Below, one piece after another: positions 1 to 64,000 of a stretch of DNA of 64,000 nucleotides (position 1 is its first letter; every line of letters begins with the position of its first letter). The notes under the pieces were generated by a model that worked only from the letters and a program-made list of their open reading frames with translations, searched no databases and was not told the origin of the DNA. Position numbers and translations under genes: made by a program. Source of the stretch: Schizochytrium sp. TIO01 (lineage: Eukaryota; Protista; Bigyra: Labyrinthulomycetes); the NCBI GenBank assembly GCA_004764695.1, contig SMSO01000037.1, forward strand, positions 1,526,747 to 1,590,746. Reading direction: 5' to 3'.

Positions 1-2
1 AG

Positions 3-620
3 TATACCGATGACGCATCATTGCCCTATCGTATGGCTTCGACGGAAGGATCAATACGTCTTGGGAAACTCAAACAGCAAGACAAACATTATTGCGAAGC
101 AGGTCGTCTCTTTACCATGGCTGCCAAGATTGTCGAGGTTGATGGCCCTATGGATACGTTGTCTCAAAAAGCCTCTGATTTATGGAAACATGCACTCTCA
201 GCGTACGAGCACGTGCACGATTGTACAGATCAACGCTTAGAGGCATCAGGGCGTATTTTGGCTCTTCTTTCAGACAGAAGTAGCGATGAGGAAAAGCTTA
301 ATGTATATGAAAAACATTGTCTTCTACTCCTCGATGCACGTTTGCCAGAGCAAGCAGTGCGAATATTGCGGCAAGCCAAAACCTTGGCCAAAACGCGTGA
401 GCAAAAAATTAAATTAGCACGGTTGAAAGCTTCAGCCACTGCCTCAGTGCAGCTCCTTTGCATTAAAAATCGAAAGGAGAAGGAAGGGGATACAAGCGAA
501 ACAAAATTACAAACCGAAGCAGAGGAGGACGAAGATACAGAAAGTTTTTCCTCTCATGAGGAGAAGCAGTACAATCAAGAAGATGGTGACCTTGATTTCT
601 TGAAACATCTAGATGAATGA
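3..620 (+). CDS. 5'-truncated alpha-helical (TPR/SNAP-like) protein with acidic C-terminal tail; function unknown
   Basis: The frame is open from the window start (YTDDASLPYRMAS...) to TGA at 618-620. It has Ala/Leu-rich amphipathic helices (EAGRLFTMAAKIVE, KASDLWKHALSAYE) and an acidic tail (EAEEDEDTE). The fold call comes from the residue pattern only. Confidence 0.6.
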   Translation, partial: YTDDASLPYRMASTEGSIRLGKLKQQDKHYCEAGRLFTMAAKIVEVDGPMDTLSQKASDLWKHALSAYEHVHDCTDQRLEASGRILALLSDRSSDEEKLNVYEKHCLLLLDARLPEQAVRILRQAKTLAKTREQKIKLARLKASATASVQLLCIKNRKEKEGDTSETKLQTEAEEDEDTESFSSHEEKQYNQEDGDLDFLKHLDE

Positions 621-900
621 TTGATTTATACTTTTTGTACTTTCAGAAATTTATGTTCGTCTCAAAACAATTGATTGTCGACCGACTAAAGAGATCTTGA
701 CTTAACAGTACTGATTCACTATAGGATTAATTATCAGATTACTTCAAGTGGTGTACGTAGCGGTTTGCCTGAGCCCGTCGTGAGAGCTAATTTGTTATAC
801 TCATCAAGCAATCTACCAAAAAAAAATCAATTGATTATTGCGCGCCTTATTTTCAACCTCCAACTGCGCACCGAAAATATTGTACAGTGCATAGAATAGT

Positions 901-970
901 GTACTCAATTTTGACGATTTAGTGCGCATGGAGACGTACTCAATTTTGACGATTTAGTGCGCATGGAGAC
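901..970. repeat. Perfect 35-bp tandem duplication
   Basis: GTACTCAATTTTGACGATTTAGTGCGCATGGAGAC occurs at 901-935 and again at 936-970. Confidence 0.95.
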
Positions 971-2761
971 CCATACCTCCAACACCACTTTACCTCAGCT
1001 AGTTTCCATGGTTGTATTACTTTTTTTTTAAAGAAAGAAAACGTTTGAGGTACATTCATATTCTTTATTAGAAAATTTTTATCTGACTCGAATAACCACA
1101 GCGATAATAAACAGATCAAGCTCCTCCTGCGATCTCATCCATGAACTACGTTTGGCACTTCGCTTCGAGAACTCGTTTTTATAAGAGAAAACTCTGCAGC
1201 ACGCTCCGTACATCCTTATTATGGCACCATATGAAATTGTGTTCGTCTTTCACAATTTTAACAAAGCAGTGATATGTGATTAAGCAGGGTACTCGGAATT
1301 TAAATAATCGTTGGGTATGGTACTGGGGTATGTCGTTGCCTCTAAATTTATGCACAGGGCAGTATCCTATGAGATCCTTAACTTACAAATTTGCGCCTTA
1401 ACCTCGCGGAGAAGTTAGGAACTCTGAACCATAGAAGGAAGATGTTTTCAATTAGCTAGAGAATTTTATATGTCACAGTGATAAGACATAAGCTATAGAC
1501 GTATAGAATCGATCCAAAGTAGTTTGTGGTCTTACCGAAGCCATGCTAGGTAGCCAGCTAGCTTAGCTACCTACATTCCTATTAAAAAGCGGACGTAATT
1601 CTTCCAACTAGTCCCTCCCAGAAAAAAGGCAAGCCGAAAACCGCCTTCATACTACCCTAGAGGTAGATACTATACTATGATGACTGATACTATCTACCGG
1701 TATAAGAGTAGGTATGTGGTACTAGATACCCTCTTAGTACTTCTAGTGATGACTTTTGGGTCTCATTTACATCATTGAGGGAAAAGGAGAAGATCTGAAT
1801 TTGGTACAAGCACTGACAGATGAGTCTCACAAAGTTTACGAAATCACTCCTTAAGTACGTACCTATATACCTACCTGCCTAAATCAGACCAACCTACTCC
1901 AAACTAGTTGGACAGAGATTAGATCAAGATAGCAGAGAAGAGAGCGATGCTTCAGTAAGCCCAAATCACCTCGATGGAATACGTATCTTACCAAAGATTT
2001 TTAAGGTAGGGTAGAGAAGAAATGCAACGTTTATTCCTGTGTTTTAAAGAGGGTCATTGCTTGGCTCAAAGATAATGACCGAAGTTTTCTTTTCTTTGCT
2101 GTTCTTATATTTTCCTGGAGCTCCCTTTCAAGCATAGTAGTTTCAAGCTATAGTATTGAAATCATTCATCATTTCATCTAGACCTTCATGAAGTTGTGCA
2201 TACCTGTGCATCATGCATGCTATATGTTATGCCCTAATACTATGCAATAATGCCTTCTACCACCAAAGGTAAAGTACTGTTACTTTCGGCTAAGTAGGTA
2301 GGTCTAGGAAGCTTATCAAGTGTTAGTAAACAAGTATATACTGTTATTGCAAGCTAGAAGGAAGAAAAGAAAAGGGAGAAAAAGCAGCAACCAACTGAGA
2401 GACTCGATCCTGTTAAACAAATAAGCACTGCTCTCTCTGAGAGGTTGACTAGTTTCTGATCCTGTATAAGCGTCAACAGAACTCATATCAACCTCGCACC
2501 CAAAGAAGTGGGAGAAGGGGAGGGAAGGCTCCAGACGCTCCAGATCTTGAGTGTCACTTCCCCTGGGCCCGTTCTTAGTTGCCTTCCACTCTTCTGAGCG
2601 CTTACGCGTTTTACTTGTTACTCAGAATTTGATCGGCAACCTACGTTTTGGCCCCATCACGATAAAACAGCAAGTTAATAATAGCCTGTGGACCTTTGAC
2701 CAAAAACTCACACAAAAAAGGGTGGGCGCACGTACTGGGCGTAGTTGAATGCACAAGCAAC

Positions 2762-3914
2762 ATGGTTGCAGTCCATTGCCTACTAGTAGCTCTTCATGTT
2801 GCTGCTACCTGTGTTGCAGTTATTGCACTTGGATGCATTGTCGTATCGGCATATGTTTGGCGAACTGAATTATCAAACGTAATAGTGCCTCGTAATGAGA
2901 CTGGTGTTGATGTTGACATGAATGACTTTATGGGTGCTGAAGTCCCTGCATACGCAGCAACTCTTGCATTTTCGTCAGTACTCTTCATCGTCTCTCTTAT
3001 TGGTATATATGGAGCGTTCCGGCGTATGAGATCTGCTATCTTTGCATTTGTTTCACGTAAGTTAGACTCTGGAGCTTTGTAATGTGAATGTTTTGTTCCA
3101 AAGTCGAAGCAAATTCTATTTTAATGTTTTGTATCACTGGCCTGCCTGATTGAAAACGCTAACGTGCTTTTTCATTTATTTTTGCTTAGTTGGTCTTATT
3201 TCCACTGTTTTCCAACTCATTGCGCTCGCAGTTCTTCTGGCACAAACCCTATCATCAGACTTATGGTCAGAGCAGCTGACACCGCTTGCAAGTGTCTCTC
3301 TTTTTGGAGCAACTGCTCTTGAGCTAGTTCTTATTTTCCTGGTATTGGTTTTATTTTGCGTTGATCCTCATGGAAAATCAATCTATGAAGAGGACCTATC
3401 ATGGTGTAGTCCAGGTTACGTGACAAGTTATATATCCGGGGCAGCGATTGTCAATTCTATACTGTCTGCATTTCTTTTCGCATTCTCAATAGGGCAATAT
3501 CTCAGGGTCGTGCAAGATGATTTGTCCGGTTCAACATACGCTCGGATTTATGGTTTGCAGCCTTCCATGTATGTGCTGATGGTCGCAACAGCGCTGAATA
3601 TGATTATAGGGTTTTTAGGTGTATGCGGAGCTCGATGCCACACTTTTTTCATGCTCACCGCCTATATTGTTGTCGATTTTATTTGCATTGGCTTACAGAC
3701 AGCAAGTTCCCTTGTTATTCTCATAGAGAGTAATAAAGCTCGTCTCAATGCTGCAGAACAAGCGGTGGAGCTGAACGAATCAGAGCTAGGTTTAGTCATG
3801 CTTGTTGGCGCAATCACGCTGATTCTTTCTGTCGTTCAGTTTGGAACAAGCTTTATGGTTAGCTTAGTGATGGTCACTGACAAAGACTCTGTTTTTGTGG
3901 CTGACTATTTCTGA
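2762..3914 (+). CDS. Tetraspanin-like multi-pass membrane protein with two tandem modules; exons 2762-3056 and 3190-3914 (339 aa)
   Basis: ATG at 2762. The intron 3057-3189 has a GTAAGT donor, a GCTAAC branch-like motif and a TTAG acceptor, and it joins the two ORF-track ORFs in frame. Two tetraspanin TM2-TM3-like signatures are present: IVSLIGIYGAFRR...AIFAF and IIGFLGVCGARCH...MLTAY. Confidence 0.8.
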
Positions 3915-6900
3915 GAAACTTATTTACGTTTTCCCAAAGTGGGACCTGTAATGTGAAATTTCATCCAAATATGCTCGCATTAGGAGATTGGCATTTGCTA
4001 AGGTGCCCTCATTACTTTCTGGGTATCCGCAAGAACAGCTGTTTAAAGCACCACTTTCTGAGATCTGTGGGTGTATGTATCAATCAGCATGTCTGATATT
4101 TGATGGTGAACAGTATTAGTATCTATCTGCAACAATACAAAGTTGACATGTATCAATGTTCTTTGTTTCAATCTGCTACTTCTTCTCGATTTAACTAGCA
4201 CGTATCTACATGCATAGCTTGCTTACTTGCCTGTGCAACTTTATTTTTTTCAGTCTAGTTGCTTAATTTATTGAAGGGTTTTCCTTAAAATTTGGAGAGA
4301 AAAATAAAAAAACACCAAGAAAATCATTTAAATCTGATTCTTACTTACTCTCTAGCGTTCGTTGAATGCTCTAAAATTCTTGTGCATTATTGTCAGTTCT
4401 CTGGGCAACATTTTTGATCTCACTACGCGAGTGGGGACATCCAAATAAATTTCATATACATAAAGGAACTAACTCTTCAGTGCTCGACTTTACGGACACG
4501 ACCTCAAAGTTTAATTAGGATTAGCGCATTGCTTTTTCGTACAAATGTTGTAGCAATAGATGATGAGTAATTTATAGAAAGTACGTGTATATTGCAAACC
4601 ACCATTCATTGCTCAATCGAAAAATAATTATGTTACCCGTGAGATGCCGTTCTTCTTGGCATTTGTATCGCTGGTGTGTACCAATGATGTATTATTTTAT
4701 TTATATTTATTACATACAGGTTGAGAGAGAGAGAAATTTGGCTGGAGGTATTAAAGAGAAAATTATACTGAATTGCTTGCTAAACAATGATGTCCGTAAG
4801 CTAGCATCTTGCTTTTGCGTGTACTTGTTCTTCTTATATATTCTTATAAGACTTGAGTAATTTAATAAATAAATGTTTTCGAGATGTTTCTTCTAAATAA
4901 AAATGAAAAACGACTTCTTTATAAATTAAATTATAAAATCGAGTATGTGAGTAAAGTTATTAACAAAGCATTACCAAAAAATCAAAGATGATGAAAGAGT
5001 CATTTAAATTATTTAATTAATTAACATACTATAATATCTCTCTATTTTTTAAAAATAAGCTCATTCCATCGCAGTAAACCTGGTAGGGTAGCTAAGCTAG
5101 GCTAGCTATTGTATTGAATTCTGTTAAGATTATATATTATCATCACAGATGGTGGGTGATGTCTGTCAGACAATGTAAGATATCTAATCAGGTTCTGCGA
5201 TGCTTATTTACTTAATTTATGTCCAGTTATGTATTTAATTTATTAGGCGTTGATGACTGACTCTCTAGTCAGCTAATTGCAAATAAATTACTCTTAATTC
5301 TAAAGTCCTTATAAAAAGGAAACAGCAAATTCGATAAAATAGCAATATTTTATAAAAATACAAATATATTATAAAATATTTAGAAAACATAAATAATTAT
5401 ATATTTTAAAATTTAAATTTCCCAAAAATACATATTTGATATATATTTTGAAAATTAATATCAATAATCTGATTTTTCAGCAAAAGTTGAGACACAAATA
5501 CTGCTTATCTACATCAAAAAAGTCAAAATATATATATGCAACATAAGAACAACTAAGACAGTCATGGTGACAATCAGTAATAATAATAATAAATAGGTAC
5601 ATCAAGACATTTATCCGAGTAATATTCACGATTTTTGTGTATGCTATCTTAGATATATATATCTTAGATTTTGAAACAACATACAAAGAGATGCGGAGGA
5701 GTAACTAAAGAAAGGAAGGTAGTACATACAGTCAAATCAAAACCCATCCGCCGGAAGCCTGCCACAACAATTGAATTTTCTTGCCTTTGCTCATGTACAC
5801 TGTACTAAGTACTATTAATACTATTAGCTAGCCCTCAGGGGGCTAGCTGACCTTCGACGATCGTGCTACTACTACCACCCACCACCTCCTAAACAATAAG
5901 GAACAGAGCAAAGTAAACTCCGTCACTTTTCCTTACGCTGGAGCGAGCTTGCTTGCTGGCTATTACGCCGCAACCAGCGAATGGAGAGCGAACGAGCGAA
6001 ATCTTCGGCTCTTGTAGGTGCCCAGCTAATGAAAGAACCTTTTGCAAGCATTAAACTTATTTCTTTTCACAAACTGTATGTATAGGGTATTTGTTTAATT
6101 AAATTTGAAAAGATAATACAATTTCAGAATAAAATAATTGTGTAATTTATGTTATTGAAAACTTTTCATCTAGGAGAATCCTCATACTTGCATTAAGAAA
6201 ATGAAACTCTTGTATATGGAACGAAAATTTGCTTGGTCAATGTATATGTTCTGAATCCAAGTCTGATCAATCAAATAAATTTAATTACTATTGTTTTGAT
6301 ACTTTCGAGATATATTTGGATTTATTTTAATCATTTTCCTTATTTCTGTCTTGCTCTGCTTTCTGGCATCTGGCATTCTAAATTGTTGTGTGGTCTTTCT
6401 TTACCTATAAGCGATTATTTTCTCGATTACTTGTCATTAAAGCTTATTATTCTTAGAGTTTTGAATAGAAAGACCACAGATCTCCTTCCAACCTGAGAAA
6501 AAATATTCACGTGTTTGAAACATACAAAATGATTATTTAAAGTAGTTCCTTCGCTTAAGTGTCGTTTATAATGAATGATCATCAAATGTCTCAAAGTCAA
6601 CAAGATCATTTTAGAAAACAATAAACATAATCTAAGACAGATGTAAATCAACGATTGCAGATAAAAAGTGTTGAAATTGAATGTAAAAACATGCTACATG
6701 ATCTAACTGTTGAAAGCTATGGTATGATCATCTAGAGATTTAGTAGCAAGTTGCAGCCCTAATACATGAATGCTCAGAGGATTTTCAAAAGTATTTTTTG
6801 GTATTTTGGTTTTCGAGTTAGCGATAAGAAACAAATTCCTAGGTGGACTGTTTTCGATTGCAAAGTTTTTGTAGGGCGAAGATAAATACTGAGAAGGAAT

Positions 6901-6923
6901 TCAGACACATCTCTGCGACATGA

Positions 6924-7429
6924 CTTCGCAAGATTAAGAGGAGCCCCTATCTGACGAAACCAGGACAAAAGTGTCATGATGGCATGATGGGCGATGTACA
7001 ACACTGCGCTGGAATCAACCAGGGAATGAAGGGAATCAAGCAAGCATCGAGAGGGAGTCTGCAAAGCAAAACCTGTAGGCAGACCCGAAATACCAAAGCG
7101 ACCAGAAGCACTTGAATCTATCAAGCACATTCAACAAGACAACCCTAGCCATAATACTAACTAACTACTACCATCCAAGACATTTCCCCAAATATCTCTA
7201 ATTAATCATAACCACGTCTCATTAATAAAGGTGATTAAAATTGAGGAGGAAATGTCGCTCTCTCTTCACAGGTATTGCTAAAATATAATCTATGATGAGC
7301 CAAAGGTTGACCGGTAAGATGAAGGCCAGTCACATGGAATGTATTATAGAGACTTGGAAGGCATTTTATACTAGGGCCTATAAAGCCAGCAATCTGCCGA
7401 CCTTCGAGATGAACACTAATGCGGGTTGA
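6924..7429 (+). pseudogene. Possible highly decayed Fanzor/TnpB-like relic
   Basis: Frameshifted fragments occur in the expected order: LRKIK...YLTK (6924), KSVMMA*WAMYNTALE (about 6967-7014), VIKIEEEMSLSLHRYC (about 7231) and QRLTGKMK...AFYTRAYKASNLPTFEMN (7301-7414). Confidence 0.4.
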
Positions 7430-8635
7430 TTCGTCTTCAGCTTGGGAGACTACGTCATACCTAATAGGTATGACAAATATCTCAAGAGGCCAGGTAAACT
7501 TATATCCTCGACCATTGAGTCAAGTTTGACCTTATATATTTATTCATTTGGTTATGTAGTCTATTTTCAAATCTTAAGTCTTCTTGGACACAGACGTTGT
7601 ATCTGATAGGTTAATTTTACCAAACTTGATTCCTAATAGTTAATTTGTGCAAAGGACCCCTTGTAATGAATATGTTATGAACAACCATTTACATGATTAT
7701 TTCAACAGCTTTAGGATTAGCATTCTTCATGAGCTATGCATCTGTAGTTTCGATTTCCTATATTCATTCGAAAAGTCACTACTCCTTTGATTGTCTTAGT
7801 TTATTCGAATATGCAAATCAGACTTTCCGAAAGCAGTCTAAAAGCTCTACATTTTTTAGTTCCATAAAAAATCTTTTGATTGGTGATCTCAACATTTATG
7901 GCAGAGCAACAGATTGATCACTCAGGGCTAGGTCTACCCAAACAGCAATCTTGCGAAGCAATGTTTAGCTTATGATTTTACTTTGCTTTTCATTCGCTGT
8001 AGTTGTAGAGTTGCTGGTCGATTCTAGTCGTTTCTATCTCTGATCTATAATTTATCTCAACTCGTGAACCAATACTAATTCATAAATCTGGATGATACCA
8101 AATGGGGATAGGTGGGTACGAGATGCTATTTCCTACACCTGGTAATTTAGCTATTTTGTCACTGGAAGTGACATATAAGTTGCATTGGTCGAGACTTAGC
8201 ACTCAATGTCGAAGATTACTCACTGAAAACTCCAAGATTTTATCTTCAGCTAAATGCAGAAAATTGTGCATTGTGATACACCAACTTGCATAGTGCACAA
8301 ACTTGTGAAAGGTGCGTTAAGAAAAATACTGTTTTCCCGTCTTAACTGGTTGCAATAATAGTAAAGCGGTAGGAGATTTCTTGAATGACGCAAACTGCAT
8401 ATGGCCTAATAGGCCTAACATACTGATAAAGACTATAACAAGAAAATAAATACATTCTTTAAAAACAAAAAACTGTGTCTGTATTTCTTGGAAAATGACG
8501 GCGCACGTTCTAAAAATAGGAAACGGTAAACCGTAAAAATGGTTTTTCTTTAAAGTAACGATTCATGAAATAACAACAAGAAAATGGCAGAAGTGCCATC
8601 TTGGAAAAGTTAAAGGCAAAACATGGTCTGTTCTT

Positions 8636-9411
8636 TTACAACAAAATGCAGCCTCCTCCAGAACTACCAGTGGAGCCACTGGAAGCAGCATCTTTAGCTT
8701 TTGATTTCACGGAAGTCCCGGCTCCCTTCGAGCTCATTGACTTTGTTGACATGGTCAAAGTTGCTTTTGCAGCTGAGAGTCTCGAGTGCGTTGCCGCGCG
8801 TACAGCCTCCTGGAAGAGCTCATCAAGACCAACCATTCTAAGTGCAGAGCACTCCATGTAGCAGTGGGCGCCGAGACGTTTTGCCTCTGATGCATAGAAG
8901 TCAAAGGACTTAAGCGGTTTACCTTTGGCTTGGAGGCTTTCTACAACTTTACTGTCAGAGCGGATGTCGGACTTGGTACCAACAATGATAAACGGAACTC
9001 CTGGCGAATGATGAGTAATTTCTGGTTTCCATTTAGTCTCAACATGTTTGTACGAGACAGGAGAATTGATTGCAAAACAAACTAAGAATACCTGCGTTTG
9101 AGGATATGAGAGTGGGCGCAAACGCGTGTATTCCTCTTGACCTGCAGTGTCCCATAGTCTAGATGTTCAGAAAGGCAAATTTAATGAGAGTCAACCTGTT
9201 AGCTCAATGAAGGTAGTGGCATTTGAACTTTGTTGCGATTTTTAACTTACCCAAGATAGGTTTCCTTGTTGTCCACCACTAGGTTTGTCTCATAGTTATC
9301 AAACACTGTCGGTACATAGTCTGATGGGAATCGCCCTTCTGTGTACGAGATGAGCATCGAGGTCTTCCCGACTGCGCCATCACCCACAACAACACACTTG
9401 ATATTATTCAT
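8636..9411 (-). CDS. RAC: Rac/Rho-family small GTPase; exons 9411-9251 and 9158-8636 (227 aa)
   Basis: Spliced product reads [24 protein letters not shown]...YVPTVFDNY...LG|[10 protein letters not shown]..., with GTKSD, ECSAL and C-terminal CAAX CILL. The 92-bp intron 9250-9159 is GTAAGT...CTAG. Confidence 0.96.
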
Positions 9412-11178
9412 GGTTAAGAGACCTTGCCTTTGAATGCGATCCCTTTACAAACTTAGCAACGTTAATGGAAACCACACAACCACAATACGCCACTGCTTTA
9501 CCTTGGAGACGAGTATAGTAGACAAATTTTGGCACTATCTCACGGAAGAGAAGAAGATGGCGGTAGACTGACTTCTCCCTCACCGCCACAGAACCAAAGC
9601 AGCTCTGAAGGGATGAGTTCTAGATGTAGACTTATGTTGGATAGCAATGTCAGCTGGTCTTCCAGAGCGCTGGGTAAAGTAGCAAAAAGAATGATATTGA
9701 TCAAGAGTAATGTCGCGAGGAGTCCTGAAGCAAGGGGCCCACTAATCAAATCGGCTGAGTGAAAAGAATACCTCCTTTGAAGTTCTGTGTCTTTCTTGGA
9801 TCTCACTTTACAAAGAGATTGTCTCGGGAAGTTGGTAGTATGTCTTGACAACCTTGACCTGCAAGCGCAAGGAAAACAAGTCTTACCTCTTCGCCGCTCG
9901 TCACCACTCCCTACGAGCTTGACTTTGCGACTGACTGCACGTGTGTTTGCTTGCTGTTTGATGTGTAAACGACTATTAGCAGAGTTGCTAAGGGTAATTC
10001 TATGTCTGTAGTAACTCTTATAGGATCTGATATATAGTTACTAGCATTTGAACCAATTTGAGAGAGACAAAAGTTGATGAATGGATTAAAGTAAAAAGTA
10101 GGAAACAGAGGAAGGCATAAAATACTCTGAAGAGAGGTTCATGGACAGTTTTCCAAATAGGGACTTGTTGTTTACCACCAAAGCTGATCGGTGAAACTTG
10201 TAAAGAAGCTGATACAGGTGGAGTTTGTTTGTACTGTATGTGATTGATCTATATATTGTAGGCCTACTTGAACTTTGGACCTTTCCTTTTAGAGGGCTCC
10301 GCTATCTACACGATGACCAAAATTATCATGAGTAATGTCTGGGTAGGTAGCACCTAGTACTGTATGCTGTACGAGGGAGTTCTCAGCTGGTTAAAAAAAA
10401 AAGAAAGAAAGAAAGAAAGAAAGCAAGAAAAAGGATAGTCAGAATACAGAGGTTTTAGAGACTGTCTCAAAGCTCGAAGAATTTACTAGTTTAATCTAAC
10501 TATGGTAGTTTTAAAGCTTCGCTCTTCATGAGCAGACACGGAGCTAATCCTGGCAAAGAAGCAAGTCAGTGGAGGGGTGGGTTTTCTTTTCCTTACTCAT
10601 ACACACTACTAGTAATACTATTAATAGTCGTAAAAAGTTTTTTTATTCCTATTTCTGATAGAAACTACACACTATTATTACTAATAGCTACTCTAGCTAG
10701 GAGTACTGATGCTCATTTGGGTACACACACCTCTATCGATTTCCTTTATTCTTCTTTCCTTTTCTTCAACTTTATAAAGTACCTAGGTAGGTAGGTATTC
10801 ATGAACTTAAAAGCACTATTATATGCAACAATTGAAGGAATCCTCACTTCTCTGGGTAGCCATAGTAGCCATCGCGCGAGGTCAATCTGCTGTTTACAAA
10901 CCGCAAGGAGATACCTAATGTTAGACTTATTTGTCCAGTTGCGCACACCTTTATACACACTTTTGAAGTGACCTCAACCTCTTCAAGTTGATCAATATTA
11001 TCAATTCTATCAGGTAGTACTTAGGTAGATAAAATCGACTAATATTTACCTCTCTTACGTAGGTAGGTAACTAGTTAAATGTGTTGGGACATCAAGTGCC
11101 TATAGTAACACACAGGAAAAATAACTTGTGAGAATTACTCTAACTATGAATACATTTCACAAAATCAACCTTCAGACC

Positions 11179-11240
11179 AGTGATTGTTTTGGCGTGAGTT
11201 TTCGCTCAAGCTTAAAGGGCTACCTCTATTTAGTGAGAGA
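11179..11240 (+). repeat. Dispersed short repeat family, copy A
   Basis: AGTGATTGTTTTGGC...TACCTCT...TAGTGAGAG matches the copies at 19.7, 55.0 and 55.8 kb. Confidence 0.65.
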
Positions 11241-13498
11241 TATTTAGCTGATTCGGAACACCTGAGTATAAACTTGAACAAAAGTTGAATCTGTACGAAG
11301 ATGTCATTAACTGAGCACGTTCCTCATTCCTATAAAACGCACTTTATCGTTATGCATGTGTAGGTTTCTCAGCTGGTTTATCGGGGGTGTTCTAGCGACA
11401 AATCCAGCCGGCAATCTAAGCACTCAAGACGGCTATATGGTATAAGCTAGATCGAAGTGCTGGAAAGCAAATACTTGTACACAAAACATGTTCTGAGTAA
11501 GCTTTAGTTCTCAAAACAACCTGGTACGAAGCAAGAAGCGTCTAAATTGGAAAACCAGAAGCGTACCTAAGACTTTTGGAGTTCACGAGAAAACGAAATT
11601 GTCATCACACAGATTCTACTCGTCTGAAATTGCAGTAAGCAAGTAACCTATTTTTTATTTTTTTAAAAAAACATCGTTCTTTATCTTTTATAGTAAAAGA
11701 CTCAAATTGACCTGGTTTGATATTCATCTCGTCAACGATTCAACAATTTCTTAAGGAACCCTTTCACGTCTTTTTGGACAGCACATTTGCAATATGGTTG
11801 CAAATACGAAAAGGATATACACCTGGACTTTTTATATATAGTATTAAAGCAATCTTACGCTTGGTACAACTGCTCCACTGTCAGGCTATGAGACGATTCG
11901 AATAACTTGAAATGCACTTGTATTCATTGGCAAAAAAATACGTACTCTGTAGACGCTGAGATTTCTAGCTTAATTCTGTATGTATGTATGTATGTATGTC
12001 CAAATGGCTCTATGAATGCATTCAGACCATGTGGTATGGATGATGTGCTTTTCTCCTCAAACTGTTTTGGCTCAGCTCTATATTGATTTATTTTGTAGTC
12101 GTAATAGCTCGGACTTCAGCCAATCAGAACAAATAAAATTAGCGTCGAGGGCTCGGACCAACCCCGCCAGAGGAAAAGAGAGGAGAGAAGAGAAGAGATC
12201 TACTCATGCTTTCATAATATGCCTAGGACTAACTTAGTAAAAGAATCTTGTGATCAAATCGAGAAAGTGTTGATCTGATTTAAAAAAAGAGAGTATCTTT
12301 GAAAATAAAACAGATAAACAGAAATACACAAATAGGTTAAATGCAACAAGAAACAACAAGAACACCACGCATGGCCTATAGCTTATGAACCTAACTTGGA
12401 GCATGGAATTTTGTATCTCCTTTTTGATGTAGCAAAATGCACCCACTTTATGGGTCGTGCTTAAGCTTGCTGTGCTTCGTGCAAGGTCCATGGCTTTTGA
12501 TTGAACTATTAGATAGTTCAAGCGAGTTTGATTGGCACGTGTGCTTAAGGAAGTTTTAAGTACCACATGAAAGTTTATAATTTATAATTAGGTACCATTG
12601 GCTAAAGCGACACCTTTGAAGAAACCAATAAACTCTTCTAAAACAACACCTCGCGCCTATCTTGCAATCTTCTCAGCAGTTATTTAATATGAAAAGTCAA
12701 GCTTAGAATTAAATCATCATTTGGAGTTCATATGTTAAAAATGCTCCAAAGCTCTCTTTCTACTTGGTTTAGATTTTATACTACCCTTAGGCCAAGAAAG
12801 CGAAAACTAATGATTATATAAGGCCTATACTTGAAAAGAGAAACAAGGTTTAAAAGGGAAGATTCATCCCTATGAAGTACCTAGACACTTTAAAGTGGTC
12901 CATTCATCAACTTGCAAAATTAACCTAATTCGTTAGCCTTAGAAGCTTAGTCAAAGCAACGTGTTTTATTTATTCAAGAGAGATGAGCCTACTTTTAGTT
13001 TTCAGAACGTGTCTGGATAGTCAGAGGCAAGGCAAGGGGGCTCTGAGTTTTGTTTTTCAAATCTACTTGGGACGGCGGGGTTCCTGTACCGTCATTCTCA
13101 AGAAGATTAGAAACTGCTTTTGCAAACTCGCTTTAGGAATGCCAGGCGGCATATCTGCTACCTAGTAGCTAGTGGACCAGATCTCTCTCTCTTCGCAGAC
13201 TATTCATAAACTGTTTTTAGCATTGCACAATACAAGTCAAGAACTTCACACTTTTGGAGTTTGAAATGCGCAAACTGCATCTAAAATTTCATGAAACAAG
13301 ACGAGAGGACAAAGGTACTCATGTTTATCTCTACATACTTGAAGTTCACATTGACCAGGTAGAGAAGTTAGAGAAAACGTTCCCCAATTTGTTCAATTTT
13401 ATGTAGGGTTGAGTACCTATTAAAAAAACAAATAAGAAAAAATTCGAATTAATTTAGATAACTAACAAAGCAGAAGAAATTAAAATACAATAAAAATC

Positions 13499-13541
13499 CT
13501 GACTTGAGTAGTTTGAAGTGTAGCTGACTTGAGTAGTTTGA
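13499..13541. repeat. 18-bp direct repeat, period 25
   Basis: CTGACTTGAGTAGTTTGA starts at 13499 and again at 13524. Confidence 0.85.
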
Positions 13542-14968
13542 CACAAGGACCTCCGAGTTTGGCTAGTCGGAGCTTTAGGAGCTATAAACATTATTTGTGC
13601 TGAAAAGCGCTTAAAAACGTATTATCTTTGGAAGAAGGGAGAGGTGTGGATTATAATCCTAATCTTATCTATTGGATGAGTATTGAAAGTAAGGAGATAA
13701 ATAGAGCTTCTTATAAAAGTAAAAAGCCACTGCATTCAAATTTACCATTTTTAATAAATACTAACACTAGTCATAATTGAATTAAAAAATTAATTTATCA
13801 TTCAAATTAGTATTTTAGTTATAATGGGCTTCAATGATCAGAGACTATATAAAAGAGTCTTAATATGCATATTTTACTTAATTAAATTAAAAGAAATGTT
13901 AGCAAAAAAAGTTTATCAAGTAATGAGGCGACGCAGATGCAGTGCGATTGTTGACATAGTATAAGTGAGCAAGCAAGCCAGACAAGAGTCCTTGCGCTTG
14001 CAAGCCCAATAGCTCCTTCGGGGCTAGCTAGGGTTGTGAAGCAACTGACTGGTGATTGAAGGCCTAGACTTAGCGAGGAGGGCTTTCTTAAAGAAGTAGC
14101 GGCCTCCGGGTTCTCTCTAGTACAAACTAAACGTCACTGGTCCACTAAGTTTGGCGGTCGTTGTCGTCATCCACTTGGTGCTTACTTGTGCAGTCCAAAC
14201 TTCTATTTGCCGAGAGAAAATACAACATCGATAAGGATTCAAGTTATCGTCCGTATCGATCTGCTCTCAGTTGACACGAATTCAAGAGACGCAGGCATAC
14301 TTTCGTGACCATTTAAGTTTCGAGTACCGAGTAGGTCGTAGTCGCGGCTCCTTACAAGTCAACGAACGAAGTCAATACTTCATTCAACAACACTAGTTCC
14401 TCGGAGGCGTCCCTTGCTTTATTGAGCCATTTCTTTCTTTCTTTCTTTCTGCTTACTAGGTACTTCCTTACCTTATACCTACTGCCACTTCTTTAGTCCG
14501 AAGTTCCTCGCTTTGCGCCGGTGTCGTTGGTGCAGGGCATCGAGCTGAGGCCAGTAAAGACGGAACCAAGGGCAGGCTGCGGAGCTGAGCGGCAGCTTTC
14601 TCTCGTGCCGGACTTGGCCATCTTTTGAACTCAGGTCGCTTGCAGCAACTTGTAACAACTCGAGATAGCTCGTGATAACTCGTGACCTGGAGGGCTAGTG
14701 GATCATTGAGGTTTCTCATTGCAGTCAAACACGGCGCAGAAATAGATAGATTGTTAGAGGCAGGAGAGATAATTAAGAAAGCAGAAGCCCAGAAGACGAG
14801 ATTTACAGTGTACAGTTCACCGCTTGGCACAATCTCTGAAACGTTCTTGCACCAGCCGGTCTAGTTCACCTTTCAGGGAAATCGAATCCGTGATATATCG
14901 GTGTATCATTATAGCGCACCTGTACAGATAAATCAAGTCTAGAATTAGTGCAATAAAAATTTGCTAAC

Positions 14969-16570
14969 ATGAACGCGACAGATTCAGGCTTTGGGATAGA
15001 TCTCTTCAACGATGTACCTCTTCATAAGGTCGTCACTCTGAGCATCATGTTCATTGTGTTCTTTGTTTCTCTGCTTGGTCAGATGTTTGTTTTCAACCAA
15101 GCTAAAGCATCAGAATTCAAGACTCGTGAGGCCCTTTCGCCCGGCGAGGGTATGATCTGGCGGGAGGAGTTTGGAAAGGCAGTAGCACGTCCGTTAGAAC
15201 CAGAAGTGTACGCACGCAAACGCGAGCAGCTCGGACATAAGAAGTTCTCCTGGGATGAGATAAATCAACATACCAAGCGTGACGATCTATGGATCGTTGT
15301 CGAGGGCAAGGTGTTTGATGTGACCCCTTTCGTAGAACGCCACCCTGGTGGCTGGCGTCCAATTACGCACAGTAGTGGTAAAGACGGAACAGATGCATTT
15401 AGTGAATTTCACCCCGCTAGCGTCTTGGAACGTTGGATGCCTCAGTACTACATCGGTGACGTGGACAAGTATGAGGTTTCTGCCTTGGTCCGCGACTTTA
15501 GAGCCATCAAACAAGAACTCTTGGCTCGTGGGTATTTTGAAAACACCACCTCCTATTACTATGCAAAGTACATCTGGTGCGCTTCCATGTTCGCGCCAGC
15601 TCTGTATGGAGTGTTGTGCTGCACGTCAACATTTGCGCATATGCTATCCGCTATTGGAATGGCTATGTTTTGGCAACAAATAGCTTTTATTGGTCATGAT
15701 GCTGGCCACAACGCTGTATCTCATGTTCGCGATATGGATCTCTTTTGGGCAGGTTTTATCGGTGATATGCTTGGTGGAGTGGGGCTTAGCTGGTGGAAGC
15801 TGTCCCACAACACTCACCACTGTGTGACAAACAGTGTCGAGAATGACCCAGACATCCAACACTTGCCTTTTCTGGCCATTACAAATAAGCTCTTCAAACG
15901 CTTCTACAGTACATTCCATGATCGATACTTTGAGGCAGATATCTTTGCTCGCTTCTTTGTAGGTTACCAACACATTCTGTACTATCCGGTGATGATGGTT
16001 GCACGCTTCAATCTGATTCTTCAAAGCTGGCTCACCCTTCTTTCTCGTGAACGTATTGACTACCGTTACTCGGAGATGCTTGCTCTTGCTATTTTCTGGG
16101 TGTGGTTCTATAAGTTTGTCATGTGCTTGCCGTACAATGAGCGTATTCCATATGTTGTGCTCTCTTACGCAGTTGCTGGCATCCTCCATGTCCAGATCTG
16201 CATTTCTCACTTTATGATGGAAACTTTCCACGGTCGCTCTACCGAGGAATGGATTCGTCATCAGCTGCGGACATGTCAGGATGTGACATGTCCGTTTTAC
16301 ATGGATTGGTTTCATGGCGGTTTGCAATTTCAGACTGAGCATCACATGTGGCCCCGCTTGCCCCGTAGGAATCTTCGGGTGGCACGTGCTCGTCTGATTG
16401 AGCTCTGTGCAAAATACAACCTCAATTATGTTGAAATGGACTTTATTGAATCAAACAAGCACCTTATCAGATGCCTGCGTAAGACTGCCATGGAAGCACG
16501 TAAACTCAAGTCTGGAGATGCTGGATTTTATGAAAGTCCAATGTGGGAAAGTCTCAACCTCCGTGGTTGA
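14969..16570 (+). CDS. Cytochrome b5-fused front-end desaturase, most similar in motifs to sphingolipid long-chain-base delta-8 desaturases
   Basis: 533-aa ORF with the cyt b5 HPGG motif and His boxes HDAGH, WWKLSHNTHH and QTEHH. The VTN...DPDIQHLP segment is typical of SLD-type desaturases. There is an N-terminal hydrophobic segment. Confidence 0.92.
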   Translation: MNATDSGFGIDLFNDVPLHKVVTLSIMFIVFFVSLLGQMFVFNQAKASEFKTREALSPGEGMIWREEFGKAVARPLEPEVYARKREQLGHKKFSWDEINQHTKRDDLWIVVEGKVFDVTPFVERHPGGWRPITHSSGKDGTDAFSEFHPASVLERWMPQYYIGDVDKYEVSALVRDFRAIKQELLARGYFENTTSYYYAKYIWCASMFAPALYGVLCCTSTFAHMLSAIGMAMFWQQIAFIGHDAGHNAVSHVRDMDLFWAGFIGDMLGGVGLSWWKLSHNTHHCVTNSVENDPDIQHLPFLAITNKLFKRFYSTFHDRYFEADIFARFFVGYQHILYYPVMMVARFNLILQSWLTLLSRERIDYRYSEMLALAIFWVWFYKFVMCLPYNERIPYVVLSYAVAGILHVQICISHFMMETFHGRSTEEWIRHQLRTCQDVTCPFYMDWFHGGLQFQTEHHMWPRLPRRNLRVARARLIELCAKYNLNYVEMDFIESNKHLIRCLRKTAMEARKLKSGDAGFYESPMWESLNLRG

Positions 16571-16909
16571 GACCCCTTTGAAAGCTCTTGCATAATGAAC
16601 CCTGAGATGCGCGTTTTTGCTTGCGCATTACGACACTTCGTCCAACCTCACTCCTAAGCATGATAGGGATCGTCCGAGCTTTTCAAAATTTGAAAGTAAT
16701 GCCGATGTCACGTATATGTGTATTGGGAGTAGCACTGGCGTTTTAGAGTCTAGTTTTTTAACAAAGCCGAAGGATGAGCGACCCAGGCCTCGCAATGGTT
16801 GATTGTTCTTAATCGGCATTTGCTCTCCATAATCAACTTCCTGTGTGAGGAGTTTGACAAGGCAGTTGCCTTAACAGAGTGAATAGCTCCAGAAGCTTTT
16901 GCAGACTAT

Positions 16910-16933
16910 AATAATAATAATAATAATAATAAT
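16910..16933. repeat. (AAT)n microsatellite
   Basis: A run of AAT triplets lies downstream of the desaturase. Confidence 0.85.
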
Positions 16934-17746
16934 GTATGAAGAAAAAATATTTTTTGCTATATTCGTGTATGCAAGACACTTCACGTATCTTACTAAAATT
17001 TGTCATATGCTATGTACCTAAATGAAAGGACTGATTTGACTAGCCTCTGATCAGTGAAATTGGATCTTAGCTCTCGATAAGCTGTACTGCTGTTGGAGTC
17101 CAAATTCTTACAAAATCACAAAAACCTCTCATAGAACACTGCAAGCAAAAATCAAGTGCGGAAAAGTACAAAGTAAGTAGACAACTTGATTGTAGTTTTC
17201 ATTCCGGCGCTGTCACCATAGAAGCTCCTATCTATATAATGACTTAAAGTAGCTTACTAAATATGGCTGAGCCCTGGGTACACCTCGGTGTCTAGGAATC
17301 TGAAAGAGACTTATACGAGGTGTGGATACCAGTGCGGAGCTCCCTCACTCTGAAGAAATAGCTTTCTCACCGTAAAAAACCAGGGGCTGTACGCAACGAT
17401 TTTAATTTGTAGCCAAGGTAACACCCAGCCAGTTAAAAGCAGCAGAGTATATAAAAAGATGGTTCAGAAAATAATGACTTGAACTGCTTCAATACAACTT
17501 GGTTTTTATGTGAAAGTCATTTCCTCAACTACTTTCTCTTTAAGCAATAACAAGATAATAACGAATGTTTGGGACAAAAAAAGCTGTTCACAACAATTTG
17601 CTTGAAAGGTTACTCTTTGTATACTAAATCGGAAATTTTGGAAAGGTAGTCGGTCCTTCCAGTTCTACCGACTGTCAAAAAGACCTTGCCTGACGGCAGT
17701 TGGTCATCATGTATGCGCTGCGTTGGGTTGGATTATTTTGGTCGAT

Positions 17747-18427
17747 TTACTTAGCAGCCTTGAAGCGCTCCTCAACCTTGGCCCAGTTGTAGATGTTCCA
17801 GCAGTTCTCGATGTACTCCGGGCGACGGTTCTGGACATCCCACCAGTAAGCGTGCTCCCACACATCAAGACCAAGAAGAGGGGTGCAGCCGGTGGTAGAG
17901 CAGGGGTCCTGGTTAGCGGTGGTGACAACGCGGACACTCTTCTCAGTAGGGTCCCAGGCAAGCCATGCCCAGCCAGAGCCCTGAACTCCGACGGCCTTGG
18001 CAGAGAACTCCTTCTTGAAGCTGTCAAAGCTTCCCCACTTGGAGGTAATGGCCTTGCCAACCTCACCGGTGGGCTCACCACCTCCGTTGGAGCTGGCAGG
18101 GGCAAGGTTCTCCCAGAAGAGGCAGTGGTTCACGTGGCCACCTCCGTTGAACTTGAGAGGGGTCTGAAGAGCAATCATGGTGGCCATGTCGCCCTTGGAC
18201 TCAGCATCAGCGTACTTCTCGAGAGTAGCATTGAGGTTGGTTACGTACGCCTGGTGGTGCTTGGTGTGGTGCACCTCCATGATCTTGGCGCTCACGTAAG
18301 GCTCGAGGGCGCCATAGTCGTAGGAGAGGTCCGGGAGCTTGAAGGAGCCCGCGAGGGAGGCAGCTGACAGGTTGCGAACACCTGCCTTAGCGACGAAGAG
18401 CTTGCCAGAGTTACCGAGGACCTGCAT
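17747..18427 (-). CDS. SOD2: Mitochondrial Mn superoxide dismutase
   Basis: Motifs LPDLSYDYGALEP, HHTKHHQAY, FNGGGHVNH (Mn-type), GSGWAWL, NQD and DVWEHAY, plus a basic N-terminal transit-like peptide. Confidence 0.97.
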   Translation of the reverse strand: MQVLGNSGKLFVAKAGVRNLSAASLAGSFKLPDLSYDYGALEPYVSAKIMEVHHTKHHQAYVTNLNATLEKYADAESKGDMATMIALQTPLKFNGGGHVNHCLFWENLAPASSNGGGEPTGEVGKAITSKWGSFDSFKKEFSAKAVGVQGSGWAWLAWDPTEKSVRVVTTANQDPCSTTGCTPLLGLDVWEHAYWWDVQNRRPEYIENCWNIYNWAKVEERFKAAK

Positions 18428-19450
18428 GATGCTTGCTTGAAGACTTGGTTTAGACGGAGGAAAGGAATTTAATTCTTGGTTTGCTGCCTGTGAAGTGGTG
18501 TCTTTGGCTTAGTTACAATGCTTCCTCTGCTTTCTCTTAATCTATCTATGTCTGTATCTATTTCCTCATCTATTATCTATCTAATTCTCTACCTATGCAG
18601 TAGATACACTACAGGTACTGCAAATGCTGCTGCAGGTAAAAGTATCCTCTTCTTCCTCTTTCACCTTTTCTGTCTCCTGGAGAGTCTTAAGAGTGACAAT
18701 AGATGGTTGATAGGTCAACTAAGATATTGATATCACGATAATAAATAACATTAAAATGAAAGTGATTTTTTTAAATATATATTTTTTTAATTTCATCCAT
18801 TTCAAAATTTAGGACAATCGAAATTGAGTTCAACAGGCACCCTGCCTGCCTAGCACTAACTATATAACCTTTAGCAAGTGCAGTATAGCATTCCTATACT
18901 AGGTCTAACTAGTTGAACATCATAACTGCTATCTTCAACTGGTTCTTTGCTATATAGAGCATGTATATATTTTTTTGAAGAAGAAAAGGTTTTCAGCCTG
19001 GCCTGGTGCGGAGCGAATGAAGTAGAGACTCGAACTAACCTATAGAGACGAGCTAGCAGTGATCCTAGTTACTTGTTCTTCTTGAAATAAAAAAAGTAAA
19101 TAGAAATAGCCTTATGACAGATAATATTCACACCTACTCTACATATATTATAGATTAAGAAGATATAATTTATTTTTGCTACCTGCTAGTAGATAGTCGC
19201 TGGAGGAGCGAGCAAAGTTGCTACGCCAATTTCAGATATCTATCCTATGCTGCTGTGTAGCCTTGAACTTCTGAATGTGAAGACTATATAACAACGAAAA
19301 AAGTAGGATGAAATGAGTCTGTAAAAAAAGAACGAAAAAAGAAAAGAAAAAAGAGAAGATAATCCAAGTCATCGCCGGAGATACATATCCAGGCTTCCGG
19401 TAGTACTAATTAGTTAGTGGTAGTACTTTATGATCTAGAAAAAGAAATGT

Positions 19451-19481
<31 letters not shown>

Positions 19482-19694
19482 TACCATACTAACATGTAAA
19501 TGAAGGAAAATGTAGTGTTGCCTGTGGTTATTAGTGGCTGTTCCTTTCTAGCTCTGCCTGCGAGTCAGTTTCAATGTCTCCTTCTGGAAAGAAAAATGAT
19601 TTCATTCTCAGTTGCGGAGTTATGTATTTCCTTCTTGGAAAGAAAAGACTTATTCTCTTCTATGTAGCTAACTAAGTCCAAAGCCCCATTTCCA

Positions 19695-19778
19695 AGCAAT
19701 GAGTGATTGTTTTGGCTTGACTCTTTACCCAACTTGCTAAAAGATTTTAACTTTATTTACTCTGAGTAGCGAGAGTAC
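19695..19778 (+). repeat. Dispersed short repeat family, copy B
   Basis: GAGTGATTGTTTTGGCTTGA...TTTACCCAACTTGCTAAAAGATTTTAACTT...GAGTAGCGAGAGT is closely similar to 55022-55105. Confidence 0.8.
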
Positions 19779-20290
19779 ATTTTCCAAGGTAAACTACGCA
19801 ATGCGTAGCTAGTTAGTCCATGTAGCGGTGGTAGGTACCATCGTACATCTTCAAATGTGCTTTCTCTCTCACGGGAACTATGCTTTTTGCGTTCTTTGAT
19901 GCTCTACAATAGCTCAACCATACCCAGAGTAATGTTAATGTTAGTAGTAGTTAGGTGGGCACTAATACATCTGAGCCTCAAACATGAATAGGCAGGAACC
20001 CCTCAATTACTAAAATCCGCTATATATATATATATTCCTACTGTATCCTTTGCAGCTTTGCTCGACTCAAGTTTTTATTCAATTGAAAAACATTCGTCGC
20101 AACAAAGTCTTACGTTCTATGTAATTCAAGCTACTAGATAGGCCTTCTCTGAGGTTATTCTCTGAAGTAGATTGCGTCCGAGTACAAAGCATATGACTAC
20201 TCAATGCGTTCAAGTTCGATTGGCTCAGCTTCGTGTTCGCTTCTAGTTCTCAACTTTTTATCGAAGGTACTACTAGGCGTCGTCCATCAG

Positions 20291-20353
20291 TCTCACTAGT
20301 GCGAGGCAACTCCTTAAAGGAGTAAAAACTCTAGTCAAAACAATCACTCATTC
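20291..20353 (-). repeat. Dispersed short repeat family, copy C (inverted)
   Basis: The + strand reads TCTCACTAGT...GTCAAAACAATCACTCATT, the reverse complement of the family ends. Confidence 0.65.
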
Positions 20354-20635
20354 GCTGACTTGTGAAAAAATCTCATGCTGCCTCTGATGTACTACGGCGA
20401 GCAAACTCGCAAGCGTAGATGATGTTGTCTAGGTACGAGCAGTCAAATTTCATTGGAAAGGGTCAGCACATTATGATGAAGATTTGATTTTCATGGCATC
20501 AATAAATACAAGAGTGGTTTACAAGCCTCAACTGTGAATGACTCAAGTTTGTCGTGGCTGCGTTAACCTCAATACACAGCAAGACGGCGATTTATAATTC
20601 GCTGCTCTTCTTGCTAACACTCTTTGATCACAGGT

Positions 20636-20660
20636 GGTAGGTAGGTAGGTAGGTAGGTAG
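20636..20660. repeat. (GTAG)n microsatellite
   Basis: Run of GTAG units (GTAGGTAGGTAG...). Confidence 0.85.
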
Positions 20661-21230
20661 TTCCCTACAGACACTCAATAACGCATGATTCACAGTAGCT
20701 AGTCGGTGATCTCAAGAATAATCTTCTTTTTTGGATATTATTCTAGGCCCGATAATATTTCGTAGCTCCTCTCACAAAATGCAAATATAAGGACTCTAGC
20801 GTTCTCATTTTACTTCTAGGATTAAAAGGACCTCTGAGAATCACATTTCTACCGAGCCCGTATATTAGTTTTGCAAAGTATTGCGAAGTATTGCGAAGTT
20901 GTGAAGACAAACAAAGTGCAGGAAGCCGCCTGTTGCTCTTGTTTTTTTGTCCGTTGTAGCTGACTCACAAGGCTGCTCGAAGAGTTTCAGACATGCTGAA
21001 GCTCCTCTTCGGATGACTTCACATTCTTTTCTCTGTCTATTTTAAAGGTACACTTCAGGACTCCTCATTGCTGAGAAAGCTCCACGAAGCATGATAGAAA
21101 ACAGGGTGAGATAATCGAAATGAACGGTTTTCAAGTAACCGTGTCAACATAATCCCTGCTTCGCACTGCATAGTAGGTTGTTAGGCATATAAGTTCTTAG
21201 TTCTCCTCAAACACTCGCCGTACTGAGCGC

Positions 21231-21310
21231 ACTCTCACTAATTCAGGGCTAAGAAATTAAGATCGTTTAACTTTAGTAAAAACAACTCAAGCGAAGAAAA
21301 TCACTCATGC
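21231..21310 (-). repeat. Dispersed short repeat family, copy D (inverted)
   Basis: ACTCTCACTA...TTAAGATCGTTTA...ACTCAAGC...AATCACTCA. Confidence 0.6.
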
Positions 21311-22833
21311 TCTGAACAAGGGACTTTTTACTTCAAGCACTGTCTTTGATGTTTGAGGCAGTGCAAAGTTACACTCAATCGTCCATTCATTCATTTGCTC
21401 ACAATCAAGTTGAGTTGTTTCAGCTCCAGCAAATAAATGCGCGTTTGGGACACAAGCCACTATTGAAGTCTTCATTTTCTCCTTCGGTGAAACAAAGTCC
21501 ACGCGGAGATGCTGTCGGCTATTCTAGGAATAAAGAACCTACTTTTGGAGCGTACGAGTGCATGCTCGCTATGGCTAAAGTTAGAAGCCTGCCATGCAAA
21601 CCTTCCAAAGAGTTCCTTTAAGCAGCAGCTAACAGAGACTTTTATTTATTGATTGATGGATTGATTGATTGATCTATTTATTTGTTTCCGAAAACAAAAC
21701 CTTTGATGAATTGCATCTGCGCTGGTAAATAAAAAGAAAGAGAGGGATGTTCTTTGAAATTCATACTAGTACCCACGATAAAGAAATATTTTGATTGCTT
21801 CAGACTCGATGGAGTAGATAAAAAGCTTTGTTCATGTGGCTAAAGCCAGTGCAACCTCGCTTCATGAATAGAGAAGCATCTTAGATGTGTAACTTGGTGG
21901 TTCAGTCACATGTAATGTTACATTCACGCCAGATTTGACTTGAACCCGGACTAGGCACTACAACTTATTCCATGTAAAGATGCTAAAGTCAACTTTTAGC
22001 AATGGCGGTGCCTAAGCAAATAAAAACCTTTTACTAATAGAGAGAAATCATAACTCAAAAGATAAAGCCACACTTCCAATGTTTCTGATTGCTATGAGAG
22101 TGCTATTATACGTGAACTTGAAATCAACTGTAGCTCATTTAGTGGGTCTTTTCAATTTTCTTGGTCTTTTCTCAAGTGCCTCAGGCAGTCTACAGCATAC
22201 AAATTCAGCCAAAAGTGTATTATATAAGCTAACCAGTAAATACTTGACATTATCGATACACAACATCTACTATGCTTAGCTCTTCGTAGCTACTCTGCCC
22301 TTTTACTACGGGCAATAAATGTCAAGCTGCCACAGTTTCATAATTTAAGACTGTGCAGCACGTAGGATATACAAAGCCTACCTTATCCAGGCAATAGAGC
22401 ATATATGAATATAATTTTGGAGAAAATCATTGCTTCATTTGCTTCATCATACAAATAGGCAAGGTGTGTAACAAGGTTTGTAGACAGCAGAATTTAAATT
22501 GCGTCTTCGCGAACAAGAGTACGCAGGAAGACAGCATGACAGGGAGATAAGCAAAATGTGGACAGATATAAAAATGTATAAAATTATATATTATAGGTCA
22601 GAACACCTACAAGATTGTCGACTACGGGGAAATACGACAAGAAACAATCATTTTGTATAGACAAAACTACTGAGCAAGAACAAGTTTGATATGCAGTGAT
22701 CCTTGTTTAGAGCATGGCATGTCATGCTACTGAAATGAAAATGGCGCTTTCCACACTTGATTGAGGAGGTTGAGCACTTTTTCTCATGATTGAAAACGAT
22801 TAGCATCAGCTGCTCTGACAATCGAAAACAAGA

Positions 22834-23595
22834 TCATCGAGGGTCTTGCAAAACTACTTCTTCGGCACTGACCTTTACTACTCGGATAGCTCCATTATCA
22901 TCGCGATCATCGCCATCAAAACGAAGGCTGTACTCCACTACGCGTTTGTTCTTCTCCACTTTTCGAACAACAGTGGCATCATAGAATGTAGAAGTTTTGG
23001 GGAAGCGCGCAAGGACCCTTGTGCCTTTATTGAAAGCGCGTCGTTGGCCAAGCTCCTCTTCATTCGGAAGAACAATAAGATCGTCATGGTTTACCTCGAA
23101 GATGGCCTTTTCTTTGGCCATTTCATCCGCATCTTCAACCTTGTACAGTCGCTTACGTTTGATAAATTTTACAACACGAGTGAGCATCCAGTTGTCTTTG
23201 ATCTTGGCAGCGCAGAGTCTGCCTTCTGGAATTGGATTCTGCTGCTTCTTGCGCTTCGCAGGGGGTTCTGCATCATCCATGTTTGATGCAGTTCGCTTCA
23301 GGGGCTTTGATGCAGAAGACGAAGCAGCACGGGATTGCAGATCTGGGGGAAACTGTGTCGCTTGTTTGCTGCGGGCAGTGGTGGTTGGATTCTGGCAAAA
23401 GTCTACAAACGACCGCAGCACGTCACCCTCATCAATCTCATAGTGGCATAGGAAATGCTGCGCGCACTTGGCGGCTAGTTCTGCTCGGGAGTGAGCTTTG
23501 GGAGCGTCGACGTGGTAAAACCAGGCATAGCGCTTGAGGGTCTGGGCTCTGAGCTTGCTGAGGTCAATGTGCAAGTTTCTTGGGTAGTCGTTCAT
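22834..23595 (-). CDS. SAP30 Sin3-binding domain fused to an SGF29-like tandem Tudor domain (253 aa from ATG 23595)
   Basis: The N-terminus IDLSKLRAQTLKRYAWFYHV...SRAELAAKCAQHF...IDEGDVLRSFV matches the SAP30 C-terminal pattern. The C-terminus NWMLTRV, YKVEDAD, KGTRVLARFPKTSTFYDATV and YSLRFDGD matches the SGF29 double Tudor. A basic NLS-like PPAKRKK lies between them. Confidence 0.85.
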   Translation of the reverse strand: MNDYPRNLHIDLSKLRAQTLKRYAWFYHVDAPKAHSRAELAAKCAQHFLCHYEIDEGDVLRSFVDFCQNPTTTARSKQATQFPPDLQSRAASSSASKPLKRTASNMDDAEPPAKRKKQQNPIPEGRLCAAKIKDNWMLTRVVKFIKRKRLYKVEDADEMAKEKAIFEVNHDDLIVLPNEEELGQRRAFNKGTRVLARFPKTSTFYDATVVRKVEKNKRVVEYSLRFDGDDRDDNGAIRVVKVSAEEVVLQDPR

Positions 23596-26500
23596 CTTGG
23601 CCTGCGCTTGAAGGGGCTTTGACGAGCAAACAAACCATAAAATTGAGAGAGCTTTCTCTCTTTCTTTCTTTTCTTTCTTGCTTTCTCTCTCCAAAGAAGA
23701 GGCAAAAAAGAGGCCAAGCTCTGAGGCACTTCTATGGATTTCCGTAAACCCACTCTACTCTACCTACCTACCTACCTAGTCTACTCTTTCCTCCTCCTTA
23801 CTAGGGACTGATTCACTAAAATAGAATGACCTACTAGATTACCTGCTATCTAGTACTACCGATGGTAGTGACAGGAATAGGAGCGTCACAAAGACAGCAA
23901 AGAAAAGCGCGGTGCTCACTCTTTTAAGCAAACGGAGCCAGCAACCCGCCACGGAAGACGAGTTGCCACCTGATCAAGGTCACTACTTGTCGGTTCCGTG
24001 GCTGTATCGCCTTTGGTTCTCTAACCTGCCTGGCCTCCTGCCCACTGGACGAGCTTCCTGTCTGGCTGTCTGGCGGTCTGTGCTGCGACGGCTGTTTGTT
24101 GCTCTGCTTTCATCCTCTTGCTGCTTTTCTACTCCTCCTTTTATTCCCTCTGATTACTTAGAACTATCTAACAAGTACATAACTAGTAATAGTAATAGTA
24201 GGTATTCAAATAACAATTATGGTAATGAGGAAAACTAGCAAGCGTTATGAAAAACACTCTCACTAGTTAGTGGCAATACCTGTCGATGTTTTTATTCAAG
24301 GTTGGTCAAGTAACTCAAGTAAAACATACCATAGTAAAAGCACATGATACGATGATGAATGGACAAAGCAGTATCACTTTGACTCTTTTAGACTACAGTC
24401 AGGCATACCTTCTACACCATGGTACGACGCTTTGGAACGTTTCTGCTAGAACACCTCAGAGACAACTCCTTATATAAAGAATAAATAAAAGTGAGCTAAA
24501 CTCAAGCTAAGTCAATCACATGTTGCTACAACAGGAGGAATATATAGTATTGTCTGGCACCTAGTCTATTTCAATGTTAGAAAATAAGAGGAAAGAGAAA
24601 AGTAGGTTCTACTAACTAGACAGACAGCAAGTACTACTGTTGGACATCTTATCTTGTAGAATGGCAACCAACCAAAGATCCCAGTTTAAAACAGTCTACC
24701 TTTTGTCCGACTAGGTGCTTGGGTCTTTGACGTCTGAACTTCAAAGTCCTTTCGCAAATGTTAAATTGTTGAAACGATCATCAGACTGCTATTTCTTAAG
24801 CCTAATGCATAAACTCTTATAACCTTCGTGCATTAGCTTGTAGTGTTGTTTGTATTAAACATGCTTGCGTTGCTGATCTAGCTTTTGCTGCTCCACGCTT
24901 TCAGTCTGTTTTTGAAGTCTCACTCTGAGAAAGATGATTTTGATGCCTGTCTTATTCTCGTCCCCTAACCTTTTAAATGTCTACGACCTGAGCTGTCTGA
25001 CCTCCATAATCATCGAAATATCCTGAATCGTAACCAGATTACGTCTTGTACTTTGCTTACCAATGTATTTATCAACTTTCTGTAGCTATGGAAACTATTG
25101 ATGTCTCTAAATCAAAGCAATTGATGGCGACCTCTATGCAATAAAATTATTGTTTACACGTTACAGTATCCATAGATGCAGCAGAACTTTGCATTGCAGT
25201 GTTTGTTACTCAAGGATATTTTTCGTTTTTGTTTTTGTGTTTCGAAGTTCAGTTTGCCTGCTTGCTGTTCGTTTATCTTACACCATACAATGTTTCACAA
25301 TTATGCCCTTTTCTGTATCCTTTAGCGTATATCTGACTCAAGAGAACCAAAAATTTCTAAATTTCTTATAGGTCAGCAGGAGATGAGCTTGCCACAAGCA
25401 GAAGCAAAGAGGTGAAATCAATTATCTGAAATGCCAAGTTTGTTTTGGTTGCAAAATTTGATCAAGGCTCAACTTCAATCTGTTCGTCAAAATAGACGCA
25501 GTCCTTTATTTTTATCGAGAGGCATGATGGTGCTAAAAGATTTCAATCATAAGTACGCTCTATATCTTTGATATAAACGTCCTTTGAATTTGCCACAGTG
25601 ATCTTTCAAAATTTGTAATTAAAAAGAGGTGGGAATTCTCCCAAATCTTGGATTTGAATCTGCCAAAGAGGTAGCTGTCACTCCATTCCTATTGTGTATT
25701 GCGTTGCAAACGCGCTGGGTTCTTGGTCTTTGACACACGTGTTGTTTTTTTTGCCAACTAGATTCTGGCAACACCTACTCGAAATCTATTGAAATGCATG
25801 CCTTAAGTATATATATATATATATATATCTTTGAACTAACAATTAAATATGCCTATTATTTTATTTGTATCATTATTATTATTATTAACCTCTTTTTAAT
25901 GCAAGAACAAGGGCGTACATTACAAGCAAATGTTTCTGAGAATTTTGCTATAAACAAGAGTACAAGATATTAAATAATTAGGAGGGCAAATGGTATCGCA
26001 ATATCTACAACTAGAAATAATGAAAAGGGGTCATATTATTATCATTATTATAGTCTTCATCTAAAAAAGAAAAGGTGAACTTGAAATAATAAGAAATAAA
26101 TCCGTTGAAGTCTCTTTATCAAGGTGGCAGGTGATAAAGTTGTTTCTTCCGTGGGGTAGTCCCACCTTCGCATGCTTGGTAGATGGCTCCTTTAATTATC
26201 TGGTTTGAGTAAATATCTACAGGATTATAATAAGAAATCCAAAAGAGAGGCATTTGACAGGTAGTGATATTAATCTTGTGTTTTTTCCTCTCCTGGTTAA
26301 TTTTGTTAGGAAATATAATCTTCAAAGTCATCAGTTTTTTCCGCGTACCCTTGGTGGTGGATATCCTTTGTTTCCCCGCTTTTGAGTCCACTCCAGTATA
26401 AGAAGATTGTAAACACTTCTTTGTGGGAATAGCCTTGAATGGTTTGCACTCTCCTTACTAAAGAATCTGTCATCTGTTTATATCTTGGCGCTGACAAAAA

Positions 26501-27401
26501 ATTTCAACCCGAACCTCAGGCTGGGTGTTTCGTACTTTATATCGATGAGAGGGAACCATGTTATAATGTTAATTGACCTTTTGCTATCATAATTAGAAAC
26601 CTTAGACGGAAGTACTTAAACACAGAAAAAACGAGCAAGTCAGCAGTAGAAGGGACACTGCTTCGAATATATTAAATCAAGTACACAACATTGTTTGATC
26701 TACTGTGAGCCTAGCTGATTATAGTTGTAAGAAAATAGAAAGCTCAAAAGGGTGGGAGCAGCTATAAGCCGTGTGCTAGCTCTTGAAGATTAGAGGCCTG
26801 AGAACTTGCTCTAATTTGGCTGAGAGTGAGGACTCGCACACTCAGATAGCTTAATTAGGTTGTACATATAAAGAAATGACCACTCTCACTAGTAATCAGG
26901 ATCTGCAGGCGCTTCCGAAATTCTTAACTGCAGCTGCGGCGAATATAACCGATTTGCTCATCCACCACGGAAATGCGCATCATACTTGAACCTAAGCAAG
27001 ACCGTCTTCTAAAGATCCGGTCCAACGAAAGCTTCTGTATTCTTGTTTATTTTTGTTAAAAAAATAAAAAATAAGTTGGGGATGAAAGAATTTTAGTTTT
27101 CAAAGCACAGATAACCGCCAACAAGAAAGGTTCAATCCATAAAATTGCAAGATTTATTGGCTGGGGTGTCTCCGCTACCTACCTCGTCCTTGACGTACGT
27201 CTTGACATAAATGCAGGTATCCTACTGCCTAATCATAATAGTCGCCGGGTGGTAGTGCTATTTTGGTGCCGATGTGCATGAAAAGCTAATGAGCTGGTTT
27301 GTTTCTCTTCATGCGTAATTAGGTACCAACTACCTATTATCTACACAGGTAGATACCTTGTAACTTGTTCATTAGCGTATTTATACTTCATATTTGTACA
27401 T

Positions 27402-27468
27402 CACTCTCACCTGTCACAGACGATGAGTCGAAATCTTTCAGCTTGGGTAAAACAAACTAAAACAATCA
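27402..27468 (-). repeat. Dispersed short repeat family, copy E (inverted)
   Basis: CACTCTCAC...ATGAGTCGAAATCTTTCAG...GGGTAAAAC...AAAACAATC resembles the reverse complement of 55810-55884. Confidence 0.55.
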
Positions 27469-28027
27469 AACGTCATGGTTGTCTGCACTTGGCGTTACTT
27501 TAGTTATCAAGGGAACATTAGCTAGATAGAGAGCTACTCGCAACTAGTAAATACTTACTAAATGGCTTCCTTTAAAAGCTGTCACGTGAACCTTTACTAC
27601 TAGGTCCCTATAGCTATTTGCTATCTATACTATTCTTTCATATTTTAAAAAGAAATTATAAAGTTTTGATATCCATAGACATATATTAGTCTTCGAACAT
27701 AGCTTATTAAAAGTATCAAATCATCATTATAAATGTATTCTTTCTAAAATTCAATAATTATTTTAAAATAATCATTGAAGATTACTAAGTACAGCTAAGC
27801 TAATCCTTAATAGATGGCCTAAGAGTCGAACTATTATCATTGACCTGATCTGGCTATATGATAGTGACTTACATGATATATATCCGCTTGGCAGAGTTTG
27901 ACTCGCCAGCGCCAGCAAAGACCGGACGTGCGCGCGTGCAGGGGAAACATCTAGGATTGATTGATATACACGGCGGCGCTACTTGATCGCGCCTTAATTT
28001 ACTCCGTGCTTTTTCTTGTTCCTAACC

Positions 28028-29464
28028 ATGGGCTGTACCAACACGAAGGACGGATCAGCCGCGGCAGCGAATGCGCGGCAAAACAACAAGGAGACTAAAC
28101 CCTTTGGAGATGCTACCACTGCTGCACCTGCCGCAGCCGTGCACAGCCCGAAGGAGCAGCACAAAACGCCCGATCAAACCTCAACCAAGCAAAGTGCAAA
28201 GCTTAGCACTGGCGTCTCCGCAAGCGTTGTAGAAAACACAGCAGGTGTGAATGGCCTTAACGCGCTTAATGCCGAAAAGCAGGATATCAAAGATCTTGTT
28301 GAAAAGGAGCCTTTCCACAGCAAATATGATCTTGGTGACACCCTAGGTCGTGGAAATTACTCGGTTGTGCGCAAAGGCAAGCTTAAATCAGACCCTGATT
28401 CCCTTTTTGCGGTCAAGTGCATTAAAGAAAGCTCACTCACGCATGAAGATCGCGAGGCACTCAAGGTAGAGACCACCATTCTCAAAGGTATGGACAGCCC
28501 TCATATCGTCAAGCTCCTTGGATTCTACCATGAGCCAAGTGAGAAGCTGTTTTATATTGTCATGGAATATGTTGGTGGCGGTGAGCTTTTTGACCGCATC
28601 ATCGCAAAGGAGTATTACAGCGAGGCTGACGCGCAAAAACTTGTCCGCGTTATCGCTGAGGCTATCAAGTACTGTCATGACCGCGGCGTTGTGCACCGCG
28701 ATTTGAAGCCAGAAAATATTCTTCTGACTAGCAAGGACGATGATGATTCCATCAAGATTGCTGACTTTGGCTTTGCAAAGCAGTACGACACTTCTTCTGA
28801 CGAAGCGCTTAGTACGTCCTGTGGTACACCCGGTTATGTCGCCCCTGAGATTCTCAATGGACACAAGTACGGTAAAGAAGTCGATATGTGGAGCTTTGGT
28901 GTCATTATCTACATTCTACTCTGTGGCTACCCACCTTTCCACCATGAAAATCAGCGAGAGCTTTTCCGTCAAATTCGCACTGCCAACTACAAATTCGATG
29001 AGGAATACTGGGGCGAGGTGTCACAGAGTGCCAAGGATCTTGTTTCCAAGCTTCTCGTTGTAGATCGCTCCAAACGTTTAACAATCGATCAACTTCTTGA
29101 GCACCCCTGGCTCCAAGGCGAGGCCAAGGAGACTAACCTCACCGAGATTCAGACAAAACTCAAGGAAGAAATGGCTAAGCGCAAGTTCAAGGCCGCTGCA
29201 CAGGCTGTTATTCTTGGCAACCGTCTTCAGAAGGTTGCCAAGACCAACGCCTCAGCTGCCACCACAGCAGATAAGCCTGATGCTTCCCCACCTGCTGTCG
29301 ACGATACCGGGGTCAAGACTGCTAATGGGTCTTCTAGCACTGTTGGATCTGAAGTCACAGCACACTCCACGGACACAGAGCAGCCTCAATCGCAGCAAGT
29401 GCCAGCAGAGGCGCCACTTGCTCCAGGTGAGGGTGTTGATAATGCAAAGGTGGCCCAGAGCTAA
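28028..29464 (+). CDS. Ca2+/calmodulin-dependent protein kinase (CaMKI-like), predicted N-terminally acylated (478 aa)
   Basis: ATG 28028 gives MGC. Kinase motifs are LGRGNYSVV, AVK, GGELFDRI, HRDLKPEN, DFG, CGTPGYVAPE and DMWSFG. A CaM-binding-like KRKFKAAAQAVILGNRL follows the kinase domain. Confidence 0.95.
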   Translation: MGCTNTKDGSAAAANARQNNKETKPFGDATTAAPAAAVHSPKEQHKTPDQTSTKQSAKLSTGVSASVVENTAGVNGLNALNAEKQDIKDLVEKEPFHSKYDLGDTLGRGNYSVVRKGKLKSDPDSLFAVKCIKESSLTHEDREALKVETTILKGMDSPHIVKLLGFYHEPSEKLFYIVMEYVGGGELFDRIIAKEYYSEADAQKLVRVIAEAIKYCHDRGVVHRDLKPENILLTSKDDDDSIKIADFGFAKQYDTSSDEALSTSCGTPGYVAPEILNGHKYGKEVDMWSFGVIIYILLCGYPPFHHENQRELFRQIRTANYKFDEEYWGEVSQSAKDLVSKLLVVDRSKRLTIDQLLEHPWLQGEAKETNLTEIQTKLKEEMAKRKFKAAAQAVILGNRLQKVAKTNASAATTADKPDASPPAVDDTGVKTANGSSSTVGSEVTAHSTDTEQPQSQQVPAEAPLAPGEGVDNAKVAQS

Positions 29465-30085
29465 TTGAGTCTCGGCTAAGTGCTTTCCTAACCTCGCTGT
29501 ATTTCCACTTGGGAGGTAGACAAGCTCCAGCGTATAACACAGAAACTAGATCTAGTCCTCTCACCCGATTGTGCATTGAAAGTTTTATCTTGCATCCTTT
29601 GCCTAACTCTCCTTCCATCTTCGCATATGAACAGATGCCAATCCTTACATACTTGTTATGTCCTACACTACAAGATGTATACACAAAATATTTGGAAAAG
29701 TGCACCTACATCTTGAAAGACTATAAAAGAGCTAAACATTCTCTACATTGCCTCTTCTATTTTAGATTCTATGTTAGTTCGATCCACATTCGGAATTGAA
29801 GCTCTTGCATCTTCAAATATAATCATGACCAAGTCTTCAAGCGGGCCAGTCTCGTTGCAAAGAAAAGGGAAGGCATAAGTGTGCACAGATTTTATTTGCC
29901 CTCTTCTGAAATAGGTGAAATGAGATTTATCCGCTAGAGATATTAGGAATGAAACAAGAAAACGAATTCCCACTTTTTGCACAAATGATGTGATTGTATC
30001 CAAGACAAAACGTAAGAACAAAGGTTTTTTTTAGTCATGGTGACGATTTCAATTTTTTTTTTTTTGTAATATCTGCAAAGTATAC

Positions 30086-31473
30086 TTAGAGCTTGCCACG
30101 CATCTTCTTCCGCTGCCGCTTAGCACGGCGACCGTACTTCGGATCAGAGTCGAGAGAAGGCTTCATCGAAATGCGGAGGGACTTGATGGTCTCATTGTAG
30201 CGGTCTTCGTTAGTGCGCTTAAGGTAGGCAAGCATCTTGTGGCGCTTCTGGATCAAATGATCCAGTCCTCGGCGAGAGCCCAAATCCTTAGGGTGCTTCG
30301 CGACGTGTTCTTGCAGGTATTGAATGCGGCCAGTCATGTGGGCGGCTAAATTAAATCAAATCATATGTGAGAGTTCATTCAGGTATCATGGTGGTCAGTT
30401 TTCAATTCCGATATATTTGGTACAGCTATTGTTTAAAAAGGTATGTCATGATATCGAAGAAGCGGCGAGCGATGTCTCATAAACTTTATTCTAATAATAC
30501 ATTGCGAGCAAGACACTTACCCTGTACCTCAGGGGAACCCGAATCGATCTCGTGGTGCTTAAGCTGAGGGCGCTGTTCGAGAACCTGAGGGTTCAATAAA
30601 TGATATTAATCACAGGATACGATAAACACGCAAGTCAGAAAGTAAAAGCAACAGAATTGGGTTAGTCTTCGTGTCTTCACTTGGTATGTTTCCTAATGAT
30701 CTCCCATCATTCAATTTTCATCAATTTACATATTGCCTTATTTTCGAAAAGGCCGAACAGGTTCAAAATACAAAATACTGCCACCCCATCTCCTTGCTCA
30801 TTTAGAGAAAGTACATTTTATTACTGTGCGAAGAAATAGCAACGATAGCAACGATAGCAACGCCTTCGTTGTGAATTAGCACCGTGAAGGAGACACTTGC
30901 TATTTGCACATGATCACTGAGAGTCAACTGCGAAGAGTAACTTTACAATCAGCTCAGCACATTCCGCACCTTCGGTAGGCTTCGTCACTACAAACATAAG
31001 TGAACGAACGAATATAGGCACATGAATTGAGAAAAATGTGAATGAGCAAGGGGATGGATGGATAATCTTATAGATGAAGAAGGGGGAAGATGGCTCTGGA
31101 TAAAGATCATGGAACTTACTTCTGCCTTGCGTTGGCGTCTCCGTCTGACCTCGTTGTCGTCAAAGCTGCCGTTCATGATGTTAAGAGCCCGCTGAGCAAG
31201 CTCAAAGTGGAAAGGCGTTGGGCCCTCAGAGGTCTCGCCGGAGAGACTCTCAACGCCAGAGCTGTTTGAGCTCGAGGCATCGACGGTAAGAAAGCGAGGC
31301 GCCTCAAGACCGAAGATGCGCTGCGAAGTCATACCAAGAACAGTCCATGGCTGCGCAAAGTTGGCGAGCGAGAGGGAGGAGGAGGACGGGAGGGAGGAGA
31401 GAGGAGCGCGGAGGCGGGGCGACGGGGAGGCCAGAGAGCCGAGGCGGCCCACAGATGCAGCGACTCGCCGCAT
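30086..31473 (-). CDS. MRPS15: Mitochondrial ribosomal protein uS15m; exons 31473-31120, 30584-30521, 30345-30086 (225 aa)
   Basis: Two GTAAGT...AG introns (31119-30585 and 30520-30346) splice in frame to give [39 protein letters not shown]...RHKMLAYLKR, the S15 signature. The N-terminus is an Arg/Ser-rich targeting-like peptide. Confidence 0.93.
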
Positions 31474-31662
31474 GGCGCCTGCGCGAGTCGAGAAAGACTG
31501 GCGGAGGCGAAGAAGGGGTAAGGAGAGAGGACTAAATGGTCGAGGAGTAATAAAAGAAAGGCAAGCAACAGAAAGAAAACCTTAACAATTGTATTGCTTC
31601 ATACATGTAATATATATTAAACATTATATCGTAAAATGAAATAGAGGTGAGCATTCGAAACT

Positions 31663-31769
31663 TCACTTAATCACTCAATCACTCAATCACTCAATCACTC
31701 AATCACTCAATCACTCAATCACTCAATCACTCAATCGCTCAATCGCTCAATCGCTCAATCACTCAATCA
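31663..31769. repeat. (TCACTCAA)n octamer tandem repeat, about 13 units, three of them TCGCTCAA
   Basis: Directly visible upstream of the uS15m gene. Confidence 0.95.
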
Positions 31770-32558
31770 TGGATTGAATAAACGATTGAATAAGAGCGAA
31801 TGAATTGCTTAGATTGGGCACAGCAAAATCAAAGCCAAAGCAATGAAGAGCCACAGAAATGCTACGTAGCTGACAATAACCAGCGAAGTGCAACTATGAG
31901 TGAAGTTGTCGCGCATTAATAGAGGCACACCAGTGGCAGTCATTCCACAGAGTTGATTGAGATACTACTAGATTAACAACTATCAAGCCTGTCAGAAAGG
32001 TTAATTTAAAATTCACACCACCCAAGGGCAGCTTTCTTAGCAGTAGTCATAGTACGGGTAGGTTAGAGTAATTTCTATAGCGAGAGTTAAGATTGCTTTT
32101 AGCACCATTGGTTTAGCAATACATAGATAGATCTATTTACTCAGTAGTAAGGCTTATCTACATTGCATTTTTGTCCTAAAATATGCTTCTGCCGTCCTAA
32201 ATGTGATGGTTGAGGAAAAAAAACAAAGATGAGCGAAAGAAACGGGTTCTCGTCGATCACGGTCACAAGAAGATCATGCCAATTTGCAAAGGCATCTCAA
32301 AACCTAGAAAGTGCTTTAAAAACATCACACCAAAAGAAAAGAAGAATAACAACAACAACGACAAACGAATGAAGCAGTGAGTGGCGGCTTATGACTATTA
32401 CATAAGCTATAGGTCTGTATATTATTACTATTTTCAAAAAGGACCGTGCTTAATTATTGTAATAGTCTTAGTCGCGTGAGAAAGGCCTTTAAGTCTCGGC
32501 CACATCGCTACCAATTTGAATAATAGGCCATATAATTCCCGTTCTTTCCTTCATTGAT

Positions 32559-32636
32559 CACTCTCACTACTAGCAGTCAGAGGTAAAAGTTACAAGCTTC
32601 TAAAGAAACTCAAGCCAAATTAATCACTCATTGCTT
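32559..32636 (-). repeat. Dispersed short repeat family, copy F (inverted)
   Basis: CACTCTCACTACT...GTCAGAGGTAAAAGTTA...ACTCAAGCCAAA...AATCACTCATTGCTT. Confidence 0.7.
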
Positions 32637-33296
32637 CTTGCACCTCTGATGAGACTACTTCTTGATATAATATTTGAGACAAATTCTTTGAAACATACGT
32701 TCAGCTCAGGATTCTTTCATACAATATTGCTTGTTTCATTGGGTATAGGTACGTAAGTGAAATGTTTTGATCTCCTCAAGTAAGGAACTATTGAAATATG
32801 CTTTAAAGATGACATCTAGTTTCCTTCTATCCTTGTGGCATTTGATCTCGCGCACGCCCTAATGTCCAAATCGTTCAACGGGAAGCTGGTTCTTCAGATG
32901 CTTGATGTGATCAGATGTTAATTTCTTCCTGTTAATCTTGACAAATTGTGATGCACAAATTATTAAAACTAGTTAATGTAGAATTGCAATCCGACATCTA
33001 ATTTTTCTAGATTAATTGTGAAACTTTTGTGTAGGTATAGGAATTTATTTCAGCACTGATTTCCCTAGCACCTCGACCGGAATCACGGCACTGCTTGCAT
33101 GATAAATGAACGTAACGAGGTTGTATGCGGGATATTATGAATAATATCTTACTATAATTCCTGGTTAATCTCTACTCTACTCTAGCTAGGAAGGTAGACA
33201 ATTGTAGGGGTTATGCAATATAGAGGAGGCCTTCATTCGTTCAACATTGGTAGATGTGTCAGGGCTTATTGTATGAGGAAATTACGCTCTCACTTC

Positions 33297-36200
33297 TTAG
33301 AAGTGAACAATACCACCATTGTTTGCCAATGCTGTGTTAACACTGTTTCGCTTAGAAAGGTTGTGCCGCACTGCAGCAAGCTGCGCCTCACGGTAGCGAT
33401 CAAGAAGATTGCGGCGAGAAACACCGCGCATCGGGGGTGCATCTGAATTCTTCTGAGATAGACGGGATGACTCGTTACGCAATTCAGACTGGCGCTCAAG
33501 ACCTTCAGCCAAAAATGACTCATCCGTGAATTCTTCATCTCCTGATGGATCATTCACACACATCTCTGCAGAATCTGTAGAAACGGTTCGATTACCAAGC
33601 CAAGTAGCAATAAAAGCAATCATCTGAAAACCGACAGCGAACACGATGACGAGAAGCGCGTAAAGCCAGGCATGGGCTCGCGTCTCTGTATCCGTGCTTC
33701 CAACTGTAACTTCCTGGCCCATCACCGTTCCCTCAAAAGCATAGCGAAAAAAGTTCATGTAGTAAATCCAAATGAACCAAGGAGGGATAAATGCTTCCAC
33801 AAGCCAGTATCCACACAAATTTTGCGCCAAAATATTCACGAAAACAAATACAGAAGAGGCGATCTCCATACCAGGAAACAGGCTTGCGCAAAGAACTGCC
33901 ATACTTGAGCCACATGCACTCATACCTCCAAAGAAGATGGCAAACAAAAAGTATGCTTCGGCATCAATGACAAGTTGAGCTGCAAAGTAGCCCAACGGAA
34001 CAAGAATAAGGCCTTTCAAGAACGCAGCAAAAAGTGTTCGAATATACCACGCAAGGTGATAAGCCCCGGAGCTATAGGAACGAGCTGCGTGCTCTCTAAA
34101 AAACATGCGTTTATCCAGGAAGACTTGTGCCACATAAGGCATTTCTGAAAAGTAAGCCGCCGCGAGAATCTGATAGATTAATGAGGCTCGAACAAACGCA
34201 AGCTGCTGGTCCTCTGCAATGCCTTGTCCACAGTATAAAAGTGATGGGGTACTTGTGTTCACCGTGAAGGAGGGATCATAAAATGCCAAGCTATTATCGT
34301 TTAGCTGACATGCTTCCATTTCATCAAGGCGATCGGATATGATGGTCTTATTTGTGCTAAACGGCGTGTCGACGCTACTATAGAGTGCTCCATAAAAGAG
34401 CATCATGATTGGTCCAATCACCCAGTTACCAAATACGTACGCAGAGTTACGCATGTCGTTTACAATAGCTCTACGTGCGAGAGTACGGACTTGTTTCCAA
34501 AATCCAGTAGCATACTTCTCATTCGCTGTAGACGATGATCCACTTTCTCCATTGGTTGTTGTACCATACGACTCCTCTAGTGGAGGAGGGAGTCCAGCAT
34601 AAATACCTTTTTTAATATTGTAAATTGTTCGGAGGTTCTCCTTACGAATCCGCGAGGTCTGGTATGCATCACAAATCATATCTAGATCCACCTCGATAGG
34701 ACCCCGCAGCGAAGGTTGTTTAGCTACAGGCTCAACTTTGAACATCTCGCTGTCACTAACGGGATTCTTTGTATCATCCATGTGTTCTGAAGACTCCAGT
34801 TTCGAAAGGCCTTCGATTGGTACATCTTCAGGATATTCAGTACCGCCACGGGGAGACTCAATTTCGGATAGTCCAGAGATTGGGACATGCACATCTCCGC
34901 TTCCAAATTGAGATGATGACTGCAGCTTTGAAGATGATTCTTCAACGATGCAAGCCAACCGCGTTTCATCGCTGTCTTCTTCACTTGAGATGATGGGGGT
35001 TTGCCCAGGGGAACTGAATTCTTGGACATTTTTGCCTTGCTGTGTTGAATCCTCTTTGTTATCTTCTTCAGTGCTGCCATCGACAATTTGCGACTTTGGT
35101 TCATTGACTTCCTTTTCAGGCTTTGAAGGGACGTTTTTCGTGAGCGAAGGTCTCGAAAGTAAATGTTTGCCTTGATGATCTAGATCTAGATTTTCATCAT
35201 TAATATAGTTTTCATCCTCATCGATGCGAGTACCTTGTTGAGATTGTTTTTGAGGTGTTGAAACATGGCTAGAGCTATCTTCGAGGTCATCCAGACTGTA
35301 CAAAAGGCTCATAGGCTCCTCAGATACATCATTCATGCTACCGGACTTGATCTTTGCAGTGGTTTTAGCCTGCGCATCCTTGCGACGCTCACGAGCGAGA
35401 GCAATCCGTTCCAACACTCGCCGTTCTTCTTCACTCTCGTCAGGACTTTTCTCTTTCGTCAGATCGACAATAAAGTCTGCCGGATTAACACTGTAGTCTA
35501 CCTCAATACCTAGTGATTCAAAGTACGGGAAGATGCCATCGATAGTGCCAAAGTACATGACAATACCAAGTTTCATAAGCAACAGCTTATCAAAAAGGCG
35601 GAAAATATCTGCACGAGGTTGGTGTATAGTGCAGGCGATTGTGCGGCCATTGTCTGCAAGAGAACGGAGAACCTTTACAAGTCGTAAGGACCCAAACGCA
35701 TCAAGCCCAGATGTAGGCTCATCAAGCATGATCAGGCCAGGTCCAGTCACAAGCTCGATGGCAACAGTGAGACGACGCTTTTGGCCGCCTGATAACCCCC
35801 CAGCACCATCGCCGTCGCCAATTTTAGTATCTGCAACGTGGATCAGATCTAGCTCTTCGAGAGTCTTTTCAACACGCTGATACTTTTCCACTGCCGGGAC
35901 GTTTTCGCCTAAGCGAAGTTCTGTAACAAAGAAAAGGGTTTCGCGAGGCGTGAGCTCAGAGTAGAGCACATCGAACTGCATCACATACGCCGACGCACGC
36001 CTAAACACAGAGGAACGTAATTGCCCATTAATCCTAATATCTCCTGCAATCGTTCCAAACTCCTTCTGGTCCGCAAGCACATCAAGCAGAGTTGATTTAC
36101 CACATCCACTTGGCCCCATGATGGCAGTCATTGTTCCTGGTGCAAAATAGGCATTTACACCTCGAAGGATATGCTTCTCTTCATTCTTACTCACAGGAAC

Positions 36201-36437
36201 TGCGTAGCGCACATCTCGAAATGAGAGTAGGACACGGGGGGGAGGGCGAATACTTGGCACATGACCCCGCTCGAGCACCTTTTCCTGAAATTCCTCGCGC
36301 TGAGCTGCAAAAAAATGCCGAAGTTGCTGGTCACAACAAAGTCTTCTTGATAGCCAGCTAAATAGAATTAATGGCCCTGCCATAATTACCGCCAAGACAA
36401 TGATGACCGCGATTGTGTAGCCATCAAAAGAACTCAT
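33297..36437 (-). CDS. ABCG (White-type) half transporter, NBD-TMD order
   Basis: Walker A GPSGCGKST, signature LSGGQKRR, Walker B IMLDEPTSGLD, CTIHQP and NPADF. The C-terminal TMD has FFREHA...YSSGAY and WIYYMNFFRYAFEG. Confidence 0.95.
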   Translation of the reverse strand: MSSFDGYTIAVIIVLAVIMAGPLILFSWLSRRLCCDQQLRHFFAAQREEFQEKVLERGHVPSIRPPPRVLLSFRDVRYAVPVSKNEEKHILRGVNAYFAPGTMTAIMGPSGCGKSTLLDVLADQKEFGTIAGDIRINGQLRSSVFRRASAYVMQFDVLYSELTPRETLFFVTELRLGENVPAVEKYQRVEKTLEELDLIHVADTKIGDGDGAGGLSGGQKRRLTVAIELVTGPGLIMLDEPTSGLDAFGSLRLVKVLRSLADNGRTIACTIHQPRADIFRLFDKLLLMKLGIVMYFGTIDGIFPYFESLGIEVDYSVNPADFIVDLTKEKSPDESEEERRVLERIALARERRKDAQAKTTAKIKSGSMNDVSEEPMSLLYSLDDLEDSSSHVSTPQKQSQQGTRIDEDENYINDENLDLDHQGKHLLSRPSLTKNVPSKPEKEVNEPKSQIVDGSTEEDNKEDSTQQGKNVQEFSSPGQTPIISSEEDSDETRLACIVEESSSKLQSSSQFGSGDVHVPISGLSEIESPRGGTEYPEDVPIEGLSKLESSEHMDDTKNPVSDSEMFKVEPVAKQPSLRGPIEVDLDMICDAYQTSRIRKENLRTIYNIKKGIYAGLPPPLEESYGTTTNGESGSSSTANEKYATGFWKQVRTLARRAIVNDMRNSAYVFGNWVIGPIMMLFYGALYSSVDTPFSTNKTIISDRLDEMEACQLNDNSLAFYDPSFTVNTSTPSLLYCGQGIAEDQQLAFVRASLIYQILAAAYFSEMPYVAQVFLDKRMFFREHAARSYSSGAYHLAWYIRTLFAAFLKGLILVPLGYFAAQLVIDAEAYFLFAIFFGGMSACGSSMAVLCASLFPGMEIASSVFVFVNILAQNLCGYWLVEAFIPPWFIWIYYMNFFRYAFEGTVMGQEVTVGSTDTETRAHAWLYALLVIVFAVGFQMIAFIATWLGNRTVSTDSAEMCVNDPSGDEEFTDESFLAEGLERQSELRNESSRLSQKNSDAPPMRGVSRRNLLDRYREAQLAAVRHNLSKRNSVNTALANNGGIVHF

Positions 36438-39400
36438 GGTGGCTATGGGCCTATGATTACTAGCTGAGTGGGGCTATTATATGAGAATCTATTTTACGAA
36501 GGAGTCAAACGCAGGCGAAATTGGTGCCGATATGACAAAAACAGTATGAGAAATAGGTCTGTTTTGATGCAGAGTGAGGAACAATCCGCCCTGGCAAGTA
36601 CTACAACTAATGATACGTGAACTGCTCTTGCGTATGACAGAGAGTGACAACCAAGAATAGAGAAGGAATAAACTTGATAAGGCAGAAGGAGTAAACAGGA
36701 ATCCGTACTGGGTTTGGCCCTGGCCGAAAATCAAGGACCCTTCTTGCTAAGGCTTCAAGGATGCCTTTCGTTTTTCTATTCGCCTCTCGAGACACAGATG
36801 GATGATTTCGAGTCGGTACTAGGTGCCGCAGTGCCCTTCATGCCATAGAAAGAAACTCCAGTTGAGGGGGGATAAGGGTCTGTGTTGTGAATGGCTTGAT
36901 GAACCTCAAAAAGGCATGTTTCAATCTGAGTCAGCGACAAGTCTTCTGTCACTAGGAGTATTACTATTTAAAAAAATAGTACTGTTTTTTCTTTCTATAT
37001 TTTGGCCCTAGCTGGCTAGGTGAATAGAAATACTTTCAATCGGTTTTTTCAATACATGAGTGCTAATAAGAGGTCAGCATATTATCTGTTTTCTCAGTCG
37101 CGATTTCCGAAGTTCCTTCTTAACAGGACATATCGATTTCAATCACCTATTACCTAGTGATCGACTTAGTACTATTCGTTCTGGACTAATAGTACTTACG
37201 TACCTATCTACCTAAGTTCTATCTGAATTATTTCTAGCTACTATATATTTTCTTTGATCATTTATATTCATTGTAGTATGATTATTATTATTAAATTCAA
37301 TTAAAGAATAGAAGTATAACTATTTTTAAAAAAACATATCATAAGATCATATATATTGTTTTAAAAGGAAAACAAGAATAGAGATAGAAAAAATAATAAG
37401 GATAAGGATAAGGATAAACATCATTTTATGGATAGTACCAATTAAAGGTAAAAATAGAACCGAATAGACAACTTGCTCTACTCACTTTTGATATATTTCC
37501 ACAAAGTGTTAAGAGAAAAAAGAAAAGAACTAGTATTACTAATATACCTAAAGATAACTACTCCAAGGTTTTAAACGCTCCACTGTAGAATTTGTTTCTA
37601 TGCTGCCATTGGTTATAACGTCACTGACGATGACACTTTATGCACTGAGCTCCGGTGGCATGTGGAGAGAGACCGAGAATAATAAAAGATCACGTAGATA
37701 GAATGTTAGATGTCGGCTGTCAAAGTAGTTGAATGTTGCCAAGGCAAAGGTATTTTATTTTCCTTGCAGAATTGTAATGGGTAGAAATCCTAGTTGCTGA
37801 GCCCAGTACATACATATATTCGTTTCCTTTTTTGCCTTTCTTTTTTATACATGTAAACATAACGAGCACTCCCTCAATAAACCTACGCAGCTTTAAGTCA
37901 TCCCATAAACAAAGTGTCATCTAAACTTTAAAAAACACAGTAGCATGATTTCTGCAACATGAATACTTTCGTGTGCACGCACATTTGCGATATTTAAGCA
38001 CTTCAGCGACTCACAAGTGCCGAGGTATACATTCTATATTAACCTACTCTATGGATTGAATTAAATTGAATTGTATTGCATTTAATTTAATTTCAATAAA
38101 TTAAATTAAAAGCTTGGAAGGAGAAAACAAAACAAATAAAATGAAGATAACAATCATTCATCACTTTTTGCCAAAGAAACCCAATTGTAGCTTGCGAACC
38201 TTGCGCGCAAAGAAGATGGGTCTCCAACTAGAGTAAAGGTTTTCAAATACTATTTTCTCTCTCCATTATAAAAATAAAAAATAAAAACCAAAACGAAACG
38301 AAACGGCACTAAAGAGGTGGGAAGCGGTGCGATTTTGAGTTGCACCATCGTTTCTGAGGTACTCGATATTTTACCTAAATGATACACGCTAGACGGAGCA
38401 ACCATTGCAAGTCGTCCTTACCATTCTAGTTTCTTGTAGAAGGAATAGGCATGTTTTTCTAGGTTCAAACTTACCAGAAAAAGCAATTGCCTGAAGAAAG
38501 GATATCACACCAACATGCACATACAGAGAGTGGAGTACTGTTTGCAACATTGTTGAAGGCAAATTAGAAAAGAATACAAGGTTTTGGGATTGCTTGGTAC
38601 CCATCCAAACGAGCGAATTGTTACTGGTTCTCTTTTTAAAATGCTCACATTTTTTTTTCTAAAGTAGGGGATTTCAAATGGTCTTTGCAAACAAATATGA
38701 TGCAAGGAAACATTTCAAAATAACATTTACCGAGTAACGATGAATAGAAAGATACAATAAAGTGGCTCATCAAAACAGCAAACCTCCTTGCTTTTAGATT
38801 TTTGTATATTTGTATAATATTGATTTATTTATGGTGTCTCTTGGTCGACAACACGCTACGTGGAGGAGAGCAAAACTGATAGACCCTTCGAAAATCCATG
38901 TTGCATGTTGCATGTTACATATATCATGAATCGGTTTATATTGATTAAGGTGCATGTTCAACATATGATATTTTGAAAGAGAGAAGGATGGTAGTTGTAG
39001 TTCATGCAAGCGCGTGTCTTTGCGTTTTTGCTCTTTTTTTTGAAGCCGAAGAATATGACAAGTGCCTCTGGTTAGTTAGTCAGAAAGTCAAAGGGGCTAA
39101 ACGAAACCCTGATCCCAATTCGAAAAAGTAAAAGAATCACTATTCAAATGCTTTCAAATTTGACACCTCACTCCAAATACCAGCACAAATTTAAAGTTTC
39201 CACCAAAGAATGAAGCAACGTTCAAACGAAAGAGTTGAAGATTGCATTTTGCAAGGATTCTTCAAAATATGAATCACGCCTGAATCTATTATCTTTTATT
39301 TCATTTTTTTAAAGTGGAAAGAAACTCAAGATTTTGTTTTAAAAAAAAATAAAACCAGAAAACACTAAATCGTATTATAGGTTACTGACTAAACCATTGA

Positions 39401-40662
39401 TAGAAAATTTAATAAATAAATATAATTTTAAAAAAAATTAAAGGCCTATATAATGGCCTTTACTTACTAGACCATCCAGGAAATGACCCGATCATGGTAA
39501 TCTAGGTCCGAGAACAGGAAGTGCAAGCTTTTTCAATTATATAAATGGGTATGTCGTGGTGTGTCATACGTAGTTACCCGAACTCAAAACGTTCAGGCAA
39601 TATGGTACTTCTCTATCCTTATGCTCTACTCTGCAATGCTTTTAGCTTTGTTTTTCAAAAAATAGATGGTTGAATTAAAAAAGTAAAATATAGCCTATAA
39701 ATCATCCCTTGGGGTACACCTCAGAAGAATATCAGCCTGATCTCTTTCGACCGTGTGCTGAACCACTGGTTTGGATCTGCGCAAATCGATTGGGCTACAT
39801 TTGAAAAAAGAAAGCTATACAAATGTACGGTTGAAAGGAAAATGCTGTTGGGATACTAGCTGTCTGTGACTGACTAAGTCTATCATACAACTCCGCTCTC
39901 AAACAGTCCTGTTGATTTTTTAACTTGAGTAGAAACACAAGAAACGCAAGCCAAAACAGACACTTATCCAACTTAGCCTACTTAAATATTGTACCAGGCT
40001 TTAGGTTGATGTACCATGACAATATATTGCCTTTTTAAAATTTTCGAAATCGAAATGCTGTCATTCTAGATCCGTGATGGTGAATACTTGCAGCACCCTA
40101 AAATGAAAGGTACAGCGCCACACAATTTGGCCATGTGTTCTCTTCGTTTTATTATTGATTGTCCCTTTTATGTACCGTGTGTTCTCTTAGTTGTATTATT
40201 GATTATCTCTTTAAAATAAAATATATTTGCGTGGACATTTGGCAAAAGCTCTAGGTACCTATTCGATTGTGCCCAATTGTTAGGTTTGCTGCATCCCTGG
40301 ATGGATAGCTAGATAGGTATAATGCATTAGTGCTTTCCAACTTTCTTTTCCTTTTTTAAAAAAAGTTCTTGTGTTATGACTCGAAGTAATTGTTTAGAAT
40401 TGAGGATATAGGCAGTTGCTTCAAACTAGTGAGAGTGACTTTAACACACAGAACAAATACTAAGACCTTGCCCTGCTTAGGACTAGTTGAAGCTAGGCAA
40501 ACAACTTAAACAGCTTTTTTCTTGCACATGAGCCAGTAACCTTGCTTTGCGCGATCGCTTAAGACGACCCTGCGCAGGACTGATTGTCCCATCGTTCAGG
40601 TATACAACAATACCTTAAGGAATACATATTCTCCCTATGTGCAAAGAAACAACTATCTTGTG

Positions 40663-42408
40663 ATGAAGCGTGTGCATGAGGAAATAGACGGCGAAACAGT
40701 ATATCCTCAAAGTCGTCTTAAACGCGAGAAGCAGCAGAAGACCAGAGAAGGCTTGGAAGAGGGACCCAAAGCAAGCTCTTGGACTGTAAGGAAAGCAATT
40801 GGAAAACTGCACTATTTGCTTTCTCGAAATCTCGCAAACATTAAGCACGCCTTCGCGGAGGGTACCCCGAGAGCGCTCTTATTTACAAAGGACGAGAAAC
40901 AATTCCAACCTAAATATGTTCCTGCCTTTTCAATAACAGGGGGGCTTGGACTACCCCGTGGTAACCAACGTATGACTTTGTCGAAGGCTCTTGGACAACC
41001 CAAATCCGTGCAAAGTACCGCCTTGAAGCGGCGAAACCTGGATAAAAATGAGGAGGATTCCCTACTCTTATTCTCCACACCACAGCGTCCACATTCATTG
41101 GGACCTCCATACGAGAAAGATCAGGCTGCATTGGACAGCATGCTATGTAAACAAGTTCCTTTCGAATCTTCAAATCCTTCAGTTCAGCCTCTACCTAGTC
41201 TTTCTCAGTTAAACTGCCCATGTCGCAAAACACGACCCCTAGAGGCATCGAAACAAACCAAAGTCGAGAACCAAAATGAATATAGTTCTAGAGTCACTCA
41301 GTCCACCCGAAATCATCCCTATTTGTCCTGGCATTCAGGTCTTCGACCTGGAACTTTTTCTTCTCGAAGATCTGGGAAAACAAATCATGAGGTTCCATGC
41401 CTTTCATTGAGTAAAAATACGAAACACCGGGAAACATATCAACCAATAGGATTCCACAATCCAGGGAACCTGTGCTTTATGAATGCTGTTTTGCAAAGCC
41501 TTATTCACTGCAAATCATTTACCACAGCAATCCACTTGGATCTCCCGCTCGTTTTTGACTCTGATTCTGTAGGCCACGAGACGAGGAAGAGTACTACATG
41601 TGCCGATGAAAATTGTGAGCTTTGTGTAATTGCAGATTTTATTCTGCAAATAGAGAGTAGTCAGACAGCAACAAATTCCATTCGTCCTCCACTACAACTC
41701 TTGCGCTGTATGGGCCCTGACTTCATTCATTTGAATAAAGGTCCACAACAACAAGATGCTCATGAGTTTCTACAAAAATTTATCAGGGCTCTTCTGGGCG
41801 CTCGCCATAAACATCGTCTTGCACAACCAGAACCTAATCCAAACAGTGCCAAGGGCTTAGAAATTCTGTTTGACATGGGCTTGGGAAGCTCAATTAAATG
41901 CTTGAGGTGCAAATTTTCATCGAAACGTGTAGAGCCTGTTCTGGATATAAGCTTGCCATTATGTAGAGATGCAGAACATCCAGGCTCGCCGCTCATAATT
42001 TCTGAGGTAATTGAAAGTTTAGAAAAAGGAGAAATACTCGAGAATACAAATGCATATGCATGCAACACATGCCACACTAAAGTTCGAGCTTGTCGGAAAA
42101 GTCAAATTGTATTTATACCAATTATCCTAGTTATCCATCTTAAACGTTTCACCAATGTCGGGACTAAGGATGATACCAAAATACAACTTGAAAAAGACCT
42201 GACTCTGAAAAGTGATAAACGTTTTTCTCTTCGATCGCTAATTATTCATCACGGTGCAACCTGTCGCTCTGGGCACTACGTTGCCTTTGTAAAAAGTGCT
42301 GAAGATGATGCAAAGTGGTTTCTTATGAATGACTCAAAGGTCTCAGCAATGACATGGGACGACGTAATACACCAAGAGCCCTACATTCTCGTTTACGAGC
42401 GAACTTAG
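40663..42408 (+). CDS. Ubiquitin-specific protease (peptidase C19; USP17/36/42-like)
   Basis: Cys box GFHNPGNLCFMNAVLQ, QQDAHEFL, CxxC pairs, IHLKRF, His box SGHYVAFV, MNDSKV and PYILVYER. The first in-frame ATG is at 40663. Confidence 0.93.
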   Translation: MKRVHEEIDGETVYPQSRLKREKQQKTREGLEEGPKASSWTVRKAIGKLHYLLSRNLANIKHAFAEGTPRALLFTKDEKQFQPKYVPAFSITGGLGLPRGNQRMTLSKALGQPKSVQSTALKRRNLDKNEEDSLLLFSTPQRPHSLGPPYEKDQAALDSMLCKQVPFESSNPSVQPLPSLSQLNCPCRKTRPLEASKQTKVENQNEYSSRVTQSTRNHPYLSWHSGLRPGTFSSRRSGKTNHEVPCLSLSKNTKHRETYQPIGFHNPGNLCFMNAVLQSLIHCKSFTTAIHLDLPLVFDSDSVGHETRKSTTCADENCELCVIADFILQIESSQTATNSIRPPLQLLRCMGPDFIHLNKGPQQQDAHEFLQKFIRALLGARHKHRLAQPEPNPNSAKGLEILFDMGLGSSIKCLRCKFSSKRVEPVLDISLPLCRDAEHPGSPLIISEVIESLEKGEILENTNAYACNTCHTKVRACRKSQIVFIPIILVIHLKRFTNVGTKDDTKIQLEKDLTLKSDKRFSLRSLIIHHGATCRSGHYVAFVKSAEDDAKWFLMNDSKVSAMTWDDVIHQEPYILVYERT

Positions 42409-45400
42409 GAGGGAAACTGTACAGCTTTTCTACAACCAAGAATCCACTTCCTTCGTGGCACCTGATGTTTCATTCAATAAATTAATTTATACTGCCTCAT
42501 AGTCTGTACATATCGTTTCAAATAGCGTTCTTGAAATTCAAAAATGTCACACATGATACCATGCGCAGGTGCATTTTTTTACGAGAACATCCTCAATCTG
42601 AGACTGGACTTCGCCAACAGCTATTGTTTTCGACGTCATTAACTATTCCTTTCCTCCATTTCTCTACCTACATCCCTCGCTGATAGCTTTGCGCTAACCT
42701 GCAATACGTCAATTTCTTTACTTAATACATATAAATATCACAACTCATGAATGTCTTCAAGAAAGTTAAATAGCTCATCATATACTGCCGAAAGAAAATA
42801 ATCTTGGATCATTTTGATTTACCAAGTCAATCAATCTACGAAGATACGAAACAAAATCCAAGCAAACTTTAATATTGTCAGAGCAATTATTAATGTCCTG
42901 TTATAGGTAGCCTAAAGTTTTCAGTTCGTTTGGACGCTAAATGGTGTCGGGCTTTTTCTTCTGGCTTCAATCAATAGACGACAGGACAAGTAAAACATGA
43001 TAAGATGAAGCAATTGTAAACTGAGTACGCGGAATTCAAGGGAAAAAATGTGCAAACGAAAGGAACTCATGAAAATTTTGACATAATGGTTAATTCGAGA
43101 ATGCGAATGTAGTTCACGTTTTGGCTAAAGTTTCATCTTTTAAATGAATAAAAATCGAGTGTACACTTAGTCAGAGTGTTTGAATTCACGATATTATTAT
43201 ACTTGTGGTGTCTATTTGCATTCAAACTGGCACTTAGAACTGGAACATAAATTAAGGATTAATAGAACTTGTTTCTACATCAGGAAAAACCTCACTTAAA
43301 GGTAGCTTTGATAAGAGAGTTCCCCTTACCTCTCGAGTGAACTGGTCATCACCATGCAATTTGAGCTTTTCCCTTCATTTCTATGCTTCATCATATTATA
43401 CCTGGGCAATCATGACAGCCGGCAGCTTATTCTTCGTGGTGCACGCAAGATGTTAACATATGTAGCAGATATCCAAAATTCCAAGTGTGCTTCGAGTTTT
43501 CTAACTCAATAAACTGGATTCTGGAATTTGCCTTAGGAGCTCATCAATAAAAGCAACTAATGAGGTTAAATTTCAGTCCATTTCAATCCTAAATCGGTTA
43601 CTACAGTCTAGCATGTAAAATGGTTATTTATGTGGAGAGATATTTTTTCACATGGTTCAATGTTTGAACCTCGACACGCTACTGGACCATCACACTATGT
43701 GGGTATTTCCATTGCATAGCATGCAGTAGTGACAACCGCCTATTTGGGGTGTTGCGCTTGGGGAGATGTATGGTTTCTTTAGTAAATTTCTTAATAGGCT
43801 TACTGGAAAATTCTAACCCAACGCTTTGTACGATCAATCCTGGGGATCTCAAGATGTCAAAAATTTTTGTAGGGCGCAGGAAAACATCTGGTGGATTCAG
43901 TCATGTGCGTGAGAAGGTATTTAAAGAGGAAAGAAAAAAGTTGGCGCTGACAATGCCGATGCTTTCAACAACAAAAAAGAAGTACCTAGCTGGCTAGATT
44001 CTTCTTATGCACTGCTATTTTCTCTCATTTAAAAAGATTGTTTCTTAGTAAAATAAAATAAAGTGACCTAAAAAAATAAAAAATAAAACAGCCAAAGGAG
44101 GACAATCCAATCTTCCTTCTACATTATAGAATGAAAATCCAAGTCCTAGCCCAAGATATCAGCGCAATGCGATTTTTGCGAGAAGAGAGGATATAGATTT
44201 CTTATTCCTTTTCATCTGTTTGCACAATGTCATTAATAACTATATCAGATAAACAAAGCGACAGCTCTGCGTTCCCTTTCAAGAAATTCATTGAACTCTA
44301 CTAGCTAGGTACTGAGTGTATTACTGGCATAGGCCGTCTGTGGCCTACTTTCAGCTGTCCAGTTTATCACCCCCCCCCCATTTCCCCATCATTTCACAGA
44401 ATTGACCTACGCACTGCACAGTGTTAACTATCTGCGGCGATGAATTTCTATTAGGTAAACGGTCTTCTTCCTCCCATTGGTACCTCTCCATTTATTTTTT
44501 CTTCTTTTGAAAGGTATTTGTGTCTATGAATTTCCAACTTATTTCTTCAAGTTGTTTGTTAATGTTCTTTCCAGGTATCACGGCGGTCTTTGAATAATTT
44601 CACTCCGTTCCCATTCAGTCTCTCAACATTTGTCCCTCCTGGTATCGCTACTCTCTCGCTCTTATATTCTCAACTTCACGTCTTAGCAACGTCCCCAATA
44701 CTTGAGCAAGTGAGCAACCAAGAAAGAAAAAGGTAAGAAGAGGCTATTGCAACCGAACTTCGTACCCGACTGACATCCAGCTAGCCCACCTTGGTATGTC
44801 ATCGTGAAATCCTGTGTGTCTTTTCTACGATAGCTCTTATGTCAATATCCCAAAGTATCCCTCTTTTGTCGCAGGCAGAATGATGGATGCCATGGGTATT
44901 TCAAGAAGTATCAACGAGTTGAATTGAGTCTTTCTAATAAAACCAATCTCTCAATGGAGCAAAACGCATCAATGGAGCAAAACGAACACCAATCAACATG
45001 AATTTCTTGGAAATGGACCGCAAATCATGATGCCTAGATAATGAACGGCATCCATCCACTACATCTGAACAAACAGAAGAAGCGACACATCAGTACCTAC
45101 TATAATAATCGAGGAGACTGGAGTTCATCTGTTCCCCAACCCCACGTGGGCTTTTTGTAATGATTTGAGAGAATGAAAGAATCATACCAATAATGAAATA
45201 AAAAGTAATGTTGGTCATATAGTGAAAGTGAGAAAGTTTATATGTTTCCTCCAATTATTTATAAGAAACATAGCCTTTTTTGTTTTACCTTTTTTCAACG
45301 ACATAGTAGATAAATAGATAAACGGTATGTTATAGTTCTACGACTAGGACCTTAATTGTTTCTTGTGTTGTTTTTTCATTTCTTTCAATAACTTTTTTCC

Positions 45401-46023
45401 GTCATTATGTATAGAAACGTTTTTTGTTTTCTTCCAATTTTTCTCAACGTGCAGCAAAACGGATTGCACTACCGCTACTACCGGCGAGAACTGACATCCC
45501 ACTCCTCGTGCGCTCAGACTTCTTGGGCTTGCAGCAAACAGAAAGCTACCTGCCTGGTTACCCAAGTGAACAGCTGACTGCCTAATTGGCTGTTCTTAGC
45601 CCGGCATATACTCGTGCTTGTGTGCGCGTGCACCGCGCAGAGCAGCTCGCGAAGCCTCGGTTCGCACTGAGCTGTCGTCTCCCTGTGCCTGGATTAGACT
45701 TCATCGTCTCATCTTCTCCTCTATTCTCACACCTATAACAAGGCTTTCTACTTAGTACCCAGCCCTAGTCCCCATTACCAGCGCCATCTTCTTGCCGTTG
45801 CTATTGTTGTTGTCATCGCTGTTTCCACCGGTTGTTGCGGCGCAGTGCGCTCAATCTGGGAGGCAGTTTGGTTCTGAAAACATTAGGGCAAACCTAAACA
45901 CAATATCAGAGTTCATTCATCCTAGTATAGGGGCTTCAAGGCACATTCATCATTAGCTTCTTAAGTTGCTAGTGCAATTTGCAAGTCGAAGTAGGCTCCT
46001 TCTCAAGAAGCTTCAGAAAAATA

Positions 46024-49000
46024 ATGCAGAAATCTATTCGTTCGCGTGCAGTGAGCCCAAGAATGACTACTTCAACATCAAACAGAAGTATCTCCATGGA
46101 CGAAGAGAATGTACCGCCTTCTGAAAATTGCAGTCGCATGAGCAACCAGAACCCCAATGTCACATTATTCGACTCAGATAACTCCAAGCTGAAGCGTTCC
46201 AAGTCACTAACTTGGGATGCTTGTACATGGAATAATAATATCCTTGATAGTGTATCGAGCGTGTGCGAGGAGATCCCCCAAGACGAGTTGGCTTCTGCTA
46301 CTTTACTAGATTTCTTGAAATCTACTGGTGAAACCCCTCGTCTTCCTAAAAAATCGGCCAGCTTTTTTGAAGGTGGGGGCGAGGCCTCTTTGGAGTTTCT
46401 CAGCGAGCTTGCTGAGCGTGGGCACCCAGGGTCTTTCCATGGAAACTCCGTATCGGACCAGACTCTGGGATCGACCTCGGATTCACCAATCAACCAGTTC
46501 TCTCGTTCTCCCTTGGGTAGCAACAAGAAGCTAAGTCGCCGTGCAACTTTTGCTAACTTCCCCAACAATCTTTCTGGTGACACGTTGAGAGGAGGTGCAG
46601 ATCACATGCGTCTTAGACGGGAAGCAGGAGCCTATGAGCACCCCCCTGAATGGACCACGCTTCCAGCAATGATTGAAGTGGAGGATAGTGAGGGAGATGA
46701 AGACGATGAGGATGACGACTACAGTATCTCACAGTTTGATCTGACCGATTTTCACTCTCCAGAAAACCCAGCAATGTCACGTCGCAAAATGCGCCTACGA
46801 CGAGTGAACTCGGCAGAACTAGTTCGCCGGGCGTTCCCAGAAATGCTTTTTGATAGAATTACATCTGAGGCCAACTTAGCTGGGTCAGGATCCACAAGCA
46901 ATCTACAGATGAACACCCCACGTGTGCCAATGCACATCGTTGAAGAGGAGAAAGAGGACGACCGAACTCTTGGAGTTCGGCGTTCTCAAACTCGTCCTGC
47001 GTCTAGCCACGACTTATTGGGCGCCACAAAGGAAGACTATTCTGATATTCATGCGAGAGTTGTTGATGAGGACTACGAAGATGATGATGAAGACGAAGCT
47101 CTGCCCGCTGCCCCCAAACTCATGGAAAACGGAGCCTTTCGCCATCGTACATCTTCAAGCTCTACGGATAGCTCATTTCCTACGACAACAACATCTGGTG
47201 CCACCTCCCCAGCACTTTCTCCTGCTTCACCCGTTCCGCCAGGATTTTCACCCATGGTTTCGGCGCAAACACAAATGAATCACCATGGTAGCCACCCTAT
47301 TCCACAAGACCAACACTATCAAAGTCTATCTTCAGGATCTCATGCTCAAAACTCGCCCTCTGTGCCTATGCCACCAATGCAGTATCCTATGGGATCCTCT
47401 ACATTTCCGACAAATGTGGCTTCTATACCAGGGATGCCGCAAATGGATCCCGAGATGCAACAAGCTATGCAGCAAGCTATGCAACAACAATTTGCTATGT
47501 ACATGCAACAAATGCTGTTTGCTCAACAGCAAGCTGCAGCAGCGGCCAACATGAATCTTGGAATGAATATGGGTATGTCTATGGGCATGAACATGAACAT
47601 GGGTGTGGGTATGAATGTGAGTGCCCCAATGCACTTGGGGTCAGGAAATAATAGCTATACAGCATCTATGCACGCTCAACATTTTCAAGGTTCTCATTCG
47701 CATTATGCCAACCCAGGCACACGCTCTAGAAACTCACAGCGCTCGCCGCAAAGGACTTCACATGCTCAGCAGCAACAGTCTGCTTTGCAAAAGCAGCGGC
47801 ATGGTGAATTTAATAGGACAAGCGATTCACAAAACAATCAGGGCAGTGATATAGAAACCCACAGTGCAGCATATCGTCAGGCGAGTAACCATTATGCTAC
47901 CCAGCAACAAGTGTCACTTACATCCTCCGCTTCATCCTCTTCCGCTTTGATGAACAATTTCAAACATAAAGGAACTCGCCCATCTCCACGAGAGTTGCAA
48001 GGCCACGTGCTGGAGTTTGCTTGTGACTCGCTTGGTTCAAGGCTGCTGCAGCAAATAATGCCACGCGCAGCTCCTGAGCACCAAAAGGCTTTGATGGATG
48101 AACTTATACATGATGTCTTGCAAGTAACCTGCGATCTTTTTGGCAATTATGTAATTCAGGTTTTTCTTCAACATGCTACGTCCGAACAGCGAGACATGGT
48201 TGCACGCATTATGCGTGGAAGCGTTCTCGATCTTAGCAAACATGCGCACGGTTGTCGAGTAGTGCAGCGGATTCTAGAGCTTGCAAGTCCTCGAGAGCGC
48301 TTAGAGCTCATGGAGGAGGTTATTTTAGATCCAAATGTACTTTGGGAAGCAGCTATGGATACACATGCTTCCCATGTTTTGCAGAAAGCTCTTCTGGTTC
48401 TTCAACACGATCTTGAGCCTGAATTGACGCTTCGCCCTGGCAGAGGCTTGAAGCCTACCACTTTGGCTCGTGGCTCAGGTACAGGAAGTTCTGGAGCGCC
48501 GCGTACTCACGGGGGTCGATCTGTAGCCCCTCATGGTAGTGCAGCAAATGGGCATGCTACGAACAATCATGGTCAAATTTTGTCCTCAATGACACGTACC
48601 GAAAATAATGAACTTCGTGAAAGGTGCCGTGTTCTCATTGAAACTGTTGAACAACTCGTCTCCTCAGAGGTCATGACCATGGCGATTAACCCTAACGCAT
48701 GTCGTCTTGTGCAACGTGTACTAGCCGACTGTGACCGCACTCGCTCGGACCATGTACGAATTGTCATGGATGTTGTGGAGAGTGACTATTCTCGTTTGGC
48801 TCTTGATCAACATGGAAACTTTATCCTGCAGCATATTTTACAGTTTGGTCAGCAAGACCAGGCAAACCGAATTCAGGAATTTGTGTCCAGTCGATGTGTG
48901 GATCTTGCTCAGCATAAGTTTGGTTCCCATCTTGTTGAGCAGTGTCTTGTCACTGGTACCCTTGATCAAGCAAACTTCATTGTAGACCAAATTCTTGACG

Positions 49001-49197
49001 CCCCTGCTTGGCTCTTATTGAATTTGATGAAAGATCCCTATGCGAACTTTGTTCTACAACGAGCATACGAAATTTCTGACGAACAGCGCCAGTCGCGCAT
49101 TGCTTCCGAGGTTGAGTCTCGACACGAAATCCTCATGCAGTTCACTCACGGACGGCACATTATTTCATTCCTGGCAAAACGCCGTGTGTCCAAGTAA
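46024..49197 (+). CDS. Pumilio/PUF RNA-binding protein
   Basis: A long low-complexity N-terminus (acidic, Q/M/N-rich) is followed by eight PUF repeats with RNA-facing motifs SRLLQ, NYVIQ, CRVVQ, SHVLQ, CRLVQ, NFILQ, SHLVE and NFVLQ, then HGRHII. The first ATG is at 46024. Confidence 0.93.
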   Translation: MQKSIRSRAVSPRMTTSTSNRSISMDEENVPPSENCSRMSNQNPNVTLFDSDNSKLKRSKSLTWDACTWNNNILDSVSSVCEEIPQDELASATLLDFLKSTGETPRLPKKSASFFEGGGEASLEFLSELAERGHPGSFHGNSVSDQTLGSTSDSPINQFSRSPLGSNKKLSRRATFANFPNNLSGDTLRGGADHMRLRREAGAYEHPPEWTTLPAMIEVEDSEGDEDDEDDDYSISQFDLTDFHSPENPAMSRRKMRLRRVNSAELVRRAFPEMLFDRITSEANLAGSGSTSNLQMNTPRVPMHIVEEEKEDDRTLGVRRSQTRPASSHDLLGATKEDYSDIHARVVDEDYEDDDEDEALPAAPKLMENGAFRHRTSSSSTDSSFPTTTTSGATSPALSPASPVPPGFSPMVSAQTQMNHHGSHPIPQDQHYQSLSSGSHAQNSPSVPMPPMQYPMGSSTFPTNVASIPGMPQMDPEMQQAMQQAMQQQFAMYMQQMLFAQQQAAAAANMNLGMNMGMSMGMNMNMGVGMNVSAPMHLGSGNNSYTASMHAQHFQGSHSHYANPGTRSRNSQRSPQRTSHAQQQQSALQKQRHGEFNRTSDSQNNQGSDIETHSAAYRQASNHYATQQQVSLTSSASSSSALMNNFKHKGTRPSPRELQGHVLEFACDSLGSRLLQQIMPRAAPEHQKALMDELIHDVLQVTCDLFGNYVIQVFLQHATSEQRDMVARIMRGSVLDLSKHAHGCRVVQRILELASPRERLELMEEVILDPNVLWEAAMDTHASHVLQKALLVLQHDLEPELTLRPGRGLKPTTLARGSGTGSSGAPRTHGGRSVAPHGSAANGHATNNHGQILSSMTRTENNELRERCRVLIETVEQLVSSEVMTMAINPNACRLVQRVLADCDRTRSDHVRIVMDVVESDYSRLALDQHGNFILQHILQFGQQDQANRIQEFVSSRCVDLAQHKFGSHLVEQCLVTGTLDQANFIVDQILDAPAWLLLNLMKDPYANFVLQRAYEISDEQRQSRIASEVESRHEILMQFTHGRHIISFLAKRRVSK

Positions 49198-50191
49198 TCT
49201 TACCATTCTAGGTCAAGTATGTAGAGTGTAGATGGTATTAATGGGCTGTTGTTCCGTCAATTTGCGGTCAAAGATGGGCTGCGAGATGTTTAGTGCTTAT
49301 GCATTTGAATGCATTTTCTTTGCTTGCATGAACATCATATTTCTGAAGATAAGATAGTGGTACTTATTGCGCTGGCCAACTGAACATGTTTCAGGTGCGC
49401 GGGGATGTTTTTTTGAGCCATAACGTGAAATGAAATTAGATCACGTCAACCCTTCTGATATTAAGAGATCCTGAGAGAATGCAATGTAATGATTCTCGAT
49501 TGAGTTGTTAGAGAAGGTATAAAAATCTTTGAATATATTCTTATGTTTTCTGCATCTTGTAGGTGGTGTGCGTAGAGACGAAAAACGTGGATACGGATTA
49601 TTAAGATCCTCGGTTTCACTTACGACTACATTTTCAAACTCTGTAGGTGAGTGCGTTGCCAGGCTTCCCAGTGTTCTGTGCAGGGCTGTGCGCTGGTAAC
49701 CAAGGTGAAAAGGACGAAAAGAGTGAATTTTCCCAAATTATAATATCCTAATGAAGGATTGTTTTATGTAAAACTTCGAGTCGAACGAAGCTGTGGATTA
49801 GAATTTTAACACATTCATTTACTTTATAATGAGACCTTCAAGGTAAAAGGGGGGAATGCGAGGGCAGGGCAGAGGATAGGTTGATCTGTTCATTAATTTC
49901 CATGTGTTCGTAATTATGTTTGTTTGCCTTGCATATTTGTTTGTCGATCAATTTAAAGATCTATTCTTTGTATTGATCCCGCCACAAGGACAATAAATTC
50001 AGGATGCTGGTAGGGGTTTACTTGGGCTATGCTTCACGAATGAAGTTTAGAGAACTCAGGTCGAGTTGACAGTGTTGTGTTTCTTTTAAGTCAATCTGCA
50101 AAGGCACGTTGGTGTATATGCACATTCAATATGTGAGCTAAAAAGGTTAGGTTTGAAAAAAAAAAAGAAGAAGAAAGACAGCGACAGTAAA

Positions 50192-51613
50192 TTAGCGTTT
50201 TGCCATTTTCCGGCGGCGCTCTCTCTCCCTCTCTTTCTTTTCTTCTTGCTCGGCTAGGTAGTCCTCGTATTGACCGATTCGAGCACTTTCCTCCTCCTCG
50301 CGTTCACTAAATTCACGAGAAGCAGAAAGCCTTTCTCGGCGTTGCTTCATCCATGAAGACATATCCATCGCCTCATCTTCTGAACCAGAGTCATTGTTTC
50401 CCGAGTCTGACAGGTCATCATCATCACTTCCATCCTTCGACCGCCGAGACTTTTTGCCATCTTTTTCTTTCTTCTGTTTCTTCTTTTTTTTGTCTTTTTT
50501 ATCACTCTTTTTTCGCTTATCCTTATCTTTGGAAGAGTTGGCATCGCTTCTGGACTTTCGAAGGCTGGGATCGTCCGGGTTTAAAGTTTTGACTTGTGTG
50601 GACTTCCGGGATTGCTCAAACTCACGCTTTCTTTTTTCTGCTCGGGCTGAGGATTCGGTAAAACGGGTTGCCGCCTCCTCCTTTGATATCTTAACGGCCT
50701 CGGCCTTGGCGCTTTCCTTTTTGGCTTGGGCCAAACGTTCCTTTAGGACTTTCGTGGTCATCTCGGCAGCTGATTTGACCTTTTCATTCGAGCTCTTCAT
50801 GAGTGAGGCGATAGCTCCACCTGCGCCGGTGCGTTTCATGTCGACGATTGTGATTCGCTTGATGTTTCGAATGCGATCGAGTAGGACTACCATATTTTTG
50901 TAATCCCTTGCCTTTGTTTCCTCTTTTAGCTTGCGTACACAGTCGTCCAGTGAGAGCAAGCTAACGCCGAAGCCAGTTAGGCGAGGTCGCTTCACATCTT
51001 CTCCTGCTGGTGTGGTAGCTTCACCACCATTTGTTGCAGCAGTAGATGGTGCAGGCGATGGTGTTCTTGAGGGCGACGGCGTTATGTCCAGTCCATTGGT
51101 TTCTTTGGTACCATTCTTGTCTGATATCAGTACCTCGCAACCTGGGCCTTTTTGACTACCAGACGAAGTCTTGGTTTCTGGTTGACCCTGCAGTTCTTGC
51201 CCCTTCTCCGCAGGATTTTGTACCTCTAGATTAAGCGAAGAAGGTTTTGAAGAAGAAGAAGGAGGCACAGGAGAAACAGTTGGAGATGTCAATAAGGTTG
51301 AGGCAGAAGCAGAAGAGACGTTTTGCACTTGAGTCTGTGCTGGGGAGACTGGCTGTGGACCTTTGAGAGCATCTAAAGCCTTTTGGCACTCTTGCTGGAC
51401 ATCATTTTTAAGAGCTGCAGCTCCGAGCTTACTTGCAGCGAGCTTGCCAAGAAGGGACTCCAAGGTGTTCCGGTTGGCTTGATCGACTTGCTGCTGGGCT
51501 TCGATCTCCGAGCGAAGGTCGCGCAGTGCGGTCACAAGGTTTTTGCAAGCGCGCTCCTCAGCCTCCACAGCGCGCAAGAGCGCCTTCTTACGCTCCAATA
51601 GCTCTAGCACCAT
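50192..51613 (-). CDS. Nuclear protein with N-terminal coiled coil, TFIIS N-terminal (TND/LW)-like domain and K/D/E-rich tail
   Basis: MVVLLDRIRNIKRITIVDMKRTGAGGAIASLMKSSNEKVKSAAE resembles the TFIIS-N helical bundle. There are lysine-rich NLS-like tracts. The start is placed at ATG 51613 because the upstream ORF extension is TCAT-repeat sequence. Confidence 0.75.
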   Translation of the reverse strand: MVLELLERKKALLRAVEAEERACKNLVTALRDLRSEIEAQQQVDQANRNTLESLLGKLAASKLGAAALKNDVQQECQKALDALKGPQPVSPAQTQVQNVSSASASTLLTSPTVSPVPPSSSSKPSSLNLEVQNPAEKGQELQGQPETKTSSGSQKGPGCEVLISDKNGTKETNGLDITPSPSRTPSPAPSTAATNGGEATTPAGEDVKRPRLTGFGVSLLSLDDCVRKLKEETKARDYKNMVVLLDRIRNIKRITIVDMKRTGAGGAIASLMKSSNEKVKSAAEMTTKVLKERLAQAKKESAKAEAVKISKEEAATRFTESSARAEKRKREFEQSRKSTQVKTLNPDDPSLRKSRSDANSSKDKDKRKKSDKKDKKKKKQKKEKDGKKSRRSKDGSDDDDLSDSGNNDSGSEDEAMDMSSWMKQRRERLSASREFSEREEEESARIGQYEDYLAEQEEKKERERERRRKMAKR

Positions 51614-53459
51614 TGCCTCGTCGCTCTCGCGCTCTCTCCTGCCGCTGAGGAGAGACTCGTCGAGAGCGCTTTGATGGAGAAGAAATGAATGAAAATACAA
51701 ATGGATGAGTGAATGATGAATGAATAAATGAATGAACAGTAATGAATAAAGGTAAAGCGCAAAATTGACGGTCCCACTCATGGTACCGAGAGCAACGCCT
51801 TTCGGTACCATTCTACAAATGCAGTAGTGTTAGCTACTAGGTACTATCTCCAACCTACTTACTTAGTTAAAGGCTATGTGGACCACATTTAAGGCAGTAG
51901 TTACCACACGAACCTCCACCTACCTACTATCACTGAGTTGAATGAAATTTAGAATGAGAGGCAAGTTGGAGTAGACTTTTAGTATTATGATGCCCTCTCA
52001 GAGGCTACTCGCTATCAATTCTTTGACTTAGGTTAAACTTAAATCAAAATGATCATAGTCGTTTGAGTACTATCACTCCTTTGACTTGCTTCATGTTAAA
52101 CATTCTCCAGATCATGATGGTAGTATCTGGGTAAGGTACCCAGCTACAATGGGTAGGCTAGGTTTGTAAGGATTACACGGAAACAAGGACGAACACCCAT
52201 CACTCTAACGCTAGTGAGCAGGTAGGTTCGCAAGCACTGCTAAATCAATGACTTACATAGAGTGATGGTAATCAACATCCTCTGCTAGGACTTATTGTCT
52301 TGCAAGGCAACAATAAGTATCAAAGGCCAGGCCCTCCCGTAAGAGTTCATCGAGGAAGCCTTGTCGTGAGCACCGTAAAGTTCAAAGACGTTTTTATAAC
52401 TTTCTTCACCCTCACAACCGTCAGTCCGGACTACTCTATTGTTGTTGTGAAGTTGTAGCATCTGACCGAGGTGTTGAGACGCGGGCTTCATGTTAAGCCA
52501 GTTGCGTTTTTGACGAAAGATGTGTAGTTATTTGATGAGCACGCTTGATGAGTAGCCGGTAGACGGAGTTTTGAGTTGATGGTAGTAATTAACGCCGGTC
52601 AATCCATATTGTGATGCACTATTTTCTTTGATAAGATAGAATTGGGCAGTTCCATCTTTGAGATGAGCTACATCGCGGTGACGATGCTGTAGCCTGAAGG
52701 ATCTAGCAGGCTGCCATTCAAATAAAGAAACACATCATAAAGTCAGACGGTAGCTTTCTTGGTCTGGCTTGCGAACTCTCCCCTGTCTAGCCGATGGATC
52801 AAGCTACCTTCTACTTCATCAAACCAAGCAATCTCCTTCTGGCCTAGAGAACTGTCGTGTCCTGCGGATTCGAGATAAAAAGTTCTCTGGAATCAGACAT
52901 TCATCAAGGATGACGTTTTCCTATTTCAAGTCACTACATCGCGAGCCCTATGTTGACGCTCCTCAAATTGCATATCTAGTTTGCGCAACATGAGTGAGCA
53001 TAGAACTATAAAATAAGATGCAGCTCCAGAAGCACCATGCAAGCAAATGAAACCTGGACCTAAGAGATTAGATAAACCATGTAGGAACATCAACGACTAG
53101 CTAGCACTAGGAGGAAGAGGAGGAGAAGCAGGGCACGCATGTTAAGGACACCATCTACGAGCGCTGCGATTGCTTAAGGATTCTCAGGATCTAGGAGATC
53201 ACAGTTTGGAACATTTTTTTTGTATAATCACAATGACGGATCAAACGTTTGTGGTATTGAGCGCTAGAGATGGCCAGGTTGTACCCAAAAGCTGTACGCA
53301 GGCAAACTTGATAGCAGTTGCTTGTGTTGGATCTGAAATGAAACTAGAATATGACTCACATAGTTTATATATCAAAATGTATGCTTTCTTTTGTTTTATT
53401 CTCTTCTCTTCTATATATCCTTTGGTATAAACCTTCAACTACTACTTGACACCAAGGTA

Positions 53460-54420
53460 TGTAACCATAAAAGTGTTAGAACTTACATAACCGTCGAACA
53501 GTACCACTGACTATTCCATATGGAAGAACTTTATGATTATTTAGGTCTTTGTCAAGAAGCAGAGGTCAGGTAAGAAAACGGAATGGCCAAGGAACCAACA
53601 AGCTGCAAACACTACAAATGAAGCAAACCTACAATACAAGCCAGCAAAGTATTTCAAACAGAATCTTGACGTCTCAGCAAGTGCCCTTCGGATGCTTAAT
53701 CGCATATACGCAAATGACGACGCTGAGGGCACCTATGGCGGAGGTTTGTTCCGGCAGCCGCGAGCAACGCAGCACTGGTCGTACCATTATCTACGCCAGG
53801 AGTGTCCTCTGCCAAGCAAAATTAGAATTTCAAATGCCAAATTTGTTATCTACAGCGTGCCTATCCAGACGCTTCCGCTGTTTACAGAGATATCGGTAAA
53901 GTTGTCGACTGCAAAAGGCCGGGCCCTACCGGATTACCGAGATTCACCGCAAGCTTGCACTTTGGCTTTGGGAAAACTACGGTGTTATCCTTTTGCCTAA
54001 ATTTGAAACCTCAACAAGTTAAGTTGTCAACTTGGAGACGGATCAAAATCAAAACAGCTCGAATGATGTGTCGTTCAATGATTTCCGCCACGCGCTCATT
54101 CACAAAGTCGAGCTTCCCCTCTGGACAGGTGGTGTAAACTAGTTTTTTGCCGAGACGATTGCACTTCAAAACCATGCAATGAATGCGGTACCATCCACGA
54201 CAAGCTCGGAACATCCGAGGTTTCGAATGCCTGCCTTTAAGAAAATGCAAACACGTAGCTGATTGTGATATCCACGCCAACAGAGGCATCCCTTTGTGCT
54301 ACCTATCCATCCAAGAACATGATTTAAAAATTGCCTTTGAATCTCCTCTCAGTTTTTATCTCGCGATTGGACTAATGCGTCCAACTTTGTCACAATAGGA
54401 AGTGCAAGTTCTGCAAGTTT
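53460..54420 (+). mobile_element. Decayed, internally deleted Fanzor (TnpB-like OMEGA nuclease) element, Fanzor2-type motifs
   Basis: Frameshifted motifs occur in canonical order: LRMLNRIYAN (about 53686), DIGKV, ITEIHRKLALWLWENYGVILLPKFETS (53933-54013), RRIKIKTARMM (54036), FRHALIHKVE (54083), WCKLVFCRDDCTSKPCNECGTIHDKLGTSEV (54130-54222) and FEC...KCKHVADCDIHANRGIPLCYL (to 54305). The element boundaries are approximate. Confidence 0.88.
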
Positions 54421-55021
54421 TATAGAATGAGACTATCTCACCACTCTTAATATTCACAGCTATCATTTCGTGCAGGCCTTTGCAGAGAAATCGACAACAG
54501 TGCCTCTGTGCCTTGTTAAGTATTTGCTAGAGTCCAAGTTCGATGATAATTGATGAGCAATTTTATGCAGAAAATTGACTCAGAGAAGAAGAACGGACTC
54601 TGATTCCTTGATGTCAGAGGCGTCCTCCGCTTGGGAATCTTTGTTTTTTGTGCAATAACACGAGGATCTAATCTAGAAATCCTACTAGTTTATTGAGTCG
54701 TGTTGTTTAGATTGATATACAAAATGGGCCAGGTATCGATGGATTCAAGTGGGCATTCCTTATCTACACCCCAGTAGTTACTATCTATGTATTTGTCTAT
54801 TTGTCTATCTACCTACCTACCTAGTACTATACTAGTCATTGTTGGGGGGGTGAGAGGGGAGAAAAGGTGATTTCAAGATTTCAGTTTGCTCAGAAGTCCC
54901 GCGTGTTCATGAAAATTGAAGAGAGAGCTCAGAGAGTGTGCGCAATGACAACCATGACGCCATAGATGATGTTTACCAAGCTTTTATCTCTAGCCCCTTA
55001 CATTATTACGAGTCATGGAGC

Positions 55022-55105
55022 GAGTGATTGTTTTGGCTCGAGGTTTACCCACCTTGCTAAACGATTTTAACTTATTACCTCTGACCAGCACGAGTAGTGA
55101 GAGTG
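55022..55105 (+). repeat. Dispersed short repeat family, copy G
   Basis: GAGTGATTGTTTTGGCTCGAGGTTTACCCACCTTGCTAAACGATTTTAACTTATTACCTCTGA...GAGTAGTGAGAGTG. Confidence 0.8.
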
Positions 55106-55809
55106 TAGGTACTTTTCTTTTTGAAAGCTATTTCCTTCGGACTCCTGTTGTGATGAAGTTAATGTAAATGGCTTTCAGGGCAAATGATCGCCTTCACGGC
55201 AGCTATACTGTATATAAGCTCATACCTCTGCTGTGTTGCCTTCGAGTCCGAGTTTGCTCGTTGTCAGAGTGTTTGAACAGGTCGCGAAGATGTGTAGTAA
55301 GTATGCGATTAGGCATAGGTATGCATGCGTTCACATCATTTGCGCGTGAGCGAGAAGCGGAATTACCTGAGGTTTCTAATAACAAGGTGAAACCGCTATC
55401 ACCATCACTAGAATCACTTATTTTTTCTTGTTGTCTTTGGTCCTTATAGAAGAAGATAGCTAGATTGAAATCTCTCTATATAGTGAAGTGGCCAAAAAAT
55501 AGAGAGAATGATGATAAGTACGCTCGGTCCGTAGCTACAATTCTCCATTTGAAATGTGATGCACGCCAAGTCTCTCTCAAGCTGAGTAATGGGGTTTGTG
55601 GTCAAGAATATATATATATTCTAATTAAAAAATTAATTACACACAAAAAAGGGATAAACGATAACATGTAGAGAGTATATAGCTGGGGTAGAAAGTTTAT
55701 TTCGGGAACTGTCTATGTCTGCGTTGGGTGAGAGATGCCGATGAGAAGGAATGCGAAGGCAATAGGTATCTCAGCACCAACCTACGACCACTCTAAGCTT
55801 AATCAATAT

Positions 55810-55884
55810 GCGATTGTTTTGGCTTGGGTTTCACCCAGGAAACTGAAAAAAGATCTTTGACTCATTACCTACTAGTGCGGGTAC
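55810..55884 (+). repeat. Dispersed short repeat family, copy H
   Basis: GATTGTTTTGGCTTGGGTTTCACCCA...AGATCTTTGACTCATTACCTACTAGTG. Confidence 0.65.
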
Positions 55885-56755
55885 ATATAGTTTTGATTTT
55901 TAATTAAAGGAACCTAAAAATGTAATTTTTCAGAATTATAGACTGGGAAGGAGGAAAGAACAAATTAGAAGTACTGCTAGATAAGCAGATGCAGCGTATC
56001 TATCAGAAGCAAAGAGAAGAGATTGACTCGGAGTTCATGCTACTCAACTCATTTCTCACTTCATTACCAGAAGAAGTAGAAGGTATGGGATTTCAGTACA
56101 AATTTTGGCAAATCTGTAATCGTTAGAAGTTCTTTCCTTTGCATGAGTCCTATCACCCCAAAGAAAAAAAAGAAAAGAAAAGTGCAGCAAACTAAGCAAT
56201 ATAGATATAGGCATACTACTACTAAATAGGTAGATACTTAACTACTGCCTCCTTGGAACTCTATACGACCATGCATACCTCAGTGGTAATACCTACTACT
56301 ACTATGATGATGATGATAATGATGATGCTGATATCGTGGTAAGGAATTACTCAGACGATTGTGCTTAAAGGATACCACTAAGAGGCAGGTAGGTATGTAT
56401 TTATGAAGTTAGGAATGATGTGATATCTACCTCCTTATACCCCTACCTATGTATCTACATAAGAGTATAGTCGATTATCAACTTTGGCGGAAAATTACTA
56501 CCCGAGGAATAGGAACTACACAGTACTAGTAGCACTAACTGGTTCTACTGGGAAAGAGAGAAAGCCTGGCAAGTAAGTAGATGACACCAACATTCGTTCA
56601 TTCTTTCACCAAAGCAAATCAGCAACGCAGTCTCCGTCTCTTAGGTCTTCAAAACCCTAACTCACAGCCCCCCTCTCCGCAAAGGCTTGACTCCTGGGTC
56701 AGCGAGCTACTCGGGCTGATACAAACAGAAACCAGCAAGTATACCGTCTAAGACC

Positions 56756-57961
56756 ATGAGCGCCGTTGGCAAGGACATCTTTATCGTTGCTGCCAAGCGT
56801 ACTGCCTTCGGTACGTTTGGTGGAAGCCTCAAGCACCTTTCTGCAGTCCAGCTTGGTGCTGAGGCAGCCAAGGGGGCTATTGCTCAGCTTCCCAGCGCAG
56901 ACATCATCGACACCGTACACATTGGCAACGTGCAGCAAACCACCACCGACGTTGCTTACCTTGCTCGTCATGTAGCGTTGAAGGCTGGTGTCAAGACTGA
57001 GGCCCCTGCCCTCACTGTAAACCGCCTCTGTGGTTCTGGATTTCAGTCTATTGTAAGTGGTGTCCAGGATATTCTTGTCGGTGATGCTAGTGTCGTTCTG
57101 ACTGGAGGCGCTGAGTCCATGTCTCAGGCCCCCTACCTTGTCCATGGTGTCCGCTTTGGATCTCCTCTCGGAGTGAACCCCCCCATGGTAGACTCCCTTT
57201 GGGAGGGTCTTCAGGACAAGCACGTTGGCTGCCCCATGGCCATCACTGCTGAGAACCTTGCAGAGAAGTACGGCATCACCAAGGAGGAGGCCGACAAGTT
57301 TGCTCTCCGCTCTCAGCAGAAGTGGGCTGCTGCCAACGAAGCTGGACTCTTTAAGGACGAGATTGTTCCGATCAAGATCAAGGATCGCAAGAAGGGCGAG
57401 ATTGACTTCGACACCGACGAGCACCCGCGCCCTCAGAGCACCATCGAGTCTTTGTCAAAACTCAAGCCGCTCTTTAAAAAGGATGGCACCGTATCAGCTG
57501 GTAATGCGTCAGGTATTTCGGATGGTGCTGGCGCTGTTGTCATTGCCTCAGCAGATGCTGTGAAGAAGCACAACCTCAAGCCCATGGCTCGTATTGTTTC
57601 CTACGCCATTGCCGGCGTTCCTCCTGAGATTATGGGCATTGGCCCGGTACCTGCCATCCAGGAAGCTCTTCGCCGCGCTAACCTCACCATTGACGATATG
57701 GACTTTCTTGAAATCAACGAGGCTTTTGCTTCGCAGTTCCTTGCCTGTCAAAAGGATCTTGGCTTTGACCTCGACCGCGAGGGAATCCAGTCTAAGGGTG
57801 GTGCCATTGCCCAGGGACACCCCACTGGTGCATCTGGCGCTCGCATCATGGGTTCCTTGGCCTACGAACTTGCCCGAAACCCATCAAAGAAGTATGCTAT
57901 CGGTAGTGCTTGCATCGGTGGTGGCCAGGGTATTGCCATTATCCTTGAGAATGTTGCATAA
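56756..57961 (+). CDS. ACAA2: 3-ketoacyl-CoA thiolase (mitochondrial ACAA2-like)
   Basis: AAKRTAFGTFGG, catalytic TVNRLCGSGFQ, GGAESMSQAP, DEHPRP, GNASGISDGA, EINEAF, GHPTGASG and SACIGGGQG. Confidence 0.96.
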   Translation: MSAVGKDIFIVAAKRTAFGTFGGSLKHLSAVQLGAEAAKGAIAQLPSADIIDTVHIGNVQQTTTDVAYLARHVALKAGVKTEAPALTVNRLCGSGFQSIVSGVQDILVGDASVVLTGGAESMSQAPYLVHGVRFGSPLGVNPPMVDSLWEGLQDKHVGCPMAITAENLAEKYGITKEEADKFALRSQQKWAAANEAGLFKDEIVPIKIKDRKKGEIDFDTDEHPRPQSTIESLSKLKPLFKKDGTVSAGNASGISDGAGAVVIASADAVKKHNLKPMARIVSYAIAGVPPEIMGIGPVPAIQEALRRANLTIDDMDFLEINEAFASQFLACQKDLGFDLDREGIQSKGGAIAQGHPTGASGARIMGSLAYELARNPSKKYAIGSACIGGGQGIAIILENVA

Positions 57962-58620
57962 ATTCCAGACTCGCTGTGAAGAGTTAACAGTTGTCAATTT
58001 TAATACTCAATGATATTTTGCTTATCTTAAATATGACCTATCCTTGTAATCTTTCTGAATGAAAACCTTCGTTTCACTTGAATGATGCCATCTCTCTCTG
58101 GGCTAATTTTACTCTGACATATTTGTTTTACTTTACGCGCTTGAAGTACTTGGTGGATATACACTTAGATCACGAGCAGACATAGGCACATCAGCCATGC
58201 TGACGTGAACTTAAAAAAGAAAAAAAAAAAAACTCCTGGGAGAACACCTTTTTCTTTTGTTAGAACAATTGTAAACCATGAAAATCTAGTTTTGTAGCGG
58301 TGGATTGAAATAGCCAAGCTTTAAGCATTTGTACGCATCATCAGTATGTAGACAGTGACTGTTCTCTAGCTAGAGACGCTTGTAATGCAGGAGATACGAC
58401 TATAAAGAACCCTTCAAACCTTTTGATAGACATATGGGACCATACAAACTATTTCTTGAGCAATCCTGATTCCGCTCGCTATGGTCTTTAGGGAGAAAGT
58501 CTACATGTAAAAACTTGTTGATGCTATCAAAAAGCACAAAAGCAAGTTTATGGTGAATTTTCTTAGAAGTATAATATTTTCAGAGTTGCGGGTTCCAAGT
58601 TTTGATCTAGATGATAATTA

Positions 58621-59184
58621 ACATCAATCGAGTTGTCTTGATTTTGATCCGTCTTGTCAACTTAACCTGTTGAGGTTACAAATTTAGGCAAAAGGACAAC
58701 ACCGTAGTTTCCCCAAAGTCAAAGTGCAAGCTTGCGGTGAATCTCGGTAATCTGCAATCTCGGCCTTTGAATTCGACAACTTTACCGATGTCTTTGTAAA
58801 CGGCAGAAGTGTCTGAGTAGGCACGCTGGAGATAACCAATTTGACATTTGAAATCCTAATTTTGCTTGGGAGGACACTCTGGCGTAGATAATTGTACGAT
58901 CATTGCTGCGTGAACAAACCTTGGCCTTAGGTGTGCTCAGCGTCGTCATTTGCGTGTATGCGATTAAGCACTCGAAGGGCACTTGATGAGACGCTAAGTT
59001 TCTGTTTGAAATACTTTGCTGGCTTGTGTTGAAGGTTTACCTCATTTGTAGTACTTGGTGATCGCTGGTTCCTTGGCCATTCCATTTTCTTACCTAGCCT
59101 CTGCTTCTTATCATTCATGTAGATAGTCACTACCATTTGTAGGTTATATGAGTTCTAACGTTGTTCTAACGTTTTCATAGCTAC
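58621..59184 (-). mobile_element. Second, 3'-truncated copy of the decayed Fanzor element, inverted relative to the first
   Basis: The reverse complement aligns with about 53460-54070. A 33-nt block, GATTACCGAGATTCACCGCAAGCTTGCACTTTG, is identical at 53932-53964 (+) and 58720-58752 (-). Its KKMEWPRNQ...KPAKYFKQ...SALRVLNRIHANDDAE mirrors copy 1. Confidence 0.88.
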
Positions 59185-59968
59185 AGCCAACATGATCATA
59201 AACGCTTGTTTTGTTTATAATTGTTAATCTGCACTTCTCATTCTCTACTCAACATGAGTACTATCGCAATCTCATTACACCTATTGCCACTTGTCAGGGT
59301 AAAAACCGCATGGGCGAAGCGGTGCAGCACTCGTGATAGACTAAACAAACTGCAACTGGGTAGAAATTCCGCTTTTCAGTTTTGTTGGTTTTTAGTAATT
59401 TTATTTATATTTATATTTATAATTTTTAAATATTAATTTTAAAAAGAAAAAGTAATGTCTCAGTGAAAGAAAGGCGACGTTCACAAATCTTGCTTGCTCA
59501 CTAAGTATGTGCAACTAGAAGCTCCGGTTAAATCAAAATTGGTCAACCTGTGGGAAACATAGGCTTGCTGAAATATTCAATATGATGTCACATACATCGA
59601 GGTGCTAAGTTTGAGAGGATTCAAAGAAACCTCGTGTACCACCGTTGTAATCCCGCCCTCCTTTTGCACACTCCTTGTTTTACGTCAATCTACTTAACTC
59701 AATTGAGAAGTGTAGTTGATCAAAGATTTTGAAAACATGAATTATCAACAGAAGAAGAACTGGGGATTCCAGTTACGATGGTAATTTCAAGAGTATTTTT
59801 GCGCTACTTGTAGAACAAAAGAAAGTTGAATACATGGCCCAGAATGGAAGTCACCTAAAGGGTGGTAGAAAAAGGTAAATGCTGTTCAAATTGTCGTCAC
59901 TTATTTTAGGTGTGTGTATACTTGTGGATCGCGTCTAGCATGATTTTTTTTATGACCTTGGGAGGCCT

Positions 59969-61672
59969 CTACTCTACTTGTGCAACGATATCATAGCGCT
60001 CGGTTTGCAGTTGGCGGTACAAACCAAACTTAGCGGGTGTCTGGTCACCAATGTTCGTCACAGCAGCGACATGGATCGGACAAATGGTATCTTCGGAAGA
60101 GAAACTAACCTGTACGGGAAAGAAGTCATCTTCGGTATTTGAGGCGACGACAAACTCAAGCTGGGCAGTGTTTGTCTCCTTATCCACAACAGGAAGTTCC
60201 CATTCAAGCAAGTGGCGCCGAGCGTTGTGACGTGTGATGCCACCTTCGACGAGCGCGATCTCAGGCTCATCTGATGTGTTGAGAGGAATCACTACCAAGA
60301 CATTGCTGAGAGTTAGGTGCTCGTTGAGAAGTTCAAGCTCCATTGATACAGTAACAGTGCCATCATCATTCGACTCTGGCCAGCATGTGACCTTAAGAGG
60401 CAGCTGAGACTCGTCCTCCTTGGCAGCATAGCGCCACTTCAGGATGCTCAAAGACTTTTCCTTGGGCCATGCCTTGTCAGCATTCTTGAGCTGCAAAGTC
60501 TTGCTGTCCGCAAAGTCTTGTTTCGACAGGTTGGGGTGTGGTTGAAAGTTAAAGACTGACGTGTCGCCGTAGTCCTGAAGTTTGAGGCATACCTTAGTAT
60601 CGGCTTCGTGGCAGAGAAGTTGAATGGAACCCTTGACTTCAATCTTGTGCAACGCACCATCCTTGTCAAAAAGAACCGCCAATGATTCGCTAAGACGCAC
60701 CTCAATTGGATCTGTGCGGACCACTGCTCCGGGCGCAGCCATTTTTGCTTTGGACGATTCTTGCTGGACGAATGCCTTCAATGAAGTGCCCTCTTCCTTT
60801 GCCATTTGTTCCAGGTCGGTCATTTGCTTGTTTGCCTTGTTGCCTAGCTTCAAGCCCTTTCCAAGCTTCATGCCTGTCTTGCTAGGAGCATCAGTAGAGG
60901 AAGAGCTCTGTCCGTATGTGGAGCCTGACGAAGGCGCGGGTGAGCTACCCATGCCGCTGCCCATGCCGCCGCCCATGCCGCTGCCCATGCCGCCGCCCAT
61001 GCCGCCGCCCATGCCGCCACCCATGCCACCGCCCATGCCGCCGCCCATGCCGCCGCCCATGCCTCCAAGAAAGTCTGGAGCACCATCCCCACGACCCATG
61101 CTGCCCATGCCTTGCATGCGGGACATAGTGTTTGTGGCCTTTTGAGCGTTAATAGCAATTGCTTTACGACGTGCCTCGTCACGTGCCTCATTGATCTTGC
61201 CTTCTTCGACCATCATTGCCAGCTTTTCGCTATGACTGTCCATCTCGAGGTTGGTTCTAATACCTTCGAGGGTGACATTCTCTTTGTAGCCGAGCGTAAC
61301 GACTTCATCAAAAGCAAAGACAAGGTCGAAGACATTCCTGGAGATGTCTTCTTCGGAGACATGAGTCGCATATTCTGGCACAACCTTGCTTAATAGACGC
61401 AGCGTATCAAGGTCAAGAACGATGTTGCTTCCTCTGGTTGTAACAAGTACAAGGTAGAGACTCTCAATGACCTGGTAGACATACCTGATACTGCCAGTCT
61501 CCACGTAGGTATGCTGCTTTCCACTCGAGGAGAAGTCTTCTGGTCCAGGGTCCACGAGCTTGGGGAAAGCGGCGAGAATGCCTTCGATGCGAATCCTTGA
61601 CATCTCAACATATTGGCGAGCCACAAGGATCTTGCCGCTCTTGGAGAGCACAGCAACAGAGAGAACCACCAT
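59969..61672 (-). CDS. ARCN1: Coatomer subunit delta (delta-COP)
   Basis: Longin domain MVVLSVAVLSKSGKILVARQYVEMSRIRIEGILAAFPKL, then QHTYVET, SNIVLDLDTLRLL and LEMDSHSEKL. The C-terminal mu-homology domain has FQPHPNLSK, LKWR, CWP and FFPVQVSF. ATG is at 61672. Confidence 0.97.
   Translation of the reverse strand: MVVLSVAVLSKSGKILVARQYVEMSRIRIEGILAAFPKLVDPGPEDFSSSGKQHTYVETGSIRYVYQVIESLYLVLVTTRGSNIVLDLDTLRLLSKVVPEYATHVSEEDISRNVFDLVFAFDEVVTLGYKENVTLEGIRTNLEMDSHSEKLAMMVEEGKINEARDEARRKAIAINAQKATNTMSRMQGMGSMGRGDGAPDFLGGMGGGMGGGMGGGMGGGMGGGMGGGMGSGMGGGMGSGMGSSPAPSSGSTYGQSSSSTDAPSKTGMKLGKGLKLGNKANKQMTDLEQMAKEEGTSLKAFVQQESSKAKMAAPGAVVRTDPIEVRLSESLAVLFDKDGALHKIEVKGSIQLLCHEADTKVCLKLQDYGDTSVFNFQPHPNLSKQDFADSKTLQLKNADKAWPKEKSLSILKWRYAAKEDESQLPLKVTCWPESNDDGTVTVSMELELLNEHLTLSNVLVVIPLNTSDEPEIALVEGGITRHNARRHLLEWELPVVDKETNTAQLEFVVASNTEDDFFPVQVSFSSEDTICPIHVAAVTNIGDQTPAKFGLYRQLQTERYDIVAQVE
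60949..61061 (-). repeat. In-frame 12-bp tandem repeat encoding (GGGM/GSGM)n in the delta-COP linker
   Basis: CCCATGCCGCCG-like units repeat about 9 times on the + strand. Confidence 0.9.
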
Positions 61673-63771
61673 GGTATCGAGGAGTAAAAAGAGAGAATAG
61701 AGAAAGTGAAACAAGAACGAGAAAGAAGGGAAGAGGCTACCTTGGTAGTGAGCACGAGATCAGATGCTCGCTAAGGCCACACTTAACCTCACTCCAAGGT
61801 AAGAAACAGACCTAGCTCAATTGAATGCGAGGCACTAGGCAGTGAGCTGATCAGAGAGCGATAGAGCGGTAGAGCAAGGAACAGCCACGTGGAGCTGATC
61901 CTGCACCTGGTCAACCGCCGCTACTCGACAGAAGGCTATGTCGCGCTTTCTAATGCGCGTGTATTGGACTCAATAAAGTGGGTCTGCGTGCGCTATGTCG
62001 CGCCTTGCGAGTACTGCGCACAAATGGTCTCTGCGCGTCCTCAACACTTGTGTCTGGTCTCGCTCACCTAGGAGACAGAAAGACTGAAGATGAAAGAAAA
62101 CAATAAAATTTATAACTTACTGGTACTAGTATTAGTATATACCTATGAGGTATTAGTGTCATCATTCAAGATGATCTACCCATCTTCAGGTTGAACCACA
62201 ACAGAAGATACAAGCAACCAAACAACTCGAGACACCTGCTCACCTGGGCCAGAGAATAAGAATGAGAAGGTCTTTGGGGTCATTTCCAGAGTTTCATGGT
62301 TCGCATTACTTCTGCTGGTCTATGCTGAGCGGTCATAATATATATGATTGTATTTGTGTGGGCTTATTAAAAGTCTGTTTCTAGAGTGCCTTTTTCAATC
62401 TTTACTCTAAAGGTATTTCATTTTCAATGATGGGAAACATCAGAGATACAATAATAGGCTACGGAAGTAAGTGCCCACTAAGTAATAACGGCGGCATAAT
62501 CGTTTATATGTATCCAATTCTAAAAATGCAGCAAGTCAAAACATGGTGCCAATGAAGCTAGCTTGCTGTATCCTACCTACTGCCAAATGGCTTACTAAGA
62601 TATCACTGGCAAGAGCAGAATGAATTCGTTGGCAGGCTTACAACCATAAGTATCATTAGAATGTATTTTCTTCTCTGATAGCAGCACTAATTCATATCTC
62701 CTTGGAAAAGATAAGATTTCCATCGCCCTCAAGTCGTATCCATGGTCGCTGGTAGTAACTATGTGAGTCCTAATACAGACTTTTACTGAGGAGTAGGTGG
62801 GCATTAGCTATTAATGTTAAATACTTGTACGGGTTACATCGAATTCCTTTGCATTCTCTACCTAATACTCCGTACCTAACTAGACTCTAGTGCTAGTTCC
62901 GTAGGTAGGCAGATAGATAGTAGATACTTTACTTTACATTAACTTTTCCTCCTTGATTTTGAAAGTACGAAAACAACTTAGTTAGTAGGTAGCAGGTAGG
63001 TACTATTAAAGCACGTGTACGATATCGTAGCTTGGATCTCTTCTTATGACTGTTAGTAACAGGCTTTTAAATTTTAGAACATACTACCTCCAGAGATGAC
63101 TCGACAGATGTGGCAGGTTTCCTTTTCTTCATCTCTGAAGGAAAGATAAGGAATTAAAAGTTATCTCGGCTGAAATGTAGGTCTAGAAGGTTGCAGCAAA
63201 CACTGCACCTTTCTATTTTCTAAGGATAGCAATTCATGATACACCCTAAGAAGATAAAGTTGGGATGGAAGATACAGTATTCAGGCTAGTCTACAACTAG
63301 AAAATACTTTTGAATGGATTTTTTTTCTTCTTAATGTTGTTCTAAAGCAAATTTCAATGCGGCTTTAAATAATTAGCAATACTGACAACAGTATTCAACA
63401 TTTGATATGCAAATTTATGAAAAACTGATATCTGAAATGGGTGCTAGTGTACCACAAACCCTGTTCCCTTCCATAACTTTCATGAGAAGACAATCCTTGC
63501 TATTTCTAATATTTCTCCCACTACAAAGAGGTATAAAAGTCAAGAAGAACGCTATCAGTTATATGAGTCTACGACCTAGACGGCGAGACTCGCATAGTAG
63601 CACTTTAATTTTGGTCATCTTTATAAGAGAGTTATGGATGTGTCCTAATGTATCGAATCTTATCAGAACGTATATCAAAAGAGGAATATCGCATTTTTGT
63701 ATTTTGATGCTGACATTTTTTCGCTCTTAATGATTAGAATTAGCTCGTATTCCTTTAAGAAAACATCTGTT

Positions 63772-63919
63772 GTGAATAAAAACTCTTTTCTATTGACTGC
63801 TTGTATACTATACCCGCTAAATGAGCAAAATAGATCAAATCGTAGGTGAATAAAAACTCTTTTCTATTGACTGCTTGTATACTATATCCGCTAAATGAGC
63901 AAAATAGATCAAATCGTAG
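63772..63919. repeat. 74-bp tandem duplication, one mismatch
   Basis: GTGAATAAAAACTC...AGATCAAATCGTAG at 63772-63845 and 63846-63919 differ only at TACCCG versus TATCCG. Confidence 0.95.
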
Positions 63920-64000
63920 CGAAAGACGAGAACTTTCCATTCAACAGCCTCACAGAATTTCCTCAATTCCCGGTATCTTTCTGAAAAGAAATATTGTCGA

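Follow-up and report, generated by a model that had tools for sequence, protein, structure and literature searches.

A decayed short derivative of an IS607-type Fanzor2 transposon, very probably non-autonomous, in the genome of the thraustochytrid Schizochytrium sp. TIO01

The genome of Schizochytrium sp. TIO01 contains a stretch of about 1 kb in which pieces of a Fanzor nuclease, a eukaryotic relative of TnpB, are scattered over several reading frames. This raises the question of which kind of element left these pieces and how it came to be in its present state. The DNA analyzed here comprises 64,000 nucleotides of contig SMSO01000037.1 (assembly GCA_004764695.1, positions 1,526,747 to 1,590,746) and is referred to as the window. 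A sequence-only reading had proposed that positions 53460-54420 hold a dead, IS607-derived Fanzor2-type element and had quoted a series of peptides from its different frames as the remains of one Fanzor. All of these peptides were located in the three plus-strand frames of 53400-54460, in the order given and in alternating frames. No open reading frame of more than 151 codons is present in this interval.

The comparison with TnpB/Fanzor profiles, set beforehand as the refuting check, was performed with a hidden Markov model (HMM) derived solely from 119 distant Fanzor2/TnpB relatives, each of which is at most 48% identical to the family present in this genome. All 2,760 six-frame stop-to-stop segments of the 64-kb window were searched with this model, and significant matches were obtained piece by piece. 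They are located at 53900-54019 (HMM positions 414-441, E 7.7e-12), 54082-54237 (479-510, E 3e-9) and 54183-54395 (510-540, E 8e-5) and follow each other in the order of the HMM. The sole further match in the window belongs to a second copy of the element (58665-58718, E 0.024). Pfam searches with single stop-to-stop pieces of the window copy, from its Fanzor as well as its TnpA part, yielded nothing, because these pieces are too short and too decayed. Sister copies of the same repeat exceed the PF07282 cut-off with 26-44 bits.

A search for intact open reading frames, which the sequence-only reading had recommended, was carried out with PF07282 in the genome that contains the window (64 Mb, 37 contigs) and recovered approximately 17 open frames of 661-682 codons. 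One of the young copies, L031:4756-6960 (G000:C32), defines a parent element of 2.2 kb with two ORFs. The first ORF (243 codons) matches PF00239 with 72.3 bits at residues 94-227, shows weak MerR/HTH_17 matches at 39-77 and contains the motif YARVSSAKQK. By this domain content, it is an IS607-type serine-recombinase TnpA with a MerR-like HTH and a resolvase catalytic domain. It is located directly upstream of the Fanzor2 gene, which forms the second ORF (662 codons) and matches PF12323, PF01385 and PF07282 (50 bits), with HTH_OrfB_IS605 at residues 239-273, OrfB_IS605, and a Cas12f1-like TNB at residues 586-652. Young full-length copies number about 22-24 and are 88-99% identical; both ORFs are open in nine of the 20 that were fetched. 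The copy at G000:C36:1885148 is matched with 99.3% identity by a transcript-derived ORF from MMETSP (P0001, 601 aa). The intact copies and the matching transcript indicate that the nuclease family, which was supposed to exist or to have existed in this lineage, exists now, in at least nine copies with both ORFs open, and is transcribed.

Further observations were made on the young copies. In L031:4862-5565, and likewise in the other young copies, the long Fanzor frame runs through tnpA in another frame and is free of stops for about 230 codons. The first 225 residues of this long frame match the N-termini of 46 distant relatives with 33-47% identity (E 1e-29 to 1e-12). Of the 120 relatives listed, 36 have a length of at least 560 aa. 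The sequences suggest that, in the young copies, the same DNA genuinely codes for both TnpA and the N-terminal domain of Fanzor2. Four copies (L032, L038, L041 and L049) harbor the same insertion of about 295 bp inside tnpA, at the position corresponding to L031:4951/4952. In this subgroup the TnpA frame is truncated and a 665-codon Fanzor frame is open; its members are TnpB-only-like variants that are still being copied. Two of the 20 young copies (L045:1058-3881 and L039:262-3139) are positioned inside the left end of an old copy or at most 90 bp from it, in inverted orientation, and in L045 the first ~50 bp of the old copy reappear past the right end of the young one. This placement exceeds that of random insertion (p ~0.004, a rough estimate) and may reflect end- or guide-directed targeting.

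The intact L031 proteins were compared with 53300-54600 by tblastn, and both TnpA and the long Fanzor ORF produced colinear HSPs. TnpA residues 1-81, 82-115 and 99-158 correspond to 53545-53987, and residues 534-600, 600-630 and 569-658 of the Fanzor ORF to 53930-54308, with a set E of 2e-23 in each case. The view that all pieces stem from one Fanzor therefore needs correction. It is right for the C-terminal pieces, which are Fanzor2, but KKQRSGKK, LRMLNRIYAN and DIGKV match TnpA and are remnants of the IS607 serine recombinase instead of a Fanzor N-terminus. Their counterparts in intact TnpA are NKKWRLGKK, SASALRGW...RIYACDD and DIGSGVNFKRQGL, respectively, and RLQKA is a segment of TnpA DNA translated in the wrong (Fanzor) frame. 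Based on this homology, the upstream third of 53460-54420 is TnpA serine recombinase. An interpretation of DIGKV as RuvC-I was rejected, as it corresponds to DIGSGV of TnpA. With homology to both TnpA and Fanzor2, and with the indels and stops described below, the proposed identity as a dead IS607-derived Fanzor2-type remnant is upheld.

The extent of the element was determined from its repetition in the genome. DNA searches against the own genome placed the repeat bounds at approximately 53457-54427, and a MAFFT alignment of 19 copies, combined with the sharp ends of the young copies, placed the ends at GTAACC... (53462) and ...CTATCTCAC (54441), with an accuracy of about 3 bp at 72-76% identity. 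In the DNA alignment, the window element corresponds to L031:4756-5270 followed immediately by L031:6463-6960, and thus retains the left 515 bp and the right 498 bp of the 2.2-kb IS607-Fanzor2 element (Table 1). The alignments of the two arms end at L031:5270 and start at L031:6463 with an overlap of GA, a microhomology of 2 bp. Missing from the window copy are about 1.19 kb (L031:5271-6462), which comprise the 3' half of tnpA and, of the 662-residue long Fanzor frame, residues 1-533 with the DNA/RNA-recognition lobe and RuvC-I. The two transposon ends and the 3' RNA region have been retained. A GT...AG pair at the deletion edges is absent in all three possible placements around the GA microhomology, which indicates a deletion of DNA and not a spliced-out intron. 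The RuvC-I DPG segment is indeed absent, as had been noted, but its absence is due to this single, clean internal deletion, which is common to the repeat family, and not to erosion.

The only inverted repeat observed is an imperfect subterminal one of 21 nt with 76% complementarity at 53467-53487 and 54403-54423; young copies carry A/T-rich motifs like it near their ends. Such motifs may serve as binding sites of TnpA, or the match may be due to chance.

Table 1. Location of the short-form element, its parts and its second copy within the window.
Feature	Position	Strand	Basis
Whole element, 980 bp; very probably a short non-autonomous IS607-Fanzor2 derivative	53462..54441	+	Genome DNA searches; MAFFT of 19 copies
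Left arm: left end and 5' tnpA (MerR-type HTH, catalytic-Ser region, DIGSG motif), decayed	53462..53933	+	Homology to L031:4756-5270 (76% identity over aligned columns); TnpA aa 1-158, E 2e-23
Deletion junction, TnpA codon ~145 joined to Fanzor ORF codon ~534	53932..53933	+	GA overlap
Fanzor2 remnant RITEIHRKLALWLWENYGVILLPKFETS: helix preceding RuvC-II, with Pro roughly at the canonical Glu position, stop at end	53930..54019	+	tblastn (Fanzor ORF aa 534-563); HMM
Fanzor2 remnants RRIKIKTARMM (one frame) and FNDFRHALIHKVELPLW (another frame)	54036..54124	+	tblastn HSPs in two frames
Fanzor2 remnant WCKLVFCRDDCTSKPCNECG...: Asp for relocated Glu, first zinc-finger CxxC	54130..54222	+	tblastn (68% identity to Fanzor ORF aa 600-630); HMM
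Fanzor2 remnant FEC...C...DCDIHANRGIPLCYLS: second Cys pair, RuvC-III Asp	54225..54308	+	tblastn (aa ~631-658); HMM
Decayed 3' non-coding tail and right end	54309..54441	+	Homology to L031:~6835-6960
Second short-form copy, end-truncated	58621..59109	-	83.9% identity to 53554-54069, spans junction

The same break relative to L031 and the same junction sequence were found in all 19 short copies taken from other loci on many contigs. This bears on the possibility that a full-length Fanzor2 gene eroded in place and that the upstream pieces represent its own N-terminus together with a degenerate RuvC-I. Such a history would agree with the true Fanzor2 remnants among the C-terminal pieces and with the heavy decay of the copy. 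It is nevertheless very improbable, since the upstream pieces match residues 1-158 of TnpA and not Fanzor, and since a clean 1.19-kb deletion is present whose junction is common to 19/19 copies elsewhere. The latter indicates that the deletion preceded the insertion of the window copy at this locus.

The 19 short copies have common ends, unrelated flanks and lengths of 917-1004 bp. Their pairwise identity ranges from 69 to 80% with a mean of 74.6% (K2P 0.317 +/- 0.034), and the narrow, unimodal spread of the K2P distances fits one old burst. Searches of the genome with the 961-bp stretch yielded at least 44 scored matches and, at first look, 239-256 candidates. These matches are 71-77% identical, except for the second copy in the window (84%). 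The deleted internal part is represented by only about 23 young copies and about 20 old fragments; all copy counts are lower bounds. A long ORF occurs in none of the 20 loci. Young short-form copies were not found either, as all arm matches above 85% identity are part of full-length copies or lie in small solo fragments, and no consistent target-site duplication was seen next to 15 young and 19 old copies. The short family has thus retained both ends of the autonomous element and lost the coding capacity, and it shows the same internal deletion in dispersed copies. The shared junction together with the pairwise identity of 69-80% identifies it as an old, amplified, non-autonomous derivative family.

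A different origin of the short copies, not by transposition but by recurrent deletion at a hotspot or by segmental or ectopic duplication, is improbable in view of these data. The junction microhomology of only 2 bp would be compatible with it, and the second copy in the window, which lacks both ends, is a duplicate of DNA that had already decayed. However, the identical junction was seen in 19/19 copies, which differ from one another as much as they do from the window copy, and these copies show sharp common ends and unrelated flanks on many contigs. Moreover, the deletion is found in none of the approximately 22 young full-length copies, and the star-like distribution of distances fits a burst from one master. 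Amplification of a single deleted master thus remains the preferred explanation of the short family.

The state of the window copy was assessed by comparison with L031, to which its two arms are 76% identical. At least six frame-breaking indels were detected in the TnpA part and at least seven in the Fanzor part, including those at 54013, 54075, 54077, 54112 and 54119, and a TAG stop is located at 53823 in the TnpA part. The several frameshifts that had been reported therefore proved to be real and are accompanied by stops. The codon at the relocated Glu (54154-54156) is GAC and encodes Asp, in agreement with the claim that the shifted catalytic Glu is lost. The window copy reads CRDDCTSKPC at this site whereas intact copies read CQESYTSKTC; the canonical site is ILLPKF in both. 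The RuvC-I Asp within DPG is missing from the window copy, and intact copies carry ALDPGVR. The zinc finger with TSKPCNEC, the second Cys pair and the catalytic Asp are still recognizable but split over two frames. The RuvC-III Asp (54267-54269) is retained, with a Cys in place of the preceding Arg of RD. Decay also affects the 3' tail. The last 221 nt of the young copy fold better than shuffled sequences (z = -3.07), and this fold is lost in the homologous 232 nt of the window copy (z = 0.02). No Rfam families were detected on the window at the gathering threshold or on the young full-length element at E <= 1. Based on one fold z-score and the likeness to ApmFz2 described below, the 3' tail is probably a candidate omega-RNA scaffold. 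As judged from its reading frames and active-site residues, the window copy has no remaining function as a nuclease gene and is a fossil.

The frame changes could also be taken for short introns of a live, spliced Fanzor-like gene, as the host is a eukaryote. In addition, contigs from two public runs guessed to be RNA cover the element and little else (53355-54609 and 53361-54346), without the surrounding intergenic DNA; the wider of the two intervals exceeds the element by about 100-170 bp per side. The assignment of these runs to RNA is a guess, and the contigs show neither strand, splicing nor ends; joints within the element do not occur in contigs of the public runs. The frame changes are indels of 1-10 nt relative to intact copies and not inserts bounded by GT-AG, and the stops are located at homologous codon positions. 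RuvC-I and the whole recognition lobe are absent, the catalytic Glu is replaced by Asp, and other copies carry different lesions in different places. A functional spliced gene thus has a vanishingly small probability. Transcription over the dead element may occur.

The second copy in the window is located 4.2 kb away in inverted orientation and lacks both ends, and the two copies bracket a thiolase gene. They share private lesions that are absent from the 18 other copies, namely deletions of 12 nt and 8 nt and a small insertion. They also have 31 shared-derived substitutions in common, in addition to 14 and 40 private changes. These shared private lesions indicate that the second copy is a duplicate made after decay had begun. 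No flank homology was found between the two window copies. A route of duplication that leaves no intact ends implies that not every copy need be a product of transposition.

The element is positioned in a 5-kb intergenic gap between host genes on a 5-Mb contig. The adjacent thiolase (56756-57958) is 100% identical to a protein in JGI, MMETSP and EukProt, 90% identical to that of Hondaea fermentalgiana and 70% to that of Aplanochytrium, which supports the thraustochytrid lineage that had been considered probable. The locus of the fossil is present in 20 public runs from 12 studies, and contigs from four of them match at ~99%; the insertion is therefore old and shared. These data also speak to an origin as an endogenised giant-virus fragment or as a bacterial contaminant carrying IS607. 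One relative is annotated as 'A625R', presumably the name of a chlorovirus gene. Fanzor2/IS607 elements are, in addition, common in giant viruses (PMC3627910). However, the gap is flanked by host genes on both sides within the 5-Mb contig, the adjacent thiolase is fully identical to a transcript-derived protein of the organism, and the repeat, which measures 980 bp, has sharp ends and no viral genes next to it. The probability of a viral or contaminant origin is accordingly negligible.

Taken together, positions 53462-54441 of the window very likely hold a dead member of a non-autonomous family that arose by deletion from a eukaryotic transposon of the IS607 type. The parental element of about 2.2 kb encodes a TnpA serine recombinase and a Fanzor2 RNA-guided nuclease, with a structured 3' tail that probably supplies the omega-RNA. 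In an old master copy, one ancient deletion of ~1.19 kb between 2-bp microhomologies would have produced an element of about 1 kb that encoded neither protein and yet spread to dozens of dispersed sites. This spread was most likely possible because TnpA, provided in trans by full-length elements, recognized the intact ends. The short copies would then have decayed neutrally, and the window copy would later have been partly duplicated, in inverted orientation. Of this account, the homology, the architecture of the deletion, the common junction, the size and age of the family, its decay and the presence of intact relatives are directly shown, whereas mobilisation by TnpA in trans and the role of the 3' tail as omega-RNA are inferred.

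A more far-reaching interpretation, which we regard as unlikely although less so than the alternatives above, is that the short elements were stand-alone guide cassettes that parasitised an RNA-guided homing system, with Fanzor2 provided by the full-length elements. As the right end and the omega-RNA region are kept, short copies could have expressed guides of their own. Each copy would have had its own guide, Fanzor2 would have cut the emptied donor site, and the short element would have been copied back. If true, this could explain why a protein-less form outnumbers the old full-length copies in a eukaryote, and the young copies at old left ends could reflect guide- or end-directed targeting.

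The fossil itself changes nothing; its value is that of a pointer to a live system and to a probable record of trans-mobilisation. The live system is a young, transcribed IS607-Fanzor2 family in an oil-producing marine protist that is used in biotechnology. By analogy with characterized Fanzors, its intact copies would constitute a native programmable nuclease together with a serine-recombinase transposon, both directly testable. In the old short family, an IS607 derivative without proteins of its own has multiplied within the genome of a eukaryote. This family probably represents a natural record of trans-mobilisation and bears on the action of TnpA and TnpB/Fanzor in trans.

Elements of the parental kind were described in 2013, when Fanzor2 was found in IS607-like elements with a TnpA serine recombinase and without TIRs or TSDs in Acanthamoeba and giant viruses (PMC3627910). 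The nuclease activity, the rearranged active site and the structure of Fanzors have been published since (PMC10432273, PMC10530073, PMC10711439, PMC11832414). No mention of a Fanzor in thraustochytrids was found in the literature and supplements searched. An amplified non-autonomous IS607 derivative in a eukaryote was likewise not found in the literature searched, which is not proof of novelty. ACa-1/2 of Acanthamoeba, ISvMimi_1/2, ISvNY2A_1 and ISvAR158_1 show the same order, with TnpA upstream of Fanzor2 (PMC3627910). As in these elements, neither a target-site duplication nor long terminal inverted repeats were seen in the present family. It differs from them in its thraustochytrid host and in the long Fanzor frame that is open across about 230 codons of tnpA. 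The short family resembles MITE-like elements and the bacterial TnpA-less or TnpB-only derivatives of IS200/IS605-IS607, in which the ends are kept and the coding capacity is lost through one internal deletion, and, like MITE-like derivatives, the short form outnumbers the old full-length copies. In contrast to these, its parent is a serine-recombinase (IS607) element, its host is a eukaryote, and a candidate guide-RNA region is retained.

The best PDB match of the intact Fanzor is ApmFz2 (mimivirus L79, 9B0L; E 2.5e-18), followed by Cas12m and TnpB chains with E ~1e-6; a Fanzor1 chain is not among the matches at E <= 0.01. By these matches and by its linkage to an IS607 TnpA, the intact family member is a Fanzor2 and not a Fanzor1 or a generic TnpB. 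Fanzors are defined by DPG and an alternative Glu six residues upstream of the zinc finger (PMC10711439), and the motif [TS][TS]xx-C4 zinc finger followed by RD has been defined as well (PMC3627910). The catalytic triad of ApmFz2 consists of Asp324, Glu467 and Asp501, with the Glu about 50 residues off the canonical position (PMC11832414). These three residues align with the Asp of ALDPG, the Glu of CQESYTSKTC and the second Asp of DRD in the intact protein. Pro556 of ILLPKF aligns with Gly416 of ApmFz2, at approximately the canonical Glu site, and Glu608 is located six residues before the first CxxC. The rearranged active site that had been recognized from the fossil is therefore corroborated by its intact relatives. 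The intact member thus shares DPG, the relocated Glu, DRD and an N-terminal extension with ApmFz2, for which a structured N-terminal extension has been published, and a basic stretch may be a putative nuclear localisation signal as in Fanzor2 (PMC11832414, PMC10711439). The second zinc pair differs, being CxxxxC (CPNPKC) in this family and CxxC in ApmFz2. The window copy is still recognizable by its C-terminal third, but compared with ApmFz2 it lacks residues 1-533, has an Asp for the relocated Glu and is frameshifted. Measured against these known systems, the intact copies are, in sequence terms, of the known IS607-Fanzor2 kind in every tested feature, whereas the window copy fails in the functional ones.
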